A stretch of 64,000 nt of DNA, taken from Eubacteriales bacterium. GTDB taxonomy: Bacteria; Bacillota; Clostridia; Oscillospirales; CAG-272. The position numbers and the translations under genes were made by a program. Below, piece by piece: positions 1 through 64,000 of the stretch. The stretch covers positions 41,036-105,035 of the forward strand of contig JAZQKI010000048.1 in the NCBI GenBank assembly GCA_045542075.1, read 5' to 3'. The number at the start of each line of letters is the position of its first letter. Positions within the stretch are counted from its first letter, which is position 1. A model generated the notes under the pieces. That model did not search any database, was not told the DNA's origin, and saw nothing but the letters and a program-made list of their open reading frames with translations.

Positions 1-1369
1 CGTAGTCAGCGACCGTCTTTTCCGCCGACACTCTGTCCCTTTCAAGACGCTCGTGTATCTGCTCATATTCCTCAATATCAACAAGAATATTCGCATTTCT
101 GTCGCTTCCGCTGGAGCGGGCGTTTTCAAGCACGGAGATTCTCACCTTGATATCGGTCGCGACCTCCTCTGCCGCCTTGCTATCAGAAAATGCGGTGTCT
201 ATATCTTTATCAAGCTGGGCAATTTTGCACTTCTGCTCAAAAATTTCGTCCTCAGCGGCTTCAAGCTTTGTATTCCAATCCTCAAGCGAGCCCTCAAGCT
301 CGGATATTCTGCCCTTTTGAGCTTCTGCCTTTAGCTTTTCGTCCGCAAGAGTCTTTTTGAAGGACTCTCGGGACTGCTCCGCGTTCTGCATAAGCTCGCC
401 CGCATGCGCAATATTGCTCTCGCCGACTCTGAATTCACTGTCAAGCGTGTGTATTCTGCCTGTAAGGTCGCGTATTTCGGAAAGAAGCTGTGAGGATGCG
501 ATCTTACCGCTCTGCGACGCGTCAAAAAGCTTTGCTGAACGTGCGTCAAGAGACTGCATTGAGTCCTCGGCATTCTTTAAGTCAAAGGACGAATGACGGA
601 GCGCATCCTCGGCGACGGATATATCCGCGCGGAGCTTTTCCGTGTCAAACAGCCAAAGGCTGACGTCGACCTTTTTCTTTGCGTCCATAAGCTCGATAGC
701 GCGCTTTGCCTTGCCTGCCTCTCGCTCAAGAGGGCCCACCTGCGACTCAACCTCGACAAAAACGTCGTTAACTCGAGTCATGTTGTCCTCTGTCTGAGAG
801 AGCTTTCTCTCCGCCTCGTTTTTCTTATGTCTGTATTTTGCGATACCCGACGCATCCTCAAAAATTCCGCGTCGCTCGTCGCTCTTACGGGACACCATCT
901 CGGCTATTCTTCCCTGACCGATAATGGAATATCCGTCACGGCCGATACCCGTGTTCATAAACATCTCGTAAATATCACGGAGTCTTACGGGGCGGCGGTT
1001 GATATAATATTCACTCTCGCCCGCGCGGAAATAACGTCTTGTGACGGTCACCTCATCGTAGGGGCAGTCGAGTCTGTTGCCCTCGTCGGTGTTGTCAAAC
1101 GTGACAGAGACCTCGGCAAAGCCCATAGGTCTGCGGCTATCCGCACCGCCGAATATAACGTCCTCCATTTTTGTTGAGCGCAGAGTTTTGGAGGATATTT
1201 CACCCAAAACCCAACGCATAGCGTCAGCTATATTTGACTTTCCGCTTCCGTTAGGGCCAACTATGACCGTAACGCCCGAGGATGCGTCCTCAAACTTTGA
1301 GTCAAACACAAGCTTTGTTTTATCGGGAAACGACTTAAATCCTTGAAGCTCTATTGATTTAAGATACAT
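1..1369 (-). CDS. smc: Chromosome segregation protein SMC, N-terminal part (runs off window start; absent from ORF track)
   Basis: Manual translation from ATG at 1369: MYLKSIELQGFKSFPDKT...VIVGPNGSGKSNIADAMRWVLGE...MEDVIFGG (Walker A and SMC signature), followed by coiled coil. Confidence 0.95.
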   Translation of the reverse strand, partial: MYLKSIELQGFKSFPDKTKLVFDSKFEDASSGVTVIVGPNGSGKSNIADAMRWVLGEISSKTLRSTKMEDVIFGGADSRRPMGFAEVSVTFDNTDEGNRLDCPYDEVTVTRRYFRAGESEYYINRRPVRLRDIYEMFMNTGIGRDGYSIIGQGRIAEMVSRKSDERRGIFEDASGIAKYRHKKNEAERKLSQTEDNMTRVNDVFVEVESQVGPLEREAGKAKRAIELMDAKKKVDVSLWLFDTEKLRADISVAEDALRHSSFDLKNAEDSMQSLDARSAKLFDASQSGKIASSQLLSEIRDLTGRIHTLDSEFRVGESNIAHAGELMQNAEQSRESFKKTLADEKLKAEAQKGRISELEGSLEDWNTKLEAAEDEIFEQKCKIAQLDKDIDTAFSDSKAAEEVATDIKVRISVLENARSSGSDRNANILVDIEEYEQIHERLERDRVSAEKTVADY

Positions 1370-1401
1370 CTATTGCCCTTCCTTTCTCGTTATCCGAGTC
1401 T

Positions 1402-2439
1402 TTAGTCTATACATTCGAGAGTGATATTTTCCACATCGCCCTCTTTTATAATTATCTGCTTAAATTTATATATTTGTTTGAGCTTTTCTCTGTTTTTGCC
1501 CTTCTGCCCCACGCATGCTGACAATCTGCCGCGAGGCACACAAAAAACGGCAACATGTCCGCTTGTCTGCGCTCCAAGGTCCTCTATAAGCCCACACATT
1601 TTTGAAAGCATATATTCTCCAATCACAAGCTCTCCAAGCGCTGGGTGATTTGCGCCGCCCATAACGCAGGACTCGTCCGCAAGATTTTCGGACGCGCAAA
1701 GACCTATTCTTATGCAGTCCACACCATGCTCCTCAAAAATTTCAAGCACCCTTGCCGAGCGATATACGGCATCATCCAGCTCAAGCATGCTGTATTCGCC
1801 ACGCTCCGTCATACACGCAAGCTCGGTGTCGTAAAACACCACTGTGGGATAAATTCTCGCGCCCGACGCTCCAAGCGAGCATATTTTCTCTGCGGTGTAT
1901 ATCTCGCTGTCAAGTGTTGACCCGGGCAGTCCTATCATCATCTGTCCGACAAGGTGATAGCCGCGAGAAACTATCATTTCGCACGCGAGAGCCGCCTGCT
2001 TTGCGCTGTGTCCTCTTTTTGAAAGAGCAAGTACGTCGTCATCCATACTCTGCAAGCCAAGCTCTATGGCGCTGACGGTGTAATTTGAGAGTATATCAAG
2101 TATCTCCTCACTTATATAGTCGGGGCGGGTGGACATTCTTATGCCCGTGACTCGGGCATATCCGTTGTCCCTATCAACAAATGACTGCGCAACGTCCAAC
2201 AGATATATCATCAGCTCGCGGTCTATTCCCGTAAACGAGCCGCCGAAATATGCTATCTCCACCTCGCAATCCTGCGGGATCGTCGAAAGCGCGGTCTGTA
2301 TCTCTGTCTTGACGTTTTCGCAATCAAAGCAGGTCTTCCCGGATATGGAGCGTTGATTGCAAAACACACACATATTCGGGCACCCAAGGTGAGGTATGAA
2401 TATGGGGATATTTCTGTGGTTTTTTCTTTTGGTCAACAT
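1402..2439 (-). CDS. Radical SAM protein (Elp3/YhcC-like) in rnc-smc operon
   Basis: CxxxCxxC motif GCPNMCVFCNQ, YFGGSFT, STRPD; typical clostridial position between rnc and smc. Confidence 0.85.
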   Translation of the reverse strand: MLTKRKNHRNIPIFIPHLGCPNMCVFCNQRSISGKTCFDCENVKTEIQTALSTIPQDCEVEIAYFGGSFTGIDRELMIYLLDVAQSFVDRDNGYARVTGIRMSTRPDYISEEILDILSNYTVSAIELGLQSMDDDVLALSKRGHSAKQAALACEMIVSRGYHLVGQMMIGLPGSTLDSEIYTAEKICSLGASGARIYPTVVFYDTELACMTERGEYSMLELDDAVYRSARVLEIFEEHGVDCIRIGLCASENLADESCVMGGANHPALGELVIGEYMLSKMCGLIEDLGAQTSGHVAVFCVPRGRLSACVGQKGKNREKLKQIYKFKQIIIKEGDVENITLECID

Positions 2440-2441
2440 AA

Positions 2442-3161
2442 TTATTCCACGTTGAAAAGTGCCAGAGCCTCACGCGCCGCGGCTTGCTCCGCCTCTCGCT
2501 TGGAGCGACCCTTTCCTCTGCCGATCACGTTGGAATTAAGTCTTGCCTCGACAAAAAACTCCTTCATGTGATCGGGACCGCTCTGACCAACCGTGACGTA
2601 CTCAAGGAAATCTCCCTCTGCCTGTTGAACGAACTGCTGAAGTGCGGTCTTGGGGTCAGCCGAAAAGCCCGTCTTTCCGAGACTCTTTATCTCATCCTGG
2701 ATAAACGGCAAAAGGAAACTTCGCACGTTTTCAAATCCGTCCTCACCCGAATCCAGATAAATAGCCGCAATAAGCGCCTCAAAGGCATCCGCGAGAATGG
2801 ACTTTCTCTCCCTGCCGTTATTTTTTTCCTCGCCGATTCCGAGCAATATGTACTGTCCAAGCTCTATCTTGTGCGCATAGGACGAAAGTGCCCTCTCGCA
2901 CACAAGCTCCGCTCTCATTCTCGTAAGCTCGCCCTCGGGAGAATCGGGAAAGGTCTCGTACAAATATTTACTTGTAATTACGGACAGCACGCTGTCGCCC
3001 AAAAACTCAAGCCTCTCGTTACAGAGAAGATGATGGTTACGAGCGCCCGACTCATTGGAGTAGGAGGAATGCGTCAACGCCTTCTGCAAGAGCATTTTAT
3101 CGCTGAAATCATGTCCCGTTTTACCCTCAAGTCTATCCTTGCCAAACGGACTAACACTCAT
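2442..3161 (-). CDS. rnc: Ribonuclease III
   Basis: NERLEFLGDSVL signature, ADAFEALIAAIYLD, C-terminal dsRBD (DPKTALQ...GKGRSKREAEQAAA). Confidence 0.97.
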   Translation of the reverse strand: MSVSPFGKDRLEGKTGHDFSDKMLLQKALTHSSYSNESGARNHHLLCNERLEFLGDSVLSVITSKYLYETFPDSPEGELTRMRAELVCERALSSYAHKIELGQYILLGIGEEKNNGRERKSILADAFEALIAAIYLDSGEDGFENVRSFLLPFIQDEIKSLGKTGFSADPKTALQQFVQQAEGDFLEYVTVGQSGPDHMKEFFVEARLNSNVIGRGKGRSKREAEQAAAREALALFNVE

Positions 3162-3193
3162 ATTTTGCCTTACCTTTCCGCCAAATATGGCTT

Positions 3194-4573
3194 TTATTCT
3201 TTATCCCCGACCTGCTCGGGAATATACCTTTTATAATTCTGCGCACCAATCATTTGCGCGTATTCGGGAAGCACGTCAAGCGCTCTCGCCGCCACTACCT
3301 CGTATTTTGCAACCTTGCCGCCCTTTATTTTTCTGCCAAGCGGCTCAATAATGCCAAAGTTTGCATTCATAGGAACGAAATTTCCGCTCATATTTCCCGT
3401 GCTTATATATCTTGCCATCGCGCCTATCATCATAGTCGAGGGGAATATCACGCTCTCCTCGCCGAGAACTCTTCTTGCGGCGTTGACTCCAGCGACGAAT
3501 CCCGAGCCCGCCGACTCAATATAGCCCTCTACTCCTGTCATCTGTCCCGCAAAGAACACGTCGGGTCTGCTTATCATTGAGTAATCTGCCGCAAGCATAC
3601 CTGGAGAGTCAAGATAGGTGTTTCTGTGCATTATTCCGTAGCGCAGAAATTCCGCGTTTTCAAGTCCGGGAATCATACCGAAAACTCTCTTTTGCTCGGG
3701 GAAGGTCAGATGCGTCTGGAAACCCACGAGGTTATACATAGTTCCCTCGGCATTCTCTCGGCGAAGCTGAACCACGGCAAAAGCCTCCTCGCCTGTGCGC
3801 TTGTCCACAAGTCCCACGGGCTTTAACGGTCCGTATCTCAGAGTATCATATCCTCTTTTCGCCATAACCTCAACAGGCATACAGCCCTCAAAGACTTTCA
3901 ACTCCTTTTGGGACTCCCGGTCAAATTCCTTGAGCTCTGCCTCCTTTGCGGTAATAAGAGCATTATAGAACGCGTCATACTGCTCACGGTTCATAGGACA
4001 GTTGAGATAGTCAGCATCACCCTTGTCATAGCGTGAGGCGGCATAAACTATGTCCATATTGAGGCTGGACGCGTCCACTATTGGCGCGGCGGCATCAAAG
4101 AAATGAAGTCCCTTGCAGCCCAGAGTGTTCTGTATATACTCCGCCATAGGCTCACTCGTAAGAGGTCCCGTAGCGATAACAGTCACAATTCCGTCCTCAA
4201 CCCCGCTTACCTCTTGCTCTATTATTTCAATATTGGGATGATTTTTTATTTTATCCGTGATATACTGCGAAAACAAGTCTCTGTCCACCGCAAGTGCCGA
4301 GCCCGCGGGGACTCTTGTCGCGTATGCCGCCTCCATTATAAGCGAATCCATACGCAAAAGCTCCTCCTTGAGAAGTCCCACCGCATTAGTCACCCTGTCC
4401 GAGCGCAACGAATTTGAGCATACAAGCTCGGCAAAGCTCTCGGAGTGGTGAGCGGGGGTGTATTTATGCGGCTTCATTTCATAAAGCCTCACTCTGACTC
4501 CCCGCTCCGCCGCCTGCCATGCCGCCTCGCAGCCCGCAAGTCCCGCGCCGTATACGTTTATTATCTTATCCAT
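3194..4573 (-). CDS. trmFO: Folate-dependent tRNA (uracil-5-)-methyltransferase TrmFO/Gid
   Basis: [36 protein letters not shown]; downstream of topA. Confidence 0.95.
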
Positions 4574-4574
4574 C

Positions 4575-6881
4575 TTAATCTTCTACAAAATTATCTGTTG
4601 CGGTCTTTGTAAATCCGCAGACCTGATTGTTGCAAACGAGCAACGCCTTGCCCTTCTTTCTGAAAAGAATGCTTCCGCAGTCGGGGCATTTTTCGCTTGT
4701 GGGCATATCCCATGATGAGAAATCGCACTCGGGATATTTTTCGCAGCTATAGAATACGCTCTTGTTTTTGCCGTATTTCTGCACCACCTTGGAATTACAT
4801 TTCGGGCAGCTGACGCCTATATCCTTGGTCCTGGGCTTTGTGGTCTTGCACGTGGGATAGTTTACGCAAGCATAGAAGCTTCCGTATCTGCCTGTACGAA
4901 GAACCATATCAGAGCCGCACTTTTCACACTTGAAATCCGCAACCACAGTCTTTTTCTGCGCGCTCTTTTCTACCTTTTCCTCTTTTTCCTCTGCCTCCTC
5001 AGGCTCTTCCGTTGCCTTAACGAGAGGCTTTGTATTTCTGCACTGAGGATAGTTGGGGCAGGCGGCAAACTTGCCGAATCTGCCGTTCTTTACCACCATC
5101 TTAGCGCCGCACTTGTCACATATAATATCAGTCTCCTCAACGGGAACCTCAATGCTTGCGTTAGCAAGGCTCTCCTCAGCGTTTTTGAGTGTCACCTCAA
5201 AATCCTTCCAGAAATCCACCAATACGTCCTGCATAGGACACTCGGACTTTTCAATTCGGTCGAGGTCATTCTCCATCTCCGCCGTGAACTTGTAGTCAAC
5301 AACGTAGGCAAAATGATCTCTCATAATCTTTGTGGTTATCTCGCCAAGAGGTGTGGGAACAAGTGCCTTACCGTCACGCTTTACGTAGTTTCTTGAAACT
5401 ATTGTCGTGATAATAGGCGTGTAGGTACTCGGTCTGCCAATGCCCTTCTCCTCAAGGAACTTGATAAGCGACGCCTCGTTATATCTCGGGGGCGCTTCGG
5501 TAAAGTGCTTTGTGGGGTCAATAGACTCGGAATCAAGCTGCTCCTTTTCATGAAGATCGGGAAGCTTTATATCCTTCTGATTGTCGTGCTCATCCTTGTG
5601 TGTCTCATCCTCGGACTCAACGTAAAGCGCCATATATCCGGGGAAGGTCACTGTATATCCGCCCGTGCGGAAGATATATCCCGAATTTTCAAAGTCCACC
5701 GTCAGAGTCGAGAGTGTTGCGCTCTCCATCTGGCTTGCGATAAATCTTTCCCAGATAAGCTTGTATATCTTATACTGATCACTTGTAAGATAGCTCTTTA
5801 TCTTTGCGGGCTCGAGCGCTACCTTTACGGGACGGATCGCCTCGTGAGCGTCCTGCGCGCCGGATTTCGCCTTATACACTCTGGGCGTCTCGGTGTTGTA
5901 TTCCTTTCCGTATCTCTCAAGAATAAACTCTCTTGCCGCATCCTGAGCCTCTGCGGAAACTCTGAGCGAGTCGGTACGCATATAGGTTATAAGACCCTGT
6001 ACGCCTCCATTCTCCGCTCCGAGATTGATACCCTCGTAAAGCTCCTGCGCTACGCGCATGATACGCTGAGACTGGAATCCAAGATGTCTTGATGCCTCCT
6101 GCTGAAGCGTAGAGGTCGTGAAGGGGGGCGCGGGGAGCTTGCGGCGTGAGGAACGCTTGATGGACTCAACGGTAAATTTCTTGCCGTCCACCGTATTGAC
6201 TATCCTCATAGCCTCGTCCTCGGATGAAGGAACTACCTTGCCAGACCTGTCTCCGTAAAATCTGACTGTGAAGGGCTTACCGTCGCTTGCAAGCAGAGTT
6301 GCGTCAATGGTCCAATATTCCTCGGGAACAAAGCTCTTTATTTCCTCTTCTCTTTCAACGATTATTCTTGTTGCGACAGACTGAACGCGTCCTGCGGAAA
6401 GACCGCTCTTTACGGACTTCCAAAGGATAGGAGATATCTTATATCCCATTATTCTGTCAAGTATTCTTCTCGCCTGCTGAGCGTCAACAAGGCTCATGTC
6501 TATCTGTCGGGGGGATTTTATAGCTGCCTTTACAGCAGTCTTTGTGATCTCGTTGAATGTAACTCTGAGTGTTTTCTCAACGGGGATACCGAGAGCGGTC
6601 GCAAGATGCCATGAAATTGCCTCTCCCTCACGGTCAGGGTCGGTTGCGAGAAAGACTTTATTTGCAGCCTTAGCTTCCTTCTTGATCTCCTTGATAAGAT
6701 CTCCCTTACCTCTGATGTTGATGTAGTGCGTGTCAAAATTATTCTCAATGTCAACGCCAAGCGTGGACTTGGGAAGATCTCTTACGTGTCCCTTTGACGC
6801 GATAACCTTGTAGTTTGAGCCGAGATACCCTTTTATAGTGCTCGCCTTGGAGGGTGACTCCACTATTACCAAATTTGCCAT
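4575..6881 (-). CDS. topA: DNA topoisomerase I
   Basis: [37 protein letters not shown] active-site Tyr, C-terminal C4 zinc fingers. Confidence 0.98.
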
Positions 6882-6912
6882 CTATATGTGATTCCTTTCA
6901 TTATTTTCAAGC

Positions 6913-8271
6913 TTATTTTCTGATATACAACGCACCGGGGAGCGAGGATACCAGTCCCTTGATCTCAAGTATGGTCAAAGCAGACATTACCTCTCCCATA
7001 GTATATCCCGATTTTGTGAAATAGTCCACCGTTACGGGCTTATCCATAGGCATCTCATCAAATATCTCTCTTTGACGCTGACTCAGGGATTCAATTATTT
7101 TTTGGGAGTTATCTCCCGCATTTACCGTCTGAGGCTGAATTATCTTTTCGGGCTCAGACGCCTTTTTTCTTGCTCTCTTGGCTGGAGCTTTTTTCTGCCT
7201 TGATATCTGCTCCTTAAAGCTCTCAAAGCTATTATAATCGCCGCCGTCAGAGTTATCGTCTCTCTTTTGGAGCTTCTCGTTTGGTATGGGCTTCGCCGCA
7301 GGGGCGGAAGCTCGCATACTTATCTTCATTTTCAAAAGCGCGGACGGATTAAAGTCGGATCTTGTCTCCGCCTGCGTCAGTTTGTGCATATCCAGAGTGT
7401 GTCTGTACAAAAACGCATATCCCTTAATAACGTCTCTGCCGCAAAGCACCGCCGTTGCGCCGTCACGTATCAAGGCATTCGTGCCGGACGCGTTCGCTTC
7501 TCCGATGTTACCGGGGACCGCGTAAACGTCCTTGCCCTGAATTATTGCATTCTTTGCGGTTATCAGCGCGCCGCTTTCATCGGGTGCATCAACGACAAGC
7601 GTGCCCGAGCCAAGTCCGCTGATTATTCTGTTTCTCATGGGGAAGTTGTATCTGTAAGGTCTTGTTGAGGGCGGATATTCGGTAATGACCGCTCCGCGCT
7701 CAGCTATCATTTGGTAAAGCTTTGTGTGCTCCTTGGGGTAGATCACGTCTATTCCGCTTCCAAGCACGGCAACAGTTCTGCCTCCCGCCTCAATAGACGC
7801 GCAAGCCGTAACTCCGTCTATACCAAGCGCCATACCGCTAACGGTCACAGCACCGGATGCCGCTATCTCATAAGCTATTTTATACGCCGATTTCATACCG
7901 TATTCGCTCATTTTACGAGTTCCTACAACGGATATGAAAAGCTCGCGGTTGAAATCCGGGAGCTTGCCGACATAGTACAGCACCACAGGGGGATTCTTAA
8001 GTGCGCGCAGTGACGTAGGAAATCTCTCGTTGTCAAACGCGAGAACTCCCACACTGTTCTTCTGACACCAGCTCATTATCTGATAAGATGAATCAAGCTC
8101 CTTGTTTGAAAGCTTCTCGGCGGTCCTCTCGTTTATTCCGAGAGATATATAGGCGTCAAAATCAGCATTGTATATGTCCTCTATATTTCCCATGCGCGAA
8201 ACAAGAGTGAGAATATCCTCACTTCCCACACCGCATCTGTCCGACAGCCATATCCACTTGATCTCGCTCAT
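6913..8271 (-). CDS. dprA: DNA-processing protein DprA
   Basis: SVVGTRKMSEYG, SGMALGIDG, FPMRNRIISGL, SGALITA, C-terminal winged helix; dprA-topA-trmFO synteny. Confidence 0.95.
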   Translation of the reverse strand: MSEIKWIWLSDRCGVGSEDILTLVSRMGNIEDIYNADFDAYISLGINERTAEKLSNKELDSSYQIMSWCQKNSVGVLAFDNERFPTSLRALKNPPVVLYYVGKLPDFNRELFISVVGTRKMSEYGMKSAYKIAYEIAASGAVTVSGMALGIDGVTACASIEAGGRTVAVLGSGIDVIYPKEHTKLYQMIAERGAVITEYPPSTRPYRYNFPMRNRIISGLGSGTLVVDAPDESGALITAKNAIIQGKDVYAVPGNIGEANASGTNALIRDGATAVLCGRDVIKGYAFLYRHTLDMHKLTQAETRSDFNPSALLKMKISMRASAPAAKPIPNEKLQKRDDNSDGGDYNSFESFKEQISRQKKAPAKRARKKASEPEKIIQPQTVNAGDNSQKIIESLSQRQREIFDEMPMDKPVTVDYFTKSGYTMGEVMSALTILEIKGLVSSLPGALYIRK

Positions 8272-8309
8272 AATGCCGCTTCTCCCCTCAAATCAAAAAG
8301 TTATTTTCG

Positions 8310-9164
8310 TCATCCCCTGCCAAAAAAATCCCACAAAAGCACCGATGCCGCCACTGCCGCATTCAGGGATTCCACTCCGCTTTGCATGGGAATATACAGG
8401 GTTGAGTCACACGCCTGTATAGCCTCGGACGTTAGCCCGTGTCCCTCGTTGCCTATAAGTATGCAGTCGGAGGGATGGATGCTTGCCTGTCCGAGCCTTT
8501 GAGCCCTGTCATCAAGCGCGGCGGCAAAGACTCTCCTTCCGTCCGCCTGAAGACATTTTATCGCCTCGGGGATACTGTCTACTCTGTCTATCCTCATTCC
8601 GAACAGTGTTCCCATTGACGCGCGTACCGCCTTGGAGTTGTAAATATCCGCGCAGTCAGCGCTCATAATTATTTTGTCCGCGCCCATCGCCGCGGCGCTT
8701 CGAATTATAGCGCCGATATTCTGCGGGTCTCTTACAGATTCAAGCAAAAGCACCCTTTCGCCATCCGCCGCAAGCCGCTCTGAAAAATTTTTTCCTTCAT
8801 TATTTATTTTAACAAATTTATGAAATTTGTCAATATATTTTGCCACACATATTACGCCCTCGGGAGATTTTTCGGTAGAGATCTTCTCAAGGACCGACTG
8901 CTTTACGGGTATAATTCTGCAAAAAATATCCTCGCGTCGAAGGTTATACGTCTGAAATGCCTTCTCGAAAACACTCTCATATTTCTCGTCTGACACGAGC
9001 ACATATTCCAGCTCAACACCGCGAGATATCGCCTCGCAAAGCAGCTTTACACCGTCAAAGCGGAAAAGACGAGAGCCGTCACGACGTTTTTTTTCGTCCA
9101 GCATTCTCGCCTCGGAAACGTATTTATTTTGTCCCGACGTGATGATTTCTTCAAAAAAATCCAT
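8310..9164 (-). CDS. TrmH/SpoU family RNA methyltransferase
   Basis: DPQNIGAIIRSA, LIGNEGHGL, IPMQSGVESLNAAVAASV; start placed at the second Met of the ORF (uncertain). Confidence 0.92.
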   Translation of the reverse strand: MDFFEEIITSGQNKYVSEARMLDEKKRRDGSRLFRFDGVKLLCEAISRGVELEYVLVSDEKYESVFEKAFQTYNLRREDIFCRIIPVKQSVLEKISTEKSPEGVICVAKYIDKFHKFVKINNEGKNFSERLAADGERVLLLESVRDPQNIGAIIRSAAAMGADKIIMSADCADIYNSKAVRASMGTLFGMRIDRVDSIPEAIKCLQADGRRVFAAALDDRAQRLGQASIHPSDCILIGNEGHGLTSEAIQACDSTLYIPMQSGVESLNAAVAASVLLWDFFGRG

Positions 9165-9210
9165 AAAAAACACCCTTTTTTTGCAGTTTTGATTTGCCTA
9201 TATATATGAC

Positions 9211-9235
9211 AAAAACCCGGCTTGACCGGGTTTTT
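9211..9235 (-). terminator. Intrinsic terminator after rplT
   Basis: aaaaacccgg-cttga-ccgggttttt perfect hairpin with A/T tails. Confidence 0.8.
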
Positions 9236-9244
9236 ATTCAATGA

Positions 9245-9598
9245 TTAGAGAGCTGCCTTTGCCTGCTCAACGAGTGCTGCGAAAGCTGCCTTGTCGTTAA
9301 CTGCAAGCTCTGCGAGCATCTTTCTGTTGAGTGTGATGCCTGCCTTCTTGAGTCCGTTCATGAATGTGGAATAGTTCATTCCGCAAGCCTTTGCCTGTGC
9401 GGAAATTCTTGTGATCCACAATCTTCTCATATCTCTCTTCTTAAGCTTACGACCTACAAACGCATAGTTACCGCTCTTCATTACAGCCTGCTTAGCCATC
9501 TTGAAGTGCTTGGACTTTGCACCCCAGTAACCCTTTGCAGCCTTAAGCATCTTCTTTCTTCTCTTGCGCGTCATAAGAGCGCCCTTAATTCTTGCCAT
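9245..9598 (-). CDS. rplT: 50S ribosomal protein L20
   Basis: [16 protein letters not shown]...[10 protein letters not shown]...[11 protein letters not shown]. Confidence 0.98.
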
Positions 9599-9697
9599 TT
9601 TCTTACTCCTTCTATGTGCCTCTGCCTTTTGACATGGCTCTGATATTTTTTTGTGGTTGTGTCCTCTCGTACGGGATTGCGGTGACTACCGCGAGAA

Positions 9698-9892
9698 TTA
9701 CTTCTGAATGAGAACTCTGATGTTGGGAGCCATGGACTCGCTCATGATTGCGCCCGTGCGGAGATGTCTCTTTCTCTTCTGGCTCTTAAGTCCGAGATTG
9801 TGACGGTGATGACAGTGATTCATCTTTACCTTGCCTGTTCCCGTAACGGAAAATCTCTTGGCAGAAGCCTTATGTGTCTTGATTTTTCCCAT
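9698..9892 (-). CDS. rpmI: 50S ribosomal protein L35
   Basis: MGKIKTHKASAKRFSVTGTGK; between infC and rplT. Confidence 0.97.
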   Translation of the reverse strand: MGKIKTHKASAKRFSVTGTGKVKMNHCHHRHNLGLKSQKRKRHLRTGAIMSESMAPNIRVLIQK

Positions 9893-9927
9893 TGTTATAT
9901 ACTCCTTTGAATTTTTATTTACAAATA

Positions 9928-10485
9928 TTATTTTTTCTGTGTGATGGGCGAGATGACCATGCTCATTATTCTGCCGTCGACCGAGGGCTTCTTGTCTACG
10001 TTGCCTACCTCGGAGCAGAATTCCGCAAATTTGTCGATTATCTCACGACCTATTGCCATATGGCTCATTTCTCTTCCCTTAAATCTCATAACAACGCGCA
10101 CCTTGTTTCCCGAGGACAAAAACTTTACTGCCTGCTTCGCCTTGGTCTCAAAGTCATGCGTATCGATTCTGGGTGAAAGCTGAATTTCCTTAAGCTCGAC
10201 CGTCTGCTGCTTTTTCTTTGCTTCCTTCTCGCGCTTTTCACGCTCAAAGCGGTACTTTCCGAAATCCATTATCTTACACACGGGGGGATTTGCCTGCGCG
10301 GACATCGCTACAAGGTCAAGATCCTTTTCGTATGCGATCTTAAGTGCCTGCTCAGAGCTCATTATTCCGAGCTGCTCACCGTCTGAACCGATTACTCTTA
10401 CCTGCGGAAAGTCAATATCTTCATTGACAAGAGTATCTTTTTCTTTGTTTGCTGCTATGGGTAACACCTCCATTTTTTTGCTCAT
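9928..10485 (-). CDS. infC: Translation initiation factor IF-3
   Basis: VRVIGSDGEQLGIM, PPVCKIMDFGKYRFE, KEIQLSPRIDTHD, FKGRE. Confidence 0.97.
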   Translation of the reverse strand: MSKKMEVLPIAANKEKDTLVNEDIDFPQVRVIGSDGEQLGIMSSEQALKIAYEKDLDLVAMSAQANPPVCKIMDFGKYRFEREKREKEAKKKQQTVELKEIQLSPRIDTHDFETKAKQAVKFLSSGNKVRVVMRFKGREMSHMAIGREIIDKFAEFCSEVGNVDKKPSVDGRIMSMVISPITQKK

Positions 10486-10558
10486 ACCTTTTCGGTATGT
10501 GTGGCTTGAATACCAAGCCGATATATTTTATAATATTTGCGAACCTATGGATCCGACG

Positions 10559-10673
10559 AAAAAACGCCGGGAATACAGAAATCCCGACGCGCACAGTCTC
10601 CCCTTATAAATAAAGGAAAATATTAACCGTGACTCGCCCTTGCGGTCAGGTGGAAGCGGGACTTCTCTTTATT
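10559..10673 (-). ncRNA. L20 leader (ribosomal protein autoregulatory RNA) with terminator hairpin
   Basis: Minus strand reads aaagagaagtcccgcttccacctgacc...ggttaa then gcgtcgggatttctgtattcccggcgtttttt; matches the Firmicute L20-leader pattern (AGAAG..CCCGCUUC.CACCUGA) upstream of infC-rpmI-rplT. Confidence 0.8.
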
Positions 10674-10681
10674 GCCTTGTG

Positions 10682-10710
10682 ATTATAGCATAATTTTGGA
10701 CTCTTGTCAA
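10682..10710 (-). promoter_or_regulatory. sigmaA promoter of the infC operon
   Basis: TTGACA-17bp-TATAAT with extended TG on the minus strand. Confidence 0.85.
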
Positions 10711-10796
10711 TAGGTTTTTGAAATTTTTTTTCGGATTTGTAGGATTTCCTGCAACTCCTTACACGGTTTCATTACTAAAATTCCTTTCGGGTATGA

Positions 10797-11228
10797 CTAA
10801 ACCCGTCTGTATTTAAAACGGACACACGCCCTGCGATACCATGATCCTTCAAAAAACATTTTGGTTTTATTTTCCTCGATTTCGCCTTCTGACATGCCGT
10901 GATCCATAAGCCATTTTTTGACTGCAGGGGTTTCCTTGTAAGGATCTTTCTCTATGCCTTCTTCTCCCCAACCATTCTCTTTTTTAGCTTGGGGGCACAG
11001 CTCAATCAAACGTAACGGACGGTTCTTATAAAAACACAAATAAGCCTTTATAAAGTCACCTTCGTCAATATCCACCCAACACTCATACCACACATATCCC
11101 GTTTTTACGTCGTTTACACGAACGATTAAATCCGGAATTTTTTCTTTAAGATGTTTTATTTTTGTATTTCTGTTTATTTTTAATTTTGAATTACATAGAA
11201 CAATTTTTCTTTTTTTGAAATCTACCAT
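10797..11228 (-). CDS. Hypothetical protein, AT-rich orphan (143 aa)
   Basis: ORF with GGAGG RBS before ATG at 11228 and its own promoter; no recognisable motif. Confidence 0.65.
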   Translation of the reverse strand: MVDFKKRKIVLCNSKLKINRNTKIKHLKEKIPDLIVRVNDVKTGYVWYECWVDIDEGDFIKAYLCFYKNRPLRLIELCPQAKKENGWGEEGIEKDPYKETPAVKKWLMDHGMSEGEIEENKTKMFFEGSWYRRACVRFKYRRV

Positions 11229-11352
11229 AGAGATTCCTCCTCCGCATGAAATATAAAAAAGCACACGTATAGCCTCACGCCGACCTATGAGAAACTTGTC
11301 TTTTGTCAATAAATTCGGCAACAACAGTTTTATTAGGGTTTGCTCTATTATA

Positions 11353-11381
11353 AATTTAGCATACTTTTATGTATTTGTCAA
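11353..11381 (-). promoter_or_regulatory. sigmaA promoter of orphan gene
   Basis: TTGACA-17bp-TAAATT with extended TG. Confidence 0.6.
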
Positions 11382-11387
11382 CAGTAT

Positions 11388-11411
11388 AGGACGATCGATG
11401 GTCGCCTCTAC
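11388..11411 (-). repeat. Degenerate GTAG-type REP palindrome
   Basis: Minus strand GTAG-AGGCGACCATCGATCGTCCT, an imperfect hairpin headed by GTAG. Confidence 0.45.
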
Positions 11412-11615
11412 GATAGCCTTCTCCAGCGGAGAAGGTGGCACGGCATAGCCGTGTCGGATGAGGAGAGCCCTATCTTTGATTATTGACCGTCCGTTTGATT
11501 ACTCTGTCGCAGGCACAGACGTCCCAACTGATAATCGGGCAAAACACTGTAATCGGAAAGGGTACTCTCCTCATCCACCGCAAGCGGTCCCCCTTCTCCG
11601 CTGGAGAAGGCTATC
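11412..11615. mobile_element. MITE-like structured element with 24-bp perfect terminal inverted repeats
   Basis: gatagccttctccagcggagaagg (11412-11435) is the reverse complement of 11592-11615; internal 12-bp IR 11456-11467/11565-11576; tctac on both flanks. Confidence 0.7.
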
Positions 11616-11744
11616 TCTACTATCTGCGCACTCGACACAGTACGACAAAAATATCCACAAAAACCACTACGACATTTATGTAAAATTTTCTACCCTGTAT
11701 TCAAAACGACGAAATATTTGGTAAAAAATCGTTAACTTTGATAA

Positions 11745-11773
11745 TTTACAAATTCGGTAATTTGTTGTATAAT
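11745..11773 (+). promoter_or_regulatory. sigmaA promoter about 310 bp upstream of lon
   Basis: TTTACA-17bp-TATAAT. Confidence 0.6.
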
Positions 11774-12082
11774 AATTACGTGGTCGAGTCCAATAGGGTT
11801 GGACCGCCAAACTATGCACAGCAGGAAGTTACCTTACGAAATATCAATCTAATGATATGCACGATCGAGAGGAAAACAACCGGTTGTGCCTTTTTTATGC
11901 TTTTTTCAGGCGCACGGGCAGAAAAAGGGCTAATTCTCCTTAAATAACATATAAAGTATTATATAAAATTGTAAATATTCTTGAAAAACTATGGAAATCC
12001 ACCGCGATTTGTGATATAATAATATAATTGTAGAAGTGTTTGCAAAATCACAGATCATAAGTAACGAGAGGAATTTATATAT

Positions 12083-14521
12083 ATGTCAGAAATCTACGAG
12101 AAGGCAGAAAGACTCACCCTGCCCCTGATCGCGCTGAAGGACACGGTGGCTTTTCCCGGTGAAATAATAAACTGCGAGCTCAAAAAGGACAGCTTTGGCT
12201 CGCCTGAGGCGGCGCGTATCGCCGCAGGCGGTACGGGATATATCATACTCGTGCCCTTAAATCCCCTGACCGATACCGAGTCTATCGACTCCGAGGTGCT
12301 TTTCAGCGTCGGAACGGTAGCAAAAATAAAGCAGCTGGTAAAGATGTCCGACGGCGGCACGAGAATTATCGCCGAGGGACTCTCCCGCGCGTCACTTATC
12401 TCCTACCGCAAGGTTAGCGGATACAATATCGCGGACGTTATCTCAAAGACAGTAGCGCTTGCCGACAACGGCGGTCTTCGCGGCGAGGCGTACGCAAGAG
12501 AAATGATACACGCCGTTGAGCGTATCGCAAAGCTTATCCCGTCTATGCCCGCAGGGGATATGATGTCCACCGTAAAGAGCATAAAAAATCCCGCACAGCT
12601 TGCGGATTTTATAGCTTCCCACATACTCGAAAAGATGGAGGACAAGCTTGATATACTCGCGATATTCGAGCCTTATTCAAGAATAGAGACTCTTATTGAA
12701 ATACTTATCCACGAACACAAGATACTCGGATACGAGGCAGACATTCAGAAAAAGACCCGCGAGCGCATCGCAAGAGGCCAGAAGGAATATTATCTGCGCG
12801 AGGAAATGAAGGCTATTCAGGAGGAGCTCGGCGACGGCGGCTCGGATACCGACGAGTATTACGACAAGATAATGGCGCTTGAAGTCTCCGATGAGGTCAG
12901 AAAAAAGCTGCTCAAGGAAAACGAAAAGCTTGCGAAAACCCCCTTCGGCTCGGCGGAATCCACCGTGCTTACGGGCTATCTTGATACCTGTCTTGAGCTT
13001 CCATGGAATAAGAAAACAGACGACCGCGCAGACGTATCCGAGGCGAGAAAAATTCTTGACGCCGACCATGAGGGACTAACCGATGTAAAGGAGAGATTAC
13101 TCGAATATCTCGCGGTAAAGCAGCTCAATCCCGAGCTGAAGGGACAGATAATCTGTCTCTACGGCCCTCCCGGTGTGGGCAAGACGTCTATCGCGGCATC
13201 TCTGGCTCGCGCTATGAACCGCAAATACGTGCGCGTGTCTCTTGGCGGCGTACGTGACGAGGCGGACATTCGCGGACACAGAAAGACCTACGTTGGCGCT
13301 ATGCCCGGACGTATAATCAACGCGCTTATCTCGGCAGAAAGCAAAAATCCGCTTATTCTGCTTGACGAAATAGACAAAATGGCAAGCGACGGCAGGGGCG
13401 ACCCCGCAAGCGCTCTGCTTGAGGCTCTTGACCCCGAGCAGAACAAATTTTTCCGCGACCACTTTGTTGAGCTTCCATTCGATCTGTCCGACTGCATATT
13501 CATCGCAACGGCAAACACGCTTGAAACCGTAGCGCGTCCGCTTATCGACCGAATGGAGATAATTGAGCTTCACACCTACACAAAGAGCGAGAAGATGAGC
13601 ATTGCAAAAAATCATCTCATCCCCCGTCAGCTAAAGCGTCACGGACTGAGCAAGAGAACCTTGAAGATCACCGACGAAGCGCTCTCAAAAATAATTGACG
13701 CATACACTCGCGAGTCGGGTGTCAGAAACCTTGAGCGTGAGCTTGCTCGACTTCTTCGTCGCGCGGCGCTCTCTATAATCGACGGCAAGTGCAAGAGCAT
13801 GGCAGTCAATCTCAAAAACCTCGAATCCCTGCTCGGCGCAGAAAAATTCTTGCCCGAAAAAATATCCGATTGCGACGAGATAGGCACAGTAAACGGTCTT
13901 GCCTACACTCAGTCGGGCGGCGATCTTCTCAAGATCGAGGTCGCAGTCACAGACGGCACAGGCAAGCTGGAGCTTACGGGAAGCCTTGGCGACGTTATGA
14001 AGGAATCCGCAAAGGCGGCGCTTACATACACCCGTCAGATAGCGTCAAGCTACAACATCCCCACCGACTTTTACTCAAAGAAGGACATACACATACACGT
14101 CCCCGAGGGCGCTGTCCCCAAGGACGGCCCAAGCGCGGGAGTGACGATGCTCACCGCACTTGTAAGCGCCCTGTCGGGAATTCCCGTCCGTCGCGACGTG
14201 GCTATGACGGGCGAGATAACCCTGCGCGGAAACGTCTTAGCTATCGGCGGATTGCGTGAAAAGACCATGGCGGCATACGCGGCAGGTGTGACCACGGTGC
14301 TTATACCCAAGGACAACCTCAAGGACCTTGACAAGCTTGACAGTCTCGTGCTTGAAAATATCAAGTTTATCCCCTGCAAGACCGCGTCCGACGTGCTTTC
14401 ACACGCACTTGCGACCGACAAAACGCACATCACAATAGAGAAAAAGCTTCAGGCTGTAAGCTATAACATTCCCACAGCGACAACTCGCACAGGCGAGATC
14501 CACGCAAACTCAAAAAAATAA
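12083..14521 (+). CDS. lon: ATP-dependent protease La
   Basis: GPPGVGKTS Walker A, LLDEIDK, PKDGPSAG catalytic Ser, IGGLREK. Confidence 0.98.
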   Translation: MSEIYEKAERLTLPLIALKDTVAFPGEIINCELKKDSFGSPEAARIAAGGTGYIILVPLNPLTDTESIDSEVLFSVGTVAKIKQLVKMSDGGTRIIAEGLSRASLISYRKVSGYNIADVISKTVALADNGGLRGEAYAREMIHAVERIAKLIPSMPAGDMMSTVKSIKNPAQLADFIASHILEKMEDKLDILAIFEPYSRIETLIEILIHEHKILGYEADIQKKTRERIARGQKEYYLREEMKAIQEELGDGGSDTDEYYDKIMALEVSDEVRKKLLKENEKLAKTPFGSAESTVLTGYLDTCLELPWNKKTDDRADVSEARKILDADHEGLTDVKERLLEYLAVKQLNPELKGQIICLYGPPGVGKTSIAASLARAMNRKYVRVSLGGVRDEADIRGHRKTYVGAMPGRIINALISAESKNPLILLDEIDKMASDGRGDPASALLEALDPEQNKFFRDHFVELPFDLSDCIFIATANTLETVARPLIDRMEIIELHTYTKSEKMSIAKNHLIPRQLKRHGLSKRTLKITDEALSKIIDAYTRESGVRNLERELARLLRRAALSIIDGKCKSMAVNLKNLESLLGAEKFLPEKISDCDEIGTVNGLAYTQSGGDLLKIEVAVTDGTGKLELTGSLGDVMKESAKAALTYTRQIASSYNIPTDFYSKKDIHIHVPEGAVPKDGPSAGVTMLTALVSALSGIPVRRDVAMTGEITLRGNVLAIGGLREKTMAAYAAGVTTVLIPKDNLKDLDKLDSLVLENIKFIPCKTASDVLSHALATDKTHITIEKKLQAVSYNIPTATTRTGEIHANSKK

Positions 14522-14534
14522 CAGGAGCCTCATA

Positions 14535-15143
14535 ATGGGACTTAATATTCAGAATACCAATCTTAAAATGACCGCGGGCTTCTCCAGTCAGTTTCCCACC
14601 GACCCCATTCCGCAGATCGCGCTCTCGGGCCGATCAAACGTGGGAAAAAGCTCGCTTATAAACACAATTCTCGGCAGAAAATCTCTGGCGAGAGTGTCGT
14701 CCACCCCAGGTAAGACTATCACCGTAAACTTTTACGAGGTGGACAAAAAGCTCTTTTTAGTTGACCTGCCCGGTTATGGCTTTGCGCAGAGAAACCGCGC
14801 GGAAAAGGACAAGTGGTCAACCTTGACCGACGGTTATTTTACCAAAAATAAAAACGCAGACCTTATCCGCGGCGTAGTTCAGCTTGTTGACAGCCGCGTA
14901 GGTATAACGGACGACGACGCCATGATGCTTGATTGGATGAATGCGTCGGGAATTCCCTATATTCTCGTGATTACCAAGGTGGATAAGCTCAATAAGACAG
15001 AGCGTGCAAACAATCTCGAGGTTATTTCAAGCGACCCCCTCATTCGTGAGGGCACTCCCATAATCCCCTTCTCGTCTCTCAAGGGCGAGGGCAAGGCGGA
15101 GCTCTGGTCCGAAATATCAAAGCTGACGGGAGTTAAACTCTGA
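14535..15143 (+). CDS. engB: Ribosome biogenesis GTPase EngB/YsxC
   Basis: GRSNVGKSSLIN, DLPGYG, TKVDK; follows lon. Confidence 0.95.
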   Translation: MGLNIQNTNLKMTAGFSSQFPTDPIPQIALSGRSNVGKSSLINTILGRKSLARVSSTPGKTITVNFYEVDKKLFLVDLPGYGFAQRNRAEKDKWSTLTDGYFTKNKNADLIRGVVQLVDSRVGITDDDAMMLDWMNASGIPYILVITKVDKLNKTERANNLEVISSDPLIREGTPIIPFSSLKGEGKAELWSEISKLTGVKL

Positions 15144-15170
15144 CGAGTTAAACTATAAAAGGAATTTATT

Positions 15171-16469
15171 ATGATACTTTACCCACACCTATCAACGAAT
15201 GAAAAAGGACATCTGACCATAGGCGGTCTTGACACTGTTGAGCTTGCCCGCAAGTTCGGCACGCCCGCATATATAATAGATGAAAACGTCATTCGTGAAA
15301 ACATGAGAACATACCTTAACGCCGCCGAAGAAAATTTCGGTGTCGGCGCGCTTCCGCTTTTTGCGTCAAAATCCCTTTGCTTTAAGGAGATTTACAGAAT
15401 TGCCGCAGAAGAAGGACTTGGCATTGACTGCGTATCGGGCGGAGAGCTTTACACCGCGCGCGCGGCAGGCTTCCCCGCGGAAAAAATATATTTTCACGGA
15501 AACAACAAGACAGACCGCGACATATCCGAAGCTATGGATATGGGGGTTGGCAGATTCGTCGTTGACAATTTTGACGAGCTTTGCGCGGTCAGTACGGCGG
15601 CAGTCCGCCGCGGGATCACGCAAAAAATACTCCTCCGCATAACCCCTGGCATCGATCCCCACACTCACAAGGCGATAAACACGGGAAGCGTGGATTCAAA
15701 GTTCGGAAGTGCGATAGAAACGGGTCAGGCTATGAGCATAGTCAAGGCGGCTATCGCTATGGCGGGAGTTGAGCTTTGCGGTCTTCACTGTCACATCGGC
15801 TCGCAGATATTTGATATTCAGCCCTTCGCGGATGCGGCGGATATTATGATAAAATTTATCGCAAAAATAAAGAGCGAATGTGATTTCACTGTAAAGGAGC
15901 TTAACCTTGGCGGCGGTCTCGGTGTCAGATATACGGACAACGACCCCGAGATGGACTATGCCGAGGCTATTTCGGATATTGCAGACGTAGTCAAGAGCTA
16001 CTGCAAGGAAAATGATATTGAGATGCCCCAGGTGCGTCTTGAACCCGGTCGCTCGCTTGTAGCGGCGGCGGGAATCACGCTCTACACCGTCGGTTCTGTA
16101 AAGGAAATACCCAATTTCAAAAATTACATATCAGTCGACGGCGGTATGCCCGACAACCCAAGATACGCGCTGTATCAGTCAAGATACACGGCTCTTATTG
16201 CTAACCGCGCAAATATGCCCCGTGATTTCAGGGCAACTATCGCGGGCAGATGCTGTGAGTCGGGCGACCTCATCGGCGAGGACATGGACATTCAGCGCGC
16301 GCGCCGCGGCGATATTCTCGCGGTACTTGTTACGGGCGCGTACAACTACTCAATGGCGTCAAACTATAACCGAATCCCCCGCCCGCCCGTGATATTTGTC
16401 CGTGACGGTCAGGCAAGAATAGTTGTTGAGCGCGAGACCTACGCCGACCTTATAAGACTCGACCTGTAA
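15171..16469 (+). CDS. lysA: Diaminopimelate decarboxylase
   Basis: FASKSL PLP lysine, HCHIGSQIF, LNLGGG, EPGRS, GRCCESGD, GAYNYSMASNYN. Confidence 0.95.
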   Translation: MILYPHLSTNEKGHLTIGGLDTVELARKFGTPAYIIDENVIRENMRTYLNAAEENFGVGALPLFASKSLCFKEIYRIAAEEGLGIDCVSGGELYTARAAGFPAEKIYFHGNNKTDRDISEAMDMGVGRFVVDNFDELCAVSTAAVRRGITQKILLRITPGIDPHTHKAINTGSVDSKFGSAIETGQAMSIVKAAIAMAGVELCGLHCHIGSQIFDIQPFADAADIMIKFIAKIKSECDFTVKELNLGGGLGVRYTDNDPEMDYAEAISDIADVVKSYCKENDIEMPQVRLEPGRSLVAAAGITLYTVGSVKEIPNFKNYISVDGGMPDNPRYALYQSRYTALIANRANMPRDFRATIAGRCCESGDLIGEDMDIQRARRGDILAVLVTGAYNYSMASNYNRIPRPPVIFVRDGQARIVVERETYADLIRLDL

Positions 16470-16506
16470 TTTTGAGAATACCTCATAAAATTTAAGGAGA
16501 ATAACT

Positions 16507-17223
16507 ATGTTAGCTGCACTTCTATCGTCAAAGGACATAGGAACGGCAATAATCCAAATATTATTAAGTCTTCCCGCATCTTTGTTTGCGCTTTCGTGTC
16601 ACGAGGCGGCGCACGCGTATGCGGCGTACAAAATGGGAGACAGAACCGCATTCAATCTTGGTCGTATGACCATAAACCCCATAAAGCATTTTGATCCGAT
16701 CGGCTCGCTTCTTATGCTTATCTTTGGATTTGGCTGGGCAAAGCCCGTGCCGATAAACGCCCGTAATTTTAAGAATCCTAAAAAAGGAATGGCCATAACG
16801 GGTATCGCAGGGCCACTAGCAAATCTTATTCTCGGTATTATAAGTACGTTTCTTATGTGCTTGACCTCATTTATACAACTCAAGTTCCTTATGAACACGG
16901 AAATCTCAGGATTTGTATTTAATCTTACCGAAGTAATTGCATCCTTATTCTTTCTTTCGGCTATGTATAATTTCTTATTCATGGTCTACAATCTTATTCC
17001 CATTCCGCCATTTGACGGTTCGAGATTTATAACCGCGTTCCTGCCTGCAAAGTGGTACTTCAAGCTTATGCAGTACGAAAGATACTCCTTTATAATAGTT
17101 ATGGTTATCAACATTGTTTTGTCGCGTGTTTTCGGTATAAATCTGACGTTTGATATTGCAACCAAAATAATGGGGCTTGTCGCATATCCGTTTAATTTAT
17201 TATTTTTCAATCTTTTACTCTGA
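16507..17223 (+). CDS. Site-2 protease family (peptidase M50)
   Basis: HEAAH zinc motif, AGPLAN, NLIPIPPFDG, multiple TM segments. Confidence 0.92.
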   Translation: MLAALLSSKDIGTAIIQILLSLPASLFALSCHEAAHAYAAYKMGDRTAFNLGRMTINPIKHFDPIGSLLMLIFGFGWAKPVPINARNFKNPKKGMAITGIAGPLANLILGIISTFLMCLTSFIQLKFLMNTEISGFVFNLTEVIASLFFLSAMYNFLFMVYNLIPIPPFDGSRFITAFLPAKWYFKLMQYERYSFIIVMVINIVLSRVFGINLTFDIATKIMGLVAYPFNLLFFNLLL

Positions 17224-17247
17224 ATCTAATCACCACTGGAGGTCCCA

Positions 17248-18072
17248 ATGGACGCAATAAGCTACCGCCTCGAAAAATTCGAGGGCCCGCTTGACCTATT
17301 GTTAAGCCTAATACAAAAGAATAAAGTCAGCATTGAGGACATTCCGATAAATCTCATTTGCGAGCAGTATATGGAGTATATTGCACAGGCGCAGGCGCTG
17401 GATATGGAGCTTGCCTCGGAGTTTATCGTTATGGCGAGCGAGCTTATGCTCATCAAGAGCAAGCTTCTGCTTCCCAAGGTCGAGGAGGACGAGGAAGACC
17501 CGAGAGCTGCCCTGGCTGAAATGCTTATCAAGTACCAGCAAGCAAAGGAAGCCGCAAAAAAACTGCTTCCTCAGTACGCAAAATACTCGGGCAGACTTGA
17601 AAAGGACACTGACGAGATATCAATAGATAAATCCTTCGTCGCAGATCAGGAGACCGAAAGCCTGCTTATAGCGGTAAGACGTATCATAACCTACAACGAA
17701 AACCGTCCTATGCCCGACCGTGAGACATTTACCCCTATGATAAGCAAGCCCATCGTTCCCGTTGAGGTAAAGATAGTTGGTATCCTCAGTCACATGTCAA
17801 GAAAAAAGGAGACATCCCTGCGTGAGCTTCTTGAGGACTCGGTTTCTCTCAACGATATGATAGCAATATTCCTCGGCGTGCTTGAGCTTATCAAGACACG
17901 AAAGATACTTATTGCGGGCGACGAGGACGGAGTCTCCTCGCTTATGGGCGACGAGGCGAAATTTATGATAAATGAGAATCCTCCATCCGACGTCAAGGGT
18001 GAGTTCGGTGTGGCAAAGCCTGCGGAGGATCAGCAAATTGACATCTTTACCGAAAGTGAGGTCAGAGTATGA
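17248..18072 (+). CDS. scpA: Segregation and condensation protein A
   Basis: FEGPLDLLLSLI, ASEFIVMASELMLIKSKLLLP. Confidence 0.95.
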   Translation: MDAISYRLEKFEGPLDLLLSLIQKNKVSIEDIPINLICEQYMEYIAQAQALDMELASEFIVMASELMLIKSKLLLPKVEEDEEDPRAALAEMLIKYQQAKEAAKKLLPQYAKYSGRLEKDTDEISIDKSFVADQETESLLIAVRRIITYNENRPMPDRETFTPMISKPIVPVEVKIVGILSHMSRKKETSLRELLEDSVSLNDMIAIFLGVLELIKTRKILIAGDEDGVSSLMGDEAKFMINENPPSDVKGEFGVAKPAEDQQIDIFTESEVRV

Positions 18073-18713
18073 GCCAGGAAAATATGACTCTCAATAATAT
18101 ATCGGGCGCAATCGAGGCGATCCTTTATGCAGCGGGACATCCCGTCGCGTACGAGCGACTTTCCGACGTGCTTGGACTGTCTATCCCCGACGTCAAGAAA
18201 ATAGTTGAGGCTATGTCGGAGGAATATAACTCCGAGAGATCCACTCGCGGAATATTGCTTCTCATGTACCCCGACTCCTGCCAATTCTCTACAAAGGAAG
18301 AATATATGCCCTACATACGCGAGGCACTTGGAATAAAAAGAGGCGGAAACCTCTCAAACTCCACTATGGAGGCATTGGCTGTCGTGGCATACAATCAGCC
18401 CGTCACGCGTTCTTACGTTGACTCCGTGCGCGGAGTTGACTCGTCATACGCTATGACATCCCTTATTGACAAGAACCTTATAGCCTGTTGCGGCAGACTT
18501 GACGCGCCGGGCCGTCCCATGCTTTACGCGACGACTGAGAAATTTTTGCGCGTGTTTGGTCTTAATTCCCTTGACGAGCTTCCGCAGTGCGAGTTTACTC
18601 CTCCCGCGGAAAGCACCGAGGAGGGCGCAAATATCGGGCTTGTCGGCGAGGTGGGTATGATGATTCCGCCTGTGGCTTATGATGAAAGCACGGAAGGGGC
18701 AAGCGAAGAATAA
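18069..18713 (+). CDS. scpB: Segregation and condensation protein B
   Basis: IEAILYAAGHPV, EALAVVAYNQPVTR, GRPMLYATTEKFL. Confidence 0.95.
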   Translation: MSQENMTLNNISGAIEAILYAAGHPVAYERLSDVLGLSIPDVKKIVEAMSEEYNSERSTRGILLLMYPDSCQFSTKEEYMPYIREALGIKRGGNLSNSTMEALAVVAYNQPVTRSYVDSVRGVDSSYAMTSLIDKNLIACCGRLDAPGRPMLYATTEKFLRVFGLNSLDELPQCEFTPPAESTEEGANIGLVGEVGMMIPPVAYDESTEGASEE

Positions 18714-18756
18714 AACAACAATGCAACATTAGAGTTTTATTTCCCAAAGATTATAA

Positions 18757-18950
18757 AGGGCCCCCCACTTGTGTGGTTTTCACTTCGCCGATGGCGGAGC
18801 ACACCCACCGTTGTCAAAGACAACAGTCCCCACTCTGCCAAGCCATTTGCTTGGAATTCACCCTCCGTGGCACTTTTAACGATAAAGGTATTTCGCCCTC
18901 TGCGGAGGGCAACGGTAGCTTTTTGAAAAAAGCGACGCAAAAACTTTCAA
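18757..18950. repeat. Structured intergenic repeat, family 2, copy A
   Basis: Shares ttcaccct...aacgataa...tttcgccNtctgcggaNggc...tttgaaaa...caaaactttcaa with 36325-36486. Confidence 0.65.
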
Positions 18951-18965
18951 TAAAATTGGAAAGGA

Positions 18966-19733
18966 GTGATATTTATAATTGCATTTTTAATTATTCTTGC
19001 AATACTCATATTGCTCTTTTCTGTGCGCATTTTCGTAAATCTTGAGCTGTCTGACGAGCTTAAGCTTAATATCTGGGCATTCGGATTCAGAATAAAGGTC
19101 CTGCCCAAGAAAGAAAAAAAATACAAGCTCTCTGACTACACCCCTAAAAAAATAGTCAGACGTGAGGCAAAACGCAAAAAGCTTGAAGAAAAAAGAGCGG
19201 CAAAGAGAGCCGCAAAAAGAGCAAAGCGCAGAGAGCTGTCAAAGCTCACGAAAGCCGAGCGAAAGGCACTTAAGAAGAAAAAACGCGAGAGCCGTCCTGC
19301 AGTAACGGACATGATAACCTCCGCCACAGGCATTCTCGGTCTGTTTTTCTCCACGTTTTTCTCGCATCTCCACATAAAAACCTCACGCATAAAAATAAAG
19401 GTCGGCGGTCCCGACGCGGCTCAGGTGGCTCTGCGTTGGTACGCAATATACGCCGCGTGCGATTCTCTCATAGCGATCCTTGACAGAAACTCGCATATAC
19501 ACGGCAAAAAGAATGCGGATATTTCTATTGAACCCGACTATCTCTCCGAAAAAATAGATATGGACATCAAGGTGTCCTTCTCGATGAATCTTTTCGGCAT
19601 GCTTTGCGTGCTTATCAAGGTAATAGTCAAGGCGGTGGTCGAATGGCTCAACATTCAACCCCAAAAGCCCGAAATTACCGCGACAAAAAGCAAAGCTACC
19701 CCAAAAAGCCAGCCTAAAGCTAAAAAAATCTGA
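18966..19733 (+). CDS. DUF2953/YtfI-like membrane-anchored protein
   Basis: N-terminal TM helix, Lys/Arg-rich region, position directly before ytfJ. Confidence 0.65.
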   Translation: MIFIIAFLIILAILILLFSVRIFVNLELSDELKLNIWAFGFRIKVLPKKEKKYKLSDYTPKKIVRREAKRKKLEEKRAAKRAAKRAKRRELSKLTKAERKALKKKKRESRPAVTDMITSATGILGLFFSTFFSHLHIKTSRIKIKVGGPDAAQVALRWYAIYAACDSLIAILDRNSHIHGKKNADISIEPDYLSEKIDMDIKVSFSMNLFGMLCVLIKVIVKAVVEWLNIQPQKPEITATKSKATPKSQPKAKKI

Positions 19734-19769
19734 AAATAATTTATTTATATAAACGAAAGGACTTTTGTT

Positions 19770-20186
19770 ATGGCATCAGAAAACAAGCTCCAGGAAGTAA
19801 TTGCGGCTACACTGTCGCAGGTAAAGAACATGATCGACGCCGACACGGTTATCGGCTCTCCCATTCAGACCGCATCGGGTACTACCATTATCCCCATCTC
19901 CAAGGTATCCGTCGGCTATGCTACGGGCGGTCTTGACTTCAACAGCAAGGACGCATCCGCAAAGCCCCAGAACTTCGGTGCGGGCGGAGGCACAGGCATC
20001 TCCATTCAGCCTGTCGGCTTCCTTTGTATTTCTCCCGACGGCAAGGCAGAGATGGTGAACGTAGGTCTTAAGAACCCCACCGATCCCATCGAGCAGTTCT
20101 CCGAGCTTCTTGACCGCTCCCCCGAGATCATCGCAAAGATCAAGGCGCTTTTCGCTAAGGACGAGGACGAGTCCCAGGGCGAATGA
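19770..20186 (+). CDS. ytfJ: Sporulation protein YtfJ (GerW family)
   Basis: DADTVIGSPI, IPISKVSVGYATGG, FGAGGGTGISIQPVGFL. Confidence 0.9.
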   Translation: MASENKLQEVIAATLSQVKNMIDADTVIGSPIQTASGTTIIPISKVSVGYATGGLDFNSKDASAKPQNFGAGGGTGISIQPVGFLCISPDGKAEMVNVGLKNPTDPIEQFSELLDRSPEIIAKIKALFAKDEDESQGE

Positions 20187-20242
20187 TCAGGCCATGACAT
20201 AAAAACCCTTTCGGGCAAATATACTTTTATAAGGTATTTTAT

Positions 20243-21460
20243 TTGCTCGGAGGGTTTGTCGTGCATAATTTTTTCAAAAATAATTTCAAAAAAGCCGTTA
20301 TTTTAATGACGGCTCTGTTGTGTTTTTCTCTATCGTCCTGCGCGTATTCGCAGGATATTCAGCCGCTTTCTCCAACCTACTCTCTGCCCATTGTTCAGGG
20401 CGCGGACAGTCCCTCCGAGAGTCATATCTCCGCGCAGAGCGCGATAGTAATTGAAGCATCCAGCGGCGAGACTCTTTGGTCAAAAAACTGCGATAAGCCC
20501 ATGCCTATGGCGTCAACCACAAAGATCATGACCGCACTTGTCGCGCTTGAGAGGTGCGACATTCAAAAAACAGTCAAGGTCTCTCCTTTGGCCGTCGGGG
20601 TGGAGGGCTCGTCCATCTATTTGTACGCGGGCGAGGAGTTGACCATGGAAAACCTTTTGTACGCAATGCTTCTGGAGTCCGCCAACGACGCGGCGGCGGC
20701 TATTGCCATTGAGGTTGGCGGCAGCATTGAGGGCTTTGCCAAGCTTATGAATAAAAAAGCAGCCGAGCTGGGGCTTAAAAGCACCAGCTTTGAAAATCCC
20801 CACGGGCTAGACGGTGAAAACCATTACACCACCGCAAAGGAATTAGCGCTCATCACGCGCGAGGCTATGAAAAATGATGGCTTCCGCAAGATAGTTTCTA
20901 CATACAAGACCACGATTCCGCTGAATAAGGACGAGGGTACTCGCGTGCTCATCAATCACAATAAGCTGCTTAAGAGCTACGATGGCGCGATAGGCGTCAA
21001 GACAGGCTTTACCAAAAAAAGCGGCAGATGTCTTGTCAGCGCGGCGGAAATTGACGGCGTGGAGTATATCTGCGCCACGCTCAACGCCCCGTCGGATTGG
21101 AGCGACCACGAAAAGCTATTGGATTATGCGTCCTCTCTCTACGAGCGTGTCACGCTTTGCAACGTGGGGGAATTTGACTATTCCCTGCCGCTTGTAAACT
21201 GCGAGAGCCAGTCCGTCACGGTGGCTAACAAGGATAGCATTTCACTGATATTGCCCCGCGAGCGCGGGGAAATTGAGTACGTCATAGAGCTTCCTCACTT
21301 TTACTATAACGGTGTAAGTCAAGGCGAGGAGCTTGGCTCCCTGATATTTTACCTTGACGGCGAAATTATAGCAAGCACCCCCATGTGCGCGCAGAATAGC
21401 GTCGCGCAGATAAAAAACAAATCTAACTTTTTTGAACGGATAGCCTCGCTATTCGACTGA
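20243..21460 (+). CDS. D-alanyl-D-alanine carboxypeptidase (S11, DacB/DacF-like)
   Basis: ASTTK (SxxK), SAND (SxN), KTG motifs; true start probably downstream of ORF start. Confidence 0.92.
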   Translation: MLGGFVVHNFFKNNFKKAVILMTALLCFSLSSCAYSQDIQPLSPTYSLPIVQGADSPSESHISAQSAIVIEASSGETLWSKNCDKPMPMASTTKIMTALVALERCDIQKTVKVSPLAVGVEGSSIYLYAGEELTMENLLYAMLLESANDAAAAIAIEVGGSIEGFAKLMNKKAAELGLKSTSFENPHGLDGENHYTTAKELALITREAMKNDGFRKIVSTYKTTIPLNKDEGTRVLINHNKLLKSYDGAIGVKTGFTKKSGRCLVSAAEIDGVEYICATLNAPSDWSDHEKLLDYASSLYERVTLCNVGEFDYSLPLVNCESQSVTVANKDSISLILPRERGEIEYVIELPHFYYNGVSQGEELGSLIFYLDGEIIASTPMCAQNSVAQIKNKSNFFERIASLFD

Positions 21461-21468
21461 ACAGAACA

Positions 21469-22203
21469 ATGGAAAGTATAAGAATATCAAAATTTTTTAC
21501 CGACTGCGGAGTAATGTCCCGCCGCGCCGCCGAATCAGAGATCACGGCGGGCAATATCAAGGTAAACGGCGTTGTCGCAACCCTTGGGCAAAAGATAGAT
21601 CCCGAGGTCGATGTTGTTGAATACAAGGGCAAGCGCATAACTCTCCCCACAGGCGAGAAAATATGCATAATGCTCAATAAGCCGCGCGGAATAGTGACGA
21701 CCGCATCGGACGAAAAGGGCCGCGCGGACGTGACGGACTTATGCCGCGACGTCAAGGACAGCGCGGGCAAGACAATTCGTCTCTACCCCATAGGCAGACT
21801 TGATATGGACTCGGACGGACTCTTGCTTCTCACAAACGACGGCGAGCTTGCAAACAAGCTCACACACCCCCGCCACTCCATACCTAAAATATATCACGTC
21901 ACACTGAGCAGTGTTTTGTCCGAGCAAGAGGTATCAGCTCTCGGCACACCCATAGTTATCGACGGCAGAGAAACCGCTCCCGTGACCGTCAAAACCCTCT
22001 CCCAGAGCGATAAGACCACGCTTGCGGAGTTTGAGCTTTACGAGGGCAGAAACCGCCAGATTCGCAGAATGTGCGATGCTCACGGTGTAAAGATCCAGAA
22101 GCTCACGCGTGTCGCCATAGGCAACATAACCCTCGGCAAACTCCCCGTCGGCAAATGGCGCAAGCTGACTGATGATGAGGTGAAATATCTTAAAGAATGT
22201 TAA
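21469..22203 (+). CDS. rluB: rRNA pseudouridine synthase (RluB/RsuA family)
   Basis: S4 domain, LNKPRG, IGRLDMDSDGLLLLTNDG, EGRNRQIRRM. Confidence 0.88.
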   Translation: MESIRISKFFTDCGVMSRRAAESEITAGNIKVNGVVATLGQKIDPEVDVVEYKGKRITLPTGEKICIMLNKPRGIVTTASDEKGRADVTDLCRDVKDSAGKTIRLYPIGRLDMDSDGLLLLTNDGELANKLTHPRHSIPKIYHVTLSSVLSEQEVSALGTPIVIDGRETAPVTVKTLSQSDKTTLAEFELYEGRNRQIRRMCDAHGVKIQKLTRVAIGNITLGKLPVGKWRKLTDDEVKYLKEC

Positions 22204-22232
22204 AAAGCCTTCCCTATGCGGAAGGCTTTTTT
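22204..22232 (+). terminator. Intrinsic terminator after rluB
   Basis: aaagccttcc-ctatgc-ggaaggcttt followed by T-tract. Confidence 0.85.
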
Positions 22233-22261
22233 GTCTTAAAATGTCGCAATTTTATAAATTG
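22222..22261 (+). repeat. 40-bp direct repeat, left copy
   Basis: aaggcttttttgtcttaaaatgtcgcaattttataaattg, identical to 23190-23229. Confidence 0.95.
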
Positions 22262-22264
22262 AAA

Positions 22265-22286
22265 CTCCGCACCTTGCGGTGCGGAG
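22265..22286 (-). terminator. Terminator of cassette lipoprotein gene
   Basis: ctccgcacc-ttgc-ggtgcggag hairpin immediately after the stop codon. Confidence 0.7.
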
Positions 22287-22291
22287 AACAC

Positions 22292-23092
22292 TTATTTAGT
22301 TGTTTTTGTTAAAGTTAGGGATTCAACTGAATTGTTGTAAAACATGTCTCCTTCAATGCAGTCAAGAATTAAGGTGTCATTGTTAGATAAAGCGCCGGAA
22401 GCATATAAGATTAGCTTTTTTTCTTGGCTACTTATATCATAGACCTTTATTCCTGGACCATATCGCAACAATTCAATCTCTATCGGTATTGTTTTGTCAT
22501 TGGCATTCCACTCGCCAACATTGGTACTGGGAGAATACCAAAATGAGTACTCCAGTGACTGATATACTGTGGAATCATCGTAATTGATAAAATCTTTCCA
22601 TTGAGAAGAAGTGATAGAAAAAGCAATGCTTTCTTGATAGGATGTCTCAACTTTCGAGGCGTAGATAACATCGTTAGTCGATTCGCTTGTAATATGAATA
22701 ACGCCTTTTTCTCGATCGGGATTATGCAGGATAAATGATTCTGAGTTTATATTTTCAGAGATACCGAGACCCAAAAACAATTTTGCAAAATTGGAATCAT
22801 TCTCGCTACTATAGCGAACCAAACGATATGCGTTTGCATTTTTCACAGGATAGTAAATGCTACGTATTGTAACCGGTGAGCTACCAGTACTGGTCACCCA
22901 TTCGCCTATGCCGCTATCCATAAGAAAATGTATATATTCTGTGTCGGATATTGTTATTACAACATAGTTAGTATCTTTGCTCCACTGGAATACATAACCT
23001 TCTCCACGATTTATTCCTTTGCATGATGACATTGTAAATACAATGAAAAGAGATAATAAGACTAATATGAATGAACTTCTAATTTTTTTCAT
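22292..23092 (-). CDS. Hypothetical lipoprotein (266 aa), AT-rich
   Basis: GGAGG RBS, MKKIRSSFILVLLSLFIVFTMSSC signal peptide II with lipobox. Confidence 0.8.
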   Translation of the reverse strand: MKKIRSSFILVLLSLFIVFTMSSCKGINRGEGYVFQWSKDTNYVVITISDTEYIHFLMDSGIGEWVTSTGSSPVTIRSIYYPVKNANAYRLVRYSSENDSNFAKLFLGLGISENINSESFILHNPDREKGVIHITSESTNDVIYASKVETSYQESIAFSITSSQWKDFINYDDSTVYQSLEYSFWYSPSTNVGEWNANDKTIPIEIELLRYGPGIKVYDISSQEKKLILYASGALSNNDTLILDCIEGDMFYNNSVESLTLTKTTK

Positions 23093-23150
23093 AGGTCCTC
23101 CCAAATTACTTTTGCAGATTAGTCACAATGATGGCTTTACTCACAATTAA

Positions 23151-23180
23151 ATTATATCATACTACGTCATTCCCTGTCAA
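23151..23180 (-). promoter_or_regulatory. sigmaA promoter of cassette gene
   Basis: TTGACA-18bp-TATAAT with extended TG. Confidence 0.7.
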
Positions 23181-23189
23181 CAAATGAAA

Positions 23190-23229
23190 AAGGCTTTTTT
23201 GTCTTAAAATGTCGCAATTTTATAAATTG
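23190..23229 (+). repeat. 40-bp direct repeat, right copy
   Basis: Identical to 22222-22261. Confidence 0.95.
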
Positions 23230-23297
23230 GATATTTTTTACATTTTTTAGTGAAAAACTTTGTTTAATCTCACAATTGGGAATTTTTGTAAATTATA

Positions 23298-23326
23298 TTG
23301 CAAAATCTCCTAATTTATGGTAATAT
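23298..23326 (+). promoter_or_regulatory. Candidate sigmaA promoter of spo0A
   Basis: TTGCAA-17bp-TAATAT with extended TG. Confidence 0.55.
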
Positions 23327-23370
23327 ATTACTGTAAACAATAAAAACTTATTACAGGAGGATACAACAAA

Positions 23371-24153
23371 GTGGAATACACAACAAAAATACTCATAGCC
23401 GACGAAAATAATTCCCAGCGTCACATTTTGAGGGAGGCTCTCTCACACGCTGGATGCAGATACATAGACGAGGCAACAAACGGCGAGGACGCGCTCGCGC
23501 TAATCAACCGTACCCACCCCGATGTGCTGATAGCGGATATATGGCTCTCAAAGCTGGACGGACTTTCCCTCGTCCGCAGTATCAAGTCAGGCAGAGACCG
23601 TGCACCTATCATAATTATGACCTCGCCTATTTCAAACCAAAATATATTCGTTCAGTCGCTTGAGGCAGGCGCGGACGTATGCCTTATCAAGCCTGTAAAC
23701 ACCTCAACTCTCATTCAGCACATAGAAAACCTGCTCAAAAAGAGAAAAAACTCCCTCTCCCCCGAGTTTTATAACACAAAGCCCGTAGCAGACGAGACAC
23801 CCGACATTGAGGCGCAGGTCACACGCATCATCCACCAGATAGGCGTTCCCGCGCACATCAAGGGCTATCAGTACCTCCGCACGGCAATCCTCCTCACTAT
23901 AAATGACTCCGACATAATAAACTCCGTCACCAAGGTCCTCTACCCATCGGTTGCTAAGAAATATCAGACTACAACCAGCCGCGTGGAGCGTGCGATAAGA
24001 CACGCCATTGAGGTCGCGTGGGACAGAGGCGACGTGGATACGCTGAATTCCTACTTTGGATATACCATTCAGAACAACAGAGGAAAACCTACGAATAGCG
24101 AGTTTATCGCCATGATCGCGGATAATTTGAGACTTAAATACAAGTTGTACTAA
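23371..24153 (+). CDS. spo0A: Sporulation master regulator Spo0A
   Basis: Receiver domain plus [14 protein letters not shown]...[28 protein letters not shown]...[17 protein letters not shown]; GTG start with GGAGG RBS. Confidence 0.98.
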
Positions 24154-24156
24154 TAA

Positions 24157-24277
24157 GCCCTCCCCTGTGTAAGGGGAGGTGGCGCGCGAAGCGTGACGGA
24201 AGGGTTGTAAAATATGGACATTTGGCTGAAACAATCCCTCAGTCGCTCTGCGACAGCTCCCTTTACACAAAGGAGCC
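24157..24277 (+). repeat. Hairpin-rich element, family 1 (unit 1)
   Basis: ctcccctgtgtaaggggagg-tggc...ggaagggttg / caatccctcagtc...cagctccctttacacaaaggagcc with imperfect terminal inverted arms. Confidence 0.8.
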
Positions 24278-24356
24278 GACATGAACACCTGCGAACCCAA
24301 AATTTATTGCCATGATCGCGGATAATTTGAGACTTAAATACAAGTTGTACTAATAA

Positions 24357-24476
24357 GCCTCCCCTGTGTAAGGGGAGGTGGCACGCGAAACGTGACGGAA
24401 GGGTTGTAAAATATGGACATTTGGCTAAAACAATCCCTCAGTCGCTCTGCGACAGCTCCCTTTACACAAGGGAGCC
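24357..24476 (+). repeat. Hairpin-rich element, family 1 (unit 2)
   Basis: Near-identical copy of 24157-24277. Confidence 0.8.
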
Positions 24477-24580
24477 GACGTGAACACCGGCGAACCCAAA
24501 ATTTATTGCCATGATCGCGGATAATTTGAGATTGAAATATAAGCTATATTGAATAACCCCTATATCCTATGATAATATGA

Positions 24581-24622
24581 AAAAAATCCCGACAGATTCT
24601 ATGTCTGTCGGGAATAATTTTT
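24581..24622. terminator. Bidirectional terminator between spo0A array and RAYT
   Basis: tcccgacaga-ttctatg-tctgtcggga with A/T flanks. Confidence 0.8.
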
Positions 24623-24835
24623 ATATTTACAAAGACAAAAACTATTCTTCTGTATATAATTCATCGTAGTACCAGCGTATTGGGTTTTCATAAATGTATT
24701 TCTTTATTTTATCATAATCTTCTCTACCTCGCACAACGTGATCATAAAATCCCCTTTGCCATATATTTACCCCATATTCCTTATTGCAAAACCGTTTGAG
24801 TGTAGATACAAATTGCGACACGGCTGAATGCTGCT

Positions 24836-24864
24836 TTGTAGGGGGCGACGTCCTCGACGCCCCG
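24836..24864 (+). repeat. GTAG-type REP inside RAYT CDS
   Basis: ttgtagggggcgacgtcctcgacgccccg. Confidence 0.9.
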
Positions 24865-25004
24865 TCTCCCGACACAAACAGCATGATATGAATATGGTTT
24901 GGCATAATCACGTATTGGTCAACCGTTACGTTGTTATAGAAATCACTTAATTGGTTTATGTATTTCTCAGCTACTTTACCGTATGGCAATAACTCCACAC
25001 ATTT

Positions 25005-25033
25005 CGGGGCGTCGAGGACGTCGCCCCCTACAA
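25005..25033 (-). repeat. GTAG-type REP inside RAYT CDS (inverted copy)
   Basis: Exact reverse complement of 24836-24864. Confidence 0.9.
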
Positions 25034-25173
25034 TATGTGATAAGGTTTTCCGGCGGCCTTCCGTACATATTGTTATAAAATATGCGCCCACTGTTGCGTA
25101 ATCAAAATTTTTTAATCTTGTAGGTTTTCTTTTCGGTAATTCTTTTTCTTTATCCATTTTCATCACCCGCATT

Positions 25174-25213
25174 ATTATAACATTAAATCAGCAGAGGGCA
25201 ATACCTCTGCTGA
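25174..25213 (-). promoter_or_regulatory. Terminator hairpin of HAD gene overlapping the candidate RAYT promoter
   Basis: tcagcagagg-gcaata-cctctgctga hairpin; TTGCCC-16bp-TATAAT with extended TG on the minus strand. Confidence 0.55.
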
Positions 25214-25240
25214 AATCTATATCTTTCCACACAAATAGCC

Positions 25241-26104
25241 TTAGTTATCCTTCTCATTTGCGCGTCTGTACTGCGAGAGCTGCATTTCTTCCTTTGCTCT
25301 GAGCTTTTCAAGAGTTGCCATATTCTCTATCATAAGCTTGACTATCTTATCAAGCGTTGAATTCTGAGAATAATCCGCCACACAGACATAGTTGATTCTG
25401 TCGTCGTCAACAAGAGGCTTTACCGTCTCGCTCTTGCCCGAGGCATACAGCGCAATAGACTTTCCGCCCTTCTGCTTTACCATCTTCATGCAGGGTATGT
25501 CAGTCATTCCGTCACCGATATATATCATATTGCGGTATGCGATACGGCGCAAGCTCTCATCCTGAAGTCTGTTGAGGTTGTAATCGTCCGTAACGTCAAG
25601 AATTCCCTTGGATATTCTGTAAATATACTGAGTTTTAAGGGTATAGTTTATCGCCAGCGCGGGCCAGACTGCCTCGCCGTTTTCGTCGTACATATATCTG
25701 CACGCGTAGATCCTCTTGAAATACTTTGCGATAGGCGTTCCCTGAATAATCTCATACGTTCCCGAGGAAATGATATAATGCTCAATGTTGACTCCGAGCG
25801 ACTCACCGTAGGCATTGATGCGGTCAAACCACGAAAGAACGCCCTTGTAAAGCACTACGTTTTCTCCGCAGCTCTTAAGATACTCCTCGGTCAGCGGGAT
25901 ACCGCGTTTTTTACACTCGCGGATCATTATCATCATATACGCGAGTATTTTTTCAACCTCGTGCTCGCGGGTAAGCTTTGCCGCCTCACCCCAAAAGTCG
26001 TTTGAGTCCATTCCGAGATTTTTTATAAAATCGTATTCCTGCATATCAGTCGTGCAGAGGGTCTTATCAAAGTCGTACAAAATTCCGATAGTGGTCTTTG
26101 CCAT
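25241..26104 (-). CDS. HAD-superfamily hydrolase
   Basis: Motif I YDFDKTL, IISSG, YIGDGMTDIPCM. Confidence 0.88.
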   Translation of the reverse strand: MAKTTIGILYDFDKTLCTTDMQEYDFIKNLGMDSNDFWGEAAKLTREHEVEKILAYMMIMIRECKKRGIPLTEEYLKSCGENVVLYKGVLSWFDRINAYGESLGVNIEHYIISSGTYEIIQGTPIAKYFKRIYACRYMYDENGEAVWPALAINYTLKTQYIYRISKGILDVTDDYNLNRLQDESLRRIAYRNMIYIGDGMTDIPCMKMVKQKGGKSIALYASGKSETVKPLVDDDRINYVCVADYSQNSTLDKIVKLMIENMATLEKLRAKEEMQLSQYRRANEKDN

Positions 26105-26260
26105 ATGCTTTCTCCCTTTTACATTTATTTATCTTGACAAAATAATACTGTTACCTGTAAATTCATTATAACACGACCTAACAAGCGATGTCAAGGGATA
26201 AAATTAAAACAAAAGCTTCCTTATTATATATAATATTGCATTTCAGCTGCGCCGATATAA

Positions 26261-26295
26261 CAAAACCCCCCACCGCTTGTGCGGTGGGGGTTTTG
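26261..26295 (-). terminator. Terminator after large surface protein
   Basis: caaaacccccc-accgc-ttgt-gcggt-gggggttttg. Confidence 0.8.
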
Positions 26296-26348
26296 TATTC
26301 GACGTTTTACCGTCAAAATTTATTTTAATTTCAGAAAGTTTTTTGAAA

Positions 26349-29300
26349 TTAACCGAAGAATGTAACAAATGCTACTGCATCATCGAATGTTTCGAATGTG
26401 TAAACAGCAACTACATCTGTTTCAGAGGTTCCCTGTCCTGCATTAAAGTTGCAAAGGAGCTTGAGAGTTTTGCCTTCTCCATTATTCAAGAAGTAGTCCA
26501 TTCTCAAAGAACCTGCATTCTGTTCCTTAGCTTCAACATAGCATCCCTCTGCTACATCGCTACCGATGAATCCTGTTGTAGTGTTGATTCTGTAAAGTAC
26601 GATTACGTGCTTACCAAAGTCAACAGTATCATTGATGAAGAGGTTGTTAGCGGCGCCTGCAGCTGTCGCATCGGAAACCTTAACACCGTTAGAACCGTTA
26701 TCTGTAAGAACGCCGGAATCAACAGTAGCATTCTTATAAATGTCGGAACCTACGTGAGATGTTGCAACCTTAAGATTGAGGTAAGCTACGAATCTATCAG
26801 CAGCTGCCTGAGAATCGAATGTATAAACACCCTGAATGCTTACAGAATTAGATGCACCAGCAAAGTTGCAGATCAAGCTGAGAGCCTTGCCGGGTTCTAC
26901 ACCTGTATCGCCATAGTTATATACAACCCATGTGTTAGCTGCCTGTGCAACCTCTCTGTAGCTTGCTATACCATTGTTTGCAGATACGCCAAGGTATGCA
27001 GCTTCGCTATCCATCTTGTAGATTACAACCATGTACTTGCCAAAGTCAACATCGCTCTTGAGAATCAACTCTGCAGCGGGAATTTCAGTATAGGGCTCAC
27101 CGTAGTTGTATACCTTTGTGCCGGTGATTGTAACGCCATCAGCACCATTGTTTGTAACGATATCAAAGTCAGCAGATTCGGGATCAATTGCGCCGAAGAG
27201 ATCTGCTCCAGCATGAGCTGTAACGGTAGCTACGTGTCCACACTCAACACAAGATACTACACCGCCGTCAACTGCGTACTTGTGAGCACCGCCGCCTGTG
27301 GGAACGTCAACAGTGAAGCCACAGAAATCGCAAGTGAGTCTATTTGTTCCTGCTTCGAAACATGTGGGAGGAACAAGAACGTCGGTTCTGTATCCGTTGT
27401 GATCACATGTACCATCAATAATTGTACCAAGCTGGTTTGCATATACGTTTGCTTCTTCAAGAGTCTTGAAGGATACGATGTGGGAGAAGTCAGTCTGGTT
27501 AGCACCGATATTGCAACGAATATCAATTCTCATACCAGCTATTGCCGCTTCCTGAAGGTCAACTACAACAGTCTTCCATGCACCGTTTGTACCCATATCA
27601 TCTCTTACAACCATGATAGGCTTGTTCCATGTTACGAAACGAAGCGATGCATCAGGTGTATCTGTTCTGTATCTTATTACAAGGTACTGCTGAATAAAGT
27701 TCTTATCTCCAAGGTCAGCAGCTGCATGTACTGCGATAACGTGATCCATACCGGGGTCACCGTTTGCGTCCATACCTGTGATAGAAACGTATTTCTCTGC
27801 CTCGTTGTAAGAAACTGCATTATTAGTAAGTGCGGAGGAAAGAGTGGGACCGAAGTTATTAATTCTCCAGTTGAGGTTCTCAGCACCTATATATGTTTCA
27901 GGAACATAGTTGTGACAACCCTTATTACATGTTATAGAGCCATCCTCGTTGAGTGCCATTCTATGAACAACATCAAATTCAACGGAGAAGGTAATGGGAT
28001 CTGTAACGATCATCCATGTCTCTTCATCCATAGGAGCATAAACTGTGAGCTCAACAACGTCGCCCTTCTTAACGTCAGCAACGTATCCCTCAACGAACAT
28101 ACCGTTTACAGTCCAAACGATATTTTCCATTTCGGAGATCATAACCTTACCGTCGTCGATTGCTATCCAGCTGTAGTGGTATTCCTGGATACCGGGGTTC
28201 TGCATAGATGTTCCGACAACAAACTCGGGAGTGGTATTTTCACCAAGAACAGCCTCAAGAGGATTGTTTGCTGTTCCGGGGAGAGCCTTGTCAACGATGA
28301 AGAAGCAAGGATCTGTAATAGCGTTCCACATCTCGTCGCGCTGCATCTGAACCTGTACTTCAACAATATCGCCAGCCTTAACGTCTACGCTAAGAGCGGG
28401 ATCATAGTTTTCATCAAACATCATATATCCGTTTACGGAGATTATGATATTTGTGCCATGGTAATCAAGAACGAGCTTGTGATCGTACTCAGCATAGTAA
28501 GAATAGTAGTAATTCTCAACGGCATTGGGATCCCAGAAGGAAGTACCTTCTACGAATGCGGGTGTTGTTACAAAGCCGGTCTCGAGGTCGAGAGGCCATT
28601 CAGCGGTTGCACCGTGAACTGTGCCACATGCAGTACAAACGGTCTGACCGAGCTCGTTAACTGCAGTTTCATCGTGGAAGCACTTCTGAGAGAGCATTTC
28701 AGCATACTTTGCTGCTGCTGCCTGAGAATCAAATGTATAAATTGCCTGAATGCCTACAGAGTTAGAAGCACCTGCAAAGTTGCAGATCATAGCAAGAGTT
28801 GTGCCGGGCTCAACATTTGTTGCGCCATAGCTGCATACTGCCCACTTGTTAGGTGTCTGAGCTACCTGTGCATAGCTTGCGATACCGCCGTTTGCGGAAA
28901 CACCAAGGAATGCGCCTTCGGTATCCATCTTGTAAACTACAACCATGTACTTACCGAAGTTAACGTCACTCTTGAGAATGAGCTCAGCTGCGGGAATAGC
29001 GGAGTAGTCACCGCCATAGTTGTATATCTTTGTACCTGTTACAGTAACGCCCTGAGAACCGTTATCTGTAATAAGGTCGAAGTCGGGAGATGTTGCGTCG
29101 ATCGCGTTGTAGATCTGAGCGCCCTCGTGAGAGGTTGTGGGAATTGCTTCCTCATAGCAGTACTTACATGTAACGCTGCCGCCCCAACCTATTTCGTACT
29201 CATAGTGAGGACACTGGCCGTCAACGTATCTGCCGAGCTGAGATGCATAAACGTATGCTTCAGCGACATCTGCGAATGTTGCGATGTGGGAGAAGCTGGT

Positions 29301-30881
29301 CTCTCCGTTTTCGGATGCACCAATGTTACATCTGAATTCCATCCAACCCTGGTAGTTTGCACCTGCGTCAACAACTGCTATCTGCCATTCGCCATTTGTA
29401 CCGAGAACAGGCCAAGGCAATGCTTCTGCGAGTGCGGGATTATAAGTTACGAAACGGACGGTAACTGTAGGATCGGTCGTCTTGTATCTGATAACAACGT
29501 AACGTCCGCTTGCGCCGTTAGCGATGGAGTAAACCTTATCTGTACCGGAGTCAGGAGCTGTGGACGCGCCGGTGATGGTTACACAACCATTTTCTGCATC
29601 GTAAACACCTACGTTGGGGAGTGCAACCTGATTCTTCATTGTTTCAAGAAGCTCGCCTGCTGCATAGGAGTCGGGAACTGCGAGTACACCGTATGTTGCG
29701 TCGCCACACTCGTAGATACAGCCGTAAGCACCCTTAGATGTTACACCGTGAACGTGCTCGGGCATTTCCCATCTCTGGTAGCCGCAGAGGCTACAGTTGG
29801 TATCACAAGCATATGTATATGTATGCTGGTTGGGGATTACTGTCTGAGCAACTACTGCTGTACCGCAGACGGAGCACTCAGCTCCCTCGGTGTAACCAAC
29901 GGTGAAACATGTGGGAGCAACTGCGGGAAGAGTGATCAATTCGCCGTGAGCTGCGGGAATAATTACCTGTGCCTTGATAACCTGACCACAGTCCTTACAT
30001 ACGGAACCGTCGGAAAGACCAGCGGTCGTACATGTGGGATCGTAGCCGGAAACCTTCTTAGGTGTGTGCTTAGCAAGCTTTGTGGGGGTGGGCTCTACGG
30101 TAACAATACCGCAGACGGAACAATACATACCGCCCTCAGAACCTGCCTTTGTACAAGTAGCCTCAACGTCCTCCATGGGAACGTTCTTGTGACCAAGTGC
30201 GGGGATAACAGCTTCTGCGCTGAATACCTCGTTACATACTGTACAAACTGTTGCGCCCTTGTATCCGTCTTCTGTACAAGTAGGAGCAACGGAAGGAACT
30301 GTTGTCTTTACATGCTCGGTCTTGGGAATAACAGTCTGTTCCTGTACCCAAACGTCACATACAGAGCACTTCTTACCGCTTGTAAGACCTGTCTCTGCAC
30401 AAGTAGCTGCTTTTCCTTCAACTACTACTACGTCGTGACCGGTTGCAAAAATAACTTCCTGAGCTACAACAACTGCGTTACAAACGCTACAAACCTCACC
30501 GTCAGTAAGACCGGAGGTCGTACATGTTGCTGCAACACCGGCAACTGCTACACCAGTGTGTCCCTTAGCAGGGTCTACCTGCTGTTCAACTGTGATAACG
30601 CCACAAACTGTACAAATCTTACCCTCTGTAAGACCTGCCTTTGTACACGTAGGAGCTACTGCTGCAATAGTTTCCTCTACGTGAGCTGCGGGCGCTCTCT
30701 TTTCTCCACAGAGATTACAGTCTGCGTCACAAGCGTTATCATACGCATGCTCACAGCCTGCGGGAACCACGATGGGATCCGTGGGCTTCTCTGAGGACTG
30801 GGGCTCGTCATTATTGTCACATGCTACGAAAAGCACTGTGAAACAAAGAAGAAGAGCCATAAGAGCTAAAAACTTTTTCAT
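26349..30881 (-). CDS. Large modular cell-surface lipoprotein (about 1510 aa) with Cys/His repeats and duplicated beta-rich domains
   Basis: MKKFLALMALLLCFTVLFVAC lipobox; seven ~41-aa H...TC...CxxC repeats; internal duplicated modules. Confidence 0.88.
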   Translation of the reverse strand: MKKFLALMALLLCFTVLFVACDNNDEPQSSEKPTDPIVVPAGCEHAYDNACDADCNLCGEKRAPAAHVEETIAAVAPTCTKAGLTEGKICTVCGVITVEQQVDPAKGHTGVAVAGVAATCTTSGLTDGEVCSVCNAVVVAQEVIFATGHDVVVVEGKAATCAETGLTSGKKCSVCDVWVQEQTVIPKTEHVKTTVPSVAPTCTEDGYKGATVCTVCNEVFSAEAVIPALGHKNVPMEDVEATCTKAGSEGGMYCSVCGIVTVEPTPTKLAKHTPKKVSGYDPTCTTAGLSDGSVCKDCGQVIKAQVIIPAAHGELITLPAVAPTCFTVGYTEGAECSVCGTAVVAQTVIPNQHTYTYACDTNCSLCGYQRWEMPEHVHGVTSKGAYGCIYECGDATYGVLAVPDSYAAGELLETMKNQVALPNVGVYDAENGCVTITGASTAPDSGTDKVYSIANGASGRYVVIRYKTTDPTVTVRFVTYNPALAEALPWPVLGTNGEWQIAVVDAGANYQGWMEFRCNIGASENGETSFSHIATFADVAEAYVYASQLGRYVDGQCPHYEYEIGWGGSVTCKYCYEEAIPTTSHEGAQIYNAIDATSPDFDLITDNGSQGVTVTGTKIYNYGGDYSAIPAAELILKSDVNFGKYMVVVYKMDTEGAFLGVSANGGIASYAQVAQTPNKWAVCSYGATNVEPGTTLAMICNFAGASNSVGIQAIYTFDSQAAAAKYAEMLSQKCFHDETAVNELGQTVCTACGTVHGATAEWPLDLETGFVTTPAFVEGTSFWDPNAVENYYYSYYAEYDHKLVLDYHGTNIIISVNGYMMFDENYDPALSVDVKAGDIVEVQVQMQRDEMWNAITDPCFFIVDKALPGTANNPLEAVLGENTTPEFVVGTSMQNPGIQEYHYSWIAIDDGKVMISEMENIVWTVNGMFVEGYVADVKKGDVVELTVYAPMDEETWMIVTDPITFSVEFDVVHRMALNEDGSITCNKGCHNYVPETYIGAENLNWRINNFGPTLSSALTNNAVSYNEAEKYVSITGMDANGDPGMDHVIAVHAAADLGDKNFIQQYLVIRYRTDTPDASLRFVTWNKPIMVVRDDMGTNGAWKTVVVDLQEAAIAGMRIDIRCNIGANQTDFSHIVSFKTLEEANVYANQLGTIIDGTCDHNGYRTDVLVPPTCFEAGTNRLTCDFCGFTVDVPTGGGAHKYAVDGGVVSCVECGHVATVTAHAGADLFGAIDPESADFDIVTNNGADGVTITGTKVYNYGEPYTEIPAAELILKSDVDFGKYMVVIYKMDSEAAYLGVSANNGIASYREVAQAANTWVVYNYGDTGVEPGKALSLICNFAGASNSVSIQGVYTFDSQAAADRFVAYLNLKVATSHVGSDIYKNATVDSGVLTDNGSNGVKVSDATAAGAANNLFINDTVDFGKHVIVLYRINTTTGFIGSDVAEGCYVEAKEQNAGSLRMDYFLNNGEGKTLKLLCNFNAGQGTSETDVVAVYTFETFDDAVAFVTFFG

Positions 30882-30956
30882 TTTTCTCTCTTTCCTTTCT
30901 GAAAAATATTTTAATTTCGTTAAAGCATCCACTGAAATATGCCTTCACTTGTGCTA

Positions 30957-30985
30957 ATTCTACCACAAACTTGTCAAACTTGCAA
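30957..30985 (-). promoter_or_regulatory. sigmaA promoter of large lipoprotein
   Basis: TTGCAA-17bp-TAGAAT with extended TG. Confidence 0.7.
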
Positions 30986-31334
30986 TAGGAAAATGAAAGT
31001 TTCTACTTAAATGACAAAAATTTCTACATTAAAATGTATGAAATGCACAAAGCCATTCAAAAGCAGGTCCCCTCTCCCATATATTTCCTTTTTTGCGCAA
31101 GGGTTTTTGCCCTGTTCGATATGCCTCAAAAATCGACATTTTCGGGGCAGTTTGCGCACGTTTTTTTCCTGTTTTTTGCGCTTTTTTGGAAAGCGTCCCG
31201 TCCCATAGCGCCGTAACGTGTCAGCTCGGTGATCCTGCGCATCACTTATTTCCCTGTTTTTTTCGCTCAATTGTGTCATTTTTTCAATATTTGGTTGGTA
31301 ATACAATTATTTGTTTACTGAAATTTGGCAAAAA

Positions 31335-31384
31335 GAGGCGGATCGGGTGTTGCTGCTTGCAAAGCAATCACACCGACCCGTCTC
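31335..31384 (-). terminator. Long imperfect hairpin after asd
   Basis: gaggcggatcgggtgttgctgcttgcaaagcaatcacaccgacccgtctc. Confidence 0.55.
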
Positions 31385-31410
31385 CTTTATATTTCCGACA
31401 AAACGCAATA

Positions 31411-32484
31411 TCAGTCGAAGTATCCCTTCTTGTAGAGAAGCTCGGCAATAAGAACCGCTCCGCCTGCCGCACCTCTGAGGGTGTTATGGGAAAGTCCGAC
31501 GAACTTGTAATCAAAAAGGGTGTCCTCACGGAGTCTTCCCACCGTCACGCCCATTCCGCCGTAGATATCACGGTCGATATGAGCCTGGGGACGGTTGTCC
31601 TCCTCAAAATAGGTCACGAACTGTGCGGGAGCGTGAGGAAGTCCGAGAGTCTGAGGCTCACCCTCAAAGCTTCTCCAATCCTCAAGTATCTGCTCCTTTG
31701 TAGGCTTGTTTTCAAATCTTACGAACACCGCCGCCGTATGACCGTCCGTTACAGGTACACGGATGCACTGAGTGGTGATAAGGGGAGCGTCAGCCTTGAC
31801 TATCTCGCCGTTCTCCACTCTGCCCCAAACGCGAAGGGGCTCCTGCTCGGACTTTTCCTCCTCGCCGCCTATGTAGGGGATAATATTATCTATCATCTCG
31901 GGCCACTCGTTGAACGTCTTTCCCGCTCCCGAGATAGCCTGATAGGTGGTAGCCACCACTTCCTTGATTCCGTACTTGCGCAAAGGGGTGAGTGCGGGAA
32001 CGTAGGACTGTATAGAGCAGTTGGGCTTAACCGCGATAAATCCGCGCTTTGTACCAAGTCTCTTTTTCTGAGCCTCAATGACCTCAAGATGCTCAGGGTT
32101 TACTTCCGGGATAACCATAGGCACGTCGGGAGTCCAACGGTGAGCTGAGTTGTTGGACACAACGGGGATCTCCGCCTTTGCATACTTCTCCTCAAGAGCC
32201 TTTATCTCATCCTTTTTCATGTTTACCGCGCAGAAAACGAATGCGCACTGCTTCATTTCATCAATATTTTCCGCATCGACAACAACCATATTTTTATACT
32301 GCTCAGGCATAGGTGTCGCAAGCTTCCAGCGTCCGCCGAGAGCCTCCTCGTATGTCTTGCCCGCGCTGTTTTTTGAAGCCGCGAGAGCCACTACCTCAAA
32401 ATAAGGATGTCCGTCAAGAAGCGTCAAAAATCGCTGTCCGACCATACCCGTCGCGCCAACTACGCCAACCTTCATTTTTTCCAT
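31411..32484 (-). CDS. asd: Aspartate-semialdehyde dehydrogenase
   Basis: VGATGMVGQRF, KPNCS catalytic Cys, QAISGAG, SHNTLRGAAGGA. Confidence 0.96.
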   Translation of the reverse strand: MEKMKVGVVGATGMVGQRFLTLLDGHPYFEVVALAASKNSAGKTYEEALGGRWKLATPMPEQYKNMVVVDAENIDEMKQCAFVFCAVNMKKDEIKALEEKYAKAEIPVVSNNSAHRWTPDVPMVIPEVNPEHLEVIEAQKKRLGTKRGFIAVKPNCSIQSYVPALTPLRKYGIKEVVATTYQAISGAGKTFNEWPEMIDNIIPYIGGEEEKSEQEPLRVWGRVENGEIVKADAPLITTQCIRVPVTDGHTAAVFVRFENKPTKEQILEDWRSFEGEPQTLGLPHAPAQFVTYFEEDNRPQAHIDRDIYGGMGVTVGRLREDTLFDYKFVGLSHNTLRGAAGGAVLIAELLYKKGYFD

Positions 32485-32668
32485 AATAAAATACCTCGTG
32501 TTCAAAAGTGATCTGCTTACTCAAATCAGCAAATTAAAATAATAAATTGATTATAGCATATATTTGCCTTTATTTCAAGAGAAAGTTTGCTTTTTTGAGT
32601 ATCCGCTTTATATAAAATTATTCTTCACGGAACGAAAATGTTTGTATATTTTTTGAATTCACCGCAGA

Positions 32669-34174
32669 TCACTGATCAATGCCGTAAATTTCGGAATATT
32701 TTTCTTCAAGATAGTTTGTGTAATACGAAGGATCAAACTCCTCGCCGAGCGCCTCACGCAAAAGTACGTCAGGGTCCTTTGTGCAGCCGTGCCTCCAGAT
32801 ATGCTCCCTGTTCCACTCATTTATAGGAGCAAAGTTTCCTTCAGACAAGCACTTCTCAACATCTACGCTCTGCTTCATTTTGTGCAGAAGATGTGCTCCG
32901 TAAGCGCTTCCGAGCGCATAGGACGGGAAATAGCCTATGCCGCCGCCCGACCAATGGCTGTCCTGAAGCACGCCGTGCTTGTCGTCGGGCACGTCAACAC
33001 CGAGATATTCCTTGTAAAGACGGTTCCACTCGCAAGGCAGATCCTTCACGGCAAGCTCGCCGCTCACAACTCTCTTTTCAAGCTCGTAGCGTATCATTAC
33101 GTGCAAGCAGTACGTAACCTCGTCCGCCTCGGTACGAATGAGCGAGGGTGTGACGAGATTTACGGCACGGTACATATCCTCCGCCGTGTAGCCCTCAAGC
33201 TGCGGGAAGCATTCCTGAACCTTTGGGAATATGTAATTTACAAACTCGCGGCTTCTGCCGAGCAGATTTTCATAAAAACGGCTCTGGCTCTCGTGGATGC
33301 CCATTGATACACCGCCGTCAAGGAAGGTGTACGCGAGCTCGTCCGCCGAATTCATATCGTAAAGCGCGTGTCCGCCCTCGTGGATAACGCTGAACATGGA
33401 ATACGAGAGATTTTCTCTATCGTAATTAGTGGTGATGCGCACGTCGTGATGCGAGCCGATGCTGGTCGTGAAGGGGTGCTCCGTCGTTCCAAGCCCGCAG
33501 TGATCAAGGTCAATGCCCATCGTCTGCATAAGAATATATGAGAATTTCTCCTGTGACGCCTCGTCAAAATCACCCTTGATGCATGCGTCGCTCACCTGCT
33601 GCTTTTGGGATATTTTCTTTATAAGAGGAACTATTTTTGCTTTGAGAGTCGCGAAAAACTCGTCGCATTTTTCCATTGTAAGTCCGCGCTCGTACTGATT
33701 AAGGCAGTAGTTATAGGGGTGCTTTTCGGGTGCGCAGTATTTAGCAAAGCGCACGGTTGTTTCAAAGATCTTTTCAAGCACGGGGCGGAAAAGCTCAAAA
33801 TCGCTATTTTCCTTTGCTCTGTGCCATACGTCGTCCGCCTCGACCATAAGCTCCTGGTACGCTACGTACTCATCCATGGGAATAAGCTTCATTTCCTTTA
33901 TATCCTTGAGCGCAAGGTAGACCGCGCGGGCATCACGCTCGCAAAGCTCGTCCTTGTGCGCGTCAAGATATTCCAGCAGTGATACAGTCTCCTCGCAGGT
34001 AGACATCCTGTAGGTCTCCTCGCTGAGGACCGCGAGTGCGTGCGCTCTGTTCTGCGCAGTTCCCTTGGGGGCAGTGGTCGCGCCGTCATAATATATCAGC
34101 GACATCGCGTGATTGTATGCGCTCAGCTTTGACTGAAGCGAGTAAAAGCTCTCAATTGCCTGTTGTACGTTCAT
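32669..34174 (-). CDS. Carboxypeptidase Taq-like (peptidase M32)
   Basis: HPFT, HEGGHALY, HESQSRFYEN, IRTEADEVTY, GVLQDSHWSGGGIGYFPSYALG. Confidence 0.95.
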   Translation of the reverse strand: MNVQQAIESFYSLQSKLSAYNHAMSLIYYDGATTAPKGTAQNRAHALAVLSEETYRMSTCEETVSLLEYLDAHKDELCERDARAVYLALKDIKEMKLIPMDEYVAYQELMVEADDVWHRAKENSDFELFRPVLEKIFETTVRFAKYCAPEKHPYNYCLNQYERGLTMEKCDEFFATLKAKIVPLIKKISQKQQVSDACIKGDFDEASQEKFSYILMQTMGIDLDHCGLGTTEHPFTTSIGSHHDVRITTNYDRENLSYSMFSVIHEGGHALYDMNSADELAYTFLDGGVSMGIHESQSRFYENLLGRSREFVNYIFPKVQECFPQLEGYTAEDMYRAVNLVTPSLIRTEADEVTYCLHVMIRYELEKRVVSGELAVKDLPCEWNRLYKEYLGVDVPDDKHGVLQDSHWSGGGIGYFPSYALGSAYGAHLLHKMKQSVDVEKCLSEGNFAPINEWNREHIWRHGCTKDPDVLLREALGEEFDPSYYTNYLEEKYSEIYGIDQ

Positions 34175-34398
34175 TTTTATTTCCTCCGAAAATTGAATAT
34201 TAAGACAATTATAGCACAGCTTTGCATGTTTGTAAATACATTTCAAGCGTGTAAATGGCAAAATATCCATACATTTTTTACACTGCGCTCAAAAAGTATC
34301 AATTTCCGAAATCGGAATTTTGAAGTTACTCCTTCAAATTTGTCAATTCTTTGAAAATGCTAAAATTCCGAATTAAGAAAAATATTTTTCAAAACCTA

Positions 34399-34427
34399 TT
34401 GACAAACGTCTGCCTTTGGTGTATAAT
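34399..34427 (+). promoter_or_regulatory. recA promoter
   Basis: TTGACA-17bp-TATAAT. Confidence 0.85.
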
Positions 34428-34500
34428 TATTCCACAAGAGAAAAACGGATCCGAGAAAAATCCGAAAATATGTAATTTCAATATGAAAGTGAGATATGTT

Positions 34501-35613
34501 ATGGCACAGGCAAAGAAAGCTCCCGCAAAGGTAGTTGACGTACAAAATAAGGAAGATAAGAAAAAAGCTCTCAGCACGATGATCTCCCAGATAGAGAGAG
34601 AATACGGCGCAGGCTCGATCATGCGCTTGGGCGAAAACACAAGAATGGAGGTCCAGGCAGTATCCACAGGCTCGCTGTCCCTCGATATGGCACTGGGCAT
34701 CGGCGGTGTTCCCCGCGGAAGAATTATAGAAATTTTTGGCCCTGAGTCCTCAGGTAAAACAACCGTTGCGCTTCACATCATCGCAGAGGTTCAGAAGGCA
34801 GGCGGCGAGGCGGCGTTTATCGACGCGGAGCACGCGCTTGATCCAATTTACGCAAAGGCGCTTGGCGTTGATATAAACAATCTGCTCGTATCCCAGCCCG
34901 ACTGCGGAGAGGATGCTCTCTCCATTACCGAATCCTTGGTTCGCTCGGGAGCTATCGACGTAGTCGTTGTTGACTCTGTTGCCGCTCTCGTTCCCAGAAC
35001 CGAGATCGACGGCGATATGGGCGCGCCTACAGTGGGTGTTCAGGCAAGACTTATGTCCCAGGCTATGCGTAAGCTTGCGGCAGTCATCTCAAAGAGCAAC
35101 TGTGTAGTTGTGTTCATCAACCAGCTTCGTGAAAAGGTAGGCGTTATCTACGGAAACCCCGAGACTACAACGGGCGGCCGCGCGCTCAAGTTCTATGCGT
35201 CCGTGCGTATAGATATAAGAAAGACCGAGCAGCTCAAGAACGGCTCGGATATTTACGGAAACCGAGTTAAGTGCAAGATCGTTAAGAACAAGGTCGCTCC
35301 TCCCTTCAAGGTCGCCGAGTTTGATATTCTCTACGGCAAGGGCATATCCCGTATGAGCGAGGTGCTTGACTTCGCGATCATGCTGGATATTATCAAAAAG
35401 AGCGGCTCGTGGTTCTCCTATAACGGCGAAAAGATTGGTCAGGGCAAGGAAAACGTCAAGAGATTCCTTGAGGAAAATCCCGAGCTTGCGGCGGATATTG
35501 AATCCAAGATCCGCGCTCTCAAGGACAGCTCCGACATCATCGAGGAGGAATTCGAGGTGGACTCCGACGATGACGATTTTGATATAAGAGTTCTTGAGGG
35601 AGACGATGAGTAA
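34501..35613 (+). CDS. recA: Recombinase RecA
   Basis: [41 protein letters not shown]; start at ATG 34501. Confidence 0.98.
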
Positions 35614-36280
35614 TATCATATCTCCGCTCGCCGAAATAGACCTTCTCTCCTCGGAAAACTGTATATACGTTATAGTCAAGCGTCACGATGAGAACGGCAA
35701 GATCCGCAAAACGCAGTATCCCATGCTGTGCAAGTACGTAAGCGAGCTTCAGCTCTCGCGCGGCTTTGCCGACGAGGAGCTGATAGAAAAAATTTCGGAA
35801 TACTCCGAGATATCCTGCGCGTATTTTAAGGGCTGCAGACTCCTTGGGTATTCTGCCTGCTCCGTAAGCGGTCTTATCCGCAAGCTTCGTGAAAAGGGAT
35901 TCTCTGCAGAGGCATCGCATGTTGCTGTAAACATGATATGTGAAATGGGGCTTATTGACGAGAATTCCTTCGCTACCCGCGAGGCAGAGCTTTGTCTTGA
36001 CAAATATTGGGGCGAAAGACGAATCATCGCAAGACTTCGTCAAAAAGGATTTGGCGCGCAAGCGATAGAATCCGTCCGGGATTTCCTTCTCTTTTATGAC
36101 TTTGACAAGCGTTGTCTGCATATTGCGAAAAAGAAATTTGGCAAAAAACCCCTGCCGCGCGAGGAATTTTCCCGAGCCTACGGCTCACTCGCAAGACTTG
36201 GGTATAGCGGTTCGCAGATAAATTATGCGTTGAAGGTGCTTTCAGGCGGCGACTACGACGAGTTCGCGGACGATATATAA
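35606..36280 (+). CDS. recX: Regulatory protein RecX
   Basis: Overlaps recA stop; [39 protein letters not shown]. Confidence 0.8.
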
Positions 36281-36324
36281 AACAAGGTTTGACAAAGCTT
36301 TTTAGGGTTGCTTGCATCAGGATA

Positions 36325-36486
36325 AGGGGAAACCTCACTTGTGGTTTCCCCTCGCTTTGAGCTACGTCAAAGCTTCACCCTTTCGGGCGCTTTGAACGAT
36401 AAGAAATTTCGCCGTCTGCGGACGGCGACCAAGGCTCCGCCTTTGGAAACCGCAAGCCTTTGAAAAGGCTTGAGCAAAACTTTCAA
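36325..36486. repeat. Structured intergenic repeat, family 2, copy B
   Basis: Homologous to 18757-18950 with compensatory stem changes. Confidence 0.65.
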
Positions 36487-36513
36487 AAAGGGTTGAGTAA
36501 GATTTATGAATAC

Positions 36514-36546
36514 AAAAGGCAGTCGCTGTGCGACTGCCTTGTTTTT
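36514..36546. terminator. Terminator after asnS
   Basis: aaggcagtcgc-tgt-gcgactgcctt. Confidence 0.8.
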
Positions 36547-36549
36547 ATC

Positions 36550-37944
36550 TTAATATTCTGCGTTTCCAACCGTTCTGGGATAAGGAAGCACGTCGCGGAT
36601 GTTTGAAACACCCGTAAGGTACATAATAATACGCTCAAATCCAAGTCCCAAGCCTGCGTGCTTTGTTCCGCCGTACTTACGGAGGTTGACGTACCACCAG
36701 TAGTCCTCTTCCTTAAGACCGCACTCTCCCATTCTCTCAAGAAGAACGTCAAGTCTTTCCTCTCTCTGCGAGCCGCCGATTATCTCACCAACGCCGGGCA
36801 CGAGCAAGTCCATAGCCGCAACGGTTTTGTTGTCATCGTTCAGTCTCATATAGAACGCCTTTATCTCCTTGGGGTAGTCCGTGAGGAATATAGGCTTCTT
36901 ATATACCTGCTCAGTGAGGTATCTTTCATGCTCAGTCTGGAGATCTACGCCCCAATATACAGGGAACTTAAAGTCTGCCTTGGATTTTTCAAGGATCTCA
37001 ATAGCCTCAGTGTAGGTAACCTTTGCGTAGTCAGCATCGCGGAGTGCTGTAAGACGCGCCATAAGTCCCTTATCAACAAAGCTGTTGAAGAATTCAAGCT
37101 CTGCCTTACAGTTATCCATAACGTGATTGATGATATGCTTTATCATATCCCACGCGAGCTCCATATCATCGTTGAGATCCGCAAACGCGATCTCAGGCTC
37201 TATCATCCAGAACTCTGCCGCATGGCGCGCGGTATTGGAGTTCTCCGCTCTGAAGGTAGGGCCAAAGGTATAAATGTTTCCGAAAGCCATAGCGTACGTC
37301 TCGCCCTCAAGCTGACCCGAAACCGTAAGGTTTGCTGACTTTCCGAAAAAGTCCTGCGAATAATCTACCTGTCCGTCCTCGGTTTTAGGGAGGTTGTCAA
37401 GGTCAAGAGTAGTAACTCTGAACATCTCGCCCGCGCCCTCTGCGTCAGAGCCCGTGATAATGGGTGTGTGAACGTAAACAAAGCCTCGCTGATTGAAGAA
37501 GGAGTGGATAGCGTACGCAACCTCACTTCTCACTCTGAAAACTGCCGAGAAAAGATTTGTTCTGGGGCGGAGATACGCCTGCTCGCGCAAAAATTCAACC
37601 GAGTGGCGCTTGGGCTGAAGAGGATAATCGGGGGTGCTGGTACCCTCGATTTCAACTCTCGTTGCCTTAAGCTCAAAGGGCTGCTTTGCGCCGGGGGTCA
37701 GTGTAAGAACACCCGTTACGACAAGCGCTGCGCCGACGTTCTGGGACGCTATCTCGTCGTAATTATCAACCTTTTCTCTCTCAAAAACGACCTGGACGCT
37801 CTTGAAATACGAGCCGTCGTTAAGATCTATAAATCCAAAAGCCTTGCTGTCACGGAGGTTTCTCACCCAACCGCCGACAGTTATTTCCTTGCCACCAAAC
37901 GCTTCCTTGTCAGCGTAGACGTCTTTAATAAGAGTTCTTTTCAT
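36550..37944 (-). CDS. asnS: Asparagine--tRNA ligase
   Basis: OB fold [51 protein letters not shown]. Confidence 0.97.
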
Positions 37945-38148
37945 AGTAAAATTCCTTTGAAATCAATTTAATATCATTATTATACAACGGTTTATTAAAA
38001 AAATCAAGAGATTTTTTGAACTTATCATCAAAAGCGCAAAAAATAAATCAAATTATTCAAAATACACTTGAAAAACCCTCGCAGGCGTGGTAAAATATAA
38101 GGTGAAGTGGTATTTTGCACCACATTAAATTATAGGCGGTATTGTTTT

Positions 38149-38958
38149 ATGGATTACAAAGAGCTTGATAACATACTTTCTGACGCGGTAAATGACGCCG
38201 AGCTGTGCTGCGACGACATCCCGCCCATATCGCTATACCTTGATCAGATAGTGCATCTCATTTCGGACAAGTCCCACGAGGGCGCAGAGAGATTTTACAA
38301 TCGAACCCTCACAAAAACCATGGTAAACAACTATTCCAAGGCGGGGCTCATCTCCCCCATTTCCGGAAAGAAATATACCAAAGAGCAGATTGTCCAGATG
38401 CTTATGATCAATTCACTAAAGAACACCTACTCCATTTCCGAAATAAAGGGCGCTATGGATGCGTTCTATTCCGTCGAAGATGCAGACAGCAAAACTCTGA
38501 TGCAGACGTATGACAAATACATTGAAATGCGCCGCAAGTCCAAGGTCACCTGTCCCGAGGCGGTAAAGGAAATGATCGAACTGAATGGATTTGACATTGA
38601 AAACGAAATTGATTATTTTTCCGCAATTCTCGGCGTTGCCGCAATGGCAGACTATTACAGCTGTATCGCCCACGCGATGCTCGAGGCTATAGCCCCTCAG
38701 CATAGCGAGGATCCCGAGGCAGTCAAAAAAGAAAGCGAGCGCGAGATCAAAATGGGCGTCAAGGCGGTCAAAAAAGAGGTCAAGCGCGATGCCAAGGCTC
38801 AAAAGAAGGCGGAAAAATCCGCCAAGCACGAGGATGCTGCAAAGCCAAAGGGCGCAGCACACCCATTGACCGACGCAAGCATCGAGGACGAGCTGTCGGC
38901 TTTTGAAAAGGAGCTTGACCGCGCGCTTGAGGACAAGATGTCCTCCGAGGAGGCTTAA
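38149..38958 (+). CDS. DUF1836 family protein (probable HTH regulator) with Lys/Ala-rich tail
   Basis: IPPISLYLDQIV, LTKTMVNNYSKAGLI, KKYTKEQI. Confidence 0.8.
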   Translation: MDYKELDNILSDAVNDAELCCDDIPPISLYLDQIVHLISDKSHEGAERFYNRTLTKTMVNNYSKAGLISPISGKKYTKEQIVQMLMINSLKNTYSISEIKGAMDAFYSVEDADSKTLMQTYDKYIEMRRKSKVTCPEAVKEMIELNGFDIENEIDYFSAILGVAAMADYYSCIAHAMLEAIAPQHSEDPEAVKKESEREIKMGVKAVKKEVKRDAKAQKKAEKSAKHEDAAKPKGAAHPLTDASIEDELSAFEKELDRALEDKMSSEEA

Positions 38959-38960
38959 CA

Positions 38961-39353
38961 GTGGCGCAGAATATAAGAGAATTATCCACCGAGGCTTTGG
39001 CGTATCTCGGTGACTCCGTAATAGAGCTGAAGGTCAGAAAGCTCCTTGTAGATCAAGGAATTTCTCATTCCGGAGCACTTAACAAGGAATCCCAGAAATT
39101 TGTAAAAGCAGGCGCGCAGGCGCAGGCTATGCAAAAAATTCTTCCCTTGCTTGAGCCCGAGGAGGAATCCTTTTTCAAGCGAGGAAGAAACATGTCGGGC
39201 GGAAACGTCCCCAAAAGCGCAAGCACTGCGGAATACAGAGCCGCAACAGGCATGGAGGTGCTTTTCGGCTACCTGTACTTTTGCGAAAAATATGAGCGAG
39301 TAGATGAGCTTTTTTCCAAGGCTTACTCTTTGAACAACACAGAAGATAAATGA
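38961..39353 (+). CDS. mrnC: Mini-ribonuclease III
   Basis: LAYLGDSVIEL, KRGRN, EYRAATGMEVLFGYLY; no dsRBD. Confidence 0.9.
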   Translation: MAQNIRELSTEALAYLGDSVIELKVRKLLVDQGISHSGALNKESQKFVKAGAQAQAMQKILPLLEPEEESFFKRGRNMSGGNVPKSASTAEYRAATGMEVLFGYLYFCEKYERVDELFSKAYSLNNTEDK

Positions 39354-39366
39354 AAGGACACTAAAA

Positions 39367-39867
39367 ATGAGTACAAAAATTAGAATTACAGTTGCAGATT
39401 TCGGTACAATGACTGCCGAACTTTATCCCGACAAGGCTCCCGAAACGGTTAAAAACTTTGTAAAGCTTGCAAAGGAAGGTTTCTTTAACGGCCTTATCTT
39501 CCACCGCGTTATTAAGGGATTTATGATTCAGGGCGGCGGATTCACACCCGAATTTCAGGAAAAGAGAGCACAGTCCATAAAGGGCGAGTTTATCTCCAAC
39601 GGATTTATGTCCAACAATCTCCGTCACACACGCGGCGTGCTTTCCATGGCGCGCACCTCCGCTCCCAACTCCGCGTCCTCGCAGTTCTTTATTATGCATA
39701 TGGACGCTCCTCACCTTGACGGCGCGTACGCGGGCTTTGGTAAGGTGATTGAAGGCATCGAGATAGTTGACATGATCGCAGGTGTCAAGACAGGCTCATG
39801 GGGCTGGTACGAGGACGTTCCCAGAACCCCCGTAGTTATCGAGAGCATAGAAGTTATCGAGGAATAA
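39367..39867 (+). CDS. Cyclophilin-type peptidyl-prolyl cis-trans isomerase
   Basis: FHRVIKGFMIQGGG, LSMART, NSASSQFFI, HLDGAYAGFGKV. Confidence 0.95.
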   Translation: MSTKIRITVADFGTMTAELYPDKAPETVKNFVKLAKEGFFNGLIFHRVIKGFMIQGGGFTPEFQEKRAQSIKGEFISNGFMSNNLRHTRGVLSMARTSAPNSASSQFFIMHMDAPHLDGAYAGFGKVIEGIEIVDMIAGVKTGSWGWYEDVPRTPVVIESIEVIEE

Positions 39868-39870
39868 TAA

Positions 39871-39914
39871 AATAAAGATCCGACAGTTTCGCAAGTCTGT
39901 CGGATCTTTATTTT
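39871..39914. terminator. Bidirectional terminator
   Basis: aataaagatccgacag...ctgtcggatctttatt. Confidence 0.85.
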
Positions 39915-40368
39915 ATAAGTATTTAATCAAGAAATAGATAACATATCCCCAGCCGAAGCATCCGTGAAGAATTGCCCAGCCTATAGAATGCCAATTTACA
40001 TAACTGATTATCATAGCCAACGCGCAACCAAAGCTTATTCCAGTTGTTGTGACGCGATGATTCATTTTATGCTCAAGCTCATTTATTTTGTTCTCACTTT
40101 GCTGTACCTTATACAACAGCATATTGTATTTTTCTTCGTCAAGCGCGTCCGTGCTGTCTGACCGTTTTCCCTCAAACAGCTCGGTTATAGTTATATCAAG
40201 CTCCTTACAAAGCAATTCAACTATAGAGTAATCGGGCAGACATTTTCCGTTTTCCCATTTAGAAATAGTTTTATTTGACACGTTCAGCTTCTCTGCGAGC
40301 TGCTCCTGCGTCAGATTTTTTTCCTTTCTCTTTGCCGCAATAAAGCGTCCTATGTCCTTTTGATTCAT
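39913..40368 (-). CDS. XRE-family HTH protein with C-terminal membrane segment
   Basis: LTQEQLAEKLNVSNKTISKWENGKCLPD; hydrophobic C-terminus; GGAGG RBS. Confidence 0.88.
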   Translation of the reverse strand: MNQKDIGRFIAAKRKEKNLTQEQLAEKLNVSNKTISKWENGKCLPDYSIVELLCKELDITITELFEGKRSDSTDALDEEKYNMLLYKVQQSENKINELEHKMNHRVTTTGISFGCALAMIISYVNWHSIGWAILHGCFGWGYVIYFLIKYL

Positions 40369-40544
40369 AACTGTCGCCTCCTTTTTGGTAATAATTTACC
40401 ACGTCAACATTGCATTTTCCACCCCTCATGTGGAGAATTTAGGTGGAATTCATTGTGTTTGAGCTTATTTTCGCGGGTTTTACATTCACATTACAAGCAT
40501 ACAGGCTATATTTCCCGCTCTCAGAATTGGGATTGCTTATATCA

Positions 40545-40662
40545 GGCTCTCCCCGTGGGAGCGCTCCCGACGAAGTCGGGTGAGAGAGTATTTGCGGCGG
40601 AACATCTCCGTCAGCCATCTTCGTCAGCCAAAGGCTGACACATCTCCCGAGAGGGGGAGACT
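40545..40662 (-). repeat. Hairpin-rich element, family 1 (divergent copy)
   Basis: Minus strand ctccccctctcgggaga-tgtcagcc...ctctcacccgacttcgtcgggagcgctcccacggggagagcc; same arm architecture as 24157 and 11412. Confidence 0.55.
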
Positions 40663-40675
40663 TTCTGCCCCACTC

Positions 40676-40722
40676 ATTATATCACAAAATCGGCAGAGGA
40701 GCAATACCTCTGCCGATTTTTA
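40676..40722 (-). promoter_or_regulatory. Terminator hairpin of PHP gene overlapping a promoter-like sequence
   Basis: aatcggcagagg-agcaata-cctctgccgatt; TTGCTC-17bp-TATAAT with extended TG on the minus strand. Confidence 0.55.
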
Positions 40723-40744
40723 ATAGGGTAAACCAATGCTTTTC

Positions 40745-41491
40745 TTATTCAAACGCAAGCTTTATTCCCAGCTGATTTATCTTGTTGCAATATTCCTTGA
40801 CTCTGTCAGGGCGGTATTCGGCGATTCTGTGGCCGTCAAATCCCACACTGAGTCTGACTCCCGACTCCCGCACAATTGCCTGCTGCTCCTTATCCTCAAA
40901 GAATTTGAGCATATATGGGTGCTCTCTGTATTGGTGAACACTGTCATAGCTGACGTTCATCTCCCAGAATATACCCTGCTCCGCCATTCTTTTGAAATAG
41001 TCGTAGGGCTTCTCTCCTATGCTCTCGATAAACTTGAACATATCCGTATGCGCGACTCCGACCGCTCCGCACCCGCACCTTTCGGCATACGAAAACAGAT
41101 CCCCGCGAGTGACGGTAAAATCCTTATCATCGTCCAGGGTTTCTATAAGACAGTAATCAAAAAACGAAATATCCGCATCCGCGGGCAGCGCGGTCCTTTT
41201 GAGGTGGGTGTGAGTGCATACCTCTATCCCTCGCAGAATATTGATCTTGTCCGCGTATTTTTCCTTTATGAGATTTATATGGTCAAAATAGCGTATGAGT
41301 GTCCTGTAATAATCATGCCCAAGATCACCCTCGTAGCAAAAGACGTCGTATCTCGCGTTCCCTATGCCGTGATTATGGTCGCAAATACCGAGCAGCTCGA
41401 TCCCACCAAGGATAGCTCCCTCGACCACGTCCTCAGGTCTGTCACCGCTGCAAAAGGAATAATACGTGTGGCTGTGAAGGTCCTGTATCAT
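40745..41491 (-). CDS. PHP-domain phosphoesterase/hydrolase
   Basis: QDLHSHT, ICDHNH, GIEV, AHTD, GFDGH. Confidence 0.85.
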   Translation of the reverse strand: MIQDLHSHTYYSFCSGDRPEDVVEGAILGGIELLGICDHNHGIGNARYDVFCYEGDLGHDYYRTLIRYFDHINLIKEKYADKINILRGIEVCTHTHLKRTALPADADISFFDYCLIETLDDDKDFTVTRGDLFSYAERCGCGAVGVAHTDMFKFIESIGEKPYDYFKRMAEQGIFWEMNVSYDSVHQYREHPYMLKFFEDKEQQAIVRESGVRLSVGFDGHRIAEYRPDRVKEYCNKINQLGIKLAFE

Positions 41492-41784
41492 CAGTCAACA
41501 ATATCAACAGTGACGTCATCGCTTGCAAGGTCGATAAAGTCAAGGTCGTCAACCTCTCTGGAAAAATGCGCTCTGAGGTTTGCCATAACTCTGTTATTAA
41601 ACTTCCTTTTAAGCGCAGTGTAGACGACAAATCCTATCGTTACCGCGCCGAGAATACAGAGAGCCGTGATGCAAAGTCCCTTCCAGAAATTCTTTTTTCT
41701 CTGAAGCTCAAGCTTTTCAGCAAATAACAAATTATATGCGTGATCCTTCATTTCGTCTATCCTTTCAACTATAACATCCTTCAT
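41491..41784 (-). CDS. Hypothetical single-TM protein
   Basis: 97-aa ORF coupled within the operon, one hydrophobic helix, GGAGG RBS. Confidence 0.7.
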   Translation of the reverse strand: MKDVIVERIDEMKDHAYNLLFAEKLELQRKKNFWKGLCITALCILGAVTIGFVVYTALKRKFNNRVMANLRAHFSREVDDLDFIDLASDDVTVDIVD

Positions 41785-41799
41785 GTTATTTCCCTCCGT

Positions 41800-43158
41800 T
41801 TAGTTCTTAAGACTATGTATAGGAGCGGGAATCCTTCCTCCTCTGCCTATAAATCCGGCAGGAGAATATCTGTTTATATCCATAATGGGCGCGCGGCCGA
41901 GAAGTCCGCCGTAGTCTATGCAGTCACCGACTCCCTTGCCGTAGGCGGGAATGACACGCACGGCTGTGGTCTTTGTATTGACTACTCCAATGGCTATCTC
42001 GTCAGCGATAATACCGCATATGACCGCCTCGTCCGTGTCACCGGGAATAGCTATCATATCAAGACCAACCGAGCATACAGCGGTCATAGCCTCAAGCTTT
42101 TCAAGCGTCAGCGCACCACGCTCGACAGCCGCTATCATGCCCGCGTCCTCGGACACGGGAATAAACGCGCCCGAAAGTCCTCCGACATGGCTTGACGCCA
42201 TAACTCCGCCCTTCTTGACGGCGTCGTTAAGCATAGCAAGTGCCGCGGTCGTTCCGTGACATCCGCAGGACTCAAGTCCCATATTTTCAAGTATGTGCGC
42301 CACACTGTCGCCTATAGCCGGTGTGGGTGCGAGCGACAGGTCAACTATACCAAACGGCACGTCAAGTCGTCTTGATGCCTCGCTCGCCACGAGCTGTCCC
42401 ACTCTCGTTATCTTAAAGGCCGTCTTTTTGATTATATCCGCAAGCTCGGACAGGTCGCACTCCCCCGCTCTTTGTATAGCGGAGCTTACAACACCGGGGC
42501 CTGACACACCTACGTTTATTACGCACTCATCCTCCCCAACTCCATGGAACGCCCCCGCCATGAACGGGTTATCCTCGGGTACGTTTGCAAACACGACGAG
42601 CTTTGCGCAGCCTATGGAGTCCTTGTCGCGGGTAAGATACGCAGCGCGCTTGACGGTCTGACCCATAAGGCGTATAGCATCCATATTCACTCCCGCCTTG
42701 GTGGATGCGACGTTTACCGACGAGCAGACAAAATCCGTCTGCGCAAGAGCCTCGGGGATAACGGAGATCATATTCCTTGCGCCCTGCGTCATACCCTTCT
42801 GCACAAGCGCGGAAAATCCACCTATGAAGTTTATTCCGAGAGTCTTTGCCGCTCTGTCAAGAGTCCTTGCGACCTTGATATATCCCTCGGGAGAAATGGC
42901 TCCACCTACAAGAGACACAGGGGTCACAGAAACTCGTTTGTTCACTATCGGGATACCGTATTCCTTTTCAATCCCGCAGCCCGTAGCGACAAGCTTTTCT
43001 GCCTTGGTAGTTATCTTATCGTAGATCTTCTCGCAAAGTCTGTCCTCGTCCTCACTCACGCAGTCGTAAAGCGAGATGCCCATGGTTATGGTACGGATGT
43101 CGAGGTTTTCCTCGCGTATCATGTTTATTGTTTCAAGTATATCTTTAGTATTTACCAT
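41800..43158 (-). CDS. PFL-like protein (UPF0210/DUF711)
   Basis: [42 protein letters not shown]. Confidence 0.92.
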
Positions 43159-43173
43159 TTTTCAGCCCGTCTT

Positions 43174-43443
43174 TCAGATATGATGCATCGTATTGAAAAT
43201 GTCCTCGTGCATTACGTGAATTTCAAGACCCATAGTGTGTCCCAGCTCTGCCATTTTGTCAACAAAATCGGAAAAAGGAAGCGTGAGCGCCTGTATATCC
43301 GCAAGCATTATCATGGCAAAATAGTCCGAAAGAACGCTCTGCGAAATATCAAGAATATTTGCCCCAACCTTTGCGCACTCGGTGGAAACCTTAGCGATTA
43401 TTCCAACTGAATCCTTGCCCGTTACGGTAATTACTGCCTTCAT
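43174..43443 (-). CDS. ACT domain protein (UPF0237)
   Basis: MKAVITVTGKDSVGII...NILDISQSV...HEDIFNTMHHI; usual partner of UPF0210. Confidence 0.92.
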   Translation of the reverse strand: MKAVITVTGKDSVGIIAKVSTECAKVGANILDISQSVLSDYFAMIMLADIQALTLPFSDFVDKMAELGHTMGLEIHVMHEDIFNTMHHI

Positions 43444-43652
43444 TTTGTGTCCTCGCATAAATATTTATTCGCCGCCTCAGCGGCTTAACTTAATTATACT
43501 ACACGGAGGTTGAAATATCAAGACGCTTTTACCCGTTTTTATTTATTTTTTAATATTTTTTGCCGCGTGAGATTGAAAAAAAATAATTTTTGTGTTATAA
43601 TATTTACAGTCGTAATTTGCGCTGACGCAACACACGGCTAAACGGAGGATAT

Positions 43653-44219
43653 ATGGCAAACGGAAGATACGAATATATAGTCAGTCAAAAATCCGAGGGA
43701 GATCTGCTCGCAAAAAAGATACTGTGCGTTTCGGGATATATACTTTTCCCCGTCGCCGCCGTTATACTGATAATAAACCTGTTCTACGGCTCGATGCTGC
43801 TCATTCCCGCGCTGATAGCGGTCGTTGGAGTAGAAATATTGCTCGTGTTTTTTACGTGGAGATTTACTCATATAGAATTTGAAAGCGTGATTCTGGATAA
43901 CAGACTTACAATAACTACAGTGGTAGCAAGATCCCGCAGAAAGGTCTCGTTGGAGCTTGACGTAAAAGCATTTTACGAGATAGGACTTTTTACCCCCGAG
44001 GCGTCCGACAGGATGGAGGGCATGACACTGCACAAGGACTACGTCTTCATTTCCTCTCTGGACTCCGAAAACATATATTACGGCATTTTTGCCGAAGGCG
44101 AGGAGCAGTGCGCGGTGTATTTTGAAACAACTCCGGAAGCATTTGCTCACTTAAAAAGACTTAACCACTCGGCGGCAAGACGCGCCGAAATCTCACAAAA
44201 AAAGGAAGAAATTTTATGA
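43653..44219 (+). CDS. Hypothetical membrane protein (DUF6106-like)
   Basis: Two N-terminal TM helices then a PH-like beta region; GGAGG RBS. Confidence 0.65.
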   Translation: MANGRYEYIVSQKSEGDLLAKKILCVSGYILFPVAAVILIINLFYGSMLLIPALIAVVGVEILLVFFTWRFTHIEFESVILDNRLTITTVVARSRRKVSLELDVKAFYEIGLFTPEASDRMEGMTLHKDYVFISSLDSENIYYGIFAEGEEQCAVYFETTPEAFAHLKRLNHSAARRAEISQKKEEIL

Positions 44220-44428
44220 AAAAGCAACCCGAAATAACAGTACGTCTCTCCGAGGACCTGCTCCGCAAGCTTCTCTACATATCGGAGGCTGAGGGCAGAA
44301 CTCCAAATAATCAGTTTTTGTTCATGCTTCGCAACAATATTCAGTATTTTGAGCGTACAAAGGGAAAATTTAACCAGCAAAAGCTCTCAGCTATGGACAT
44401 ATCCGAGTATATGTCCGATGACGAGTGA
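44216..44428 (+). CDS. Small ribbon-helix-helix (Arc-like) protein
   Basis: ITVRLSEDLLRKLLYISEAEGRTPNNQF; ATGA overlap with the upstream gene. Confidence 0.7.
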   Translation: MKKQPEITVRLSEDLLRKLLYISEAEGRTPNNQFLFMLRNNIQYFERTKGKFNQQKLSAMDISEYMSDDE

Positions 44429-44451
44429 TCAATCGCGCGAAAGGAGAACTT

Positions 44452-45438
44452 ATGCCTCTTTCAATATTTTTATTTTGTGTCGGTCTTGTGCTTCTTATAA
44501 AAGGCGGCGACTGGTTCGTGGATGGCTCCTGCGGCATAGCAAAGCGCTTCCGCATACCAGAGATACTGATCGGCGCGACCGTTGTATCCATTGGAACCAC
44601 TCTCCCCGAGGTCATGGTATCCGCAACGTCCGCTGTATCGGGACACGGTGAGATAGCCTACGGCAACGCGCTTGGATCTATAATATGTAACACCGCACTG
44701 GTTGCGGCAACGACAATCGCCATCAAGCCGTCAAAAATAGACCGCAAGCCTTTGATAATACCCGTTATTGCTTTTTTTGCATCGGCGACATTGTATGCCG
44801 TCGTGTCCTACACATCGGGCTATTTCAGCAGGCTCCTCGGAATATTGCTCCTTTGCATATTCTGCGGTTACATGATTTTCTCCATCATTCAATCCGTCAA
44901 AACTCCCTCGCTTGAGGCACCCGAGATAAAGGGAGAGCCGCAAGACCACGGGGACGTCAAACACTCGCCGCTGTGGAAGGATATTTTGTTTTTGGTCATC
45001 GGCGCGGCATTTATTGCCCTGGGCGCAAAGCTTCTCGTGGACCATGGCACTATTATCGCGACCGAGCTTGGCGTGCCCGAGGCTGTTATCGCGCTCACAT
45101 TTGTAGCGCTTGGCACCTCCCTGCCGGAGCTTGTCACCGCGATAACCGCTCTTATCAAAGGACACGGTGCGCTCTCTCTTGGAAACATTATCGGCGCAAA
45201 CCTCTTCAATCTTGTGCTTGTAAGCGGTGTTTCCATGACTCTTTCCCCGTTCTCTATCCCCGAAAACAGCACCATAGCGGGTGTAAATACCTCTCTTTTG
45301 ATAGATATTCCCGTAATGCTCACGGTAATGCTTATCATGACGGTCCCCACCCTTATACGCGGCAAGCTTTCACGCTGGCAGGGATTTTTACTGCTCGCGA
45401 TATATCTTGGCTTCTGCGTGTTCCAGTTTGTAATCTGA
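44452..45438 (+). CDS. Calcium/sodium antiporter (CaCA, YrbG-like)
   Basis: Two alpha repeats GTTLPE and GTSLPE, GNALGS and GNIIGAN. Confidence 0.93.
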   Translation: MPLSIFLFCVGLVLLIKGGDWFVDGSCGIAKRFRIPEILIGATVVSIGTTLPEVMVSATSAVSGHGEIAYGNALGSIICNTALVAATTIAIKPSKIDRKPLIIPVIAFFASATLYAVVSYTSGYFSRLLGILLLCIFCGYMIFSIIQSVKTPSLEAPEIKGEPQDHGDVKHSPLWKDILFLVIGAAFIALGAKLLVDHGTIIATELGVPEAVIALTFVALGTSLPELVTAITALIKGHGALSLGNIIGANLFNLVLVSGVSMTLSPFSIPENSTIAGVNTSLLIDIPVMLTVMLIMTVPTLIRGKLSRWQGFLLLAIYLGFCVFQFVI

Positions 45439-45447
45439 TACCGCAAC

Positions 45448-45480
45448 AAAAAATCGCTCTGCAGCCGCAGAGCGATTTTT
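45448..45480. terminator. Bidirectional terminator
   Basis: aaaaaatcgctctgc-agcc-gcagagcgattttt. Confidence 0.85.
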
Positions 45481-45486
45481 GTGTTT

Positions 45487-46476
45487 TCAGTTTCCTACCT
45501 GTGCGTCATAGTCATACGCCCAGACGTGATTTCCGCTTGTAAGCTTGCCGAAAATATATTTCATGGACGCGGATTCATTCATTATAAGAAGCTTTCCGTC
45601 CTTATAAACAAGCTCCTCTGCCATAGGGGGCGCAATTATAGTCGCGTCAAGACACGAGCTGTCAACGTACTTTATAGCAACCTGCTTGCCGTCAAGCGTG
45701 ACCGTGCCGTTTGCTACCTTGTCAAGATCGTAAACGTATATTCCGCTGGGATTGAGTCCCCAGGACGTAGAGAGGATAAGTCTTCCCTTGGAGTCAAAAG
45801 CCATTCCCTGCACCTGTCCGCGAGTGGACATAATATAGTCGGGGTCGGCGGAGGCGGGCTTTCCGTCCGCTCCAAGCGTGTAAACTGCCATTATTGCGGT
45901 GTTCTCATCACCCGCGGGAGTGGTATGTCTGTGCTCCTCGGGAGTCTCGTAATCTTCCGCGATATAAAACTCGCCCGTATAAAGCGTGTTTCCTCTTACG
46001 TAAACGTACGCGGACGAGACGCAAACGTCAAACACTCCGCACGCGGTAGCCGTGCCGTCATCGTCAAGCACGTCGCTTGTCTTAAACATAATGATCTGAT
46101 TTTTTGAGGACGCCGTTACGTAAATATAATCTCCGCCAAAGGAAAGTCCACCAACGTGTCCCGTATGGTCCGTGCCGTCAACATTCTTAAGCTGGACAAA
46201 TCTCGTGTTTCCGTCATTGTCGGCAATATATATTCTCGAAGCGGAGTGGTCCTTCATATACGTGGAGTATACGTAAAGCCCGAGCTCCTCGGAGTAGTCA
46301 AAGCCCTGCTGAACAGCGCCCGCCCAAAGGCCGTCTATGGCGAAAGCCTTGTCCGCGTTTTTGTAAAAGCTGCGATATTTAACTCTGTCAAAAATTGAAA
46401 AAGCGCTGATCGCAACAAGAACTATCAAAAGTATTGCCGCTACGACTATAGCTATTATTTTACCTGCTTTTTTCAT
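45487..46476 (-). CDS. Hypothetical exported protein, probable beta-propeller
   Basis: N-terminal anchor helix; repeated QGFD / HVGGL / VQGMAFD / AEEL blade-like motifs. Confidence 0.7.
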   Translation of the reverse strand: MKKAGKIIAIVVAAILLIVLVAISAFSIFDRVKYRSFYKNADKAFAIDGLWAGAVQQGFDYSEELGLYVYSTYMKDHSASRIYIADNDGNTRFVQLKNVDGTDHTGHVGGLSFGGDYIYVTASSKNQIIMFKTSDVLDDDGTATACGVFDVCVSSAYVYVRGNTLYTGEFYIAEDYETPEEHRHTTPAGDENTAIMAVYTLGADGKPASADPDYIMSTRGQVQGMAFDSKGRLILSTSWGLNPSGIYVYDLDKVANGTVTLDGKQVAIKYVDSSCLDATIIAPPMAEELVYKDGKLLIMNESASMKYIFGKLTSGNHVWAYDYDAQVGN

Positions 46477-46698
46477 AAATTTTCTCCTATCACATTATTT
46501 GTGTTGGCTTAATTATAGCATATCCGCGAAAAAATTGCAAGTACGATAGGCAATCTTAAGATTTTTTAAGAGTCTGCACCCATATTTTTCCTGAAAAAAC
46601 AAGTATAATGATTCCAAAAAACACAAATAATAAGAACGGACAAAATTCCTATAGAGCAAAAATTTTGTTAAAACCAGCACAGAAAGGCTTAAATATAT

Positions 46699-47241
46699 AT
46701 GAAAGCAACAGGAATCGTTAGAAGGATAGACGACCTCGGACGTGTCGTTATCCCCAAGGAAATAAGAAGAACAATGAGAATCCGCGAGGGCGACCCTCTT
46801 GAAATATTTACTGACCGCGACGGCGAGGTCATCTTCAAAAAATATTCTCCCATCGGCGAGCTGACCTCCTTTGCCGCTCAGTACTGCGAGACGTTGCACA
46901 AGACATGCAATCTCTCAGTCATCGTCTGCGACAGAGACTCGGTTGTCGCTTGCGCGGGACTGTCCAAAAAGGAATATTCGGATAAATCACTCTCCGAGGA
47001 GCTTGAGAGCATTATTGAGTCAAGGGGAATGTATATTTACCGTGAAGGCGGAGAAAAAATATACCCGCTCCGTGACAAAAGCGAGCATTTTATAAGCTGC
47101 GCAATGCCCATTATTTCAGAGGGAGACATCATAGGCTGCGTGGCTTCTCTTTGCGAGGACTCCCGCACACATGCCCCCGATATGACCGAGCAGAAGCTGG
47201 TTCAGACCGCTTCCGCGTTTCTCGGCAAGCAGCAGGAATGA
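46699..47241 (+). CDS. spoVT: Stage V sporulation protein T
   Basis: MKATGIVRRIDDLGRVVIPKEIRRTMRIREGDPLEIF AbrB-like N-terminus plus GAF-like C-terminus. Confidence 0.95.
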   Translation: MKATGIVRRIDDLGRVVIPKEIRRTMRIREGDPLEIFTDRDGEVIFKKYSPIGELTSFAAQYCETLHKTCNLSVIVCDRDSVVACAGLSKKEYSDKSLSEELESIIESRGMYIYREGGEKIYPLRDKSEHFISCAMPIISEGDIIGCVASLCEDSRTHAPDMTEQKLVQTASAFLGKQQE

Positions 47242-47276
47242 CATTTCTCGCTCGCACACTGTAATTCAATATAACA

Positions 47277-47315
47277 AAATCCTTACCCGAGCCGTTTGTT
47301 CGGGTAAGGATTTTT
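47277..47315 (+). terminator. Terminator after spoVT
   Basis: aaaatccttacccga...tcgggtaaggattttt. Confidence 0.85.
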
Positions 47316-47381
47316 GTCTTTGCAACGCCAAAACACCTATCTCTGTGTCAAATTCGTAGTTTTTTGTTGCAAAAATTCATA

Positions 47382-47410
47382 TTGACACGGCAAATCAAAT
47401 ATGTTAAAAT
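47382..47410 (+). promoter_or_regulatory. sigmaA promoter of fucU
   Basis: TTGACA-17bp-TAAAAT with extended TG; overlapped by AATCAAA repeats. Confidence 0.75.
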
Positions 47411-47446
47411 CAAATCGTAATCAAAATAATCTTTTGGAGGTTTTAT

Positions 47447-47887
47447 ATGCTTAAAGGTATTCCGAAAATTTTACCCCCCGAGCTGCTTAAGGTTTTGTGC
47501 GAGATGGGTCACAGCGACCGTATCTGTATAGCAGACGGCAATTTCCCCTCCGAATCCATGGGCAAGGATGCGATAGTCATCAGAATGGACGGACACGGTG
47601 TGCCCGAAATACTTGACGCTATACTCACAGTTTTCCCCCTCGATACATACGTTGAAAAGCCCGCTGTGCTTATGCAGCTTATGGACAGAGACGTAGGCAG
47701 AGTAGAAACTCCCATCTGGGATACGTATGCTGACGTTATCGCAAAGCACGACAGCCGCGGCCGTGAAGCTCTCGGCAACATCGACAGATTTGAGTTCTAT
47801 GAGGAAGCAAAGAAATGCTATTGCATTATCGCTACAGGCGAGAGCGCAATTTATGCAAACATTATGCTTCAGAAGGGTGTTATCTGA
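47447..47887 (+). CDS. fucU: RbsD/FucU family sugar mutarotase (L-fucose mutarotase-like)
   Basis: MLKGIPKILPPELLKVLCEMGHSDRICIADGNFP...RFEFYEEAK...ATGESAIYANIMLQKGV. Confidence 0.85.
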   Translation: MLKGIPKILPPELLKVLCEMGHSDRICIADGNFPSESMGKDAIVIRMDGHGVPEILDAILTVFPLDTYVEKPAVLMQLMDRDVGRVETPIWDTYADVIAKHDSRGREALGNIDRFEFYEEAKKCYCIIATGESAIYANIMLQKGVI

Positions 47888-47893
47888 TAGCTT

Positions 47894-48454
47894 ATGGGTA
47901 TTCTTGATGCTATTGTCGACTTTTTTTCGTCAATGACACCTACCGAGATCGTCGCTCAATGCTTTGGAGTAATAGGACTTGTCGTAATGGTCCTGTCATT
48001 CCAGTTCAAAAGCAACCGCACCCTGTTTATTATGCAGTCATCGGCGGCGTTCTGCTACGTTCTGCATTTTCTGCTTCTGGGTGCCTGGGCAGGAACGTTC
48101 TTTAACCTTTGCACACTCATCCGTGGCGTGCTGTTCATGAAGAACAGCCAAAAGCTGTGGAAGCTTGTGTTAGTGGAGGCGGCTTGCGTGGGATGCTACG
48201 CGTTCTCGCTCGTCATTGACCACAGTCTGGTTCAGGTGATCCTCGTCTCCCTCGTGCTTATAGGTCTTTTGAGCAGTACGTACTTTATGTGGAGGGGTGA
48301 GACCAAAAAGATCCGCTACTGTCAGATAGCATGCACTTCTCCCTTCTGGATAGCGTACAATGTCGCTTGCAGTGCGTATCCCGGTGTTATTTGCGAATGC
48401 TTCAATATGGTATCATCCGCGGTATTTCTTATCCGAGACAGAAAAAAATCATAA
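47894..48454 (+). CDS. YgjV-like inner membrane protein
   Basis: AQCFGVIG...SFQFK...HFLLLGAWAG; multi-TM. Confidence 0.7.
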   Translation: MGILDAIVDFFSSMTPTEIVAQCFGVIGLVVMVLSFQFKSNRTLFIMQSSAAFCYVLHFLLLGAWAGTFFNLCTLIRGVLFMKNSQKLWKLVLVEAACVGCYAFSLVIDHSLVQVILVSLVLIGLLSSTYFMWRGETKKIRYCQIACTSPFWIAYNVACSAYPGVICECFNMVSSAVFLIRDRKKS

Positions 48455-48459
48455 AATCA

Positions 48460-48496
48460 AAGACGCCTGTTGGCTTTCACCAACAGGCGTTTTTTT
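48460..48496. terminator. Bidirectional terminator
   Basis: acgcctgttgg-ctttca-ccaacaggcgt-tttttt. Confidence 0.85.
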
Positions 48497-48502
48497 ATGA
48501 GA

Positions 48503-49387
48503 TCACAGGTTGCTCGACGTTACAGTGGGCCTTTGAGTCTGCTTTCTGAACGTGATGGGGGTTATGCCCTCCTGCTTCTTGAATGCCTTGAAAAAGAGGA
48601 CGTGGTCCTTGTATCCGCACATTTCACCTATCTCACTTGCGCTGAGGTCTGTTTCCTGCAATAGCTTTTTGGCGTATGATATGCGCTTTGATGCGACGTA
48701 CTGCATAGGCGGCTTGCCCATATACTTTTTGAACACATGTGAGAGATAATATTTGCTTATCTTCAGCTCCTCGCAGATCTCGTCCATGGACTCGATCTCG
48801 GTGAAGTGCTTGTTAAGATAATTATGTATACGGGTAAAAATACCGTTGGTCACAAATCTTGCCTCGGATATGTTGGCAAGACGCAGGATGCCTATCATAA
48901 TAAGCCGAGCCAGGTATTTGGCAAATATTTCATTATACGGCTTATCCGACGCAACCTCTTTTACAAGTGACATAAAATAGAACTCATATTCCTCCTCGTA
49001 CTGTCCCGTGTGAAGGATCGGAGAGGTGTTTTGGTCAAGAATATAGTCGGACGGAAGATTTCCTATTTTGAAATTGGAGATCCCGAAAAACGCAAGCTCA
49101 ATGCCTCCCTTTCCCGTTGTGGACTCGGCATGGCGCACCTCGGGGTTGTAAACGATAATATCCCCCTTCTTAACTTCATATTCTATTTCATTAACCGTGA
49201 CCTTGCCCTCTCCCGATATAACAAACATAATTTCGCAGAACGGATGACTATGCGCCTTCTCATTCCACTCCTTGATTCTCTCAAGCTTACCGGCATACAG
49301 ACATTTTGTATCAAGCTTGATCGCGTCGACCTTGGTATATGCCACCTGCCTCGGGTCGAAATCTACACCGAATGATTCGTTTTTCAT
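48503..49387 (-). CDS. AraC-family transcriptional regulator
   Basis: Cupin HSHPFCEIMFV...VRHAE; C-terminal double HTH ISKYYLSHVFKK...FKKQEGITP. Confidence 0.93.
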   Translation of the reverse strand: MKNESFGVDFDPRQVAYTKVDAIKLDTKCLYAGKLERIKEWNEKAHSHPFCEIMFVISGEGKVTVNEIEYEVKKGDIIVYNPEVRHAESTTGKGGIELAFFGISNFKIGNLPSDYILDQNTSPILHTGQYEEEYEFYFMSLVKEVASDKPYNEIFAKYLARLIMIGILRLANISEARFVTNGIFTRIHNYLNKHFTEIESMDEICEELKISKYYLSHVFKKYMGKPPMQYVASKRISYAKKLLQETDLSASEIGEMCGYKDHVLFFKAFKKQEGITPITFRKQTQRPTVTSSNL

Positions 49388-49694
49388 TTATATTCTCCAA
49401 AATTGTATTAGGCTTTTTGTATATAATACATAAAAAATTGTCAATTATTGTTTTGCTGGAAAAAAGTTAATTTTTATGAAATTCCTCCAATATTGGGTAA
49501 CTTTTAATTTGCAAAATATATAAAATGCCTTATTTAATAACGATATTATAGCATATACTTTTAGCAATTGCAATAGGTTTTTGAAAAATTTGTGTTTATT
49601 TTTGTGATTTATTTTGCATTTTATGATATTGAAAAATATTGTGGAAGGTTTATAATTATAAGGTAAGGTGTAGAAAAAGAAAGGGGGGTATCTT

Positions 49695-51200
49695 ATGCCG
49701 CAAAATCTTTTGCTCGAAATGAACGGTATCCATAAGAGATTCCATGGTGTACATGCACTCAAGGGAGTTCATCTCGATCTTAAATTCGGCGAAGTCCACG
49801 CGCTCGTAGGTGAAAACGGCGCTGGTAAGTCCACCTTGATGAAGGTCCTCACAGGTATTCATCAGGCAGACGAAGGAACCATTACATACAATGGCGCTCC
49901 TTATTCAGTAAAGAATATAGGAGAATCTCAGAACTTGGGCATCAGTATGATACATCAGGAGCTTAACATGATGAATCATCTTACTGTTGCGCAGAATATC
50001 TTTATCGGAAGAGAATCAATGTCCGGTAAGGTATTCATCAACGATGAAGATATGATTAAGGAATCTGAAAAGCTCTTTAATCTTATCGGAATCAACATCG
50101 ACCCCAGAACAACTCTCGGCAAGCTCACAGTCGGCAAGCAGCAGATGGTTGAGATCGCAAAAGCGATCTCCAGAGACTGTAAGCTTCTCATTCTTGACGA
50201 GCCTACCGCGGCTCTCACACAGACCGAGATCGAAGAGCTCTTTAAGATAATGAAGGATCTTAAGAGCAAAGGTATAGGAATGATCTATATCTCCCACCGT
50301 ATGGATGAGATCAAGCGTATCTCCGACAGAATCACGGTAATGCGTGACGGTGAATACGTTGACACCGTGGTTACAAACGAGGTAACCAAGGACGAGATCA
50401 TCAATATGATGATCGGCCGTGTAGTTTACGAGGATCCCAAGACGCAGAGCGAGGTCGCTCCCGATGCTCCCGTTGTGCTTGAGGTCAAGAACCTTTGCAG
50501 CGGCAAGACCATCAAAGACGTAAGCTTCACACTCCGCCGCGGAGAAATCCTTGGCTTCTCAGGTCTTATGGGCGCAGGCAGAACCGAGGTTGCAAGAGCA
50601 ATATTCGGTGCAGACCCGTTTGACAGCGGTGAGATATATGTAAACGGCGAAAAGGTAAACATAAAGACTCCCACCGACGCGGTAAAGCACGGCATCGGTT
50701 ATCTTTCCGAGGACAGAAAGAGATACGGTCTTATGCTATTCAAGTCCGTAGCTGAAAACACAGCTATATCCTCTATGGACCGTTACGTCAAGGGCGGCCT
50801 TATAAACGACAAGACTCTTAAGGAAGAGGCTGTTGAATACAACAACAAGCTTCGCACAAAGACCCCGTCTATCGACCAGCTCTTAAAGAACCTTTCGGGT
50901 GGTAACCAGCAGAAGGTTATTATCGCGAGATGGCTTATCAGAAACAGTGAGATACTTATCTTCGACGAGCCTACAAGAGGTATCGACGTAGGTGCAAAGA
51001 GTGAAATCTACACTCTTATGAACGAGCTTTCAAAACAGGGCAAATCCATTATTATGATCTCCTCCGAGCTTGTTGAGATCCTCCGTATGAGCGACAGAGT
51101 GCTTGTAATGTGCGAGGGCAGAAAGACGGGAGAGCTTGACATTTCCGAAGCTAACCAGGAAAATATTATGAAACTTGCCACAATGCGGGAGGAGAACTGA
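49695..51200 (+). CDS. Monosaccharide ABC transporter ATP-binding protein (RbsA-like)
   Basis: GENGAGKST, two ABC domains, LSGGNQQKV, DEPTRGIDVGAK. Confidence 0.95.
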   Translation: MPQNLLLEMNGIHKRFHGVHALKGVHLDLKFGEVHALVGENGAGKSTLMKVLTGIHQADEGTITYNGAPYSVKNIGESQNLGISMIHQELNMMNHLTVAQNIFIGRESMSGKVFINDEDMIKESEKLFNLIGINIDPRTTLGKLTVGKQQMVEIAKAISRDCKLLILDEPTAALTQTEIEELFKIMKDLKSKGIGMIYISHRMDEIKRISDRITVMRDGEYVDTVVTNEVTKDEIINMMIGRVVYEDPKTQSEVAPDAPVVLEVKNLCSGKTIKDVSFTLRRGEILGFSGLMGAGRTEVARAIFGADPFDSGEIYVNGEKVNIKTPTDAVKHGIGYLSEDRKRYGLMLFKSVAENTAISSMDRYVKGGLINDKTLKEEAVEYNNKLRTKTPSIDQLLKNLSGGNQQKVIIARWLIRNSEILIFDEPTRGIDVGAKSEIYTLMNELSKQGKSIIMISSELVEILRMSDRVLVMCEGRKTGELDISEANQENIMKLATMREEN

Positions 51201-51204
51201 TATT

Positions 51205-52452
51205 ATGAAAAATCAAAACACACCGTTCGGCGCAAAGCTGAACTTCAGAGGTAAGGTGCGCCAGGCAGGCGTAGGTACCGTAAACTACTTTAAGACAACA
51301 GGTAAGCAGAACCTCGTTATCGTGCTTGCTACAATAGCACTCTTCATCGTGTTCACGCTTATCAACCCCAACTTCGCGAGCAAGAGCAACCTGCTCCTTA
51401 TGAGCAAGTCTCTCGTTCCCTACGCAATACTTGCTCTCGGCGTTACTTTCGTAATCGCAACGGGCGGTATCGACCTTTCGATCGGTACAGTTTGTATCGG
51501 CGCTCCCGTTCTTGCAGGTGCTATCTGCTCCACGGGCGTTACACAGGATGAAGGTACGCTTTGGCTCACTATCCCGATCATCCTCTGTACAGGTCTTCTC
51601 TTCGGTCTTATCAACGGCTTCCTTATTGCAAAGTGCAAGATCGCTCCCTTTATAGCAACTCTCGGCACAATGCTTTTCTCCCGTGGTATGACATCCGTAA
51701 TAGCACAGTACATCACAGAAAAGACATCCGCTATCAAGTACCCCACAACAGGTTGGTTCCAGAAGATCTTCACAAGCTATGAAGGATTCCCCATCGGTAT
51801 TCTCTGGGTATTGATCCTTACAGCTATCTGTATGGTAGTTATGTTCAAGACAAAGATCGGTAGATACATTCTCGCGATCGGCTCCAACGAGGAGGCTGCT
51901 CGTCTCTCCGGTATCAACGTAGACAAGTATAAGATCATCGCTTACGCGATCGGTGGTCTTTTCGCAGGTATCGCGGCTCTCTTCTGGACAGCTGCTAACC
52001 CCTCTCTCACACTCGCATCCGGTAACGGTATGGAGCTTGACGCTATCGCGGGCGTTTACATCGGCGGTACATCCACAACAGGTGGCGCTGCGTCCGTAAT
52101 GGGTACTATCTTCGGTTCTATAATACTCGTAGTTATCCGTCAGGGTCTTAACATCGCCCTTATGACATTCGATATCAACCTCTCCGCTACATTTATTACA
52201 TATGCGGTAACAGGCGTTATCGTTGTAGGTGCTGTTCTTCTCGACGTACTTAAGAAGAAGTCCGCTAACAAGGTCAAGATCGAAACTCCCGCTCAGAAGC
52301 AGAAGAGAGAGATCAAGGAAAGAATTGCAGAGCTCAGGGTTGAACAAGACTATGCGCTTTCCGCAAAGAACAACCCTGAGGCAGACGCTCGCGCAGAGGC
52401 AATTCCTGCCGAGATCGCAGCCCTCAAGGCAGAATACAAGTCCGTTAAATAA
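51205..52452 (+). CDS. Monosaccharide ABC transporter permease (RbsC-like) with C-terminal extension
   Basis: GGIDLSIG, IAPFIATLG, AIGSNEEAARLSGINV, ELDAIAGVYIGG. Confidence 0.93.
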   Translation: MKNQNTPFGAKLNFRGKVRQAGVGTVNYFKTTGKQNLVIVLATIALFIVFTLINPNFASKSNLLLMSKSLVPYAILALGVTFVIATGGIDLSIGTVCIGAPVLAGAICSTGVTQDEGTLWLTIPIILCTGLLFGLINGFLIAKCKIAPFIATLGTMLFSRGMTSVIAQYITEKTSAIKYPTTGWFQKIFTSYEGFPIGILWVLILTAICMVVMFKTKIGRYILAIGSNEEAARLSGINVDKYKIIAYAIGGLFAGIAALFWTAANPSLTLASGNGMELDAIAGVYIGGTSTTGGAASVMGTIFGSIILVVIRQGLNIALMTFDINLSATFITYAVTGVIVVGAVLLDVLKKKSANKVKIETPAQKQKREIKERIAELRVEQDYALSAKNNPEADARAEAIPAEIAALKAEYKSVK

Positions 52453-52534
52453 TAGGTAACGGCAAAAAAACAGTAATTAAAACCTGGTGAAGGGTTTTAT
52501 TAAATAATTTATTAATTTTCAGGAGGAATCCACA

Positions 52535-53569
52535 ATGAAAAAGTTCACAAAGATCCTCGCGATCGTTTTGGCTCTCACATGCACACTTTGTGCATTCGTA
52601 GCATGCCAGCCTAAGGACGAAGGCGACGGCAAGGGTACAATCGCAGTTATCGCTAAGGGCGAAACACACGCTTTCTGGCAGGCTGTTAAGGCAGGCGCAG
52701 AGCAGGCTGGTAAGGACTACGGCTACAACGTAACCTTCCGCGGACCTACAGCAGAGTCTGAGGAGTACGTTGGTACACAGAGAGAAATGGTTCAGGCAGC
52801 TCTCAACGACAAGAGCGTTAAGGGTATCGTTCTTGCAACAATCGGTCTTGGCTTCGGCGAAGAGCTCAACCAGGCATTTGAGAAGGGTATTCCCGTAGTT
52901 GAATTCGACTCCGGTCTTTACAACAACAATGCAGACGTAACATCCGGCAAGGACCCCGTTATCGGTAGCGTTGCTACTGACAACAAGGCTGCTGCAGGCG
53001 TAGTTGCTGAAAACTTCTTCAAGTACCTTAAGGACAACGGCCTTGCAGTTAACGGCTACAAGGTAGGTATCATTCAGCACGACTCCACATCCACAGGTAT
53101 CGACAGAGCTGCTGGATTCAAGGAGGGTATGGAAAAGGCTGCTCAGGCTGCAGGCATCACTCTCGACATCAAGGTTGAGGTTAAGACAAACAACTCCGGT
53201 GAGTACAAGCTCGGTCTCACAGCTCTCAAGGAGTGGGGCGCACAGTCCATCTTCATGACAAACGAAGGCGTTGTTAACGAAGTATTCCCTGAGATCTCCG
53301 ATAACGCAGCTAACTACAAGGACATCCTCTTCTGCGGATTTGACGCAGGTACAAACCAGTACAACTGGATGAAGGATCACGGCGAGAACTATGCTCTCCT
53401 CGTTGGTTCCGTTGCACAGGACTCCTACAACATCGGCTACAGAGCAGTTGAGCTCGCAGCTAAGAAGCTCGCTGGCGAATCCGTTACTGACGTTGGTATC
53501 GCAGGTGTATGGTACACATCTGAGAACATCGACGAGCAGAAGGATAAGAACATCTTCTACATGGGCTAA
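52535..53569 (+). CDS. Monosaccharide ABC transporter substrate-binding lipoprotein
   Basis: FVAC lipobox, HAFWQAVKAGA, ATDNKAA, GFDAG, AQDSYNIGY. Confidence 0.93.
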   Translation: MKKFTKILAIVLALTCTLCAFVACQPKDEGDGKGTIAVIAKGETHAFWQAVKAGAEQAGKDYGYNVTFRGPTAESEEYVGTQREMVQAALNDKSVKGIVLATIGLGFGEELNQAFEKGIPVVEFDSGLYNNNADVTSGKDPVIGSVATDNKAAAGVVAENFFKYLKDNGLAVNGYKVGIIQHDSTSTGIDRAAGFKEGMEKAAQAAGITLDIKVEVKTNNSGEYKLGLTALKEWGAQSIFMTNEGVVNEVFPEISDNAANYKDILFCGFDAGTNQYNWMKDHGENYALLVGSVAQDSYNIGYRAVELAAKKLAGESVTDVGIAGVWYTSENIDEQKDKNIFYMG

Positions 53570-53616
53570 TATCAAGCTCGATTATACAGTAAAAAACTGA
53601 ATAATTAAATTATCAG

Positions 53617-53648
53617 AGTCCCTCCCTGTTTTGGCAGGGAGGGACTTT
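53617..53648 (+). terminator. Hairpin after ABC operon
   Basis: agtccctccctg-ttttgg-cagggagggact-tt. Confidence 0.75.
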
Positions 53649-53734
53649 GAAGTAGAGTGGCTACTCTGAAATTAATCAAATTAAACAAGTTCAAATTGAA
53701 ACCAATAAAGACTATATAAATTGGAGGAATTATT

Positions 53735-55564
53735 ATGGCACAGAACAGATACGTTGGCGATTATCCCGTAATCGGTATTCGTCCCATAGTTGACGGCAGA
53801 CGCGGACCTATGATGCTCCGTGAATCCCTTGAGCCCCTCGTATGGGCTATGGCAGAAGCCGCTAAAAAGCTCTTTGAAGAAAATCTTTTCTACTCTAACG
53901 GCGAGCCCGTAAAGGTAGTTATGGCAGACACCTGCATCGGTCGTGTTCCCGAGGCTGCCGCTTGCGCAAACAAGTTCAAGAAGGAAGGCGTTTCCATTAC
54001 CCTTTCCGTTACTCCTTGCTGGTGCTACGGCTCCGAGACAATGGATATGGATCCTCACACCATCAAGGGCGTTTGGGGCTTCAACGGCACAGAGCGTCCC
54101 GGCGCAGTTTACCTTGCGGCAGTTCTCGCAGGTCACGCGCAGAAGGGTCTTCCCGCGTTCGGTATTTACGGACACGAGGTTCAGGACAGAGACCAGGTAA
54201 CTCAGATTCCCGAGGACGTTAAGGAAAAGCTCCTCCGCTTCGGCCGCGCTGCAGTTGCAGTTGCAACAATGAGAGGCAAGTCTTACCTCCAGATCGGCTC
54301 ACAGTGTATGGGTATTGCGGGCTCCATCATGGATCAGTCCATGCTTGAGGAATACTTTGGCATGAGAGTTGAGTCTGTTGATGAGGTTGAGATCCTTCGT
54401 AGAATGGAAGAAGGAATCTACTGTGAGGAAGATTATCAGAAGGCACTCGCTTGGACTCTTGAGCATTGCAAGGAAGGCCGCGACGATAACCCCGAATCCG
54501 TTGATTTCCTTGGCGAGGAGCGCAGAATAAAGTTCACACCCGAAGAAAAGATGAAGCAGTGGGAATTCACCGTAAAGATGTACTGCATCATCAAGGACCT
54601 TATGGCAGGCAACAAGAATCTTCCCGATCAGTTCGAGGAAGAAAAGGTCGGACACAACGCGATCGCAGGCGGCTTCCAGGGTCAGAGACAGTGGACAGAC
54701 CACTGGCCCAACTGTGACTACCCCGAGGCTCTTCTCTCCTCCACCTTTGACTATGAGGGCGCTCGCGAGCCCTATACTCTCGCTACAGAGAACGACATTC
54801 TCAACGGCATGGGTATGCTCATGATGAGATTGCTCACACATAGAGCTCAGATATTTGCTGACGTTCGTACATATTGGTCCGGCGAGGCTACCGAAAGAGT
54901 AACAGGCTACAAGCTCGAGGGTAAGGCTGCTGAATCCAACGGTATCATCCACCTTCTCAACTCGGGTGCCGCTTGTCTTGACGCTTCCGGTGTCTGCACA
55001 GACGAGAATGGCAACGCTACCATGAAGAAGTGGTGGGAGGTTACCGACGAGGATATCAAGAAGATGACCGACGCTACCGTTTGGTGCGAGGCAGGCTTCG
55101 ACAACTTCCGCGGCGGCGGATTCTCGTCCCACTACACAACAAAGGCTGAAATGCCCTGTACTATGATCAGACTCAATCTTGTTAAGGGTCTCGGTCCCGT
55201 TCTTCAGATCGCTGAGGGTTGGACTGTAAACCTTCCCGACGAGGTTTCCGATAAGCTCATGGAAAGAACTAACCCCACATGGCCCTGCACTTGGTTCGCT
55301 CCTCGTTGCGACGGCAAGGAAGGCTCTCCCTTCAAGACAGCTTATGAGGTAATGATGAACTGGGGCGCTAACCACGGTGCTATCTCCTACGGTCACATAG
55401 GCGCAGACCTTATCACAATGTGCTCTATGCTCCGTATTCCCGTTTGCATGCACAACGTTCCCGAGGACGAGATCTACCGTCCCGCAGCTTGGAATGCATT
55501 CGGTATGGATAAGGAAGGTCAGGACTACCGCGCTTGCGCAACCTACGGTCCTATGTACAAGTAA
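53735..55564 (+). CDS. fucI: L-fucose isomerase (D-arabinose isomerase activity also known for this family)
   Basis: IGIRPIVDGRR, TPCWCYGSETMD, GFQGQRQWTD, ATENDILN, NWGANHGAISYGHIGADL. Confidence 0.95.
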   Translation: MAQNRYVGDYPVIGIRPIVDGRRGPMMLRESLEPLVWAMAEAAKKLFEENLFYSNGEPVKVVMADTCIGRVPEAAACANKFKKEGVSITLSVTPCWCYGSETMDMDPHTIKGVWGFNGTERPGAVYLAAVLAGHAQKGLPAFGIYGHEVQDRDQVTQIPEDVKEKLLRFGRAAVAVATMRGKSYLQIGSQCMGIAGSIMDQSMLEEYFGMRVESVDEVEILRRMEEGIYCEEDYQKALAWTLEHCKEGRDDNPESVDFLGEERRIKFTPEEKMKQWEFTVKMYCIIKDLMAGNKNLPDQFEEEKVGHNAIAGGFQGQRQWTDHWPNCDYPEALLSSTFDYEGAREPYTLATENDILNGMGMLMMRLLTHRAQIFADVRTYWSGEATERVTGYKLEGKAAESNGIIHLLNSGAACLDASGVCTDENGNATMKKWWEVTDEDIKKMTDATVWCEAGFDNFRGGGFSSHYTTKAEMPCTMIRLNLVKGLGPVLQIAEGWTVNLPDEVSDKLMERTNPTWPCTWFAPRCDGKEGSPFKTAYEVMMNWGANHGAISYGHIGADLITMCSMLRIPVCMHNVPEDEIYRPAAWNAFGMDKEGQDYRACATYGPMYK

Positions 55565-55579
55565 TTTAATACTGAATTT

Positions 55580-55607
55580 GGGGAGGAGCTTGCTCCTCCC
55601 CTTTTTT
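55580..55607 (+). terminator. Terminator after fucI
   Basis: ggggaggagc-tt-gctcctcccc-tttttt. Confidence 0.85.
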
Positions 55608-55649
55608 GTGTCAAGACCTGTCCACATAATATAAATATTGTAAAATCTA

Positions 55650-55678
55650 TTGCAATCAGGCGGGGTTTGTGATATAAT
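55650..55678 (+). promoter_or_regulatory. sigmaA promoter of GH78 gene
   Basis: TTGCAA-17bp-TATAAT with extended TG. Confidence 0.75.
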
Positions 55679-55760
55679 TATTTAGAATGCAGAAATGTTT
55701 TTTGTTGCATTTATCTACTAATCTGACGGTAGTTGGAGCAAAAGAAAGGCGCACTCCGTT

Positions 55761-57446
55761 ATGTCAAAGGTCAATGAAAAATTCCCTGCTTTGAATGGGA
55801 CGTTAAGAGATCAGAGAACAAGAAGATACCTTGTTCCCAAAAAGATCATATTTACACAGGGAGACGTTAGGAATACGGCATCTCTCCTTGTTGAAAAGAC
55901 CAATCAGATAACACTTGATCCCGGTCAAGGCTGCATCTTGAAAAACAGCGGTGACGGGCCTCGTGCGGCGATACTCGTGGACTTTGGAATTGAGTTCCCG
56001 GGCAGTCTGCGTCTTATGGTCTGGAGCGTGGAGGGAGAAAACAGCAGAGCCAACATTCTTGTCCGCTTCGGCGAGAGTGTAAGCGAGGCTATGGCTCAAA
56101 TATCTGAGGGAAACGCAACTAACGATCACGCAAACCGCGACCGCGTAATGAACGTCGGCTTCCTTTCCTCCAACGAGACCAACGAGTCGGGATACCGATT
56201 TGCGTATATTGAGCTTCTTGAGCCGAATGGACTTGTTGAATTCAAGGCTATTCAGGGCGTGTTTACATATCTTGACCTTGATTATAAGGGCTCATTTGAA
56301 TGCAGCGATGAAAAAATCAACCGTATATGGAACACCTCGGCTTACACCGCTCACGTAAATATGCAGGAATATCTCTGGGACGGAATAAAGAGAGACCGTC
56401 TGGTATGGATAGGAGATATGCATACTGAGGTTCGCTCTATTCTTACCGTCTTTGGAGACAACGAGGTTATTGAGAGATCTCTTGATCTCGTCAGAGATGA
56501 AACTCCCGTGGGCAAATGGATGAACGGAATGTCGTCTTATTCTCTCTGGTGGCTGCTTATTCAGCGCGACCTTTACAGGATCACGGGAAATATGGAGTAT
56601 CTCTCGGAGCAAAAGCAATATCTCTCAGGGCTTCTTTCCGTGCTTTTAGACTGTGTCGACGAGGACGGTGTAGAGCATATGCCCGAGGACAGATTTATAG
56701 ATTGGCCCAACCGAGAAAATTATGCTGCCGTACACGCAGGTCTTCAGGGATTGCTTAAGATGGCGCTTGAGCGCGGAGCGGAGCTTCTCGAAATTCTCGG
56801 GGAGGACAAACTTTCGGACAAGTGTCTTTTGTCAGCACAAAGAATGTCGCGTCACGTCCCTGATTGCGCAGGCTCAAAGCAAGCCGCTTCTCTGCTTATC
56901 CTTGCGGACATAGGCGACAGAGAAAAGCTTCACCGCGAGGTGATCGCCCCCGGCGGTGCTATGGGATACTCAACGTTCTTTGGATATTATATTCTCGCCG
57001 CAAAGGCTCTTGCGGGGGATCTCGCGGGCGCGCTTGAGGATATGAAGACATATTTTGGCGGAATGCTCGACGTGGGCGCTACTACGTTCTGGGAGGATTT
57101 CAACATCCTGTGGCTTGAAAATTCGTCAAGGATAGACAGTCTTGTGCCGGAGGGCAAAGTAGATATTCACAAGACTTACGGTGACTTTTGTTATAAAGGA
57201 TTCCGTCATTCGCTATGTCACGGCTGGGCGTCGGGTCCCTGCCCCTTCCTTACAAATTACGTGCTTGGAGTGAAGGCTCTGGCCTGTGACGTCTATGACA
57301 TAAAGCCTAACCTTGCCTTTCTTGAATGGGCGAAGGGTACTGTACCCACTCCTCTCGGCATTATTGAGGTCTCGGCTAAAAAGGTTGACGGCAAGGTGAC
57401 AGTCCGTATCAATTCACCCGAGGGCATTACCGTCATTACAGATTGA
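55761..57446 (+). CDS. Alpha-L-rhamnosidase-like glycoside hydrolase (GH78)
   Basis: DGIKRDRLVWIGD, FIDW, GATTFWE, SLCHGWASGP, VPTPLGIIEV. Confidence 0.85.
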   Translation: MSKVNEKFPALNGTLRDQRTRRYLVPKKIIFTQGDVRNTASLLVEKTNQITLDPGQGCILKNSGDGPRAAILVDFGIEFPGSLRLMVWSVEGENSRANILVRFGESVSEAMAQISEGNATNDHANRDRVMNVGFLSSNETNESGYRFAYIELLEPNGLVEFKAIQGVFTYLDLDYKGSFECSDEKINRIWNTSAYTAHVNMQEYLWDGIKRDRLVWIGDMHTEVRSILTVFGDNEVIERSLDLVRDETPVGKWMNGMSSYSLWWLLIQRDLYRITGNMEYLSEQKQYLSGLLSVLLDCVDEDGVEHMPEDRFIDWPNRENYAAVHAGLQGLLKMALERGAELLEILGEDKLSDKCLLSAQRMSRHVPDCAGSKQAASLLILADIGDREKLHREVIAPGGAMGYSTFFGYYILAAKALAGDLAGALEDMKTYFGGMLDVGATTFWEDFNILWLENSSRIDSLVPEGKVDIHKTYGDFCYKGFRHSLCHGWASGPCPFLTNYVLGVKALACDVYDIKPNLAFLEWAKGTVPTPLGIIEVSAKKVDGKVTVRINSPEGITVITD

Positions 57447-57485
57447 TATTTATATAAAACAAATAATTTCACACACGGAGGCGCT

Positions 57486-58853
57486 ATGCAAATAGTTATC
57501 ATTGGAAACGGTGTCGTTGGCGACACTTTAATATCTTCCATATGCGCAGAGGGACACAACGTCACGGTAATTGACGAAAATCCCGCTCTTATAGACGAGG
57601 TTGTAAATAAATATGATGTTTTCGGTGTAGTAGGCAACGGAGCATCGGTAGATATTCAACGCGAGGCAAACGTGCAGAATTGCGACGTGATCATATCAGT
57701 AGCTACCGAGGACGAGCTTAACCTGCTTTGCTGTATGATAGGCAAACGTCTTGGCGCGGCCCACGCGATAGCGAGAGTCCGCAATCCGCAGTACCTAAAG
57801 CAGATGGGCTTTATGTGCGAGGAGCTCGGAATAGACCTCATCGTTAACCCTGAATACGAGGCGGCTCGTGAAGCGGCAAGAATTATACGCTTCCCTGTTG
57901 CTATGAAGCTTGACAAGTTTGCCAAGGGACGCGTTGAGGTGGTAGATATCTTTATCGACAACGGCCATCCGCTCGTAGGTCAGAAGCTTTTTGAGCTTCG
58001 CTCAAAATATTCCACAAACGTCATTGTCTGCGCGGTCAGACACGGCACCGACGTCGTAATCCCCGGCGGTGATTACGTCATCAGAGAGGGCGATTATATC
58101 TCAATCACCGCATCCCGTAAGGATATATCCGACTTTTTCGTAAAGCTTGGGATCCTTGTCAAGAGAATAAAGAACGTGTTTATAATCGGCGGAAACAGTA
58201 TATCCAGATACCTCGCCGATATGCTCTCGTCGGGTGGATTCCGAGTCAAGATAATTGAGGGCAACGAGGAGGTATGCCACGAGCTTGCCGACCTTTTCCC
58301 AAAGGCGGAGATAATCTGCGGAGACGCCGCAGACCCCGACCTGCTTGTTGAGGAGGGAATCAACTCCGCTGATGCCTGCGTTGCTATGACGTCTGACGAT
58401 AAGAACAACATAATCATTTCCATGTTTGCAAAGAATCACGGCGTTGACAAGGTGATCGCGAGGGTATCCGCTCAATCATTTGGAAAGCTTTCCGAGGTAG
58501 CGGGAATCGACTCTGATATCAACCCTAAATACATAACCGCAACTCATGTAATAAGATACGTGCGCGGCCTTGCAAACCTTAAAAACAACGCTTCGCAGAG
58601 CACGATAAAGACTCTTTACAAGCTTGCCGACAACAAAGTAGAGGCATTGGAGTTCGACGTTGGAAGCGATTTCAGCCAAACCGGTATCCCGCTTAAGGAT
58701 CTGAGACTGAAAAGAAGCCTTCTTCTCGCGGCGATCATCCGCGACGGAGAGGTCATATACCCCAACGGTCAGACAACCCTTGAAGTTGGAGACAGTGTGA
58801 TAATTGTCACTATCAACGACCGTATGTATACACTTGAAGACATTCTTTTGTGA
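57486..58853 (+). CDS. trkA: Trk potassium transporter regulatory subunit
   Basis: Two RCK N/C repeats, GNGVVG, AHAIARVRNPQY. Confidence 0.93.
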   Translation: MQIVIIGNGVVGDTLISSICAEGHNVTVIDENPALIDEVVNKYDVFGVVGNGASVDIQREANVQNCDVIISVATEDELNLLCCMIGKRLGAAHAIARVRNPQYLKQMGFMCEELGIDLIVNPEYEAAREAARIIRFPVAMKLDKFAKGRVEVVDIFIDNGHPLVGQKLFELRSKYSTNVIVCAVRHGTDVVIPGGDYVIREGDYISITASRKDISDFFVKLGILVKRIKNVFIIGGNSISRYLADMLSSGGFRVKIIEGNEEVCHELADLFPKAEIICGDAADPDLLVEEGINSADACVAMTSDDKNNIIISMFAKNHGVDKVIARVSAQSFGKLSEVAGIDSDINPKYITATHVIRYVRGLANLKNNASQSTIKTLYKLADNKVEALEFDVGSDFSQTGIPLKDLRLKRSLLLAAIIRDGEVIYPNGQTTLEVGDSVIIVTINDRMYTLEDILL

Positions 58854-58862
58854 GGGTAGGAT

Positions 58863-60380
58863 ATGAATTTCAAAATGATACGGTATATCACCGGTCAGCT
58901 GTTGCTCGCAGAGGGTATGCTCATGCTTCTCCCTCTGTCAGTATCGCTTATATACGGTGAGTTTCTAAACATCTGGGCTTTCGCAATACCAATAACAGCC
59001 CTGCTTATTCTCGGCGCGCTTATGGTAATAAAAAAGCCGGCAAACTCTACCCTTGGGGCAAAGGAAGGCTTTGTAACAGTAGGTCTTTCCTGGATAGTCC
59101 TGTCGCTTTTCGGTGCGCTCCCATTTGTCATTTCTGGTCTTATCCCCAATTACATCGACGCATTTTTTGAGACTGTATCGGGATTTACCACGACAGGAGC
59201 AAGCGTTCTTGGCGCAGACGCATTCTCGAAGCTCTGGACACCCGAACTAAGCTATGAGTCTGCTATGATGGGAATGAGAGGAGTCTTTTTCTGGCGCAGC
59301 TTCACGAACTGGATAGGCGGTATGGGAGTGCTTGTATTTGTGCTTGCGGTAATGCCACAGCAGGATATGAAGTCATCGCGCCTGGTTCACGTCATGCGAG
59401 CTGAAATGCCCGGCCCGAAGGTAGACAAAATAGTTCCCACTATCAAAAAAACGGCGGGAATCATGTACGGTATTTATATCGTACTGACTCTTGTATGCAC
59501 AGCGCTCCTTCTCTTTGGCGGAATGGACCTTTACGAGGCGCTTACCTCCTCCTTCTCCACCGCAGGCACGGGAGGCTTCGCTATCTGGTCTGACAGTATG
59601 GCATCGTTCGGCGGAACTGTTGCTCACCCAGAATACTGCGTTTGGGTAATGTCGGTATTTATGCTTCTTTTCAGCGTAAACTTCAATTTGTATTACCTAA
59701 TAATCACAGGAAAGATCCTTTCCGCAATATTCAGCGAGGAGCTTCGTTGGTTTGCGTGTATAGTTGCCGCAGCCACCGCTCTTATAGCATTTGATACGTT
59801 TGAGAGATTTGGAAATATCGGCGACACTCTGCGTCACGCGTTCTTCCAGGTATCCACCATAATATCCACTACGGGATTTGCCACGGACGACTTTAATCTA
59901 TGGGGCAATCTATCCGAGGTCGTTCTTCTGATAATTATGTTTATTGGCGCGTGCGCAGGCTCAACGGGTGGCGGTGTAAAGGTAAGCCGACTCGTAATAG
60001 CCATCAAGAGCACTATGGCAGAGGTGCGTCACATGATACATCCCCGCCGTGTCAAGGCTGTAAGATTTGAAGGCAAGACGGTTGATAAGGATACCCAAAG
60101 AGGTGTTTTCGCATTTATTATCGCATACACATTTATATTTTTCGGCTCGTTCCTTCTTATAGCAATGTTTGACGGAAGAAGTGTTGAAACCACATTCTCC
60201 GCGGTTACCGCCTGTATAAACAATATTGGCCCCGGTTTTGGCGACGTAGGTCCCGCAAGCAGCTACGCTTCCCTGTCCTACGCGTCTAAAATAGTGCTTT
60301 CCCTTGACATGCTTTTCGGACGACTTGAGCTCTTCCCCATGCTTCTCCTTTTCTCTCCGTCCGTATGGTTTGAAAAGTAA
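58863..60380 (+). CDS. trkH: Trk potassium transporter membrane subunit
   Basis: FFETVSGFTTTGA, WIGGMG, TAGTGGF, AGSTGGGVK, NNIGPG, GRLELFP. Confidence 0.95.
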   Translation: MNFKMIRYITGQLLLAEGMLMLLPLSVSLIYGEFLNIWAFAIPITALLILGALMVIKKPANSTLGAKEGFVTVGLSWIVLSLFGALPFVISGLIPNYIDAFFETVSGFTTTGASVLGADAFSKLWTPELSYESAMMGMRGVFFWRSFTNWIGGMGVLVFVLAVMPQQDMKSSRLVHVMRAEMPGPKVDKIVPTIKKTAGIMYGIYIVLTLVCTALLLFGGMDLYEALTSSFSTAGTGGFAIWSDSMASFGGTVAHPEYCVWVMSVFMLLFSVNFNLYYLIITGKILSAIFSEELRWFACIVAAATALIAFDTFERFGNIGDTLRHAFFQVSTIISTTGFATDDFNLWGNLSEVVLLIIMFIGACAGSTGGGVKVSRLVIAIKSTMAEVRHMIHPRRVKAVRFEGKTVDKDTQRGVFAFIIAYTFIFFGSFLLIAMFDGRSVETTFSAVTACINNIGPGFGDVGPASSYASLSYASKIVLSLDMLFGRLELFPMLLLFSPSVWFEK

Positions 60381-60410
60381 GCATAAAATACAACAAAGAA
60401 AGATGATAAC

Positions 60411-61043
60411 ATGAAAAATACTGCAAAATTTATAGTCTTTGAGGGCATTGACGGTGCGGGCAAGTCCACGCAGATACAGCTTCTCGCAGCCAAGCTCGCA
60501 GAACGCGGAATAAAGACCCACGTTTCCGCCGAGCCGACAAAATATCCGTCGGGACTCGCTATACGTGAGGTGCTGTCGGGCAAGGTAAAGGTCACAGACG
60601 ATCAGCTTGCCGTTATGTTTGCAAACGACAGAGCCAATCACAACACAAACACACAAGACGGCATTGAATCACTGCTCAATGCGGGTATTTGTCCTATAAG
60701 CGACAGATATTATTACTCGTCTCTGGCTTATCAGGGAGTGCAGATAGGACTCCCCCGAGTTATGGAGCTTAATCTTGAAAATCCAAACATCCGCCGTCCC
60801 GACCTGTGCATCTTCCTCGACCTTGAACCCGAGCAGAGCCTTGAGCGAATAAACGCGCGTCACGTAAGCACGGAGATATTTGAGACGTACGAATATCTCG
60901 ACAAGACGCGAAAGACGTTTATAAGTGTCATTGATCTTCTCCGTGAAAGAGGGGAAAATATAGTATGCATCAACGCCGCCGGAAGCGTTGAGGAGATTTC
61001 CGAGGAGGTGCTGTCCGCGGCACTCAAGCTCTGGGAAGACTGA
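60411..61043 (+). CDS. tmk: Thymidylate kinase
   Basis: FEGIDGAGKSTQ, SDRYYYSSLAYQG, PDLCIFLD. Confidence 0.93.
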   Translation: MKNTAKFIVFEGIDGAGKSTQIQLLAAKLAERGIKTHVSAEPTKYPSGLAIREVLSGKVKVTDDQLAVMFANDRANHNTNTQDGIESLLNAGICPISDRYYYSSLAYQGVQIGLPRVMELNLENPNIRRPDLCIFLDLEPEQSLERINARHVSTEIFETYEYLDKTRKTFISVIDLLRERGENIVCINAAGSVEEISEEVLSAALKLWED

Positions 61044-61083
61044 TATTAAATCATTTTTGTAAAAATAACAAAGGAGGTATATT

Positions 61084-62304
61084 GTGAGGCATATATTAAA
61101 GTTCGCCGCTCTCATGCTGGCACTTTGCGTTCTCGTTCCCTGCTTTTGTGTCGCAATATCCTCCGTGGATTACGTTCACGCGGGCACAAACGGTGACACT
61201 CCCGCATCGGAATCGTATAAAAAAAGCAAATACTACACGTATCTCAGCGACACAAAGCTTACAGGAGATGGTCCCACCGACGTTATAGCAATCGCACTTT
61301 CTCAGCTTGGATATAGAGAAGGCAGCTCTCTTGACGAGCTTGGCGGACTCTCCTCGGGAAGCGGCAACTTTTCGGAATACAACTGGAATTTCGGAGACTT
61401 CAGCACGGGATATAGCTACCATTGGTGCGCCGCGTTTGTTTCTTTTTGTCTGTTGCAGGCAGGCTGCCACGACCTGAACACCCTAAAGGATTGGTGCAGA
61501 GATCATCCCGGTGACAGTCAATATATATGGCGAGAGCTTGGATGTGAAAAGTGGCGCGTCGCATTAAAATCCGCAGGATTTTTCAAAACCTCCGTGGCTC
61601 ATCAAAGCACAAATTCCCAAAAGCTTTCGGAAACCTACGATCCCGAATACACCCCCTCGGCGGGCGACTTGATCTTCTTTACGGACAACCCATATAAAAC
61701 CGCATCTCACATTGGAATAGTTCTTTATATTGAAAACGATACGGTATATACAGTTGAAGGTAACACCCGTGCGCAGGACGGACTTGATGTGGACGGTGAC
61801 GGAGTTTACATAAAGTCGTATAGCCTTTTCGATACTAAAATTACAGGCTATGCAGATATGCCATATAAGACTAATAATTCCGTCCAAAAGATTGACTACT
61901 CGGGCAAGACTTATACGACAGGAACGTATATGTCAAGAGCTGACATTCCCCTCTATGAAAGCAAGGACGCTGCATCCGCAAATGACGCAAGCATGGCTAA
62001 GGCAATTTTGCCTATGTATTCAATGCTCTGCGCAAGTGATGTGTATGACGACGGGATATTCTACGTCGAGTGCGTGATAGGCGAGGAGAAGATCACGGGT
62101 TATATTATGGGCGCGGGACAGACTATTCAGACCGCCGTAACTACCTCGGAGCTGCATATCCCCGAGGACAGCGGAGAGATTCCCACCCTACCGCAAGCAT
62201 CAACATCAAGCGGTTGTAATTCGCTTTTGTATATCAACGCGGCTATGACTGTGATTTGCCTGCTCGCTTCGGGAGCGGTTATATTCAAAAAGAAAAAAAC
62301 ATGA
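61084..62304 (+). CDS. Surface-anchored CHAP-domain protein (peptidoglycan hydrolase-like)
   Basis: Signal peptide; YHWCAAFVSFC catalytic Cys, AGDLIFF, SHIGIV, TVEGNT; C-terminal TM plus basic tail. Confidence 0.85.
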   Translation: MRHILKFAALMLALCVLVPCFCVAISSVDYVHAGTNGDTPASESYKKSKYYTYLSDTKLTGDGPTDVIAIALSQLGYREGSSLDELGGLSSGSGNFSEYNWNFGDFSTGYSYHWCAAFVSFCLLQAGCHDLNTLKDWCRDHPGDSQYIWRELGCEKWRVALKSAGFFKTSVAHQSTNSQKLSETYDPEYTPSAGDLIFFTDNPYKTASHIGIVLYIENDTVYTVEGNTRAQDGLDVDGDGVYIKSYSLFDTKITGYADMPYKTNNSVQKIDYSGKTYTTGTYMSRADIPLYESKDAASANDASMAKAILPMYSMLCASDVYDDGIFYVECVIGEEKITGYIMGAGQTIQTAVTTSELHIPEDSGEIPTLPQASTSSGCNSLLYINAAMTVICLLASGAVIFKKKKT

Positions 62305-62306
62305 TA

Positions 62307-62334
62307 AAAAACAGGCGGTAAAACCGCCTGTTTT
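62307..62334. terminator. Bidirectional terminator
   Basis: aaaaacaggcgg-taaaa-ccgcctgtttt. Confidence 0.85.
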
Positions 62335-62338
62335 CAGT

Positions 62339-63304
62339 TTAGTTATAAAATTCGGGTTTAAGACTTCTCTCAAACAGGTCGTGCATAGCGTCCTTGGGCT
62401 GAACTCCGTCATAAAGCACGGTGTAGACCGCGTGGCATATAGGCATATCAACACCATATCTGTCTGCAAGCTTCATTATAGCCTTTGCGGTATAATATCC
62501 CTCCGCGAGCTTGTCGTATTTTTCACCCTTTACAAGCATCTCGCCGTACATTCTGTTGTGGCTGTGCTTTGAGAATACCGTTGCTTCATAGTCACCAAGG
62601 TGACAAAGTCCGTAGGCTGAAAGCTCATTTCCGCCCATTTTCGCGATAAGCCTTGACACCTCTCGCGCACCTCTTGACATCAATGCGCCCTTGAGAGACG
62701 AGAGCCCAAGCCCGTCAAGCATTCCCGCGGCAATTCCTATGACGTTCTTCGCCGCCGCTCCTATCTCGTTTCCGATAAGGTCGTCGCCGTAATAAAAACG
62801 TATAAGATCGCTTGAGAAATTCTCAACGAGATATTTCTTGATCTCCTTGTTGTCACTGTCTATAACCATACAGTTGGGCACGCCCGCATAAAACTCCTGA
62901 ACGTGACCCGGGCCTATCCACACCGCAACCGCGCATGAGGGGTCAACTCCGTCCGTCACCACCTCGGAAAGTCTTCTTCCCGTTTCAATATCAATTCCCT
63001 TCATGCAAAGCACGAATATCTTATTCTTCAATTCAAGCGGTCTTATTTCCTCAATAAGCCCCGCAAGTCCCTGCGAGTTTATAGAGATTACTATAACGTC
63101 CGCTCCGCAAAGGCAGGATATGTTTGTGGAGATCGTGACAGTCTCGGGAAGCTCAAGCAGGTCGTTTCTGCGCTCACGCTGAAATCTTTGTATGTCGGGT
63201 GCTGTTGCGGGTCCGTAGAGAGTAACGTCAAATCCGCGTTTAGCTGAAAGATACCATGTGATAAGCGAGCCCCATCTGCCCGCACCGATAACACTTATTT
63301 TCAA
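62339..63304 (-). CDS. gpsA: NAD(P)H-dependent glycerol-3-phosphate dehydrogenase
   Basis: IGAGRWG, GPGHVQE, GAAAKNVIGIAAG, GLCHLGDYEAT; TTG start at 63304 with GGAGG RBS. Confidence 0.88.
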   Translation of the reverse strand: MKISVIGAGRWGSLITWYLSAKRGFDVTLYGPATAPDIQRFQRERRNDLLELPETVTISTNISCLCGADVIVISINSQGLAGLIEEIRPLELKNKIFVLCMKGIDIETGRRLSEVVTDGVDPSCAVAVWIGPGHVQEFYAGVPNCMVIDSDNKEIKKYLVENFSSDLIRFYYGDDLIGNEIGAAAKNVIGIAAGMLDGLGLSSLKGALMSRGAREVSRLIAKMGGNELSAYGLCHLGDYEATVFSKHSHNRMYGEMLVKGEKYDKLAEGYYTAKAIMKLADRYGVDMPICHAVYTVLYDGVQPKDAMHDLFERSLKPEFYN

Positions 63305-63433
63305 ATTAACCTCCCGTGCAAAAAGCACTTGCAAAAAGTCATATTTTGGTGTACAATATATCTGTACATCTGATAATACTATATTTATTATACATTATTT
63401 TGAAGAAAAAGTCAATAGAAAGGACTTATCTTA

Positions 63434-64000
63434 ATGATAGCCATAAGTGTCAACAATCTCTGCCTTTCGTTTGGAGACAGAGTTATTCTCGACAAGGTGT
63501 CGTTTTCCCTTGAGGAAAATGACAAGCTCGGAATAATCGGTGTCAACGGAAGCGGAAAGACCTCGCTTTTCAAGCTCATAACGGGCGAATATACGCCAAA
63601 CGACGGCGAAGTATATATATCCAAGGGCAAAACCGTGGGGGTATTGTCTCAGTACGGCGCGTTTTCCGACGAGGACGGTATCTATAGTGATAACGACAGC
63701 GCACTTGAGCATATGTATCTTGCCTTCCCCGTATTACTCGACGAGGAAAAGCGACTCTCGGAGCTTGAGGTATTGCTTGAGAACACCGAGGACGAAAATC
63801 ACAGCGCTTATACCTCTCAATACACGGCTCTGCACGAGAAATTCATACGCGACGGCGGGCTTGAGTTCCGCGGTCGCTGTGCGTCAACCTTGTCAAGGCT
63901 CGGCTTTTCTGAGAGCGATATGAATCGCGCAGTCAAGCTCTTGTCAGGCGGTCAGCGTACACGTCTCGCGCTCGCTATCCAGCTTTGCCGTGAGCCCGAT
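63434..64000 (+). CDS. ABC-F family ATP-binding protein, N-terminal part (runs off window end; absent from ORF track)
   Basis: Manual translation MIAISVNNLCLSFGDRVILDKVSF...GVNGSGKTSLFKLI...LSGGQRTRLALA. Confidence 0.9.
   Translation, partial: MIAISVNNLCLSFGDRVILDKVSFSLEENDKLGIIGVNGSGKTSLFKLITGEYTPNDGEVYISKGKTVGVLSQYGAFSDEDGIYSDNDSALEHMYLAFPVLLDEEKRLSELEVLLENTEDENHSAYTSQYTALHEKFIRDGGLEFRGRCASTLSRLGFSESDMNRAVKLLSGGQRTRLALAIQLCREPD

What the first reader, a model, noticed from the sequence alone, without database searches (positions are those of the whole stretch)
22222..23229. Self-contained lipoprotein cassette flanked by a perfect 40-bp direct repeat
The 928 bp between two identical 40-mers contain a complete expression unit on the minus strand: TTGACA/TATAAT promoter, GGAGG RBS, a visibly AT-rich 266-aa lipoprotein of unknown function, and its own terminator. 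There is no integrase or transposase. The repeat begins in the right arm of the rluB terminator, so the host terminator is intact on the left and half-duplicated on the right. A 40-bp duplication is too long for a normal transposon TSD. Inference: this is a recombinase-free gene cassette inserted by site-specific or homology-driven recombination, excisable as a 968-bp circle.
Basis: partly seen in the sequence, partly recalled or inferred. Interest (0 to 1): 0.68.

Follow-up and report, generated by a model that had tools for sequence, protein, structure and literature searches.

The report
Orphan immunity-like lipoprotein slot beside spo0A
A small foreign gene for a surface lipoprotein, probably an antidote to a rival bacterium's Rhs toxin, sits in an old gene-swapping slot just upstream of the sporulation master gene spo0A; the perfect 40-base repeat around it looks like a scar of host recombination, not the mark of a self-moving element.

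Summary
An exact 40-mer lies at 22222-22261 and 23190-23229, and these are its only two copies in the genome. It brackets a 36% GC lipoprotein gene with a 12/12 consensus promoter, an RBS and a terminator.

A close relative (L040) has the empty site with one 40-mer that starts in the rluB terminator. So the window carries a 968-bp insertion plus a 40-bp target duplication.

The unit is composite, not self-contained:
- **Foreign part.** 844 bp (22262-23105: RBS, gene, terminator) is 84-92% identical to DNA in unrelated gut bacteria. In three variants there it lies directly behind an Rhs toxin gene whose tip is a C39/papain-like hydrolase, which is the position of an immunity gene.
- **No toxin here.** That toxin tip was not found in this genome or in 40 relatives.
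- **Resident part.** The promoter and 5'UTR (23097-23189) are shared with same-species and related alleles that carry other cargo: an RDD membrane gene, a 136-aa membrane gene, or an LRR lipoprotein plus HTH.

The repeat's left edge is a junction that already exists in repeat-free alleles. I therefore read the repeat as the by-product of homology-assisted joining of two alleles. Similar repeat-flanked single-gene inserts occur elsewhere.

Verdict: an orphan immunity-like gene in a recombination hotspot, a new variant of a known kind. The insertion mechanism is unproven.

The parts
21469..22203 (+). rluB-type pseudouridine synthase gene, the conserved left flank of the slot
   Evidence: Pfam PseudoU_synth_2 1.5e-24 plus S4. 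rluB-spo0A synteny holds across the genus.
22202..22231 (.). T1, the rluB intrinsic terminator hairpin of the empty-allele type; its 3' arm and T-run form the first 10 nt of the left repeat copy
   Evidence: Terminator scan. A homologous hairpin directly follows rluB in the empty allele L040 and in L037. The RDD allele L023 has a different hairpin, T3.
22222..22261 (+). Left copy of the 40-nt direct repeat, which is ancestral spacer sequence still attached to the rluB terminator
   Evidence: It runs on without a break from rluB and T1 in the alignment to the empty allele L040.
22262..23105 (-). Horizontally shared module of 844 bp: Shine-Dalgarno, lipoprotein CDS and terminator T2 with its T-run cut to TTT
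   Evidence: 88% identical to L024-L029, 87% to L030 and 78% to L031-L034. L045 matches at 92% over 22262-23029. In these Rhs-linked and L031-type loci the homology ends exactly at 22262. L052-type loci match only inside the CDS. Nothing else in those contigs matches this genome.
22292..23092 (-). 266-aa lipoprotein gene, a candidate orphan immunity protein
   Evidence: ORF. No hit in Pfam, NCBIfam or PDB, and only a sub-threshold PHROG hit of unknown function. Homologs lie 40-85 nt downstream of Rhs toxin genes. The gene is a mosaic.
22265..22286 (-). T2, the cassette gene's own terminator hairpin
   Evidence: Conserved in the Rhs-linked loci.
23097..23189 (-). Resident leftward promoter P (-35 at 23180-23175, extended -10 at 23156-23151) with its 5'UTR; shared by alleles that carry unrelated cargo
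   Evidence: Promoter scan 12 of 12. 91.7% identical to the same-species RDD allele L023 but only 77% to the lipoprotein allele L041. Homologous in G010.
23190..23229 (+). Right copy of the 40-nt repeat, the start of the spo0A upstream region; it contains a 0A-box-like TGTCGCA
   Evidence: It is the only copy in L023, L042 and L040. L040 reads TGTCGAA at this position.
23371..24153 (+). spo0A, the conserved right flank of the slot
   Evidence: Pfam Spo0A_C 7e-47 and Response_reg.

Best explanation
The rluB-spo0A spacer of this uncultured ruminant-gut Clostridia lineage is a long-lived cargo slot.

**Ancestral state.** The spacer was empty: rluB, terminator T1, one 40-mer, then the spo0A promoter region.

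**Promoter platform.** In one clade a strong leftward promoter P with a 5'UTR and Shine-Dalgarno came to lie next to the 40-mer. The gene behind P has since been exchanged several times: an RDD membrane protein, a 136-aa membrane protein, and the lipoprotein.

**The allele in the window.** A roughly 0.84-kb module (RBS, lipoprotein, terminator) circulates among unrelated gut bacteria. Elsewhere it lies directly behind an Rhs toxin whose tip is a C39/papain-like Cys-His-Asn hydrolase. Here it sits behind P without any such toxin. Most likely it is an orphan immunity gene, expressed constitutively, whose product is tethered to the outer face of the membrane and neutralises that toxin when a competitor delivers it.

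**The 40-bp repeat.** It is not a transposase footprint. Its left edge is the P|40-mer junction already present in repeat-free alleles. Its right edge is an illegitimate joint to the truncated terminator T2. So the allele arose when an empty-type left half (rluB-T1-40mer) was joined to a promoter-type right half (T2<-lipoprotein<-P-40mer-spo0A). The mechanism would be homology-anchored, one-sided illegitimate recombination, or equivalently a Campbell-type crossover.

**Afterwards.** The duplication keeps both the rluB terminator and the spo0A upstream element intact. The allele has been inherited and shuffled by homologous recombination in the flanks and inside the gene.

**Shown:** the insertion, the duplication, the alternative alleles, the module boundaries, horizontal sharing, Rhs linkage, the fold of the toxin tip, and absence of the toxin here.

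**Inferred:** the immunity function, the order of events, and the recombination mechanism.
For: **Repeat and expression signals**
- The repeat is exact and has only two copies in the genome.
- Promoter, RBS and terminators are present as described.

**Empty site**
- L040 aligns to window 21000-22261 and to 23189-24144, with a 41-bp overlap on a single 40-mer that begins in the terminator arm.
- More distant genus members also have empty spacers of 100-170 bp.

**Alternative cargo in the same slot**
- L023 is the same species (98.6% identity in the flanks, identical Spo0A). It carries another terminator, an RDD gene, the same P and one 40-mer. L042 has the same layout.
- G010 carries an LRR lipoprotein, an HTH gene and a 136-aa TM gene behind P.
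- L041 carries an LRR gene and an HTH gene upstream of the same T1-40mer-T2-lipoprotein-P-40mer block.
- The RDD protein and the 136-aa protein are unrelated to each other.

**P follows the host lineage, not the cargo**
- G000 P against L023 P is 91.7%. L041 P against L042 P is 85.6%. G000 P against L041 P is 77%.

**Module boundaries and horizontal transfer**
- Homology to the Rhs-linked and L031-type loci ends at 22262.
- Those contigs share nothing else with this genome at nucleotide level.
- An identical 263-aa homolog occurs in at least three chromosomal contexts.
- The ortholog is absent from 24 other species of the genus.

**Immunity-gene position**
- The homolog lies 40-85 nt after the stop of 2279-2404-aa RHS/YD proteins in three variants, whose toxin tips are 71-77% identical.
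- In L024 a paralogous lipoprotein follows it.

**Toxin tip**
- C77, N84, H167 and N182 are invariant in an alignment of 19 tip sequences; the library search found 261 homologs.
- The AF2 model has pLDDT 90. Foldseek matches the ComA/PCAT C39 peptidase at probability 1.0, with weaker matches to staphopain, PeiR and a CdiA-CT.
- The class Tox-PL-C39 on RHS carriers is described in PMC3482391.
- The tip was not found in this genome or in 40 relatives.

**Age and mosaicism**
- G000 and L041 share the junctions, the signal-peptide region and the 3' 400 nt (93-97%). The middle is only 65-75% identical. There G000 matches the Rhs-linked alleles and L041 matches another pool.

**The repeat type is not unique**
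- C46 has a 33-nt repeat (the whole terminator hairpin) around a one-gene unit with its own promoter. The site is empty in G006 and occupied in G046.
- L054 and L061 have a 40-nt repeat around a 403-bp one-gene insert. L052 is the empty site.
- Repeat lengths and sequences differ, and no conserved element ends exist.
Against: **Function**
- Immunity rests on gene position only. The lipoprotein has no detectable family or fold match, and its model is only moderate (pLDDT 75).
- The Rhs loci lie next to prophage-like genes (S24 repressor, holin). A phage exclusion or other surface role is therefore possible.
- Only three toxin-lipoprotein pairs were seen. The toxin tip is rare: 1 distant hit among 400 other genomes of the class.

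**Mechanism**
- No intermediate allele (lipoprotein behind P without the left repeat) was found.
- The two repeat copies are identical within each genome yet differ between genomes, both here (G000 against L041) and at C46 (G000 against G046). This needs gene conversion or homogenisation through the flanks. It would also fit repeated excision and re-integration, or independent target-duplicating insertions.
- 33-42-bp repeats recur, which hints at something more specific than random illegitimate joints.
Confidence: 0.55

Rival explanations
1. The 968-bp unit is a self-contained mobile cassette. The 40-mers are attL and attR. A recombinase encoded elsewhere integrates it and excises it as a circle.
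For: - Perfect direct repeats, an empty site with one copy, and no recombinase inside.
- The repeat copies co-vary within genomes, as repeated excision and re-integration would give.
Against: - The promoter part of the 'cassette' is resident DNA shared with other cargo alleles, and it tracks the host lineage.
- Against the same-species RDD allele, homology breaks at about 22206-22209 and 23097, not at the repeat edges.
- In other genomes the shared module never carries the 40-mer.
- The three repeat-flanked cases have unrelated repeat sequences and no common ends.
- The genome has only three tyrosine recombinases, none adjacent.
- The cassette is as diverged from L041 as the flanks are.
Confidence: 0.12
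2. A dedicated but unknown insertion mechanism that targets terminators. It places single-gene expression units beside intrinsic terminators through staggered cuts 30-60 bp apart, so the repeat is a true target-site duplication.
For: - Three independent cases have 33-40-bp duplications of sequence that includes or adjoins a terminator hairpin, each with an empty site.
- Earlier scan notes, which are unchecked leads, mention a 42-bp terminator repeat around a 560-bp insert in another genome.
Against: - No conserved termini, inverted repeats or associated enzyme were found.
- Repeat lengths vary (30, 33, 40, 62).
- Here the left edge of the repeat coincides with an older junction present in repeat-free alleles. 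A fresh staggered cut would not explain that coincidence.
Confidence: 0.1
3. Alternative function. The lipoprotein is not an immunity protein but a phage-derived superinfection-exclusion protein or some other surface or adhesion protein. Its position behind Rhs genes would then reflect shared carriage at a prophage end.
For: - The Rhs-linked copies lie beside S24 repressor, HTH and holin genes.
- The slot's other cargos are surface or membrane proteins: LRR lipoprotein, RDD, TM proteins.
- No immunity family matches.
Against: - Adjacency to the toxin tip holds in three variants whose downstream genes differ.
- The gene also travels alone, without phage genes, in at least three chromosomal contexts.
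- No relative was found in IMG/VR viral contigs, and only a sub-threshold PHROG hit of unknown function turned up.
- The central segment is mosaic, as expected for a specificity region in an arms race.
Confidence: 0.25
4. Assembly artefact. The repeat and insert arise from a mis-join of strain variants in a metagenome assembly.
For: The genome is a 48-contig, MAG-like assembly. Strains with other alleles exist.
Against: - The same T1-40mer-T2-lipoprotein-P-40mer architecture, with the same junctions, is present in an independent assembly (L041, GCA_054291665.1) at about 87% identity, with its own diverged repeat copies.
- Analogous repeat-flanked inserts appear in assemblies made with different assemblers.
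Confidence: 0.02

Closest known systems
Orphan immunity genes of polymorphic toxin systems, including the acquired interbacterial defence (AID) clusters of gut Bacteroidales (bioRxiv 10.1101/471110; 10.1101/2025.05.03.651265; Rhs orphan immunity in Serratia, PMC10539506)
   Same: - A gene that elsewhere directly follows a polymorphic toxin tip is kept here without the toxin.
- It is horizontally shared between unrelated gut bacteria.
- It is mosaic and fast-evolving.
- It is expressed from a strong promoter.
   Different: - It is a single gene, not an array.
- The host is a Gram-positive-type Clostridia lineage, and the putative toxin is an Rhs protein with a C39-like tip rather than a T6SS effector.
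- The product is a lipoprotein of an undescribed family.
- No recombinase or repeat array is present, as there is in rAID.
- Protection is untested.
Minimal mobile elements of Neisseria and MGE-free integration hotspots, that is, gene-turnover slots between conserved core genes exchanged by homologous recombination (concept recalled from my own knowledge; PMC3898611 reviews Neisseria genome flexibility but I did not read it)
   Same: - Two conserved flanking genes (rluB, spo0A).
- At least five alternative contents plus an empty state in close relatives.
- No mobility genes.
- The flanks are homogenised within a species, right up to the cargo.
   Different: - This slot contains a resident promoter and RBS platform behind which unrelated genes are swapped almost at the start codon.
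- One allele carries a 40-bp duplication of the target.
Homology-facilitated illegitimate recombination (HFIR; de Vries and Wackernagel 2002, recalled from my own knowledge) and Campbell-type single crossover
   Same: One end of the new DNA joins through homology (40-mer and spo0A side). The other end joins at a non-homologous point (terminator T-run). No element-encoded enzyme is needed.
   Different: - As I recall them, HFIR products usually delete recipient DNA. Here 40 bp are duplicated.
- The event itself was not observed.
CIMEs (cis-mobilisable elements: att-flanked remnants of integrative elements without an integrase)
   Same: Direct repeats of the target flank a short cargo that has no recombinase.
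   Different: - No related integrase-bearing element was found at this site in any of the alleles examined.
- The repeats are plain target sequence of variable length and sequence at different loci.
Tox-PL-C39 polymorphic toxin domains on RHS carriers (Zhang et al. 2012, PMC3482391)
   Same: The tip of the Rhs proteins linked to the lipoprotein homologs has a papain/C39-like fold and a Cys-His-Asn set. It sits after the RHS core, as that class does.
   Different: The 2012 toxin table lists no immunity family for this class; elsewhere the paper links a C39-like peptidase toxin to Imm-SuFu. The lipoprotein would be a further candidate partner. Membership of the tip in that exact family was inferred from fold and motif, not from their profile.

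Membership tests
Transposon / insertion sequence with target-site duplication | Element-encoded transposase | tested here: not met
   The only ORF of 60 aa or more between the repeats, apart from one overlapping frame, is the lipoprotein. It has no Pfam hit.
Transposon / insertion sequence with target-site duplication | Terminal inverted repeats or conserved element ends | tested here: not met
   No inverted repeat pairs the two ends. The ends of the three repeat-flanked inserts are unrelated.
Transposon / insertion sequence with target-site duplication | Short duplication of fixed length (2-15 bp) | tested here: not met
   The duplication is 40 bp here, and 33, 40 and other lengths at the other loci.
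Integron gene cassette | Promoterless ORF followed by an attC imperfect palindrome, in an array next to intI/attI | tested here: not met
   The unit has a 12/12 promoter and a plain terminator hairpin. The three tyrosine recombinases of the genome are not adjacent. No cassette array is present.
CIME / integrase-less remnant of an integrative element | Direct repeats that are att sites | tested here: inconclusive
   Direct repeats are present. However, the left edge coincides with an older junction found in repeat-free alleles.
CIME / integrase-less remnant of an integrative element | A related integrase-bearing element at the same site in relatives | tested here: not met
   None of the alleles seen (L023, L037, L039, L040, L041, L042, G010 and the distant empty sites) carries an integrase.
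Recombination hotspot / minimal mobile element | Conserved flanking genes with different whole-gene contents in different strains, plus an empty state | tested here: met
Recombination hotspot / minimal mobile element | Exchange by homologous recombination in the flanks | tested here: inconclusive
   The flanks and P follow the species rather than the cargo, and the gene is mosaic. Both are consistent with this, but transfer was not observed.
Polymorphic-toxin immunity gene (orphan) | Homologs lie immediately downstream of a toxin C-terminal domain | tested here: met
   Three Rhs variants: L024-L029, L030 and L045.
Polymorphic-toxin immunity gene (orphan) | The cognate toxin is absent from the host genome | tested here: met
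   The toxin tip gave no hit in G000 or in 40 relatives. The assembly is 96.7% complete, so a small gap remains.
Polymorphic-toxin immunity gene (orphan) | Binds and neutralises the toxin | not testable with these tools
   Needs co-expression, pull-down or competition assays.
Acquired interbacterial defence cluster (AID / rAID) | An array of several immunity genes, in rAID with a tyrosine recombinase and conserved intergenic repeats | tested here: not met
   There is one gene and no recombinase. The repeat is target DNA.

The most novel reading that the evidence does not exclude
Gut Clostridia may have a so far undescribed way of installing single-gene expression units next to intrinsic terminators, mostly toxin-immunity and surface genes. 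It would duplicate 30-60 bp of the target. The two copies would be kept identical by cycles of precise excision and re-integration, or by directed conversion. This would be a recombinase-free, or trans-acting and structure-guided, cassette system. The promoter platform beside spo0A would act as a fixed docking and expression site for immunity genes.
Probability: 0.12. Interest if true: 0.85.

Novelty: new variant of a known kind. Interest (0 to 1): 0.5.

Why it matters
- **A testable toxin-antidote pair.** If the lipoprotein is an immunity protein, it is a candidate partner for the C39-like class of Rhs toxin tips. It would also show that uncultured Gram-positive-type gut bacteria collect orphan immunity genes as Bacteroidales do. 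Both points can be tested by co-expression.
- **A promoter platform.** The slot has a resident promoter and RBS behind which unrelated genes are exchanged almost at the start codon, right against the control region of the sporulation master regulator.
- **A clean repeat system.** Target repeats of 33-40 bp recur around one-gene inserts and co-vary within each genome. This gives a tidy system for asking how bacteria add single genes without mobile-element enzymes.

Tried and rejected
- **40-mer core in public collections.** The JGI metagenome scan gave one unrelated chance hit. The GTDB genome scan returned only G010.
- **Exact-protein look-ups.** The lipoprotein and RluB were not on record, so I went through Spo0A variants instead.
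- **Lipoprotein function.** Pfam, PHROGs, NCBIfam, a PDB profile search and Foldseek against PDB gave nothing usable.
- **Toxin tip by sequence.** Pfam and PDB sequence searches gave nothing. Only the fold search was informative.
- **Viral contigs.** No relative of the lipoprotein or of the toxin tip was found.
- **Class-wide toxin search.** It found one distant case among 400 other genomes, too few to test toxin-lipoprotein linkage.
- **Rejected: a fixed 40-bp stagger.** Repeat lengths vary.
- **Rejected: RAYT or IS200-type action.** That chemistry leaves no duplication and needs REP or hairpin ends, which are absent here.
- **Rejected: one ancestral cargo behind P.** The RDD protein and G010's membrane protein are unrelated.
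- **Set aside: the C6 barnase/barstar-like pair.** Its flanking repeats continue into two paralogous rubredoxin-like gene ends, so it is not a clean example of the same phenomenon.
Full report
**1. Observation**

The window has an exact 40-nt direct repeat at 22222-22261 and 23190-23229, 968 bp apart. These are its only two copies in the 1.64-Mb, 48-contig genome, even with three mismatches allowed. By my own arithmetic, a chance exact 40-mer pair in 64 kb is expected about 1e-15 times.

The 928 bp between the copies are 36% GC, against about 50% in the neighbouring genes. They hold one minus-strand gene for a 266-aa protein with a signal peptide and lipobox. The gene has a perfect TTGACA-18-TATAAT promoter with a TG extension, a GGGAGG Shine-Dalgarno and its own terminator.

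The repeat starts in the 3' arm of the rluB terminator. The flanking genes are an RluB-type pseudouridine synthase and Spo0A.

**2. It is an insertion, and the site is a slot**

rluB-spo0A synteny holds across the genus. Most species have a spacer of only 100-170 bp.

A closer relative, L040 (GCA_054288065.1, 87-91% identical), has rluB, a homologous terminator hairpin, one 40-mer and then the spo0A upstream region. The window aligns to it as 21000-22261 and 23189-24144, and the two alignments overlap by 41 bp on the single copy.

The same spacer holds other contents in relatives:

| Allele | Relation to the window | Content of the spacer |
|---|---|---|
| L040 | 87-91% identical | Empty: T1, one 40-mer |
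| L023 | Same species; flanks 98.6%, identical Spo0A | Terminator T3, 129-aa RDD membrane gene, P, one 40-mer |
| L042 | 87-90% identical | Same layout as L023 |
| G010 | MAG from roe-deer cecum, about 80% identical | LRR lipoprotein, HTH gene, unrelated 136-aa membrane gene, P |
| L041 | 87-90% identical | LRR and HTH pair inserted upstream of the very block seen in the window |
| L037, L039 | 90-92% identical | About 150-bp MITE-like element between two diverged copies of the terminator |

**3. The 'cassette' is composite**

Against the same-species RDD allele, blast homology runs to 22209 (by eye it ends near 22206, just after the rluB stop). It resumes at 23097, in the 5'UTR of the lipoprotein gene. 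Neither breakpoint is at a repeat edge.

The stretch 23097-23189 holds promoter P, the 5'UTR and the Shine-Dalgarno region. It is shared by alleles with three unrelated cargo genes. It also tracks the host lineage rather than the cargo:

| Comparison of P | Cargo in the two alleles | Identity |
|---|---|---|
| G000 vs L023 | different | 91.7% |
| L041 vs L042 | different | 85.6% |
| G000 vs L041 | same | 77% |

So P is a resident platform behind which genes are exchanged almost at the start codon.

The foreign part is 22262-23105 (RBS, gene, terminator T2). It matches the following contigs:

| Contigs | Identity | Stretch of the window matched |
|---|---|---|
| L045 | 92% | 22262-23029 |
| L024-L029 | 88% | 22262-23105 |
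| L030 | 87% | 22262-23101 |
| L031-L034 | 78% | 22262-23100 |
| L052-type | 84% | CDS only |

In the Rhs-linked and L031-type loci the homology stops exactly at 22262. That is the base after the left repeat, inside the T-run of T2. Those contigs have 37-53% GC and share nothing else with this genome at nucleotide level.

One identical 263-aa homolog lies in at least three different chromosomal neighbourhoods. The ortholog is missing from the 24 other species of the genus that were sampled. The gene module is therefore shared horizontally among unrelated gut bacteria.

**4. What the gene probably does**

In three sequence variants (L024-L029, L030, L045) the homolog starts 40-85 nt after the stop codon of a 2279-2404-aa RHS/YD-shell protein. 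In L024 a paralogous lipoprotein follows it.

The last 232 residues of these Rhs proteins lie beyond the ...YYDPxTGRFLNSD core end. They are 71-77% identical to one another.
- The domain has 261 homologs in the 1.84-billion-protein library, often at the C-termini of RHS-repeat proteins.
- Cys77, Asn84, His167 and Asn182 are invariant in an alignment of 19 of these tip sequences.
- An AlphaFold model has mean pLDDT 90. It matches the C39 peptidase domains of ComA and PCAT1 at Foldseek probability 1.0.
- More weakly it matches staphopain, the pseudomurein endoisopeptidase PeiR and a CdiA-CT.

Papain-like 'Tox-PL-C39' tips on RHS carriers are a described class of polymorphic toxin (PMC3482391).

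The tip gave no hit in this genome or in 40 relatives. A gene that rides directly behind a toxin tip elsewhere and stands alone here is, by position, an orphan immunity gene. A lipid-anchored product outside the membrane would fit a toxin that acts on the envelope.

The gene is a mosaic:
- G000 and L041 share the signal-peptide region, the last 400 nt, T2 and the junction at 93-97%.
- The middle is only 65-75% identical between them.
- In the middle, G000 matches the Rhs-linked alleles (89-95%) and L041 matches the L052 pool (96%).

This is what a specificity segment in an arms race would look like.

The weak points are real:
- The lipoprotein has no family, no PDB relative and only a moderate model (pLDDT 75, an all-beta protein).
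- The Rhs loci lie beside prophage-like genes, so a phage-exclusion or other surface role cannot be excluded.
- No relative was found in viral contigs.

I put immunity at about 0.6.

**5. How the repeat arose**

Four observations bear on this.

(a) The left edge of the repeat is exactly the point where P-bearing alleles and empty alleles begin to agree (GAAA|AAGGC against GCGG|AAGGC). That P|40-mer junction exists in alleles without any duplication: L023, L042 and G010. The right edge is a join between the end of the 40-mer and a truncated terminator T-run, with no evident homology. The allele is thus an empty-type left half joined to a promoter-type right half. One side joined through homology and the other illegitimately. 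HFIR-like recombination or a Campbell-type crossover would give this. A fresh staggered cut would not explain the coincidence with the older junction.

(b) The structure is old and arose once. L041 has the same junctions, and its cassette is 85% identical against 88-90% for the flanks.

(c) The two copies co-vary within genomes. Both G000 copies read GTCTT...CGCA. Both L041 copies read ATCGC...CGG(G/A), the variant of the L041/L042 lineage. This needs conversion between the copies, homogenisation through recombination with empty-type and other alleles of the same species, or cycles of excision and re-integration.

(d) The phenomenon is not unique.
- On contig C46 a 176-aa membrane gene with its own TGnTATAAT promoter lies between two copies of a 33-nt terminator hairpin. 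G006 has the empty site with one hairpin, and G046 has the insert. The hairpin loop variant is the same in both copies within each genome.
- In L054, L055, L057 and L061 a 403-bp RBS-plus-ORF insert is flanked by another 40-nt repeat. The two copies are 95% identical where both are complete. L052 is the empty site.

Repeat sequences, repeat lengths and insert ends are unrelated, and only three tyrosine recombinases exist in the genome, none adjacent. This argues against a transposase or a sequence-specific integrase. It leaves open a structure-guided or otherwise unknown process, which I put at 0.1-0.12.

The duplication has a plausible selective logic. It leaves a complete rluB terminator on the left. 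On the right it leaves the spo0A upstream element, which includes a 0A-box-like TGTCGCA that reads TGTCGAA in L040. This is inference.

**6. Comparison with known systems**

- **Function:** closest to orphan immunity genes and the acquired interbacterial defence genes of gut Bacteroidales. It differs in being a single gene, in a Clostridia lineage, of an undescribed lipoprotein family, with no recombinase array.
- **Locus:** behaves like a minimal mobile element or MGE-free hotspot, with the added feature of a resident promoter platform.
- **Not a member of:** transposons, integron cassettes, or (on present evidence) CIMEs. The membership table gives the tests.
- **Earlier scan notes:** they describe recombinase-free 'replacement-tail' inserts on the other side of spo0A, and cassettes with duplicated terminators or gene ends in other genomes. 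I treat these as leads that fit the picture, not as evidence.

**7. Verdict**

- Observation confirmed.
- Interpretation partly supported. It is a real, recombinase-free insertion with an empty allele and alternative cargo.
- Best reading: an orphan immunity-like lipoprotein gene captured behind a resident promoter in a recombination slot beside spo0A, with the 40-bp repeat as a recombination scar.
- Scores: confidence 0.55 for the whole statement, higher for the structural parts; interest 0.5; novelty: a new variant of a known kind.

Noticed in passing
window 24083-24563: There are three copies, about 200 bp apart, of the last ~80 bp of spo0A plus a hairpin-rich segment. L023 has one unit fewer. 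L038 and L040 have none, and there spo0A is followed directly by the HAD gene. Earlier agents have already studied this (e1-5262044/45).
   Followed up: partly
window 24642-25172 (arms 24836-24864 and 25005-25033): A RAYT / IS200-like Y1 gene carries a perfect 29-nt inverted repeat pair inside its reading frame. The whole gene is absent in L038 and L040.
   Followed up: no
L037:1312-1466 and L039:561-715: A MITE-like element of about 150 bp is inserted after the rluB terminator, between two diverged copies (about 74% identical) of that terminator. Partial copies of the element occur on at least six contigs of the window's genome.
   Followed up: partly
G000:C46:2866-3540 (L062:1367-2041): A second repeat-flanked one-gene unit: a 176-aa membrane protein with its own TGnTATAAT promoter between two copies of a 33-nt terminator hairpin. 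The site is empty in G006:C68 and occupied in G046. The loop variant is the same in both copies within each genome.
   Followed up: yes
L054:29-511, L061:108-590, L055:1-468: In an unrelated organism a 403-bp insert (RBS plus a 124-140-aa membrane ORF) lies between two copies of a different 40-nt sequence, immediately upstream of the lipoprotein homolog. L052 shows the empty site.
   Followed up: yes
G000:C6:4995-6300: A barnase-like / barstar-like gene pair (38.5% GC) lies between two copies of a terminator and the 3' ends of two paralogous rubredoxin-like genes.
   Followed up: partly
G000:C17:55120-57075 (L063): tRNA-Gln is followed by repeated fragments that resemble tRNA 3' ends (a 62-nt and a 30-nt direct repeat). 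These bracket a 77-aa ORF and a 239-aa lipoprotein gene. No integrase gene showed up in a quick ORF scan of the few hundred bases around them.
   Followed up: partly
window 23205-23220 (and 22237-22252): The 40-mer contains TAAAATGTCGCAATTTTA, a small palindrome around a 0A-box-like TGTCGCA (TGTCGAA in L040). More distant relatives have TTCGACA boxes in the same spacer. The duplication therefore also duplicates a possible Spo0A binding site. One copy lies about 35 nt upstream of promoter P.
   Followed up: no
L024:2762-3457, L030:2763-3455, L045:300-995: The Rhs C-terminal domain has an invariant Cys/Asn/His/Asn set, a C39-like fold and 261 library homologs. No Pfam, NCBIfam or PHROG model covers it.
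   Followed up: yes
L052:2136-2306 and 3434-3663; L053:1632-1836: GC-rich REP-like hairpin clusters bound the ~1.34-kb unit that carries the identical lipoprotein homolog in different chromosomal contexts.
   Followed up: no

Follow-up and report, generated by a model that had tools for sequence, protein, structure and literature searches.

The 3' end of spo0A in an uncultured gut bacterium is followed by two tandem units of about 200 nt, each made of a foreign spo0A tail, a dispersed hairpin repeat and a degenerate spo0A flank, and arrays of this tail-cargo-tail kind lie behind spo0A in 6 of the 39 species of the genus. From comparisons of these sequences we favor, with moderate confidence, a history in which recombination inside the spo0A tail, most likely by the host's homologous machinery, brought in modules made of a foreign tail and its cargo. 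Spo0A decides entry into sporulation in Firmicutes, and the 3' end of its gene repeatedly receives tiny non-coding modules, which change the sequence after the stop codon and leave the protein intact. A stop-proximal hairpin, as in the window (the whole 64,000-nt stretch of DNA analyzed), or a perfect consensus promoter reading into spo0A, as in other species, could adjust how these uncultured gut anaerobes sporulate; Liang, Rudd and Deutscher (2015) reportedly found less protein output in E. coli where a REP hairpin lies no more than about 15 nt from the stop codon. Tandem accretion at a gene end, a habit of integrase-bearing kilobase islands, is found here at a 200-bp scale with no recombinase in sight, and this raises the question of whether non-coding DNA can pass from species to species with nothing but a conserved gene end as its portable homology arm.

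Three spo0A tails in the window

The initial annotation had described a 24-nt core repeated three times at the end of spo0A with periods of 200 and 199 bp, and the core (gccatgatcgcggataatttgaga) is indeed present at 24109-24132, 24309-24332 and 24508-24531, with just those spacings. A 24-mer that recurs three times at a fixed period cannot be chance. The features of the locus are as follows.

23371..24153, + strand: spo0A coding sequence (260 aa, from the open reading frame list), with a response-regulator receiver domain and Spo0A_C, called from the Pfam families on the identical gene of strain L064
24083..24153, + strand: P copy, the working tail, with native flank 24083-24108, core 24109-24132 and foreign-type tail X 24133-24153
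24159..24277, + strand: first copy of the hairpin element, a dispersed palindromic repeat of 119 nt with five helices; TAAG(C) at 24154-24158 comes before it
24278..24353, + strand: D1 copy, an attP-like junction, with pseudo-flank 24278-24308, core 24309-24332 and tail X 24333-24353
24358..24476, + strand: second copy of the hairpin element, with about 97% identity to the first
24477..24552, + strand: D2 copy, read as the displaced native tail, with pseudo-flank 24477-24507, core 24508-24531 and tail Y 24532-24552
24587..24613: bidirectional intrinsic terminator
24642..25172, - strand: RAYT/IS200-like open reading frame (Pfam Y1_Tnp 21.5 bits, cut-off 23; NCBIfam REP_Tyr_transpos 62.5 bits, cut-off 80)

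The working tail joins the in-frame native flank KPTNSEFI to tail X (cttaaatacaagttgtactaa) and ends at the stop codon 24151-24153. Copy 2 carries tail X behind a flank that reads tga aca cct gcg aac cca aaa ttt att, that is, an in-frame TGA followed by TPANPKFI, a degenerate spo0A sequence as had been described; copy 3 has this same pseudo-flank but ends in tail Y (ttgaaatataagctatattga). The proposed succession of native/X, foreign/X and foreign/Y can thus be read directly from the window. Both tail X and tail Y encode LKYKLY-stop, and the Spo0A C-terminus, which is invariant in 29 species of the genus, is unchanged. In a genome-wide search the pseudo-flank (query positions 125-155) found matches at the spo0A locus only. 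The count of differences between units 1 and 2 given before, 6 substitutions and 1 indel, is exact, and the window's open reading frame list has no frame of 60 aa or more between the tail copies. The tail and repeat array probably lies inside the spo0A 3' UTR, since the first terminator-like site downstream on the + strand is the one at 24587..24613.

Each unit had been said to contain a hairpin-rich element, and the two 119-nt elements listed above bear this out. The repeat consists of two inverted modules of about 50 nt, each built as hairpin, TGGC, hairpin and purine tail, with a mirror-repeat arm and tail and with termini CCTCCC... and ...GGGAGCC; its stems co-vary across the five helices, with compensatory double changes in 10 of 36 pairs. 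About 13 full copies are present in the genome, and about 12 places other than spo0A are occupied, usually just 3' of stop codons; the distance from stop codon to hairpin in the window is 6 nt in unit 1 and 4-5 nt in unit 2. Repeats of this type often stand in tandem locally, their spacers duplicated along with them; the array at G000 C4:53723-54348, whose period is 251 nt, is one case. No short duplication flanking the repeat is evident, none of the approximately 12 other sites in the genome has a duplicated gene end beside it, and searches of the window region and five other arrays gave no Rfam family for any cargo. Multi-copy, non-coding and palindromic with a conserved structure, the cargo (and the cargo only) resembles dispersed repeats of the MITE/REPIN/BIME kind. 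The 200-bp unit is thus not a self-contained element confined to spo0A: its spo0A-derived flanks are unique to this locus, but its hairpin core is dispersed.

An empty site in close relatives had been predicted, and the two closest, G006 and G030 (98% and 96% aa identity), have no insert and carry Y-like tails. Tail X differs by 2 nt from the tails of G010, a distant species whose spo0A N-domain is only 75% identical, and by 4-6 nt from those of the closest relatives; the two tails are separated by 7 silent differences and have different phylogenetic affinities. Judged by these affinities, tail X is foreign and tail Y is the species' own, displaced downstream as had been suggested, since tail Y differs by 2-3 nt from the tails in use in G030 and G006 and runs straight on into the downstream DNA of the locus. 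The same species was assembled independently from another metagenome as L064, which matches this locus at about 97-99% identity; it has exactly one unit with the same junctions and carries the consensus base at 7 of the 7 positions where units 1 and 2 differ. The earlier suggestion that unequal crossover produced the second unit fits this one-unit strain, and we read the two-unit state in that way. Simple tandem duplication holds for unit 1 versus unit 2, but not for tail Y versus tail X.

Arrays behind spo0A across the genus

The architecture of the window is also found in the species assemblies G010, G027, G016, G035 and G438 and in the metagenome contigs L194 and L202, and it is absent from 80 loci of other genera and from nearly all of 400 genomes of the order. 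Each cassette opens with the final 50-75 nt of a foreign spo0A, and a small non-coding cargo follows. A search for cargo at this site had been proposed; the site is indeed occupied in other species, but by quite different cargos, either hairpin repeats or small sRNA-like genes (mini-genes in G016, G027 and G010) whose perfect promoter is directed towards spo0A. Cargo length is 113-143 nt in 8 of 9 cases (the exception, L202, exceeds 400 nt), the displaced copies begin 63-75 nt before the stop codon, and all units measure 180-213 nt despite their unrelated cargos. Five cassettes carry a single, complete hairpin repeat and, besides it, no more than 3-4 nt ahead and 4-8 nt behind; the G016 cargo, discrete and about 108 nt long, occurs a second time in that genome, and the G027 cargo is 79% identical over 109 nt to a segment of an LPD3 polyvalent-protein gene. 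The cargos are independent small dispersed elements. G010 has three different cassettes and four tails, of which only the farthest has decayed (A>D, R>M, K>N, last Tyr lost), and its third cassette (tail ...caagttgtactaa, TAAG and the hairpin element) matches that of the window. Cassettes common to different species are only about 79-83% identical. No full-size or intermediate-size occupant was seen at spo0A in the 39 species, and the pseudo-flank junction of the window has no match among public metagenome contigs.

A self-BLAST of the genome for short-range direct repeats found such an array at no protein-gene tail other than that of spo0A; the best other tail-repeat candidate (C46:37014-37328) is intergenic, and three further direct-repeat candidates are adapter artefacts. 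Apparent tail duplications in three other assemblies were also set aside, as they reflect a scaffold gap (L091), a contig overlap (G367) and two contigs that both carry the gene body (G023). In G031 an 18-nt partial tail repeat abuts the stop codon.

We compared each working copy (P) with its displaced copy (D). Over the last 17 codons P and D differ by 7-12 silent and 0 replacement changes in six species (the decayed farthest tail of G010 taken apart), and random species pairs differ by a mean of 10.7 silent and 0 replacement changes, so that P-D divergence is at about the between-species level. This silent-only divergence implies that P and D have each evolved as working tails, in different lineages. 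Identical core runs of 24, 23, 26 and 33 nt occur in 4 of 8 adjacent P-D pairs, against a median of 12 nt and a 95th percentile of 23 nt for the longest run in random species pairs; such unusually long identity is as might be expected if recombination happened there. The longest identical run in G035 is 9 nt, so a homology-driven crossover is not visible in that species. The synonymous divergence profile revealed no crossover point along spo0A, and assignment of native versus foreign by flank is ambiguous in G438. Two further ideas were discarded. The core does not behave as a nucleotide-level site, as its codon entropies are ordinary and its silent sites show no extra conservation. Nor do the untranslated 5' parts of the displaced copies (CCCACAAATAGCGAG) form a common element-borne chassis, as the mean D-D distance is 8.3 and the mean P-P distance 7.9, and the D copies show no clustering across species.

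Origin of the arrays

The window genes around the array encode a pseudouridine synthase, a lipoprotein, the RAYT-like protein and a HAD hydrolase. The RAYT-like frame was considered as the cassette enzyme but is not supported in that role: both of its profile scores fall below threshold and no such gene lies beside the arrays of the five other species, so it probably stands outside the cassette system. No recombinase was found in or beside any array, no extra spo0A tail lies away from spo0A in the 39 genomes of the genus, no spo0A tail was found on the viral contigs of IMG/VR, and neither set yielded a circular form. No integrase-bearing parent element, such as the initial annotation had proposed to look for, turned up in the 39 genus genomes or the viral contigs; this absence is weak evidence, because MAGs often lack plasmids and phages. 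In G421, a member of another family of the order, three contigs start at the same spo0A tail, and on one of them a resolvase-type serine recombinase gene lies 340 nt from that tail.

Under the reading that we favor, crossover would have taken place within the 24-nt core, now identical in all copies, inside the conserved spo0A tail. The first product would have been native flank, core and tail X, then cargo, then pseudo-flank, core and tail Y, and the second unit would have arisen by a later unequal crossover between tail copies. The engine would most likely be host homologous recombination acting on DNA of related species, with the long spo0A body as left arm and a downstream tail copy as short right arm; this would account for the position of new cassettes, which adjoin the working gene, and for the outward displacement of older tails. 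The probable effect is an altered spo0A 3' UTR, with a strong stop-proximal hairpin here and a strong promoter into spo0A in other species. Three points sit poorly with plain homologous recombination: it does not predict the constant left boundary and unit size, which hint at a site-specific step or a common origin; among the protein genes of this genome spo0A alone is affected although the hairpin repeat occupies about 12 other places, which argues for some specificity; and it does not readily account for a cargo flanked by spo0A sequence on either side. The cassettes may also be old and vertically inherited with differential loss, in keeping with the low identity of those that different species share.

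The initial annotation had taken the layout as the signature of att-like site-specific integration. The layout is there, but integration by a dedicated recombinase is possible only, and the data are accounted for no less well by homologous recombination of the host. It is conceivable, though we consider it unlikely, that the units are minimal non-autonomous attP-bearing elements of about 200 bp that excise as circles and are served in trans by a site-specific recombinase of a phage, plasmid or ICE. The constant left boundary of the displaced copies (-63 to -75) and constant unit size with unrelated cargos, the polarity of the arrays with the newest cassette adjoining the gene, the confinement to spo0A and the missing homology run in the G035 pair would all suit such elements, as would the G421 contigs with their common start and nearby serine recombinase gene. 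Against them count the lack of a recombinase at any array and of tail copies off spo0A in the genus genomes and viral contigs, silent sites in the core without the extra conservation that a protein-binding att site might show, and identical cores of 18-33 nt, longer than the overlap that site-specific recombination requires. We are more doubtful of a dedicated system in which an unseen recombinase inserts tail-packaged non-coding cargos about 70 nt before the spo0A stop codon and so builds polar, integron-like arrays; were it real, cargos would move between species and rewire the spo0A 3' UTR through a hairpin or convergent promoter while the protein stayed untouched. Decay of prophages, ICEs or IMEs once integrated in the spo0A 3' end, deleted to some 120 nt between attL and attR and then joined by tandem additions, would match the attL-element-attR accretion of ICE/IME/CIME composites (PMC5704250), and the LPD3 gene that the G027 cargo resembles is typical of mobile elements; the long L202 cargo and the large inserts that G421 suggests at the spo0A tail point the same way. 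We nevertheless regard such decay as improbable, as random deletion would not leave 8 of 9 cargos so uniform in length, a single, complete hairpin repeat makes up the cargo of five cassettes, that of G016 is a discrete element with a second genomic copy, and larger occupants were not seen in the 39 species.

A purely local origin, in which tandem duplication gave a second tail on the spot, small mobile repeats inserted between the two tails and these then diverged from each other, appears very improbable. It could draw on the tandem arrays with duplicated spacers that these hairpin repeats often form, on the tandem duplication that gave the window its second unit and on the partial tail repeat of G031. 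It is strongly disfavored by the silent-only divergence in six species, as in-place drift of non-coding copies should yield mostly replacements and frameshifts, like those of the oldest G010 tail; moreover, the affinities of tail X are with a distant species and those of tail Y with the nearest ones, and a linker of about 10 nt would have had to be hit several times independently. We give very little credence to a mis-join of strain variants in metagenome assembly as the source of the second unit or of the whole array. Three untrimmed adapter inserts, flanked by perfect repeats of 87-100 nt, do lie elsewhere in the assembly, and the junction of foreign flank, core and tail X is known from one assembly only, but adapter is absent at spo0A, the 7 differences between units are spaced less than 50 nt apart, and the junction of pseudo-flank with core and tail X needs real reads at any k above 24. 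In addition, the one-unit form was assembled independently from another sample (L064), and multi-cassette arrays with distinct cargos exist in G010 and others. For annotation, the extra tails should be labeled neither spo0A pseudogenes nor assembly errors.

Comparison with known systems

Like REP/BIME/REPIN and "triplex-type" repeats, the window cargo is about 119 nt long, non-coding and multi-copy, has co-varying stems and sits after a stop codon; unlike it, REP/BIME/REPIN repeats are not known to carry a duplicated gene end. IMEX elements at dif and the pdif modules of Acinetobacter plasmids are small non-autonomous modules placed by a host recombinase, and the spo0A cassettes share with them a fixed chromosomal site and a recombinase not encoded by the module, but the spo0A tail has no recognizable dif-like site and what is repeated there is coding sequence. 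The resemblance to integron arrays lies in a coding piece followed by an imperfect palindrome (57-141 nt), in entry at the gene-proximal end with older cassettes farther out, and in cassettes without a recombinase. In contrast to integrons, however, the spo0A arrays have no IntI or attI, the ends of the window hairpin show no R''/R' core sites (RYYYAAC ... GTTRRRY), the coding piece is a replacement end for one fixed gene rather than a free-standing open reading frame, and part of the cargos are non-palindromic. With IntI/attI and attC boxes all lacking, classification as an integron array was rejected. CRISPR-like repeat duplication and long target-site duplication were likewise rejected on their defining features, as was a diversity-generating retroelement, since the window has no RT gene and the differences fall at all bases and are all silent.

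Tandem accretion at the 3' ends of protein and tRNA genes is known from ICESt1/CIME at fda and from IMEs at tRNA-Lys, rpsI and further genes (PMC5704250); the literature searched held no report of spo0A as a target of such accretion. As in CIMEs, direct repeats from the 3' end of the target gene flank the insert and the gene stays intact, the insert supplies the working gene end and displaces the native one, it carries no integration or transfer genes, and several inserts can be stacked at one site. Descent from an ICE or IME, by which CIMEs are defined, is hinted at solely by the LPD3 similarity of the G027 cargo, and no cognate integrase or full-size relative of the spo0A cassettes was found in the 39 genus genomes or the viral contigs. 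The cargos at spo0A are of about 115-140 nt, compared with kilobases in CIMEs, and are dispersed hairpin repeats or sRNA-like mini-genes rather than decayed ICE/IME genes. Finally, and again unlike the repeats of CIMEs, those at spo0A (50-75 nt, with silent differences only) look like whole alleles of other species.

Organization of the spo0A array

The initial annotation reported three cores at the 3' end of spo0A in a native/X, foreign/X, foreign/Y layout, with repeat units that had diverged from each other, and all of these features were found. The 24-nt core (gccatgatcgcggataatttgaga) is embedded in three successive copies of the gene's tail as follows.

Features of the spo0A array in the window
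23371..24153, + strand: spo0A (ORF list)
core at 24109: tail copy 1, native flank, in frame, tail X
core at 24309: tail copy 2, pseudo-flank (a degenerate spo0A stretch) with an in-frame TGA (TPANPKFI), tail X
core at 24508: tail copy 3, pseudo-flank as in copy 2, tail Y

In Tandem Repeats Finder the repeat has a period of 199 nt, a copy number of 2.2 and 95% matches. Unit 1 is separated from unit 2 by 6 substitutions and 1 indel, and tails X and Y both encode LKYKLY-stop. The C-terminus of Spo0A is invariant in the genus (39 GTDB species; Clostridia/Oscillospiraceae-type MAGs of uncultured gut bacteria). In the nearest relatives, G006 (98% aa) and G030 (96% aa), the insert is absent and an ordinary terminator comes after the stop codon; as anticipated, they present an empty site with a Y-type tail, from which tail Y differs by 2–3 nt. 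An independent assembly of the window's species (L064, 97–99% identical over 5.8 kb) carries a single unit: a proximal copy with tail X and, behind the hairpin element, pseudo-flank, core and tail Y. Since this unit has the consensus base at all seven positions (7/7) that separate units 1 and 2, the one-unit form is the basic state and the two-unit form a later tandem duplication, and the second unit is most simply explained by unequal crossover between tail copies, as had been suggested.

Strain L064 also lacks the lipoprotein cassette at 22210-23096 (lipoprotein ORF 22292-23104, - strand), with an RDD-family gene there instead, and has a single occurrence of the window's 40-nt repeat at 22222-22261. 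Downstream of the array lies a RAYT/IS200-like ORF (24642-25172, - strand) that scores under curated cut-offs; within its frame the inverted repeats 24836-24864 / 25005-25033 form a perfect 29-nt pair of REP hairpins of the GTAG type, whose translations are GDGASRTSPPT and IVGGDVLDAP. This gene is missing from G006, G030 and G438.

Tail arrays and cargos in other genomes

A degenerate tail pattern run over the 39 species gave more than one tail copy in seven, including G023 (two copies), which is not counted, its gene body being present on both of two contigs.

Tail copies in the counted genomes (P, working proximal tail; D, displaced copies)
G000 (the window's genome): 3 copies
G010: 4 copies; P, hairpin element in inverted orientation, D1, promoter-bearing mini-gene, D2, TAAG + window-type hairpin element, D3, terminator
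G027: 2 copies; mini-gene
G016: 2 copies; mini-gene
G035: 2 copies; hairpin element
G438: 2 copies; hairpin element

Two metagenome contigs show the end of a hairpin element followed by the tail from -66 (L194) and >400 nt of cargo followed by the tail from -69 (L202). Of 45 metagenome contigs that extend 300 nt or more downstream, 43 are plain. Outside the genus no tail arrays were found at 80 loci, and among about 400 genomes of the order the tail is nearly always present once. The exception is G421, from a different family of the order, in which three contigs (C12, C19 and C32; L065-L067) share their beginning, a spo0A tail and a further ~60 nt (positions 1-110), and lead respectively to TrkH/TrkA, to a resolvase with a histidine kinase/LytTR pair, and to unknown genes; these may be large inserts using the spo0A tail, a suggestive case only. 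Short partial tail remnants occur directly after the spo0A stop in L042 (G031) and ~30 nt past the tail copy in L194 (aaatacaagctatatcga; ctgctgaaatataagccgtatgaa), and may be scars of lost cassettes. In L041 (G022) a hairpin element stands directly behind the TAA-TAG of spo0A without a duplicated tail, the layout that would be expected of a cassette donor.

The cargos fall into two classes, a hairpin repeat and a mini-gene opposite to the spo0A strand. The former lies in either orientation, begins 3–4 nt past the stop and ends 4–8 nt ahead of the displaced copy. Every mini-gene has a 12/12 TTGACA-17-TATAAT promoter; behind it ~65 nt form a closed multi-branch structure, with a U-run after it (z -2.9 to -4.9). 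That of G016 is a discrete element of ~108 nt, of which a second copy (88%), with no flanking duplication, lies between yceD and a mrp/ParA-type gene; the G027-type cargo has a 79% match within an LPD3 polyvalent-protein ORF of G003. At this match (L224, G003:C92, 1330-1440) the structured segment is in frame inside a >788-aa ORF, with its closing stem preserved through different bases. Either this segment is a mini-element lying in frame, or the G027 cargo originated from it.

When 24154-24308 was searched against the 48 contigs (1.64 Mb) of the genome that contains the window, query positions 1/6-124 matched about a dozen other places at 73–81% identity, often on both strands, and the last 31 nt, the pseudo-flank, matched at spo0A only. 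Within the 200-bp unit, the pseudo-flank is therefore specific to spo0A in this genome and the hairpin part is not. The hairpin copies align across 119–123 nt and share a fold of five helices (a terminal pair of 8-bp hairpins, an inner pair of 5-bp hairpins and a 10-bp long-range stem), with compensatory double changes in 10 of 36 pairs and no match in Rfam. The reversed 3' arm of hairpin 1 equals the purine tail behind hairpin 2, and both co-vary in G010 (two variants compared). TAATAG or TAATAAG precedes most copies and TTT follows; none of the other sites in G000 has a duplicated gene end. Cargos of both classes are thus small dispersed elements; the tail duplication belongs to the spo0A site and not to the cargo. 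Elsewhere in G000 (C4:53400-54350), just past the terminator of an apparent RNase P RNA gene, three hairpin elements recur with a period of 251 nt, each behind a common ~70-nt leader ending TAATAG; this leader-hairpin unit is found again on C31 and elsewhere on C4.

Origin of the tails and the join point

Within the final 17 codons, P and D are separated by 7–12 silent changes and no replacement, with the exceptions of the farthest G010 tail and the lost stop in G010 D1; the tails of two random species differ by a mean of 10.7 silent and 0 replacement changes. A non-coding copy diverging in situ would be expected to show mostly replacement changes, exactly as in the decayed G010 D3 (A>D, R>M, K>N, last Tyr lost). 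Since P-D divergence is silent-only and at the level of random species pairs, both tails in one genome appear to be alleles, each formerly the working tail of a separate lineage, that were joined recently. Tail Y is 8 nt from G010's tail and 2–3 nt from those of G030 and G006, and tail X is 2 nt from the G010 tails and 4–6 nt from those of close relatives, despite only 75% identity between the N-domains of G010 and the window; the distal copies of G027 and G016 continue directly into downstream DNA common to insert-free relatives. These affinities and this continuity bear out the earlier proposal that the native tail would be distal and the foreign tail proximal. Identity is discordant along spo0A among G000, G006, G030, G438 and G010 (G000 and G010, 75% in the N-domain but 84–85% in the C-domain and tail; G006 and G030, 91% in the N-domain, 75% in the last 75 nt), which suggests a mosaic gene and interspecies recombination.

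Identical P-D runs reach 24 (G000), 23 (G010 P-D1), 26 (G027) and 33 nt (G438); for random species pairs the median is 12 nt and the 95th percentile 23 nt. Four of eight adjacent pairs thus lie in about the top 5% (chance about 4 in 10,000 by our binomial arithmetic), which points to recombination or conversion within the core. The core has no special silent-site conservation across the genus, and the G035 pair has no identical run >9 nt. All displaced copies start 63–75 nt ahead of the stop, and the units are 180–213 nt long, a constancy that homology alone would not readily explain.

Possible routes of module entry

Modules of foreign tail plus cargo are placed between spo0A and the displaced native tail; the arrays are polar, the outermost tail being the oldest, vary in cassette number within one species and encode no recombinase. 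We infer that modules entered through recombination inside the spo0A tail, and we lean somewhat towards host homologous recombination as the engine, since the identical cores fall within the length range needed for it, the position of the crossover seems to vary, insertion on the proximal side would follow from the long gene body acting as left arm, and no partner element bearing a spo0A tail was found among the 39 genus genomes or in viral contigs. A site-specific recombinase acting in trans would better account for the constant boundary and size and for the restriction to spo0A, and we regard it as unlikely. Local duplication is very improbable, as it fails on the silent-only divergence. That the second unit is an assembly artefact gains something from adapter artefacts elsewhere in the G000 assembly; no adapter occurs at the array, however, and the wider pattern does not depend on that assembly, so we give this very little credence.

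The nearest known scheme is that of the CIMEs, in which attL-element-attR units accrete in tandem at a gene's 3' end (PMC5704250). The spo0A cassettes share this plan and differ in scale (200 bp), in cargo (a single mini-gene or dispersed repeat), in target gene and in having neither an integrase nor a full-size relative. Decay of large elements agrees with the general picture of att sites and accretion (PMC5704250), but it conflicts with the uniform, complete small cargos and seems quite improbable. The literature searched contained no report of spo0A as an attachment site. A dedicated insertion system for the spo0A tail is distinctly doubtful; if true, it would be far more notable than a variant of a CIME-like scheme.

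Two further observations concern G000 outside the window. At C25:49575-49659, C27:101-184 and C45:88-171 an ~85-nt insert, AAGTCGGAGGCCAAGCGGTCTTAGGAAGACAA-(10 nt)-CAACTCCTTGGCTCACAGAACGACATGGCTACGATCCGACTT, lies between perfect direct repeats of 87–100 nt; we take it to be the MGI/DNBSEQ adapter pair and hence these inserts to be untrimmed-adapter assembly artefacts. At C48:6898-8741 an ORF ends in ...TYTHLDAQSKR, a tyrosine-integrase-like C-terminus; behind it lie partial tRNA-like repeats, three in number (8313, 8503 and 8685), an arrangement that looks like classical accretion at a tRNA gene.

What the first reader, a model, noticed from the sequence alone, without database searches (positions are those of the whole stretch)
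24502..24552. Displaced spo0A tail differs only by synonymous changes
The third copy (ttt att gcc atg atc gcg gat aat ttg aga ttg aaa tat aag cta tat tga) encodes exactly the same [16 protein letters not shown]-stop as the functional end (24103-24153). It differs at 8 of 51 nt, all silent, including both Leu recodings (CTT/TTG, TTG/CTA) and the stop (TAA/TGA). A decaying duplicate would not be expected to keep only silent changes. Inference: both tails evolved as working spo0A C-termini, so the element brought a replacement end from another spo0A allele or species, and excision would restore an identical protein.
Basis: partly seen in the sequence, partly recalled or inferred. Interest (0 to 1): 0.7.

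Follow-up and report, generated by a model that had tools for sequence, protein, structure and literature searches.

The report
Mini-cassettes carrying a spare spo0A end
Two tiny hairpin-repeat cassettes sit behind the sporulation master gene spo0A; each brought its own synonymously recoded copy of the gene's last 16 codons, and the resident end was pushed downstream intact, a pattern that recurs in related uncultured gut Clostridia.

Summary
Window 24502-24552 encodes the same [16 protein letters not shown]-stop as the working spo0A end (24103-24153) and differs at 8 of 51 nt, all silent. The working tail X is followed by two 199/200-nt units. Each unit is a 119-nt structured MITE, a decayed scrap of the upstream spo0A codons, and another tail. 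Tail Y is the resident end.

The same architecture occurs in 11 other arrays from related gut Clostridia MAGs. Across all 12 arrays, working versus terminal displaced tails differ at 85 synonymous and 5 non-synonymous codons. X is nearest to the tail joined to the same MITE type in another species. About 200 nt of this genome's spo0A 3' coding sequence is foreign relative to its closest relatives. A conspecific strain carries one cassette instead of two.

No recombinase travels with the cassettes, and crossover positions vary. Some displaced tails are mosaics of intact and decayed sequence. I therefore favour spread by homologous recombination, with the spo0A coding sequence as the left arm and the duplicated tail as the right arm. 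How the first duplication arose is unresolved.

Verdict: a new variant of a known theme, of moderate interest.

The parts
23371..24153 (+). spo0A coding sequence (260 aa; receiver domain plus Spo0A_C)
   Evidence: ORF. Orthologues found in 60 of 61 relatives. Pfam Response_reg and Spo0A_C on the identical protein in a conspecific contig.
23946..24153 (+). 3' tract of spo0A that is not like the nearest relatives and was probably imported together with the cassettes
   Evidence: Versus nearest relative G006: 6.4% divergence before alignment column 590 and 17.6% after (likelihood-ratio statistic 19.8). Versus distant G015: 31% in the 5' part and 8.9% in the last 135 nt (Fisher p=3e-8)..
24103..24153 (+). 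Tail X: working last 16 codons plus TAA, linked to the cassette
   Evidence: Nearest relative is G010 tail 3, which is joined to the same MITE type.
24159..24277 (+). MITE copy 1: a 119-nt structured palindromic element
   Evidence: About 14 dispersed copies in this genome. Five helices, 10 base pairs with compensatory changes. Long forms carry a DUF559 ORF.
24283..24302 (+). Decayed copy of the spo0A codons KPTNSE that travels on the right side of cassette 1
   Evidence: 13 of 20 nt match 24083-24102 in register (family D2). It reads TPANPK.
24303..24353 (+). Middle tail: codon 2 as in Y, the rest as in X; same peptide plus TAA
24358..24476 (+). MITE copy 2, 95% identical to copy 1
   Evidence: A G-to-A change turns a G-T pair into A-T in an internal hairpin (read directly).
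24482..24501 (+). Decayed KPTNSE remnant on the right side of cassette 2
   Evidence: family D2.
24502..24552 (+). Tail Y: the displaced resident spo0A end, with the same peptide and a TGA stop
   Evidence: Its last 21 nt are 2-3 differences from sister species G030/G006. The same tail follows the single cassette in conspecific strain L189.
24587..24613 (.). Bidirectional intrinsic terminator; the first plus-strand terminator after the spo0A stop
   Evidence: The cassettes and tail Y therefore lie in the spo0A 3' untranslated region.
24642..25172 (-). Neighbouring IS200/RAYT-like Y1 transposase ORF, not part of the cassettes; absent from sister species
   Evidence: Pfam Y1_Tnp scores 21.5 bits, below the 23-bit cut-off. 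The gene is absent at G006/G030. It does not accompany other arrays.
22222..23229 (-). Second cassette site upstream of spo0A: a lipoprotein gene between perfect 40-nt direct repeats (22222-22261 and 23190-23229)
   Evidence: The conspecific strain has an RDD-family gene there instead, with the same promoter and the same right-hand repeat.

Best explanation
**What it is.** The spo0A 3' end carries two tandem copies of a roughly 200-nt cassette. Each cassette consists of a replacement spo0A tail, a 119-nt non-autonomous MITE, and a short remnant of the upstream spo0A codons. Tail X is the end that came in with the cassette and is now translated. Tail Y is the resident end, pushed downstream and not translated.

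**How it most likely moves.** The cassette encodes no enzyme. I infer that it moves between strains and species by ordinary homologous recombination. The conserved spo0A coding sequence serves as the left homology arm, and the duplicated tail behind the cassette serves as the right arm.
- A right crossover inside the tail leaves the recipient's own freshly functional codons downstream. This explains why displaced tails differ from working tails only by silent changes.
- The leftmost remnant is never refreshed by such crossovers, so it decays.
- Unequal recombination between the repeats changes copy number and would delete the cassette without altering Spo0A.

**Shown versus inferred.** Shown: the anatomy, its recurrence in other genomes, the silent-only pattern, the mosaic spo0A 3' end, mosaic displaced tails, and copy-number polymorphism within the species. 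Inferred: that the pathway is RecA-type recombination. Unknown: how the first tail duplication arose.
For: **Anatomy and repeat family.**

**Empty sites in sister species.** G006 and G030.

**Recurrence.** The same tail-cassette-tail design occurs in G010, G027, G016, G035 and G062. It also occurs in six further MAG species: L167, L169, L171, L172, L173 and L176. Cassette bodies differ: four MITE types, three promoter-plus-hairpin units, and others.

**Silent-only pattern.** 85 synonymous versus 5 non-synonymous codon differences in tails, against 31 versus 23 in the 7 upstream codons.

**Same cassette in front of different host tails.**
- The MITE-C cassette with its 'catgcgat' junction precedes three different displaced tails (G035, L193, L192).
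- The MITE-A cassette with its 'tatagc' junction occurs in G010, L171 and L176. The L171 and L176 displaced tails differ from each other by 6 silent and 0 replacement changes (read from the sequences).

**Mosaic displaced tail.** In L192 the first 34 nt are intact coding sequence and the rest is decayed, including a 2-nt insertion.

**Variable crossover positions.** Blocks of identity between the flanking copies lie at different positions in different arrays (read).

**Mosaic spo0A 3' end.** This genome's spo0A 3' end is mosaic, and across the genus 5' and 3' distances are almost uncorrelated (Spearman 0.17).

**Copy-number polymorphism.** A conspecific strain has one cassette whose SNPs are a mosaic of the two units here.

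**No associated recombinase.** None lies in or consistently beside the arrays.

**Not specific to spo0A.** Tail-cassette-tail structures occur at other genes of this genome, so the process is not spo0A-specific.
Against: - The left edge of the duplicated segment falls within a narrow window, 13-30 nt upstream of the Phe codon and usually at AAGCCC, in about ten different cassette junctions. Unit length is confined to 180-213 nt. Plain homologous or illegitimate recombination does not obviously predict either regularity. Both would fit a site-specific cut or a single ancient origin.
- In three arrays (L170, L171, L176) the two flanking copies share no identical run longer than 9 nt, too short for RecA-mediated exchange between them.
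- No array ending in 'tail-MITE' and no free circular form was seen.
- No empty-site strain of this species was found.
- All genomes are short-read MAGs, so tandem copy numbers rest on the assemblies.
Confidence: 0.6

Rival explanations
1. Miniature site-specific integrative elements. Each cassette would be a roughly 200-bp circle carrying an attP made of the spo0A pre-tail plus tail. An unidentified recombinase supplied in trans would integrate it into an attB in the spo0A 3' end. Copy 1 would be attL, copy 2 attP and copy 3 attR.
For: - The arrangement resembles attL-attP-attR here and in L167, which has three identical 201-nt units.
- The left boundary of the duplicated segment and the unit size are both narrowly constrained.
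- The genome encodes three tyrosine recombinases. Two of them lie beside arrays of tRNA fragments with 181-191-nt periods.
Against: - No recombinase lies in or next to any of the arrays, and this genome has no serine recombinase.
- Cassette bodies are unrelated to one another, so they share no arm-type binding sites.
- The inferred crossover positions differ between arrays, and L192 shows a crossover in the middle of the tail.
- The same architecture occurs at other genes with other repeats.
- Tail-bearing sequences were not found in viral contigs.
Confidence: 0.2
2. Nuclease-driven homing. The DUF559 (Vsr-like) endonuclease encoded by long forms of the MITE would cut the conserved GGAAAGCCCAC...TTTAT region of spo0A. 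Repair would then copy in a MITE-bearing allele whose recoded tail is immune to the nuclease.
For: - At least 9 of the 15 distinct cassettes seen contain a MITE of this superfamily.
- Two long forms with an intact DUF559 ORF exist in this genome.
- The boundary motif AAAGCC resembles the sequence that precedes MITE left ends (read).
- The target is among the most conserved stretches of spo0A.
Against: - Several cassettes contain no MITE.
- Of about 14 MITE copies in this genome, only the spo0A ones have duplicated gene tails.
- G022 has a MITE directly after the spo0A stop with no duplication.
- Homing by double-strand-break repair does not by itself duplicate the flank.
- No activity is known for these DUF559 proteins.
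Confidence: 0.1
3. A local tandem duplication of the spo0A end that then diverged in place, or an assembly artefact of a short-read MAG.
For: - The tandem 199/200-nt periodicity is the kind of structure assemblers can mishandle.
- One apparent duplicate in another genus (L105) is a 100-N scaffold-gap artefact.
Against: - Eight silent and zero replacement changes are very unlikely under neutral decay (about 4e-5).
- The junctions are unique sequence.
- The architecture recurs in 11 other independently assembled arrays, 13 including the strain contigs L192/L193, and in an independently assembled conspecific contig.
- X matches the cassette-linked tail of another species.
Confidence: 0.05

Closest known systems
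Integrative elements (prophages, ICEs, genomic islands) that insert into the 3' end of a tRNA, tmRNA or protein gene and carry a replacement 3' end in attP
   Same: The gene stays intact because the incoming DNA supplies a new end. The old end is displaced as a direct repeat. Successive insertions give arrays of repeated gene ends. This genome has classical examples next to its integrases.
   Different: Here the units are only about 200 nt and encode no integrase. None is found nearby. Cassette bodies are unrelated to each other, and the crossover point is not fixed.
Neisseria 'minimal mobile elements': cassettes exchanged by transformation and homologous recombination between conserved flanking genes (discussed in PMC3787668 and PMC3082526, from title and abstract only; concept otherwise from my own knowledge)
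   Same: Different cassettes occupy one chromosomal site in related genomes. There is no dedicated mobility gene. Movement is inferred from mosaic flanks.
   Different: The right-hand homology here is not a neighbouring gene. It is a duplicated copy of the last 70 nt or so of the left-hand gene, carried inside the unit, so the cassette does not depend on what lies downstream in the recipient.
MITEs and REPIN-like structured repeats
   Same: The body of the cassettes in this window is a 119-nt imperfect palindrome. It has dispersed copies, compensatory changes in its helices, and a longer ORF-bearing relative.
   Different: The ORF in the long form is a DUF559 endonuclease-like protein, not a known transposase. 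The element has no GTAG head like the REPs of the adjacent RAYT-like gene. MITE insertion alone does not explain the duplicated gene end.
Transformation-triggered duplications by alternative pairing of repeats in Streptococcus pneumoniae (PMC3784515, abstract read)
   Same: It shows that recombination of incoming DNA with repeated sequence can create tandem duplications without a dedicated enzyme.
   Different: Those duplications span 100-900 kb between IS copies. Nothing equivalent has been shown at the 70-200-nt scale.

Membership tests
Site-specific integrative element with att sites in a gene's 3' end | Direct repeats of the target gene's end flank the inserted DNA, and the gene is restored by the element-borne copy | tested here: met
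   All copies encode [16 protein letters not shown] plus a stop.
Site-specific integrative element with att sites in a gene's 3' end | An integrase or recombinase is encoded by the element or identifiable as its partner | tested here: not met
   The cassettes are about 150 nt plus a tail and contain no ORF. tblastn with this genome's integrases, RAYT-like protein and DUF559 protein found none beside the other arrays. No serine recombinase in the genome. Three tyrosine recombinases lie elsewhere.
Site-specific integrative element with att sites in a gene's 3' end | Strand exchange occurs at one fixed position in a short core | tested here: inconclusive
   Identity blocks between flanking copies lie at positions 7-30 (this window), 1-30 (G062), -21 to 8 (L167) and the 3' end (L169, L173). 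L192 switches from intact to decayed at about position 16. This points away from a fixed core but rests on few informative sites.
MITE (non-autonomous derivative of a longer mobile element) | Multiple dispersed copies in the genome | tested here: met
   About 14 distinct copies on 6 contigs.
MITE (non-autonomous derivative of a longer mobile element) | A longer form has the same ends and an internal ORF | tested here: met
   C4:24524-24971 and C27:15499-15942 carry a 122-aa ORF between the two MITE halves. Pfam DUF559, E=3.6e-28. Whether this protein mobilises the element is untested.
MITE (non-autonomous derivative of a longer mobile element) | Short target-site duplication | tested here: inconclusive
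   No consistent short duplication is visible. Left flanks end in TAAG, ATAG or AAAG, and right flanks usually start with TTT.
REP/REPIN-RAYT system | Repeats are GTAG-headed hairpins matched to an adjacent RAYT | tested here: not met
   The MITE has no GTAG head. The neighbouring ORF is below the Y1_Tnp cut-off. It carries different GTAG palindromes inside its own frame (pair I1). It is absent from the other arrays.
Diversity-generating retroelement (VR/TR pair at a gene's 3' end) | Differences between the two repeats fall at adenines of the template repeat | tested here: not met
   The eight X/Y differences are C/T, C/T, T/G, C/T, T/C, G/A, C/T and A/G. All are silent.
Recombination-exchanged cassette site ('minimal mobile element' type) | Different inserts occupy the same site between conserved homologous flanks in related genomes, and the flanks are mosaic | tested here: met
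   At least 9 cassette types at the spo0A end. Mosaic spo0A 3' end. Mosaic displaced tail. One versus two units in conspecific strains.
Recombination-exchanged cassette site ('minimal mobile element' type) | DNA uptake and RecA-dependent exchange demonstrated | not testable with these tools
   The only related result is a ComEC homologue in the genome. The organism is uncultured.

The most novel reading that the evidence does not exclude
The cassettes represent a class of enzyme-free, self-targeting mobile DNA. Each is a tiny unit carrying a copy of the end of a highly conserved gene as its own homology arm. That arm lets host recombination install it behind the gene in any related species without harming the gene, whatever lies downstream. 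A stronger version adds that some units (those with a perfect TTGACA-17-TATAAT promoter firing antisense towards spo0A) modulate the sporulation master regulator, and that gain and loss of units acts as a reversible switch.
Probability: 0.3. Interest if true: 0.75.

Novelty: new variant of a known kind. Interest (0 to 1): 0.55.

Why it matters
Replacement of a gene's end by incoming DNA is textbook for prophages and genomic islands, which bring their own integrase. Here the same gene-sparing trick appears in units of about 200 nt with no enzyme. It recurs in many species at the 3' end of the master regulator of sporulation, and signs point to host recombination doing the work.

If this holds, a conserved gene end can itself act as a portable landing pad. 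That is a simple route for small non-coding DNA, and in this genome also lipoprotein and ATPase genes, to spread across species boundaries.

There are two practical consequences. The spo0A 3' end is a recombination hot spot, which can mislead phylogenies built on spo0A. It is also a source of assembly breaks in gut Clostridia MAGs.

Tried and rejected
- **Rfam.** Scans of the region and of five other arrays gave no family at the cassettes.
- **DGR reading.** Rejected, because the differences are not adenine-specific.
- **RAYT as the cassette's enzyme.** Rejected, because a RAYT gene lies near spo0A at only one other locus (G028, which has a single tail) and beside none of the other arrays.
- **Serine recombinase.** None in the genome.
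- **A phage carrying the tail as attP.** No tail pattern in viral contigs.
- **Strain-level empty site in JGI metagenomes.** No hit for tail Y plus its downstream sequence. The array pattern there returned only unrelated repeats.
- **Apparent duplicate in another genus (L105).** It is a 100-N scaffold gap. Second 'tails' in G020 and G023 are contig-end overlaps.
- **Promoter-plus-hairpin cassette of G027.** It is single-copy in its genome, so it is not a dispersed repeat.
- **One wasted genome search.** One search used wrong coordinates and is uninformative.
- **Sequencing runs.** Read support, excision junctions and circular forms could not be examined.
- **Mosaic test with 90-nt windows on four genomes.** The first attempt was inconclusive. 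The signal became clear only with 30 genomes.

Full report
**1. The observation**

spo0A occupies 23371-24153 on the plus strand. Its last 16 codons plus stop (24103-24153, 'tail X') recur at 24303-24353 and at 24502-24552 ('tail Y'), with periods of 200 and 199 nt. X and Y differ at 8 of 51 nt in six codons, and every change is silent, including two Leu recodings and TAA/TGA. Only 18% of possible single-base changes in this tail are silent. The pattern therefore has a probability of about 4e-5 under neutral decay.

The similarity continues 20 nt upstream of the displaced copies (24283-24302 and 24482-24501), but there it is strongly diverged and non-synonymous, reading TPANPK instead of KPTNSE.

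**2. What lies between the tails**

Each unit contains a 119-nt imperfect palindrome (24159-24277 and 24358-24476).

- This is a dispersed repeat, with about 14 copies on six contigs of the 1.64-Mb genome.
- An alignment of 15 copies gives five helices, and ten base pairs show compensatory changes.
- Two long forms (about 445 nt) have the same two halves around a 122-aa ORF that matches Pfam DUF559, a Vsr-like endonuclease fold, with E=3.6e-28.

The short form is therefore a MITE-like derivative. Among all copies in this genome, only those at spo0A are flanked by a duplicated gene end. No plus-strand terminator lies between the spo0A stop and the bidirectional terminator at 24587-24613. The cassettes and tail Y thus sit in the spo0A 3' untranslated region.

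**3. Comparative evidence**

The genome is a MAG of an uncultured gut Clostridia lineage, judging from record titles of related loci.

- The closest species, G006 and G030 (98% and 96% Spo0A identity), have an empty site. There spo0A is followed by a terminator and then the convergent HAD-family gene.
- Within the genus (39 genomes), six species have extra tails.
- A scan of 185,579 species' genomes for two tails 175-205 nt apart found ten loci. All are in related MAGs, and six of them are new.
- Eighty spo0A loci from other genera show no genuine duplicate.

Cassette bodies differ between arrays:

- Four types of the MITE superfamily.
- Three unrelated units, each with a perfect TTGACA-17-TATAAT promoter on the minus strand followed by a stem and a U-run.
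- Others of unclear type.

Unit periods are 180-213 nt.

**4.

Across the 12 arrays, working versus terminal displaced tails differ at 107 nt. That amounts to 85 synonymous codon differences and 5 non-synonymous ones. Four of the five are in one old tail (G010 tail 4) and one is in L172. The seven codons upstream give 31 synonymous and 23 non-synonymous (Fisher p=1e-7).

Displaced tails do decay when they have been resident for long (G010 tail 4, FIDMIADNLMLKYNL**; L192). They are therefore not protected. Most are simply recently displaced functional ends.

- Tail X is closest to the tail joined to the same MITE type in G010: 1 of 21 and 4 of 51 differences, with the identical taa-taagcc-MITE junction.
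- Tail Y's last 21 nt are 2-3 differences from sister species G030 and G006, but equally close to a few other resident tails. Its placement is compatible with the host lineage without being decisive.

The inference that both tails evolved as working ends, and that X came in with the cassette, is supported.

**5. How the cassettes move**

Several results point to homologous recombination and away from a dedicated recombinase.

(a) *Mosaic spo0A.* This genome's spo0A is mosaic. Against its nearest relative G006 it is 6.4% diverged up to about window position 23945 and 17.6% diverged afterwards. Against the distant G015 it is 31% diverged in the 5' part but only 8.9% in the last 135 nt. Across the genus, 5' and 3' distances are almost uncorrelated (Spearman 0.17). 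About 200 nt of coding sequence therefore seems to have come in together with the cassettes.

(b) *One cassette, several host tails.* The same cassette and junction can precede different host tails. MITE-C with 'catgcgat' is followed by three different displaced copies in G035, L193 and L192. MITE-A with 'tatagc' occurs in G010, L171 and L176, and the displaced tails of L171 and L176 differ from each other by six silent changes and no replacement (read).

(c) *A mosaic displaced copy.* The displaced copy in L192 has 34 nt of intact coding sequence followed by a decayed remainder with a 2-nt insertion. This is what a right-hand crossover inside the tail would produce. The reverse pattern in this window (decayed remnant, then a perfect tail) is what the same process would give in a previously empty recipient.

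(d) *Variable identity blocks.* Blocks of identity between the flanking copies lie at different positions in different arrays.

(e) *Copy-number polymorphism.* A conspecific contig has an identical Spo0A protein and flanks 98-98.7% identical. It carries one cassette whose SNPs are a mosaic of the two units here, followed by the same tail Y.

(f) *No associated recombinase.* None is in or consistently beside the arrays. The genome has three tyrosine recombinases elsewhere and no serine recombinase.

(g) *Other genes show the same design.* Other genes in this genome have the same tail-cassette-tail structure with gene-sized inserts:
- a lipoprotein gene between 46-nt gene-end repeats on contig C42;
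- an ATPase gene between 34-nt repeats on C48;
- a lipoprotein gene between perfect 40-nt repeats just upstream of spo0A, replaced by an RDD-family gene in the conspecific strain.

**6. What remains unexplained**

- The left edge of the duplicated segment falls within 13-30 nt upstream of the Phe codon, usually at AAGCCC, in about ten different junctions. Unit length is also tightly bounded. This could reflect a single old origin, a site-specific cut, or selection on repeat length. I cannot tell which.
- In three arrays the two copies are too different for exchange between them. They may have arrived by recombination in longer flanks.
- G022 has a MITE directly after the spo0A stop with no second tail, so MITE insertion there does not by itself duplicate the end.
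- The origin of the first duplication is open.

**7. Comparison with known systems**

The closest known theme is integration of prophages and islands into the 3' end of a gene, with the end replaced from attP. This genome has classical examples beside its integrases. The cassettes share the outcome but fail the membership test on the recombinase and probably on a fixed crossover site.

Functionally they resemble recombination-exchanged cassette sites such as the 'minimal mobile elements' of Neisseria. The difference is that the right homology arm here is a copy of the gene end carried within the unit.

REPIN-RAYT and DGR readings were tested and not met.

**8. Verdict**

I file it as a new variant of a known kind and give it moderate interest. 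Confidence is about 0.85 that X is imported and Y is the resident end, and about 0.6 that host homologous recombination is the vehicle.

Noticed in passing
G000 contigs C4:24524-24971 and C27:15499-15942 (outside the window): Long forms of the MITE carry a 122-aa DUF559 (Vsr-like endonuclease fold) ORF. It is inserted exactly in the central helix, and its stop codon lies inside the fourth hairpin. A DUF559 gene nested in a structured palindromic scaffold with MITE derivatives is not something I know to have been described.
   Followed up: partly
L174:6930-7047, L168:3677-3795, L175 (reverse strand, between tails 2 and 3): Three unrelated cassettes at the spo0A end each contain a perfect TTGACA-17-TATAAT promoter on the strand opposite spo0A. 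It is followed by a 70-80-nt stretch closed by a long stem and a U-run, which looks like a small RNA gene firing towards spo0A. There is no Rfam match, and the G027 unit is single-copy in its genome.
   Followed up: partly
window 22222-23229 and L189:1800-2360: Between rluB and spo0A this genome has a lipoprotein gene flanked by perfect 40-nt repeats. A conspecific strain has an RDD-family gene at the same place, with the same promoter and the same right-hand repeat. Sister species have nothing there. This is a second cassette-swap site next to spo0A.
   Followed up: partly
G000 C42:69731-71006, C48:14500-15498, C6:4992-6367, C46:2866-3543, C7:14135-15079: Further inserts are flanked by 30-152-nt direct repeats that are gene ends or terminators. 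The C42 insert is a lipoprotein gene and the C48 insert an AAA-type ATPase gene. Differences in the duplicated gene ends are again mostly silent.
   Followed up: partly
G000 C48:8240-8745 and C36:7706-7990 (outside the window): Two tyrosine-integrase genes lie beside tRNA genes. Partial tRNA copies are repeated there at 181-191-nt spacing, much like the spacing of the spo0A arrays.
   Followed up: no
window 24642-25172, with inverted repeats 24836-24864 / 25005-25033: The RAYT/IS200-like ORF next to tail Y contains a perfect 29-nt inverted repeat pair inside its own reading frame. Similar GTAG-headed palindromes lie just after the displaced tail in G027 (L174:7080-7170).
   Followed up: no
proteins P0002, P0003, P0011: These metagenomic proteins of 358-366 aa consist of three tandem Spo0A_C DNA-binding domains with no receiver domain. 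Each repeat ends in ...TEFIAMIAD. They could be Spo0A mimics of unknown origin.
   Followed up: no
G000 C4:53670-54350: Three tandem units of 129-nt spacer plus MITE lie downstream of a structured RNA gene. The spacer contains GTAG-headed REP-like hairpins. Most other MITE copies on C4 and C31 share the same left and right flanks, so the MITE is nested in a larger composite repeat.
   Followed up: no

What the first reader, a model, noticed from the sequence alone, without database searches (positions are those of the whole stretch)
24836..25033. RAYT transposase carries a perfect 29-bp inverted GTAG-REP pair inside its own reading frame
ttgtagggggcgacgtcctcgacgccccg (24836-24864) and its exact reverse complement (25005-25033) lie 140 bp apart inside the CDS. 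They bracket the HUH motif and translate in frame as GASRTSPPT and IVGGDVLDAP. Established knowledge: RAYTs bind and cleave GTAG-headed REP hairpins, usually in flanking DNA. No copy of this REP was noticed outside the gene in this window. Inference: the two copies are kept identical by enzyme recognition or conversion, and the 198-bp internal REPIN-like segment could be excised, inverted or swapped, giving self-regulation or domain shuffling of the transposase.
Basis: partly seen in the sequence, partly recalled or inferred. Interest (0 to 1): 0.7.

Follow-up and report, generated by a model that had tools for sequence, protein, structure and literature searches.

The report
REP hairpin pair inside RAYT gene
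A small transposase-like gene of a gut Clostridia bacterium carries, in frame on either side of its catalytic motif, two inverted copies of the DNA hairpin (REP) that such enzymes act on; the layout is real and conserved as DNA in most relatives, but REPs inside such genes were already reported in 2018, so this refines a known oddity.

Summary
A perfect 29-nt inverted repeat (24836-24864 / 25005-25033) lies inside a 176-aa HUH/Y1 gene (24642-25172, minus strand). Each arm is a GTAGGG-headed hairpin.

It is a clade-wide layout. Of 101 scorable homologues (105 loci, 33-78% identity), 84 have a sense REP before the HUH motif and an antisense REP after it. Arms are identical in 42 of the 84 and otherwise differ mostly at unpaired or compensated positions. 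REP type follows the RAYT tree. The arms stay 96-100% identical in DNA where synonymous sites are saturated. The encoded peptides fall in low-confidence loops and can change frame.

The genome holds about 38 related REPs. A paralogue carries a second REP class inside its own gene.

Prior art: Quentin et al. 2018 reported in-frame REP insertions in tnpA_REP subclass 2.4. The strict inverted pair around HUH and its concerted evolution go beyond the text of that paper that I could read (its Figure S10 is held only as an image).

Inversion or domain shuffling is not supported. No inverted copy was seen. Two relatives have deletions between the arms, and both are dead genes.

Best reading: resident cognate REPs kept at the DNA level, with the peptides as passengers.

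The parts
24642..25172 (-). RAYT-like HUH/Y1 gene, 176 aa from the first ATG. The true start may be M4 or M6.
   Evidence: ORF. NCBIfam REP_Tyr_transpos 62.5 bits, below its cut-off of 80. Pfam Y1_Tnp 21.5 bits against a cut-off of 23. Profile hit to 4ER8 with E=1e-12. Foldseek top hit 4ER8, TM 0.58/0.62. dN/dS 0.05-0.15 against orthologues.
25005..25033 (-). Arm 1: REP in GTAG orientation on the coding strand. It encodes I47-P56 (IVGGDVLDAP), in the loop between beta1 and alphaA.
   Evidence: pLDDT is below 50 at residues 52-56. GTA is read as a codon in 94 of 95 sense REPs in homologues.
24836..24864 (+). Arm 2: REP in GTAG orientation on the template strand. It encodes G104-T112 (GASRTSPPT), directly after the HUH strand (beta3-alphaC loop).
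   Evidence: pLDDT is below 50 at residues 105-111.
24865..25004 (-). 140-nt segment between the arms, encoding alphaA, beta2 and beta3 with the HUH motif.
   Evidence: Secondary structure of the model and the alignment.
24888..24896 (-). HUH motif codons (H93 I94 H95).
   Evidence: Read from the sequence. H93 and H95 are invariant in alignment A1.
24696..24698 (-). Codon of the presumed catalytic Tyr159 (YIYENP; N163 lies four residues downstream).
   Evidence: Y159 and N163 are invariant in A1. The role of Y and of N at Y+4 is taken from Quentin 2018.
24580..24620 (.). Terminator-like hairpin just past the 3' end of the gene.
   Evidence: Inverted repeat I2, followed by a T run. Function is inferred.

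Best explanation
The two arms are resident copies of the enzyme's own cognate REP hairpin. They sit in frame in two disordered surface loops of a RAYT-like HUH/Y1 nuclease: one in GTAG orientation on the coding strand before the HUH motif, the other in GTAG orientation on the template strand after it. Shown here: they are conserved as DNA hairpins and not as peptides. Their sequence type co-diverges with the enzyme clade. The copies linked to one gene are homogenised with each other. Inferred: each strand of the gene, when single-stranded at a replication fork or during transcription, presents one REP that the enzyme can bind. Local copying or conversion, mediated by the enzyme or by recombination, then keeps the gene-linked copies alike. 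The net effect is that the enzyme and a seed of its substrate are inherited as one unit. The encoded peptides are passengers tolerated in loops.
For: The family-wide layout >H< (sense REP, HUH, antisense REP) is present in 84 of 101 homologues. IR scores are 24-31 against at most 15 in codon shuffles. Among 84 IR-bearing genes, arm-to-arm differences are 40 at unpaired positions, 11 compensated stem pairs and only 7 uncompensated stem changes. In the class-B clade, protein identity is 48-73% and third-position identity 26-60%, yet the arms are 96-100% identical in DNA. dS is 0.7 to over 3 and dN/dS 0.03-0.15 outside the arms. REP type is clade-specific on a tree built without the arm residues. 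In the window clade one stem pair is G:C, C:G or T:A, changed in both arms together. In this genome each of the two paralogues holds its own REP class, and both classes are dispersed families (16 and 22 copies, controls 0). Five of about 38 copies lie in the two RAYT genes, which are 0.07% of the genome; most others are intergenic. G025 and G015 have class-B REPs only inside the gene. In G018 the 2 internal and 2 flanking copies share the T:A variant, while about 36 extragenic copies are A:T. The loops have pLDDT below 50. Arm 2 is read in another frame in about 10 of 95 cases. The conserved purine.purine stem mismatch and the GTAG head match the known TnpA_REP recognition determinants.
Against: There is no direct evidence that this enzyme binds, cuts or copies these hairpins. 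The window's exact arm variant has no extragenic copy in its own genome. Extragenic doublets in relatives have short spacers of 27-56 nt; their homology to the gene's inter-arm segment was not compared. The association of REP number with RAYT presence within the genus is modest (median 12 vs 7, one-sided p=0.018) and is confounded by incomplete MAGs. The DNA-level conservation could reflect molecular drive without any benefit to host or enzyme.
Confidence: 0.55

Rival explanations
1. Neutral passengers. REPs were inserted by RAYT activity into two permissive loops of its own gene and are merely tolerated. This is the reading given in Quentin et al. 2018.
For: The loops are low-confidence or disordered. 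The peptides are not conserved. Copy number varies within the loops: 2 tandem copies in L035 and L117 and 4 in L023. In-frame REPs occur in other genes too. The authors place the variable region away from the DNA-binding surface.
Against: Position, orientation and frame are the same in about 83% of 101 genes down to about 35% identity. The arms are conserved at all nucleotides where synonymous sites are saturated. The arms carry a cost, since deletions between them kill the gene, yet occupancy stays high. Internal pairs persist and stay identical in genomes without extragenic copies.
Confidence: 0.2
2. mRNA-level autoregulation. The two arms pair in the transcript into a 29-bp duplex, or fold into local hairpins, limiting translation or inviting RNase III cleavage. 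This would keep a dangerous nuclease at a low level.
For: The MFE and centroid folds of the 271-nt mRNA segment contain the full 29-bp long-range duplex: -102.8 kcal/mol, z=-6.5. Half of the genes have perfect arms.
Against: Where arms differ, the changes preserve each local hairpin and break the long duplex. Mismatch chemistry shows no wobble bias (23 G.U, 24 A.C, 27 transversion-type). 18 of 84 genes have several arm-to-arm mismatches. A GTAG head and a clade-specific REP identity are not needed for such a role.
Confidence: 0.12
3. Invertible or excisable cassette. The 198-bp unit flips or is excised, switching the gene off or on, or shuffling domains.
For: The geometry is that of an inverton or REPIN. 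Two independent deletions have endpoints in or next to the arms in relatives (L027, L116).
Against: No inverted central segment was seen in 105 loci. Both deletions are irreversible frameshifted pseudogenes without HUH. The 198-bp unit is not repeated elsewhere in the genome. Arms of 24-29 bp are short for homologous inversion. Read data were unavailable.
Confidence: 0.08

Closest known systems
TnpA_Y1 subclass 2.4 (= RAYT group 4 of Bertels 2017) with REPs inserted in frame within tnpA_REP (Quentin, Siguier, Chandler, Fichant 2018, PMC6006769)
   Same: HUH/Y1 enzyme with NH[IFV]H and WQ motifs. GTAG-headed long REPs whose stem bottom is three G-C pairs. REP sequences lie inside the gene without breaking the frame. 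There is a variable insertion in the beta3-alphaC loop, away from the catalytic site.
   Different: Here the REPs form a strict inverted pair that brackets the HUH motif, with one arm in the beta1-alphaA loop. The paper places insertions 'generally between HuH and Y'. The Y motif is YIYENP, not YIxNNP. The hosts are gut Clostridia, not mainly Cyanobacteria and Bacteroidetes. The window gene has no flanking REPs. Concerted evolution of the arms and co-divergence with the enzyme clade are not described in the text I could read (Figure S10 is held only as an image).
E. coli REPtron: TnpA_REP (RAYT, PDB 4ER8) with REP/BIME sequences (Ton-Hoang 2012; Messing 2012; Corneloup 2021, PMC8266576)
   Same: Best sequence and fold match. 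GTAG head, imperfect palindrome with a stem mismatch, dispersed intergenic REP family with mixed clusters.
   Different: In E. coli the REPs flank the gene. Here they lie inside the reading frame. There are two paralogues with two REP classes, and the location is not syntenic among close relatives.
REPINs (Bertels and Rainey 2011)
   Same: Two REPs in inverted orientation. Short convergent doublets of the same REPs exist in relatives, for example G017.
   Different: The intragenic unit has a 140-nt coding spacer and is single-copy. When the arms differ, local hairpins are conserved and not the long doublet stem.
In-frame REP/RPE insertions in other genes (Di Nocera 2013, PMC3733652; Rickettsia RPEs)
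   Same: Palindromic repeats translated as loop peptides.
   Different: Here the host gene is the enzyme that acts on the repeat, and the sites, orientation and frame are conserved across the clade.

Membership tests
RAYT / TnpA_REP (HUH Y1, class 2) | HUH motif plus catalytic Tyr with Asn four residues downstream | tested here: met
   H93-I-H95, Y159 and N163 are all invariant in alignment A1.
RAYT / TnpA_REP (HUH Y1, class 2) | Fold and sequence closest to the solved TnpA_REP (4ER8) | tested here: met
   Profile search E=1e-12. Foldseek rank 1, E=1.7e-7, TM 0.58/0.62.
RAYT / TnpA_REP (HUH Y1, class 2) | Passes the curated family model cut-offs | tested here: not met
   NF047646 scores 62.5 bits against a cut-off of 80. 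PF01797 scores 21.5 against 23. The gene is a divergent member.
RAYT / TnpA_REP (HUH Y1, class 2) | A cognate GTAG-headed REP family dispersed in the genome | tested here: met
   22 class-A and 16 class-B copies, controls 0. They are mostly intergenic.
RAYT / TnpA_REP (HUH Y1, class 2) | REPs flanking the gene (REPtron arrangement) | tested here: not met
   There is no other copy in the 64-kb window. Orthologues in G014 and G018 do have flanking copies.
RAYT / TnpA_REP (HUH Y1, class 2) | Strand-specific binding and cleavage of single-stranded REP | not testable with these tools
   This needs the biochemical assay (CST assay of Corneloup 2021).
TnpA_Y1 subclass 2.4 | Key motifs NH[IFV]H, WQ and YIxNNP | tested here: inconclusive
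   NHIH and WQ match. The Y motif is YIYENP, with E where the consensus has N.
TnpA_Y1 subclass 2.4 | Variable REP-derived insertion in the beta3-alphaC loop that keeps the reading frame | tested here: met
   Arm 2 encodes residues 104-112, directly after beta3.
TnpA_Y1 subclass 2.4 | Long REP whose stem bottom is three G-C pairs | tested here: met
   GTAG-GGG...CCC in nearly all arms.
TnpA_Y1 subclass 2.4 | Assignment by the authors' subclass HMM or tree | not testable with these tools
   The authors' profiles are not available here.
REPIN | An inverted REP doublet that is itself the repeated unit in the genome | tested here: not met
   The 198-bp unit occurs once. Only the paralogue matches, at 43% protein identity.
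Intragenic inverton | Both orientations of the IR-bounded segment exist | tested here: inconclusive
   No inverted form was seen in 105 assembled loci. Read data were unavailable.

The most novel reading that the evidence does not exclude
An 'inside-out' mobile system. The heritable master copies of the genome's REP family sit inside the nuclease gene. The enzyme copies these internal hairpins out and re-copies them among the gene-linked sites. Enzyme clade and REP sequence therefore co-diverge, and a transferred gene can seed a new REP family in a naive genome.
Probability: 0.25. Interest if true: 0.75.

Novelty: new variant of a known kind. Interest (0 to 1): 0.45.

Why it matters
How REP families and their RAYT enzymes stay matched over long periods is unresolved, as is whether RAYTs are active replicators of REPs at all. 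A clade in which the substrate is built into the enzyme's own gene is a compact, testable model. In this clade the layout is fixed, the arms evolve in concert and the REP type co-diverges with the enzyme. One 530-bp gene contains the enzyme and two substrates. That allows direct assays of binding, cleavage, copying out and self-regulation. The finding also warns annotators that the hypervariable 'VG......P' and 'G......PT' peptides in these proteins are read-outs of DNA hairpins and not protein motifs.

Tried and rejected
1. G.T wobble hint. In the first 23 genes, 4 of 5 arm mismatches gave G.T on the antisense strand. With 84 genes the counts were 23 G.U, 24 A.C and 27 transversion-type, so there is no strand-specific pairing signal.

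2. Inversion screen. No locus has the central segment on the opposite strand. The intragenic-inverton paper PMC10028968 does not mention transposases.

4. Synteny. tblastx of the 1.5-kb flanks against the seven closest homologue loci found essentially nothing shared. The 'single-copy, vertically fixed' picture of domesticated RAYTs is therefore not supported here.

5. REP inside another ORF. The 255-aa ORF at C41:15504-16268 looks like a spurious low-complexity frame.

6. REP number versus RAYT presence. The association within the genus is weak (p=0.018) and confounded by MAG incompleteness and by contigs breaking at REPs.

7. The loose GTAGG+hairpin scan is noisy: 94 hits against 42 for a reversed-head control. 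I therefore relied on the two class patterns, whose controls were zero.

8. One paper reading failed on syntax. One script stopped part-way, so only the class-B group was analysed for arm versus third-position identity.

Full report
**Observation.** The window contains a perfect 29-nt inverted repeat. One arm, TTGTAGGGGGCGACGTCCTCGACGCCCCG, is at 24836-24864 and its reverse complement is at 25005-25033, with 140 nt between them. Both arms lie in a 176-aa ORF on the minus strand, 24642..25172. The 22-nt core with up to three mismatches occurs only at these two places in the window, and shuffles gave none. Codon shuffles of the gene never gave an inverted-repeat score above 12, against 29 observed. 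Each arm is itself a GTAGGG-headed hairpin with an A.A mismatch in the stem. The arms translate as IVGGDVLDAP (residues 47-56) and GASRTSPPT (104-112). The HUH motif (H93-I-H95) lies between them.

**The protein.** It is a divergent RAYT-type HUH/Y1 enzyme.
- NCBIfam REP_Tyr_transpos scores 62.5 bits, below its cut-off of 80. Pfam Y1_Tnp scores 21.5 against a cut-off of 23.
- A profile of 13 homologues hits E. coli TnpA_REP (4ER8) at E=1e-12.
- An AlphaFold model (mean pLDDT 76) has 4ER8 as its top Foldseek hit.
- H93, H95, Y159 and N163 are invariant.
- Outside the arms, dN/dS against orthologues is 0.05-0.15 with dS above 0.7. The protein is therefore under purifying selection.

**The genome.** The window is part of a 1.64-Mb, 48-contig genome with 46.7% G+C. 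The closest public records are gut and rumen Clostridia/Eubacteriales MAGs.
- The genome holds two families of GTAGGG-headed hairpins. Class A resembles the window's arms (22 copies by a degenerate pattern). Class B is GTAGGGCGGGGGCTTGCTCCCGCC (16 copies). The reversed-pattern controls gave zero in this genome.
- Most copies are intergenic, and some lie in mixed clusters.
- A second RAYT paralogue (C27:10335-10886, 43% identity) carries three class-B copies inside its own reading frame, at the same two protein positions.
- Five of about 38 REPs thus lie in two genes that make up 0.07% of the genome.

**Generality.** I collected 25 homologous loci from 61 related genomes and 80 more from the species-representative collection. 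Of the 105 loci, 101 could be scored for architecture; the rest were truncated or broken.
- 84 of the 101 genes have at least one sense-oriented REP before the HUH motif and one antisense REP after it. 77 have exactly this pair.
- GTA is read as a codon in 94 of 95 sense copies. About 10 of 95 antisense copies use another frame.
- The arm sequences differ widely among homologues, with over 20 types, but are alike within a gene. Of 84 genes, 42 have identical arms, 24 differ at one position and 18 at several.
- The differences are 40 at unpaired positions, 11 compensated stem pairs within each arm's own hairpin, 7 uncompensated stem changes and 5 outside the hairpin.
- The mismatches that the long arm-to-arm duplex would contain show no wobble bias: 23 G.U, 24 A.C and 27 transversion-type. 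The conserved unit is therefore the local REP hairpin, not the 29-bp long-range duplex that RNA folding predicts.

**DNA-level conservation and concerted evolution.**
- In the class-B clade, proteins are 48-73% identical and third positions at identical residues match only 26-60% of the time. The arms are 96-100% identical in DNA.
- On a tree built with the arm residues removed, REP type is clade-specific.
- In the window's own clade one stem pair is G:C (window), C:G (L037) or T:A (L007, L008). It is changed in both arms together, which is four coordinated substitutions.
- In G018 the two internal and two flanking copies share the T:A variant, while about 36 extragenic copies carry A:T. Gene-linked copies are thus homogenised with each other and not with the pool.
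- G025 and G015 have class-B REPs only inside the gene, with perfect arms.
- The REP-encoded residues coincide with the low-confidence stretches of the model, 52-56 and 105-111.

**Instability.** Two relatives carry deletions of the HUH-coding segment with endpoints in or next to the arms.
- In L027, TTGTAG of arm 1 is joined directly to AGGACGTCGCCCCCTAC of arm 2.
- In L116, the deletion runs from the loop of arm 1 to just past arm 2.

Both are frameshifted pseudogenes. Loop 1 can also hold two to four tandem copies (L035, L117, L023). No locus shows an inverted central segment.

**Prior art.** Notes from earlier sessions of this scan pointed to a 2018 paper, which I read.
- Quentin, Siguier, Chandler and Fichant state that in subclass 2.4 (Bertels group 4) REP sequences are found inserted within tnpA_REP genes. 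[quoted passage not shown] The authors take them to be tolerated in a peripheral region.
- The window's protein matches the 2.4 signature in NHIH, WQ and the G-C-footed long REP. Its Y motif is YIYENP, not YIxNNP.
- What I did not find in the text available to me: a strict inverted pair bracketing HUH, with one arm in the beta1-alphaA loop; arm identity and compensated co-variation; co-divergence of REP type with enzyme clade.
- Their Figure S10 is held only as an image, so part of this may be visible there.
- Known biochemistry fits the arms being genuine substrates: GTAG is essential, recognition is strand-specific, stem irregularities are required, and cleavage is at a CT next to the REP.

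**Interpretation.**
- Shown: the arms are REPs of the genome's own families, conserved as DNA hairpins, evolving in concert within a gene and co-diverging with the enzyme. The peptides are passengers in loops.
- Inferred: each strand of the gene presents one GTAG-form REP when single-stranded. Enzyme-mediated or recombinational copying among the gene-linked copies keeps them alike. Enzyme and a seed of its substrate are inherited together.
- Rivals: neutral tolerated insertions, mRNA-level autoregulation through the long duplex, and an invertible or excisable cassette. I rank these lower for the reasons given in their entries.

**Verdict.** The switching and domain-shuffling idea is not supported. 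The locus is a Clostridial variant of a published oddity. It is of moderate interest and gives a clear experimental route to the open question of what RAYTs do with REPs.

Noticed in passing
window 24103-24543: A 199-nt tandem repeat, 2.2 copies, 95% matches. Each unit is the last ~50 nt of the spo0A-like gene (ORF 23371..24153, ending ...[17 protein letters not shown]) plus a ~149-nt element with its own internal palindromes (CCTCCCCTGTGTAAGGGGAGG; CTCCCTTTACACAAGGGAG). It looks like a small insertion element that duplicated the gene's 3' end twice.
   Followed up: partly
G000 C27:10335-10886 (locus L035): A second RAYT paralogue (43% identity) with two tandem class-B REPs in loop 1 and one in loop 2. 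All three are identical to the commonest extragenic class-B variant.
   Followed up: yes
G000 C31:19653-20091; C32:16509-16739; C4:46428-46502: BIME-like clusters that mix class-A and class-B REPs in alternating orientation.
   Followed up: partly
L023 (G017:C24:95323-96201): A RAYT homologue of 298 aa whose loop 1 holds four tandem 84-nt units, each with a class-A REP. The same genome has dozens of convergent REP doublets spaced 51 or 82 nt start to start.
   Followed up: partly
L027 (G032:C108) and L116 (G010:C19:15666-16050): RAYT pseudogenes in which the HUH-coding segment between the two REP arms is deleted. The endpoints lie in or next to the arms.
   Followed up: yes
L118 (G008:C89:40272-40433): A nested palindromic REP cluster outside any RAYT gene: class B (+), a second REP type (+), its near-copy (-), class B (-).
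   Followed up: no
window 26349-30932 (minus strand): A 1527-aa ORF with many repeated Cys-containing motifs (ATCTxxGL / CxxC-like repeats) and a signal-peptide-like N-terminus. A 1505-aa ORF is open on the opposite strand, presumably a mirror artefact.
   Followed up: no
several relatives (e.g. G024, G018, G035): Many REP copies lie within about 50 nt of contig ends. These repeats evidently break short-read assemblies, which may hide RAYT genes in MAGs.
   Followed up: no
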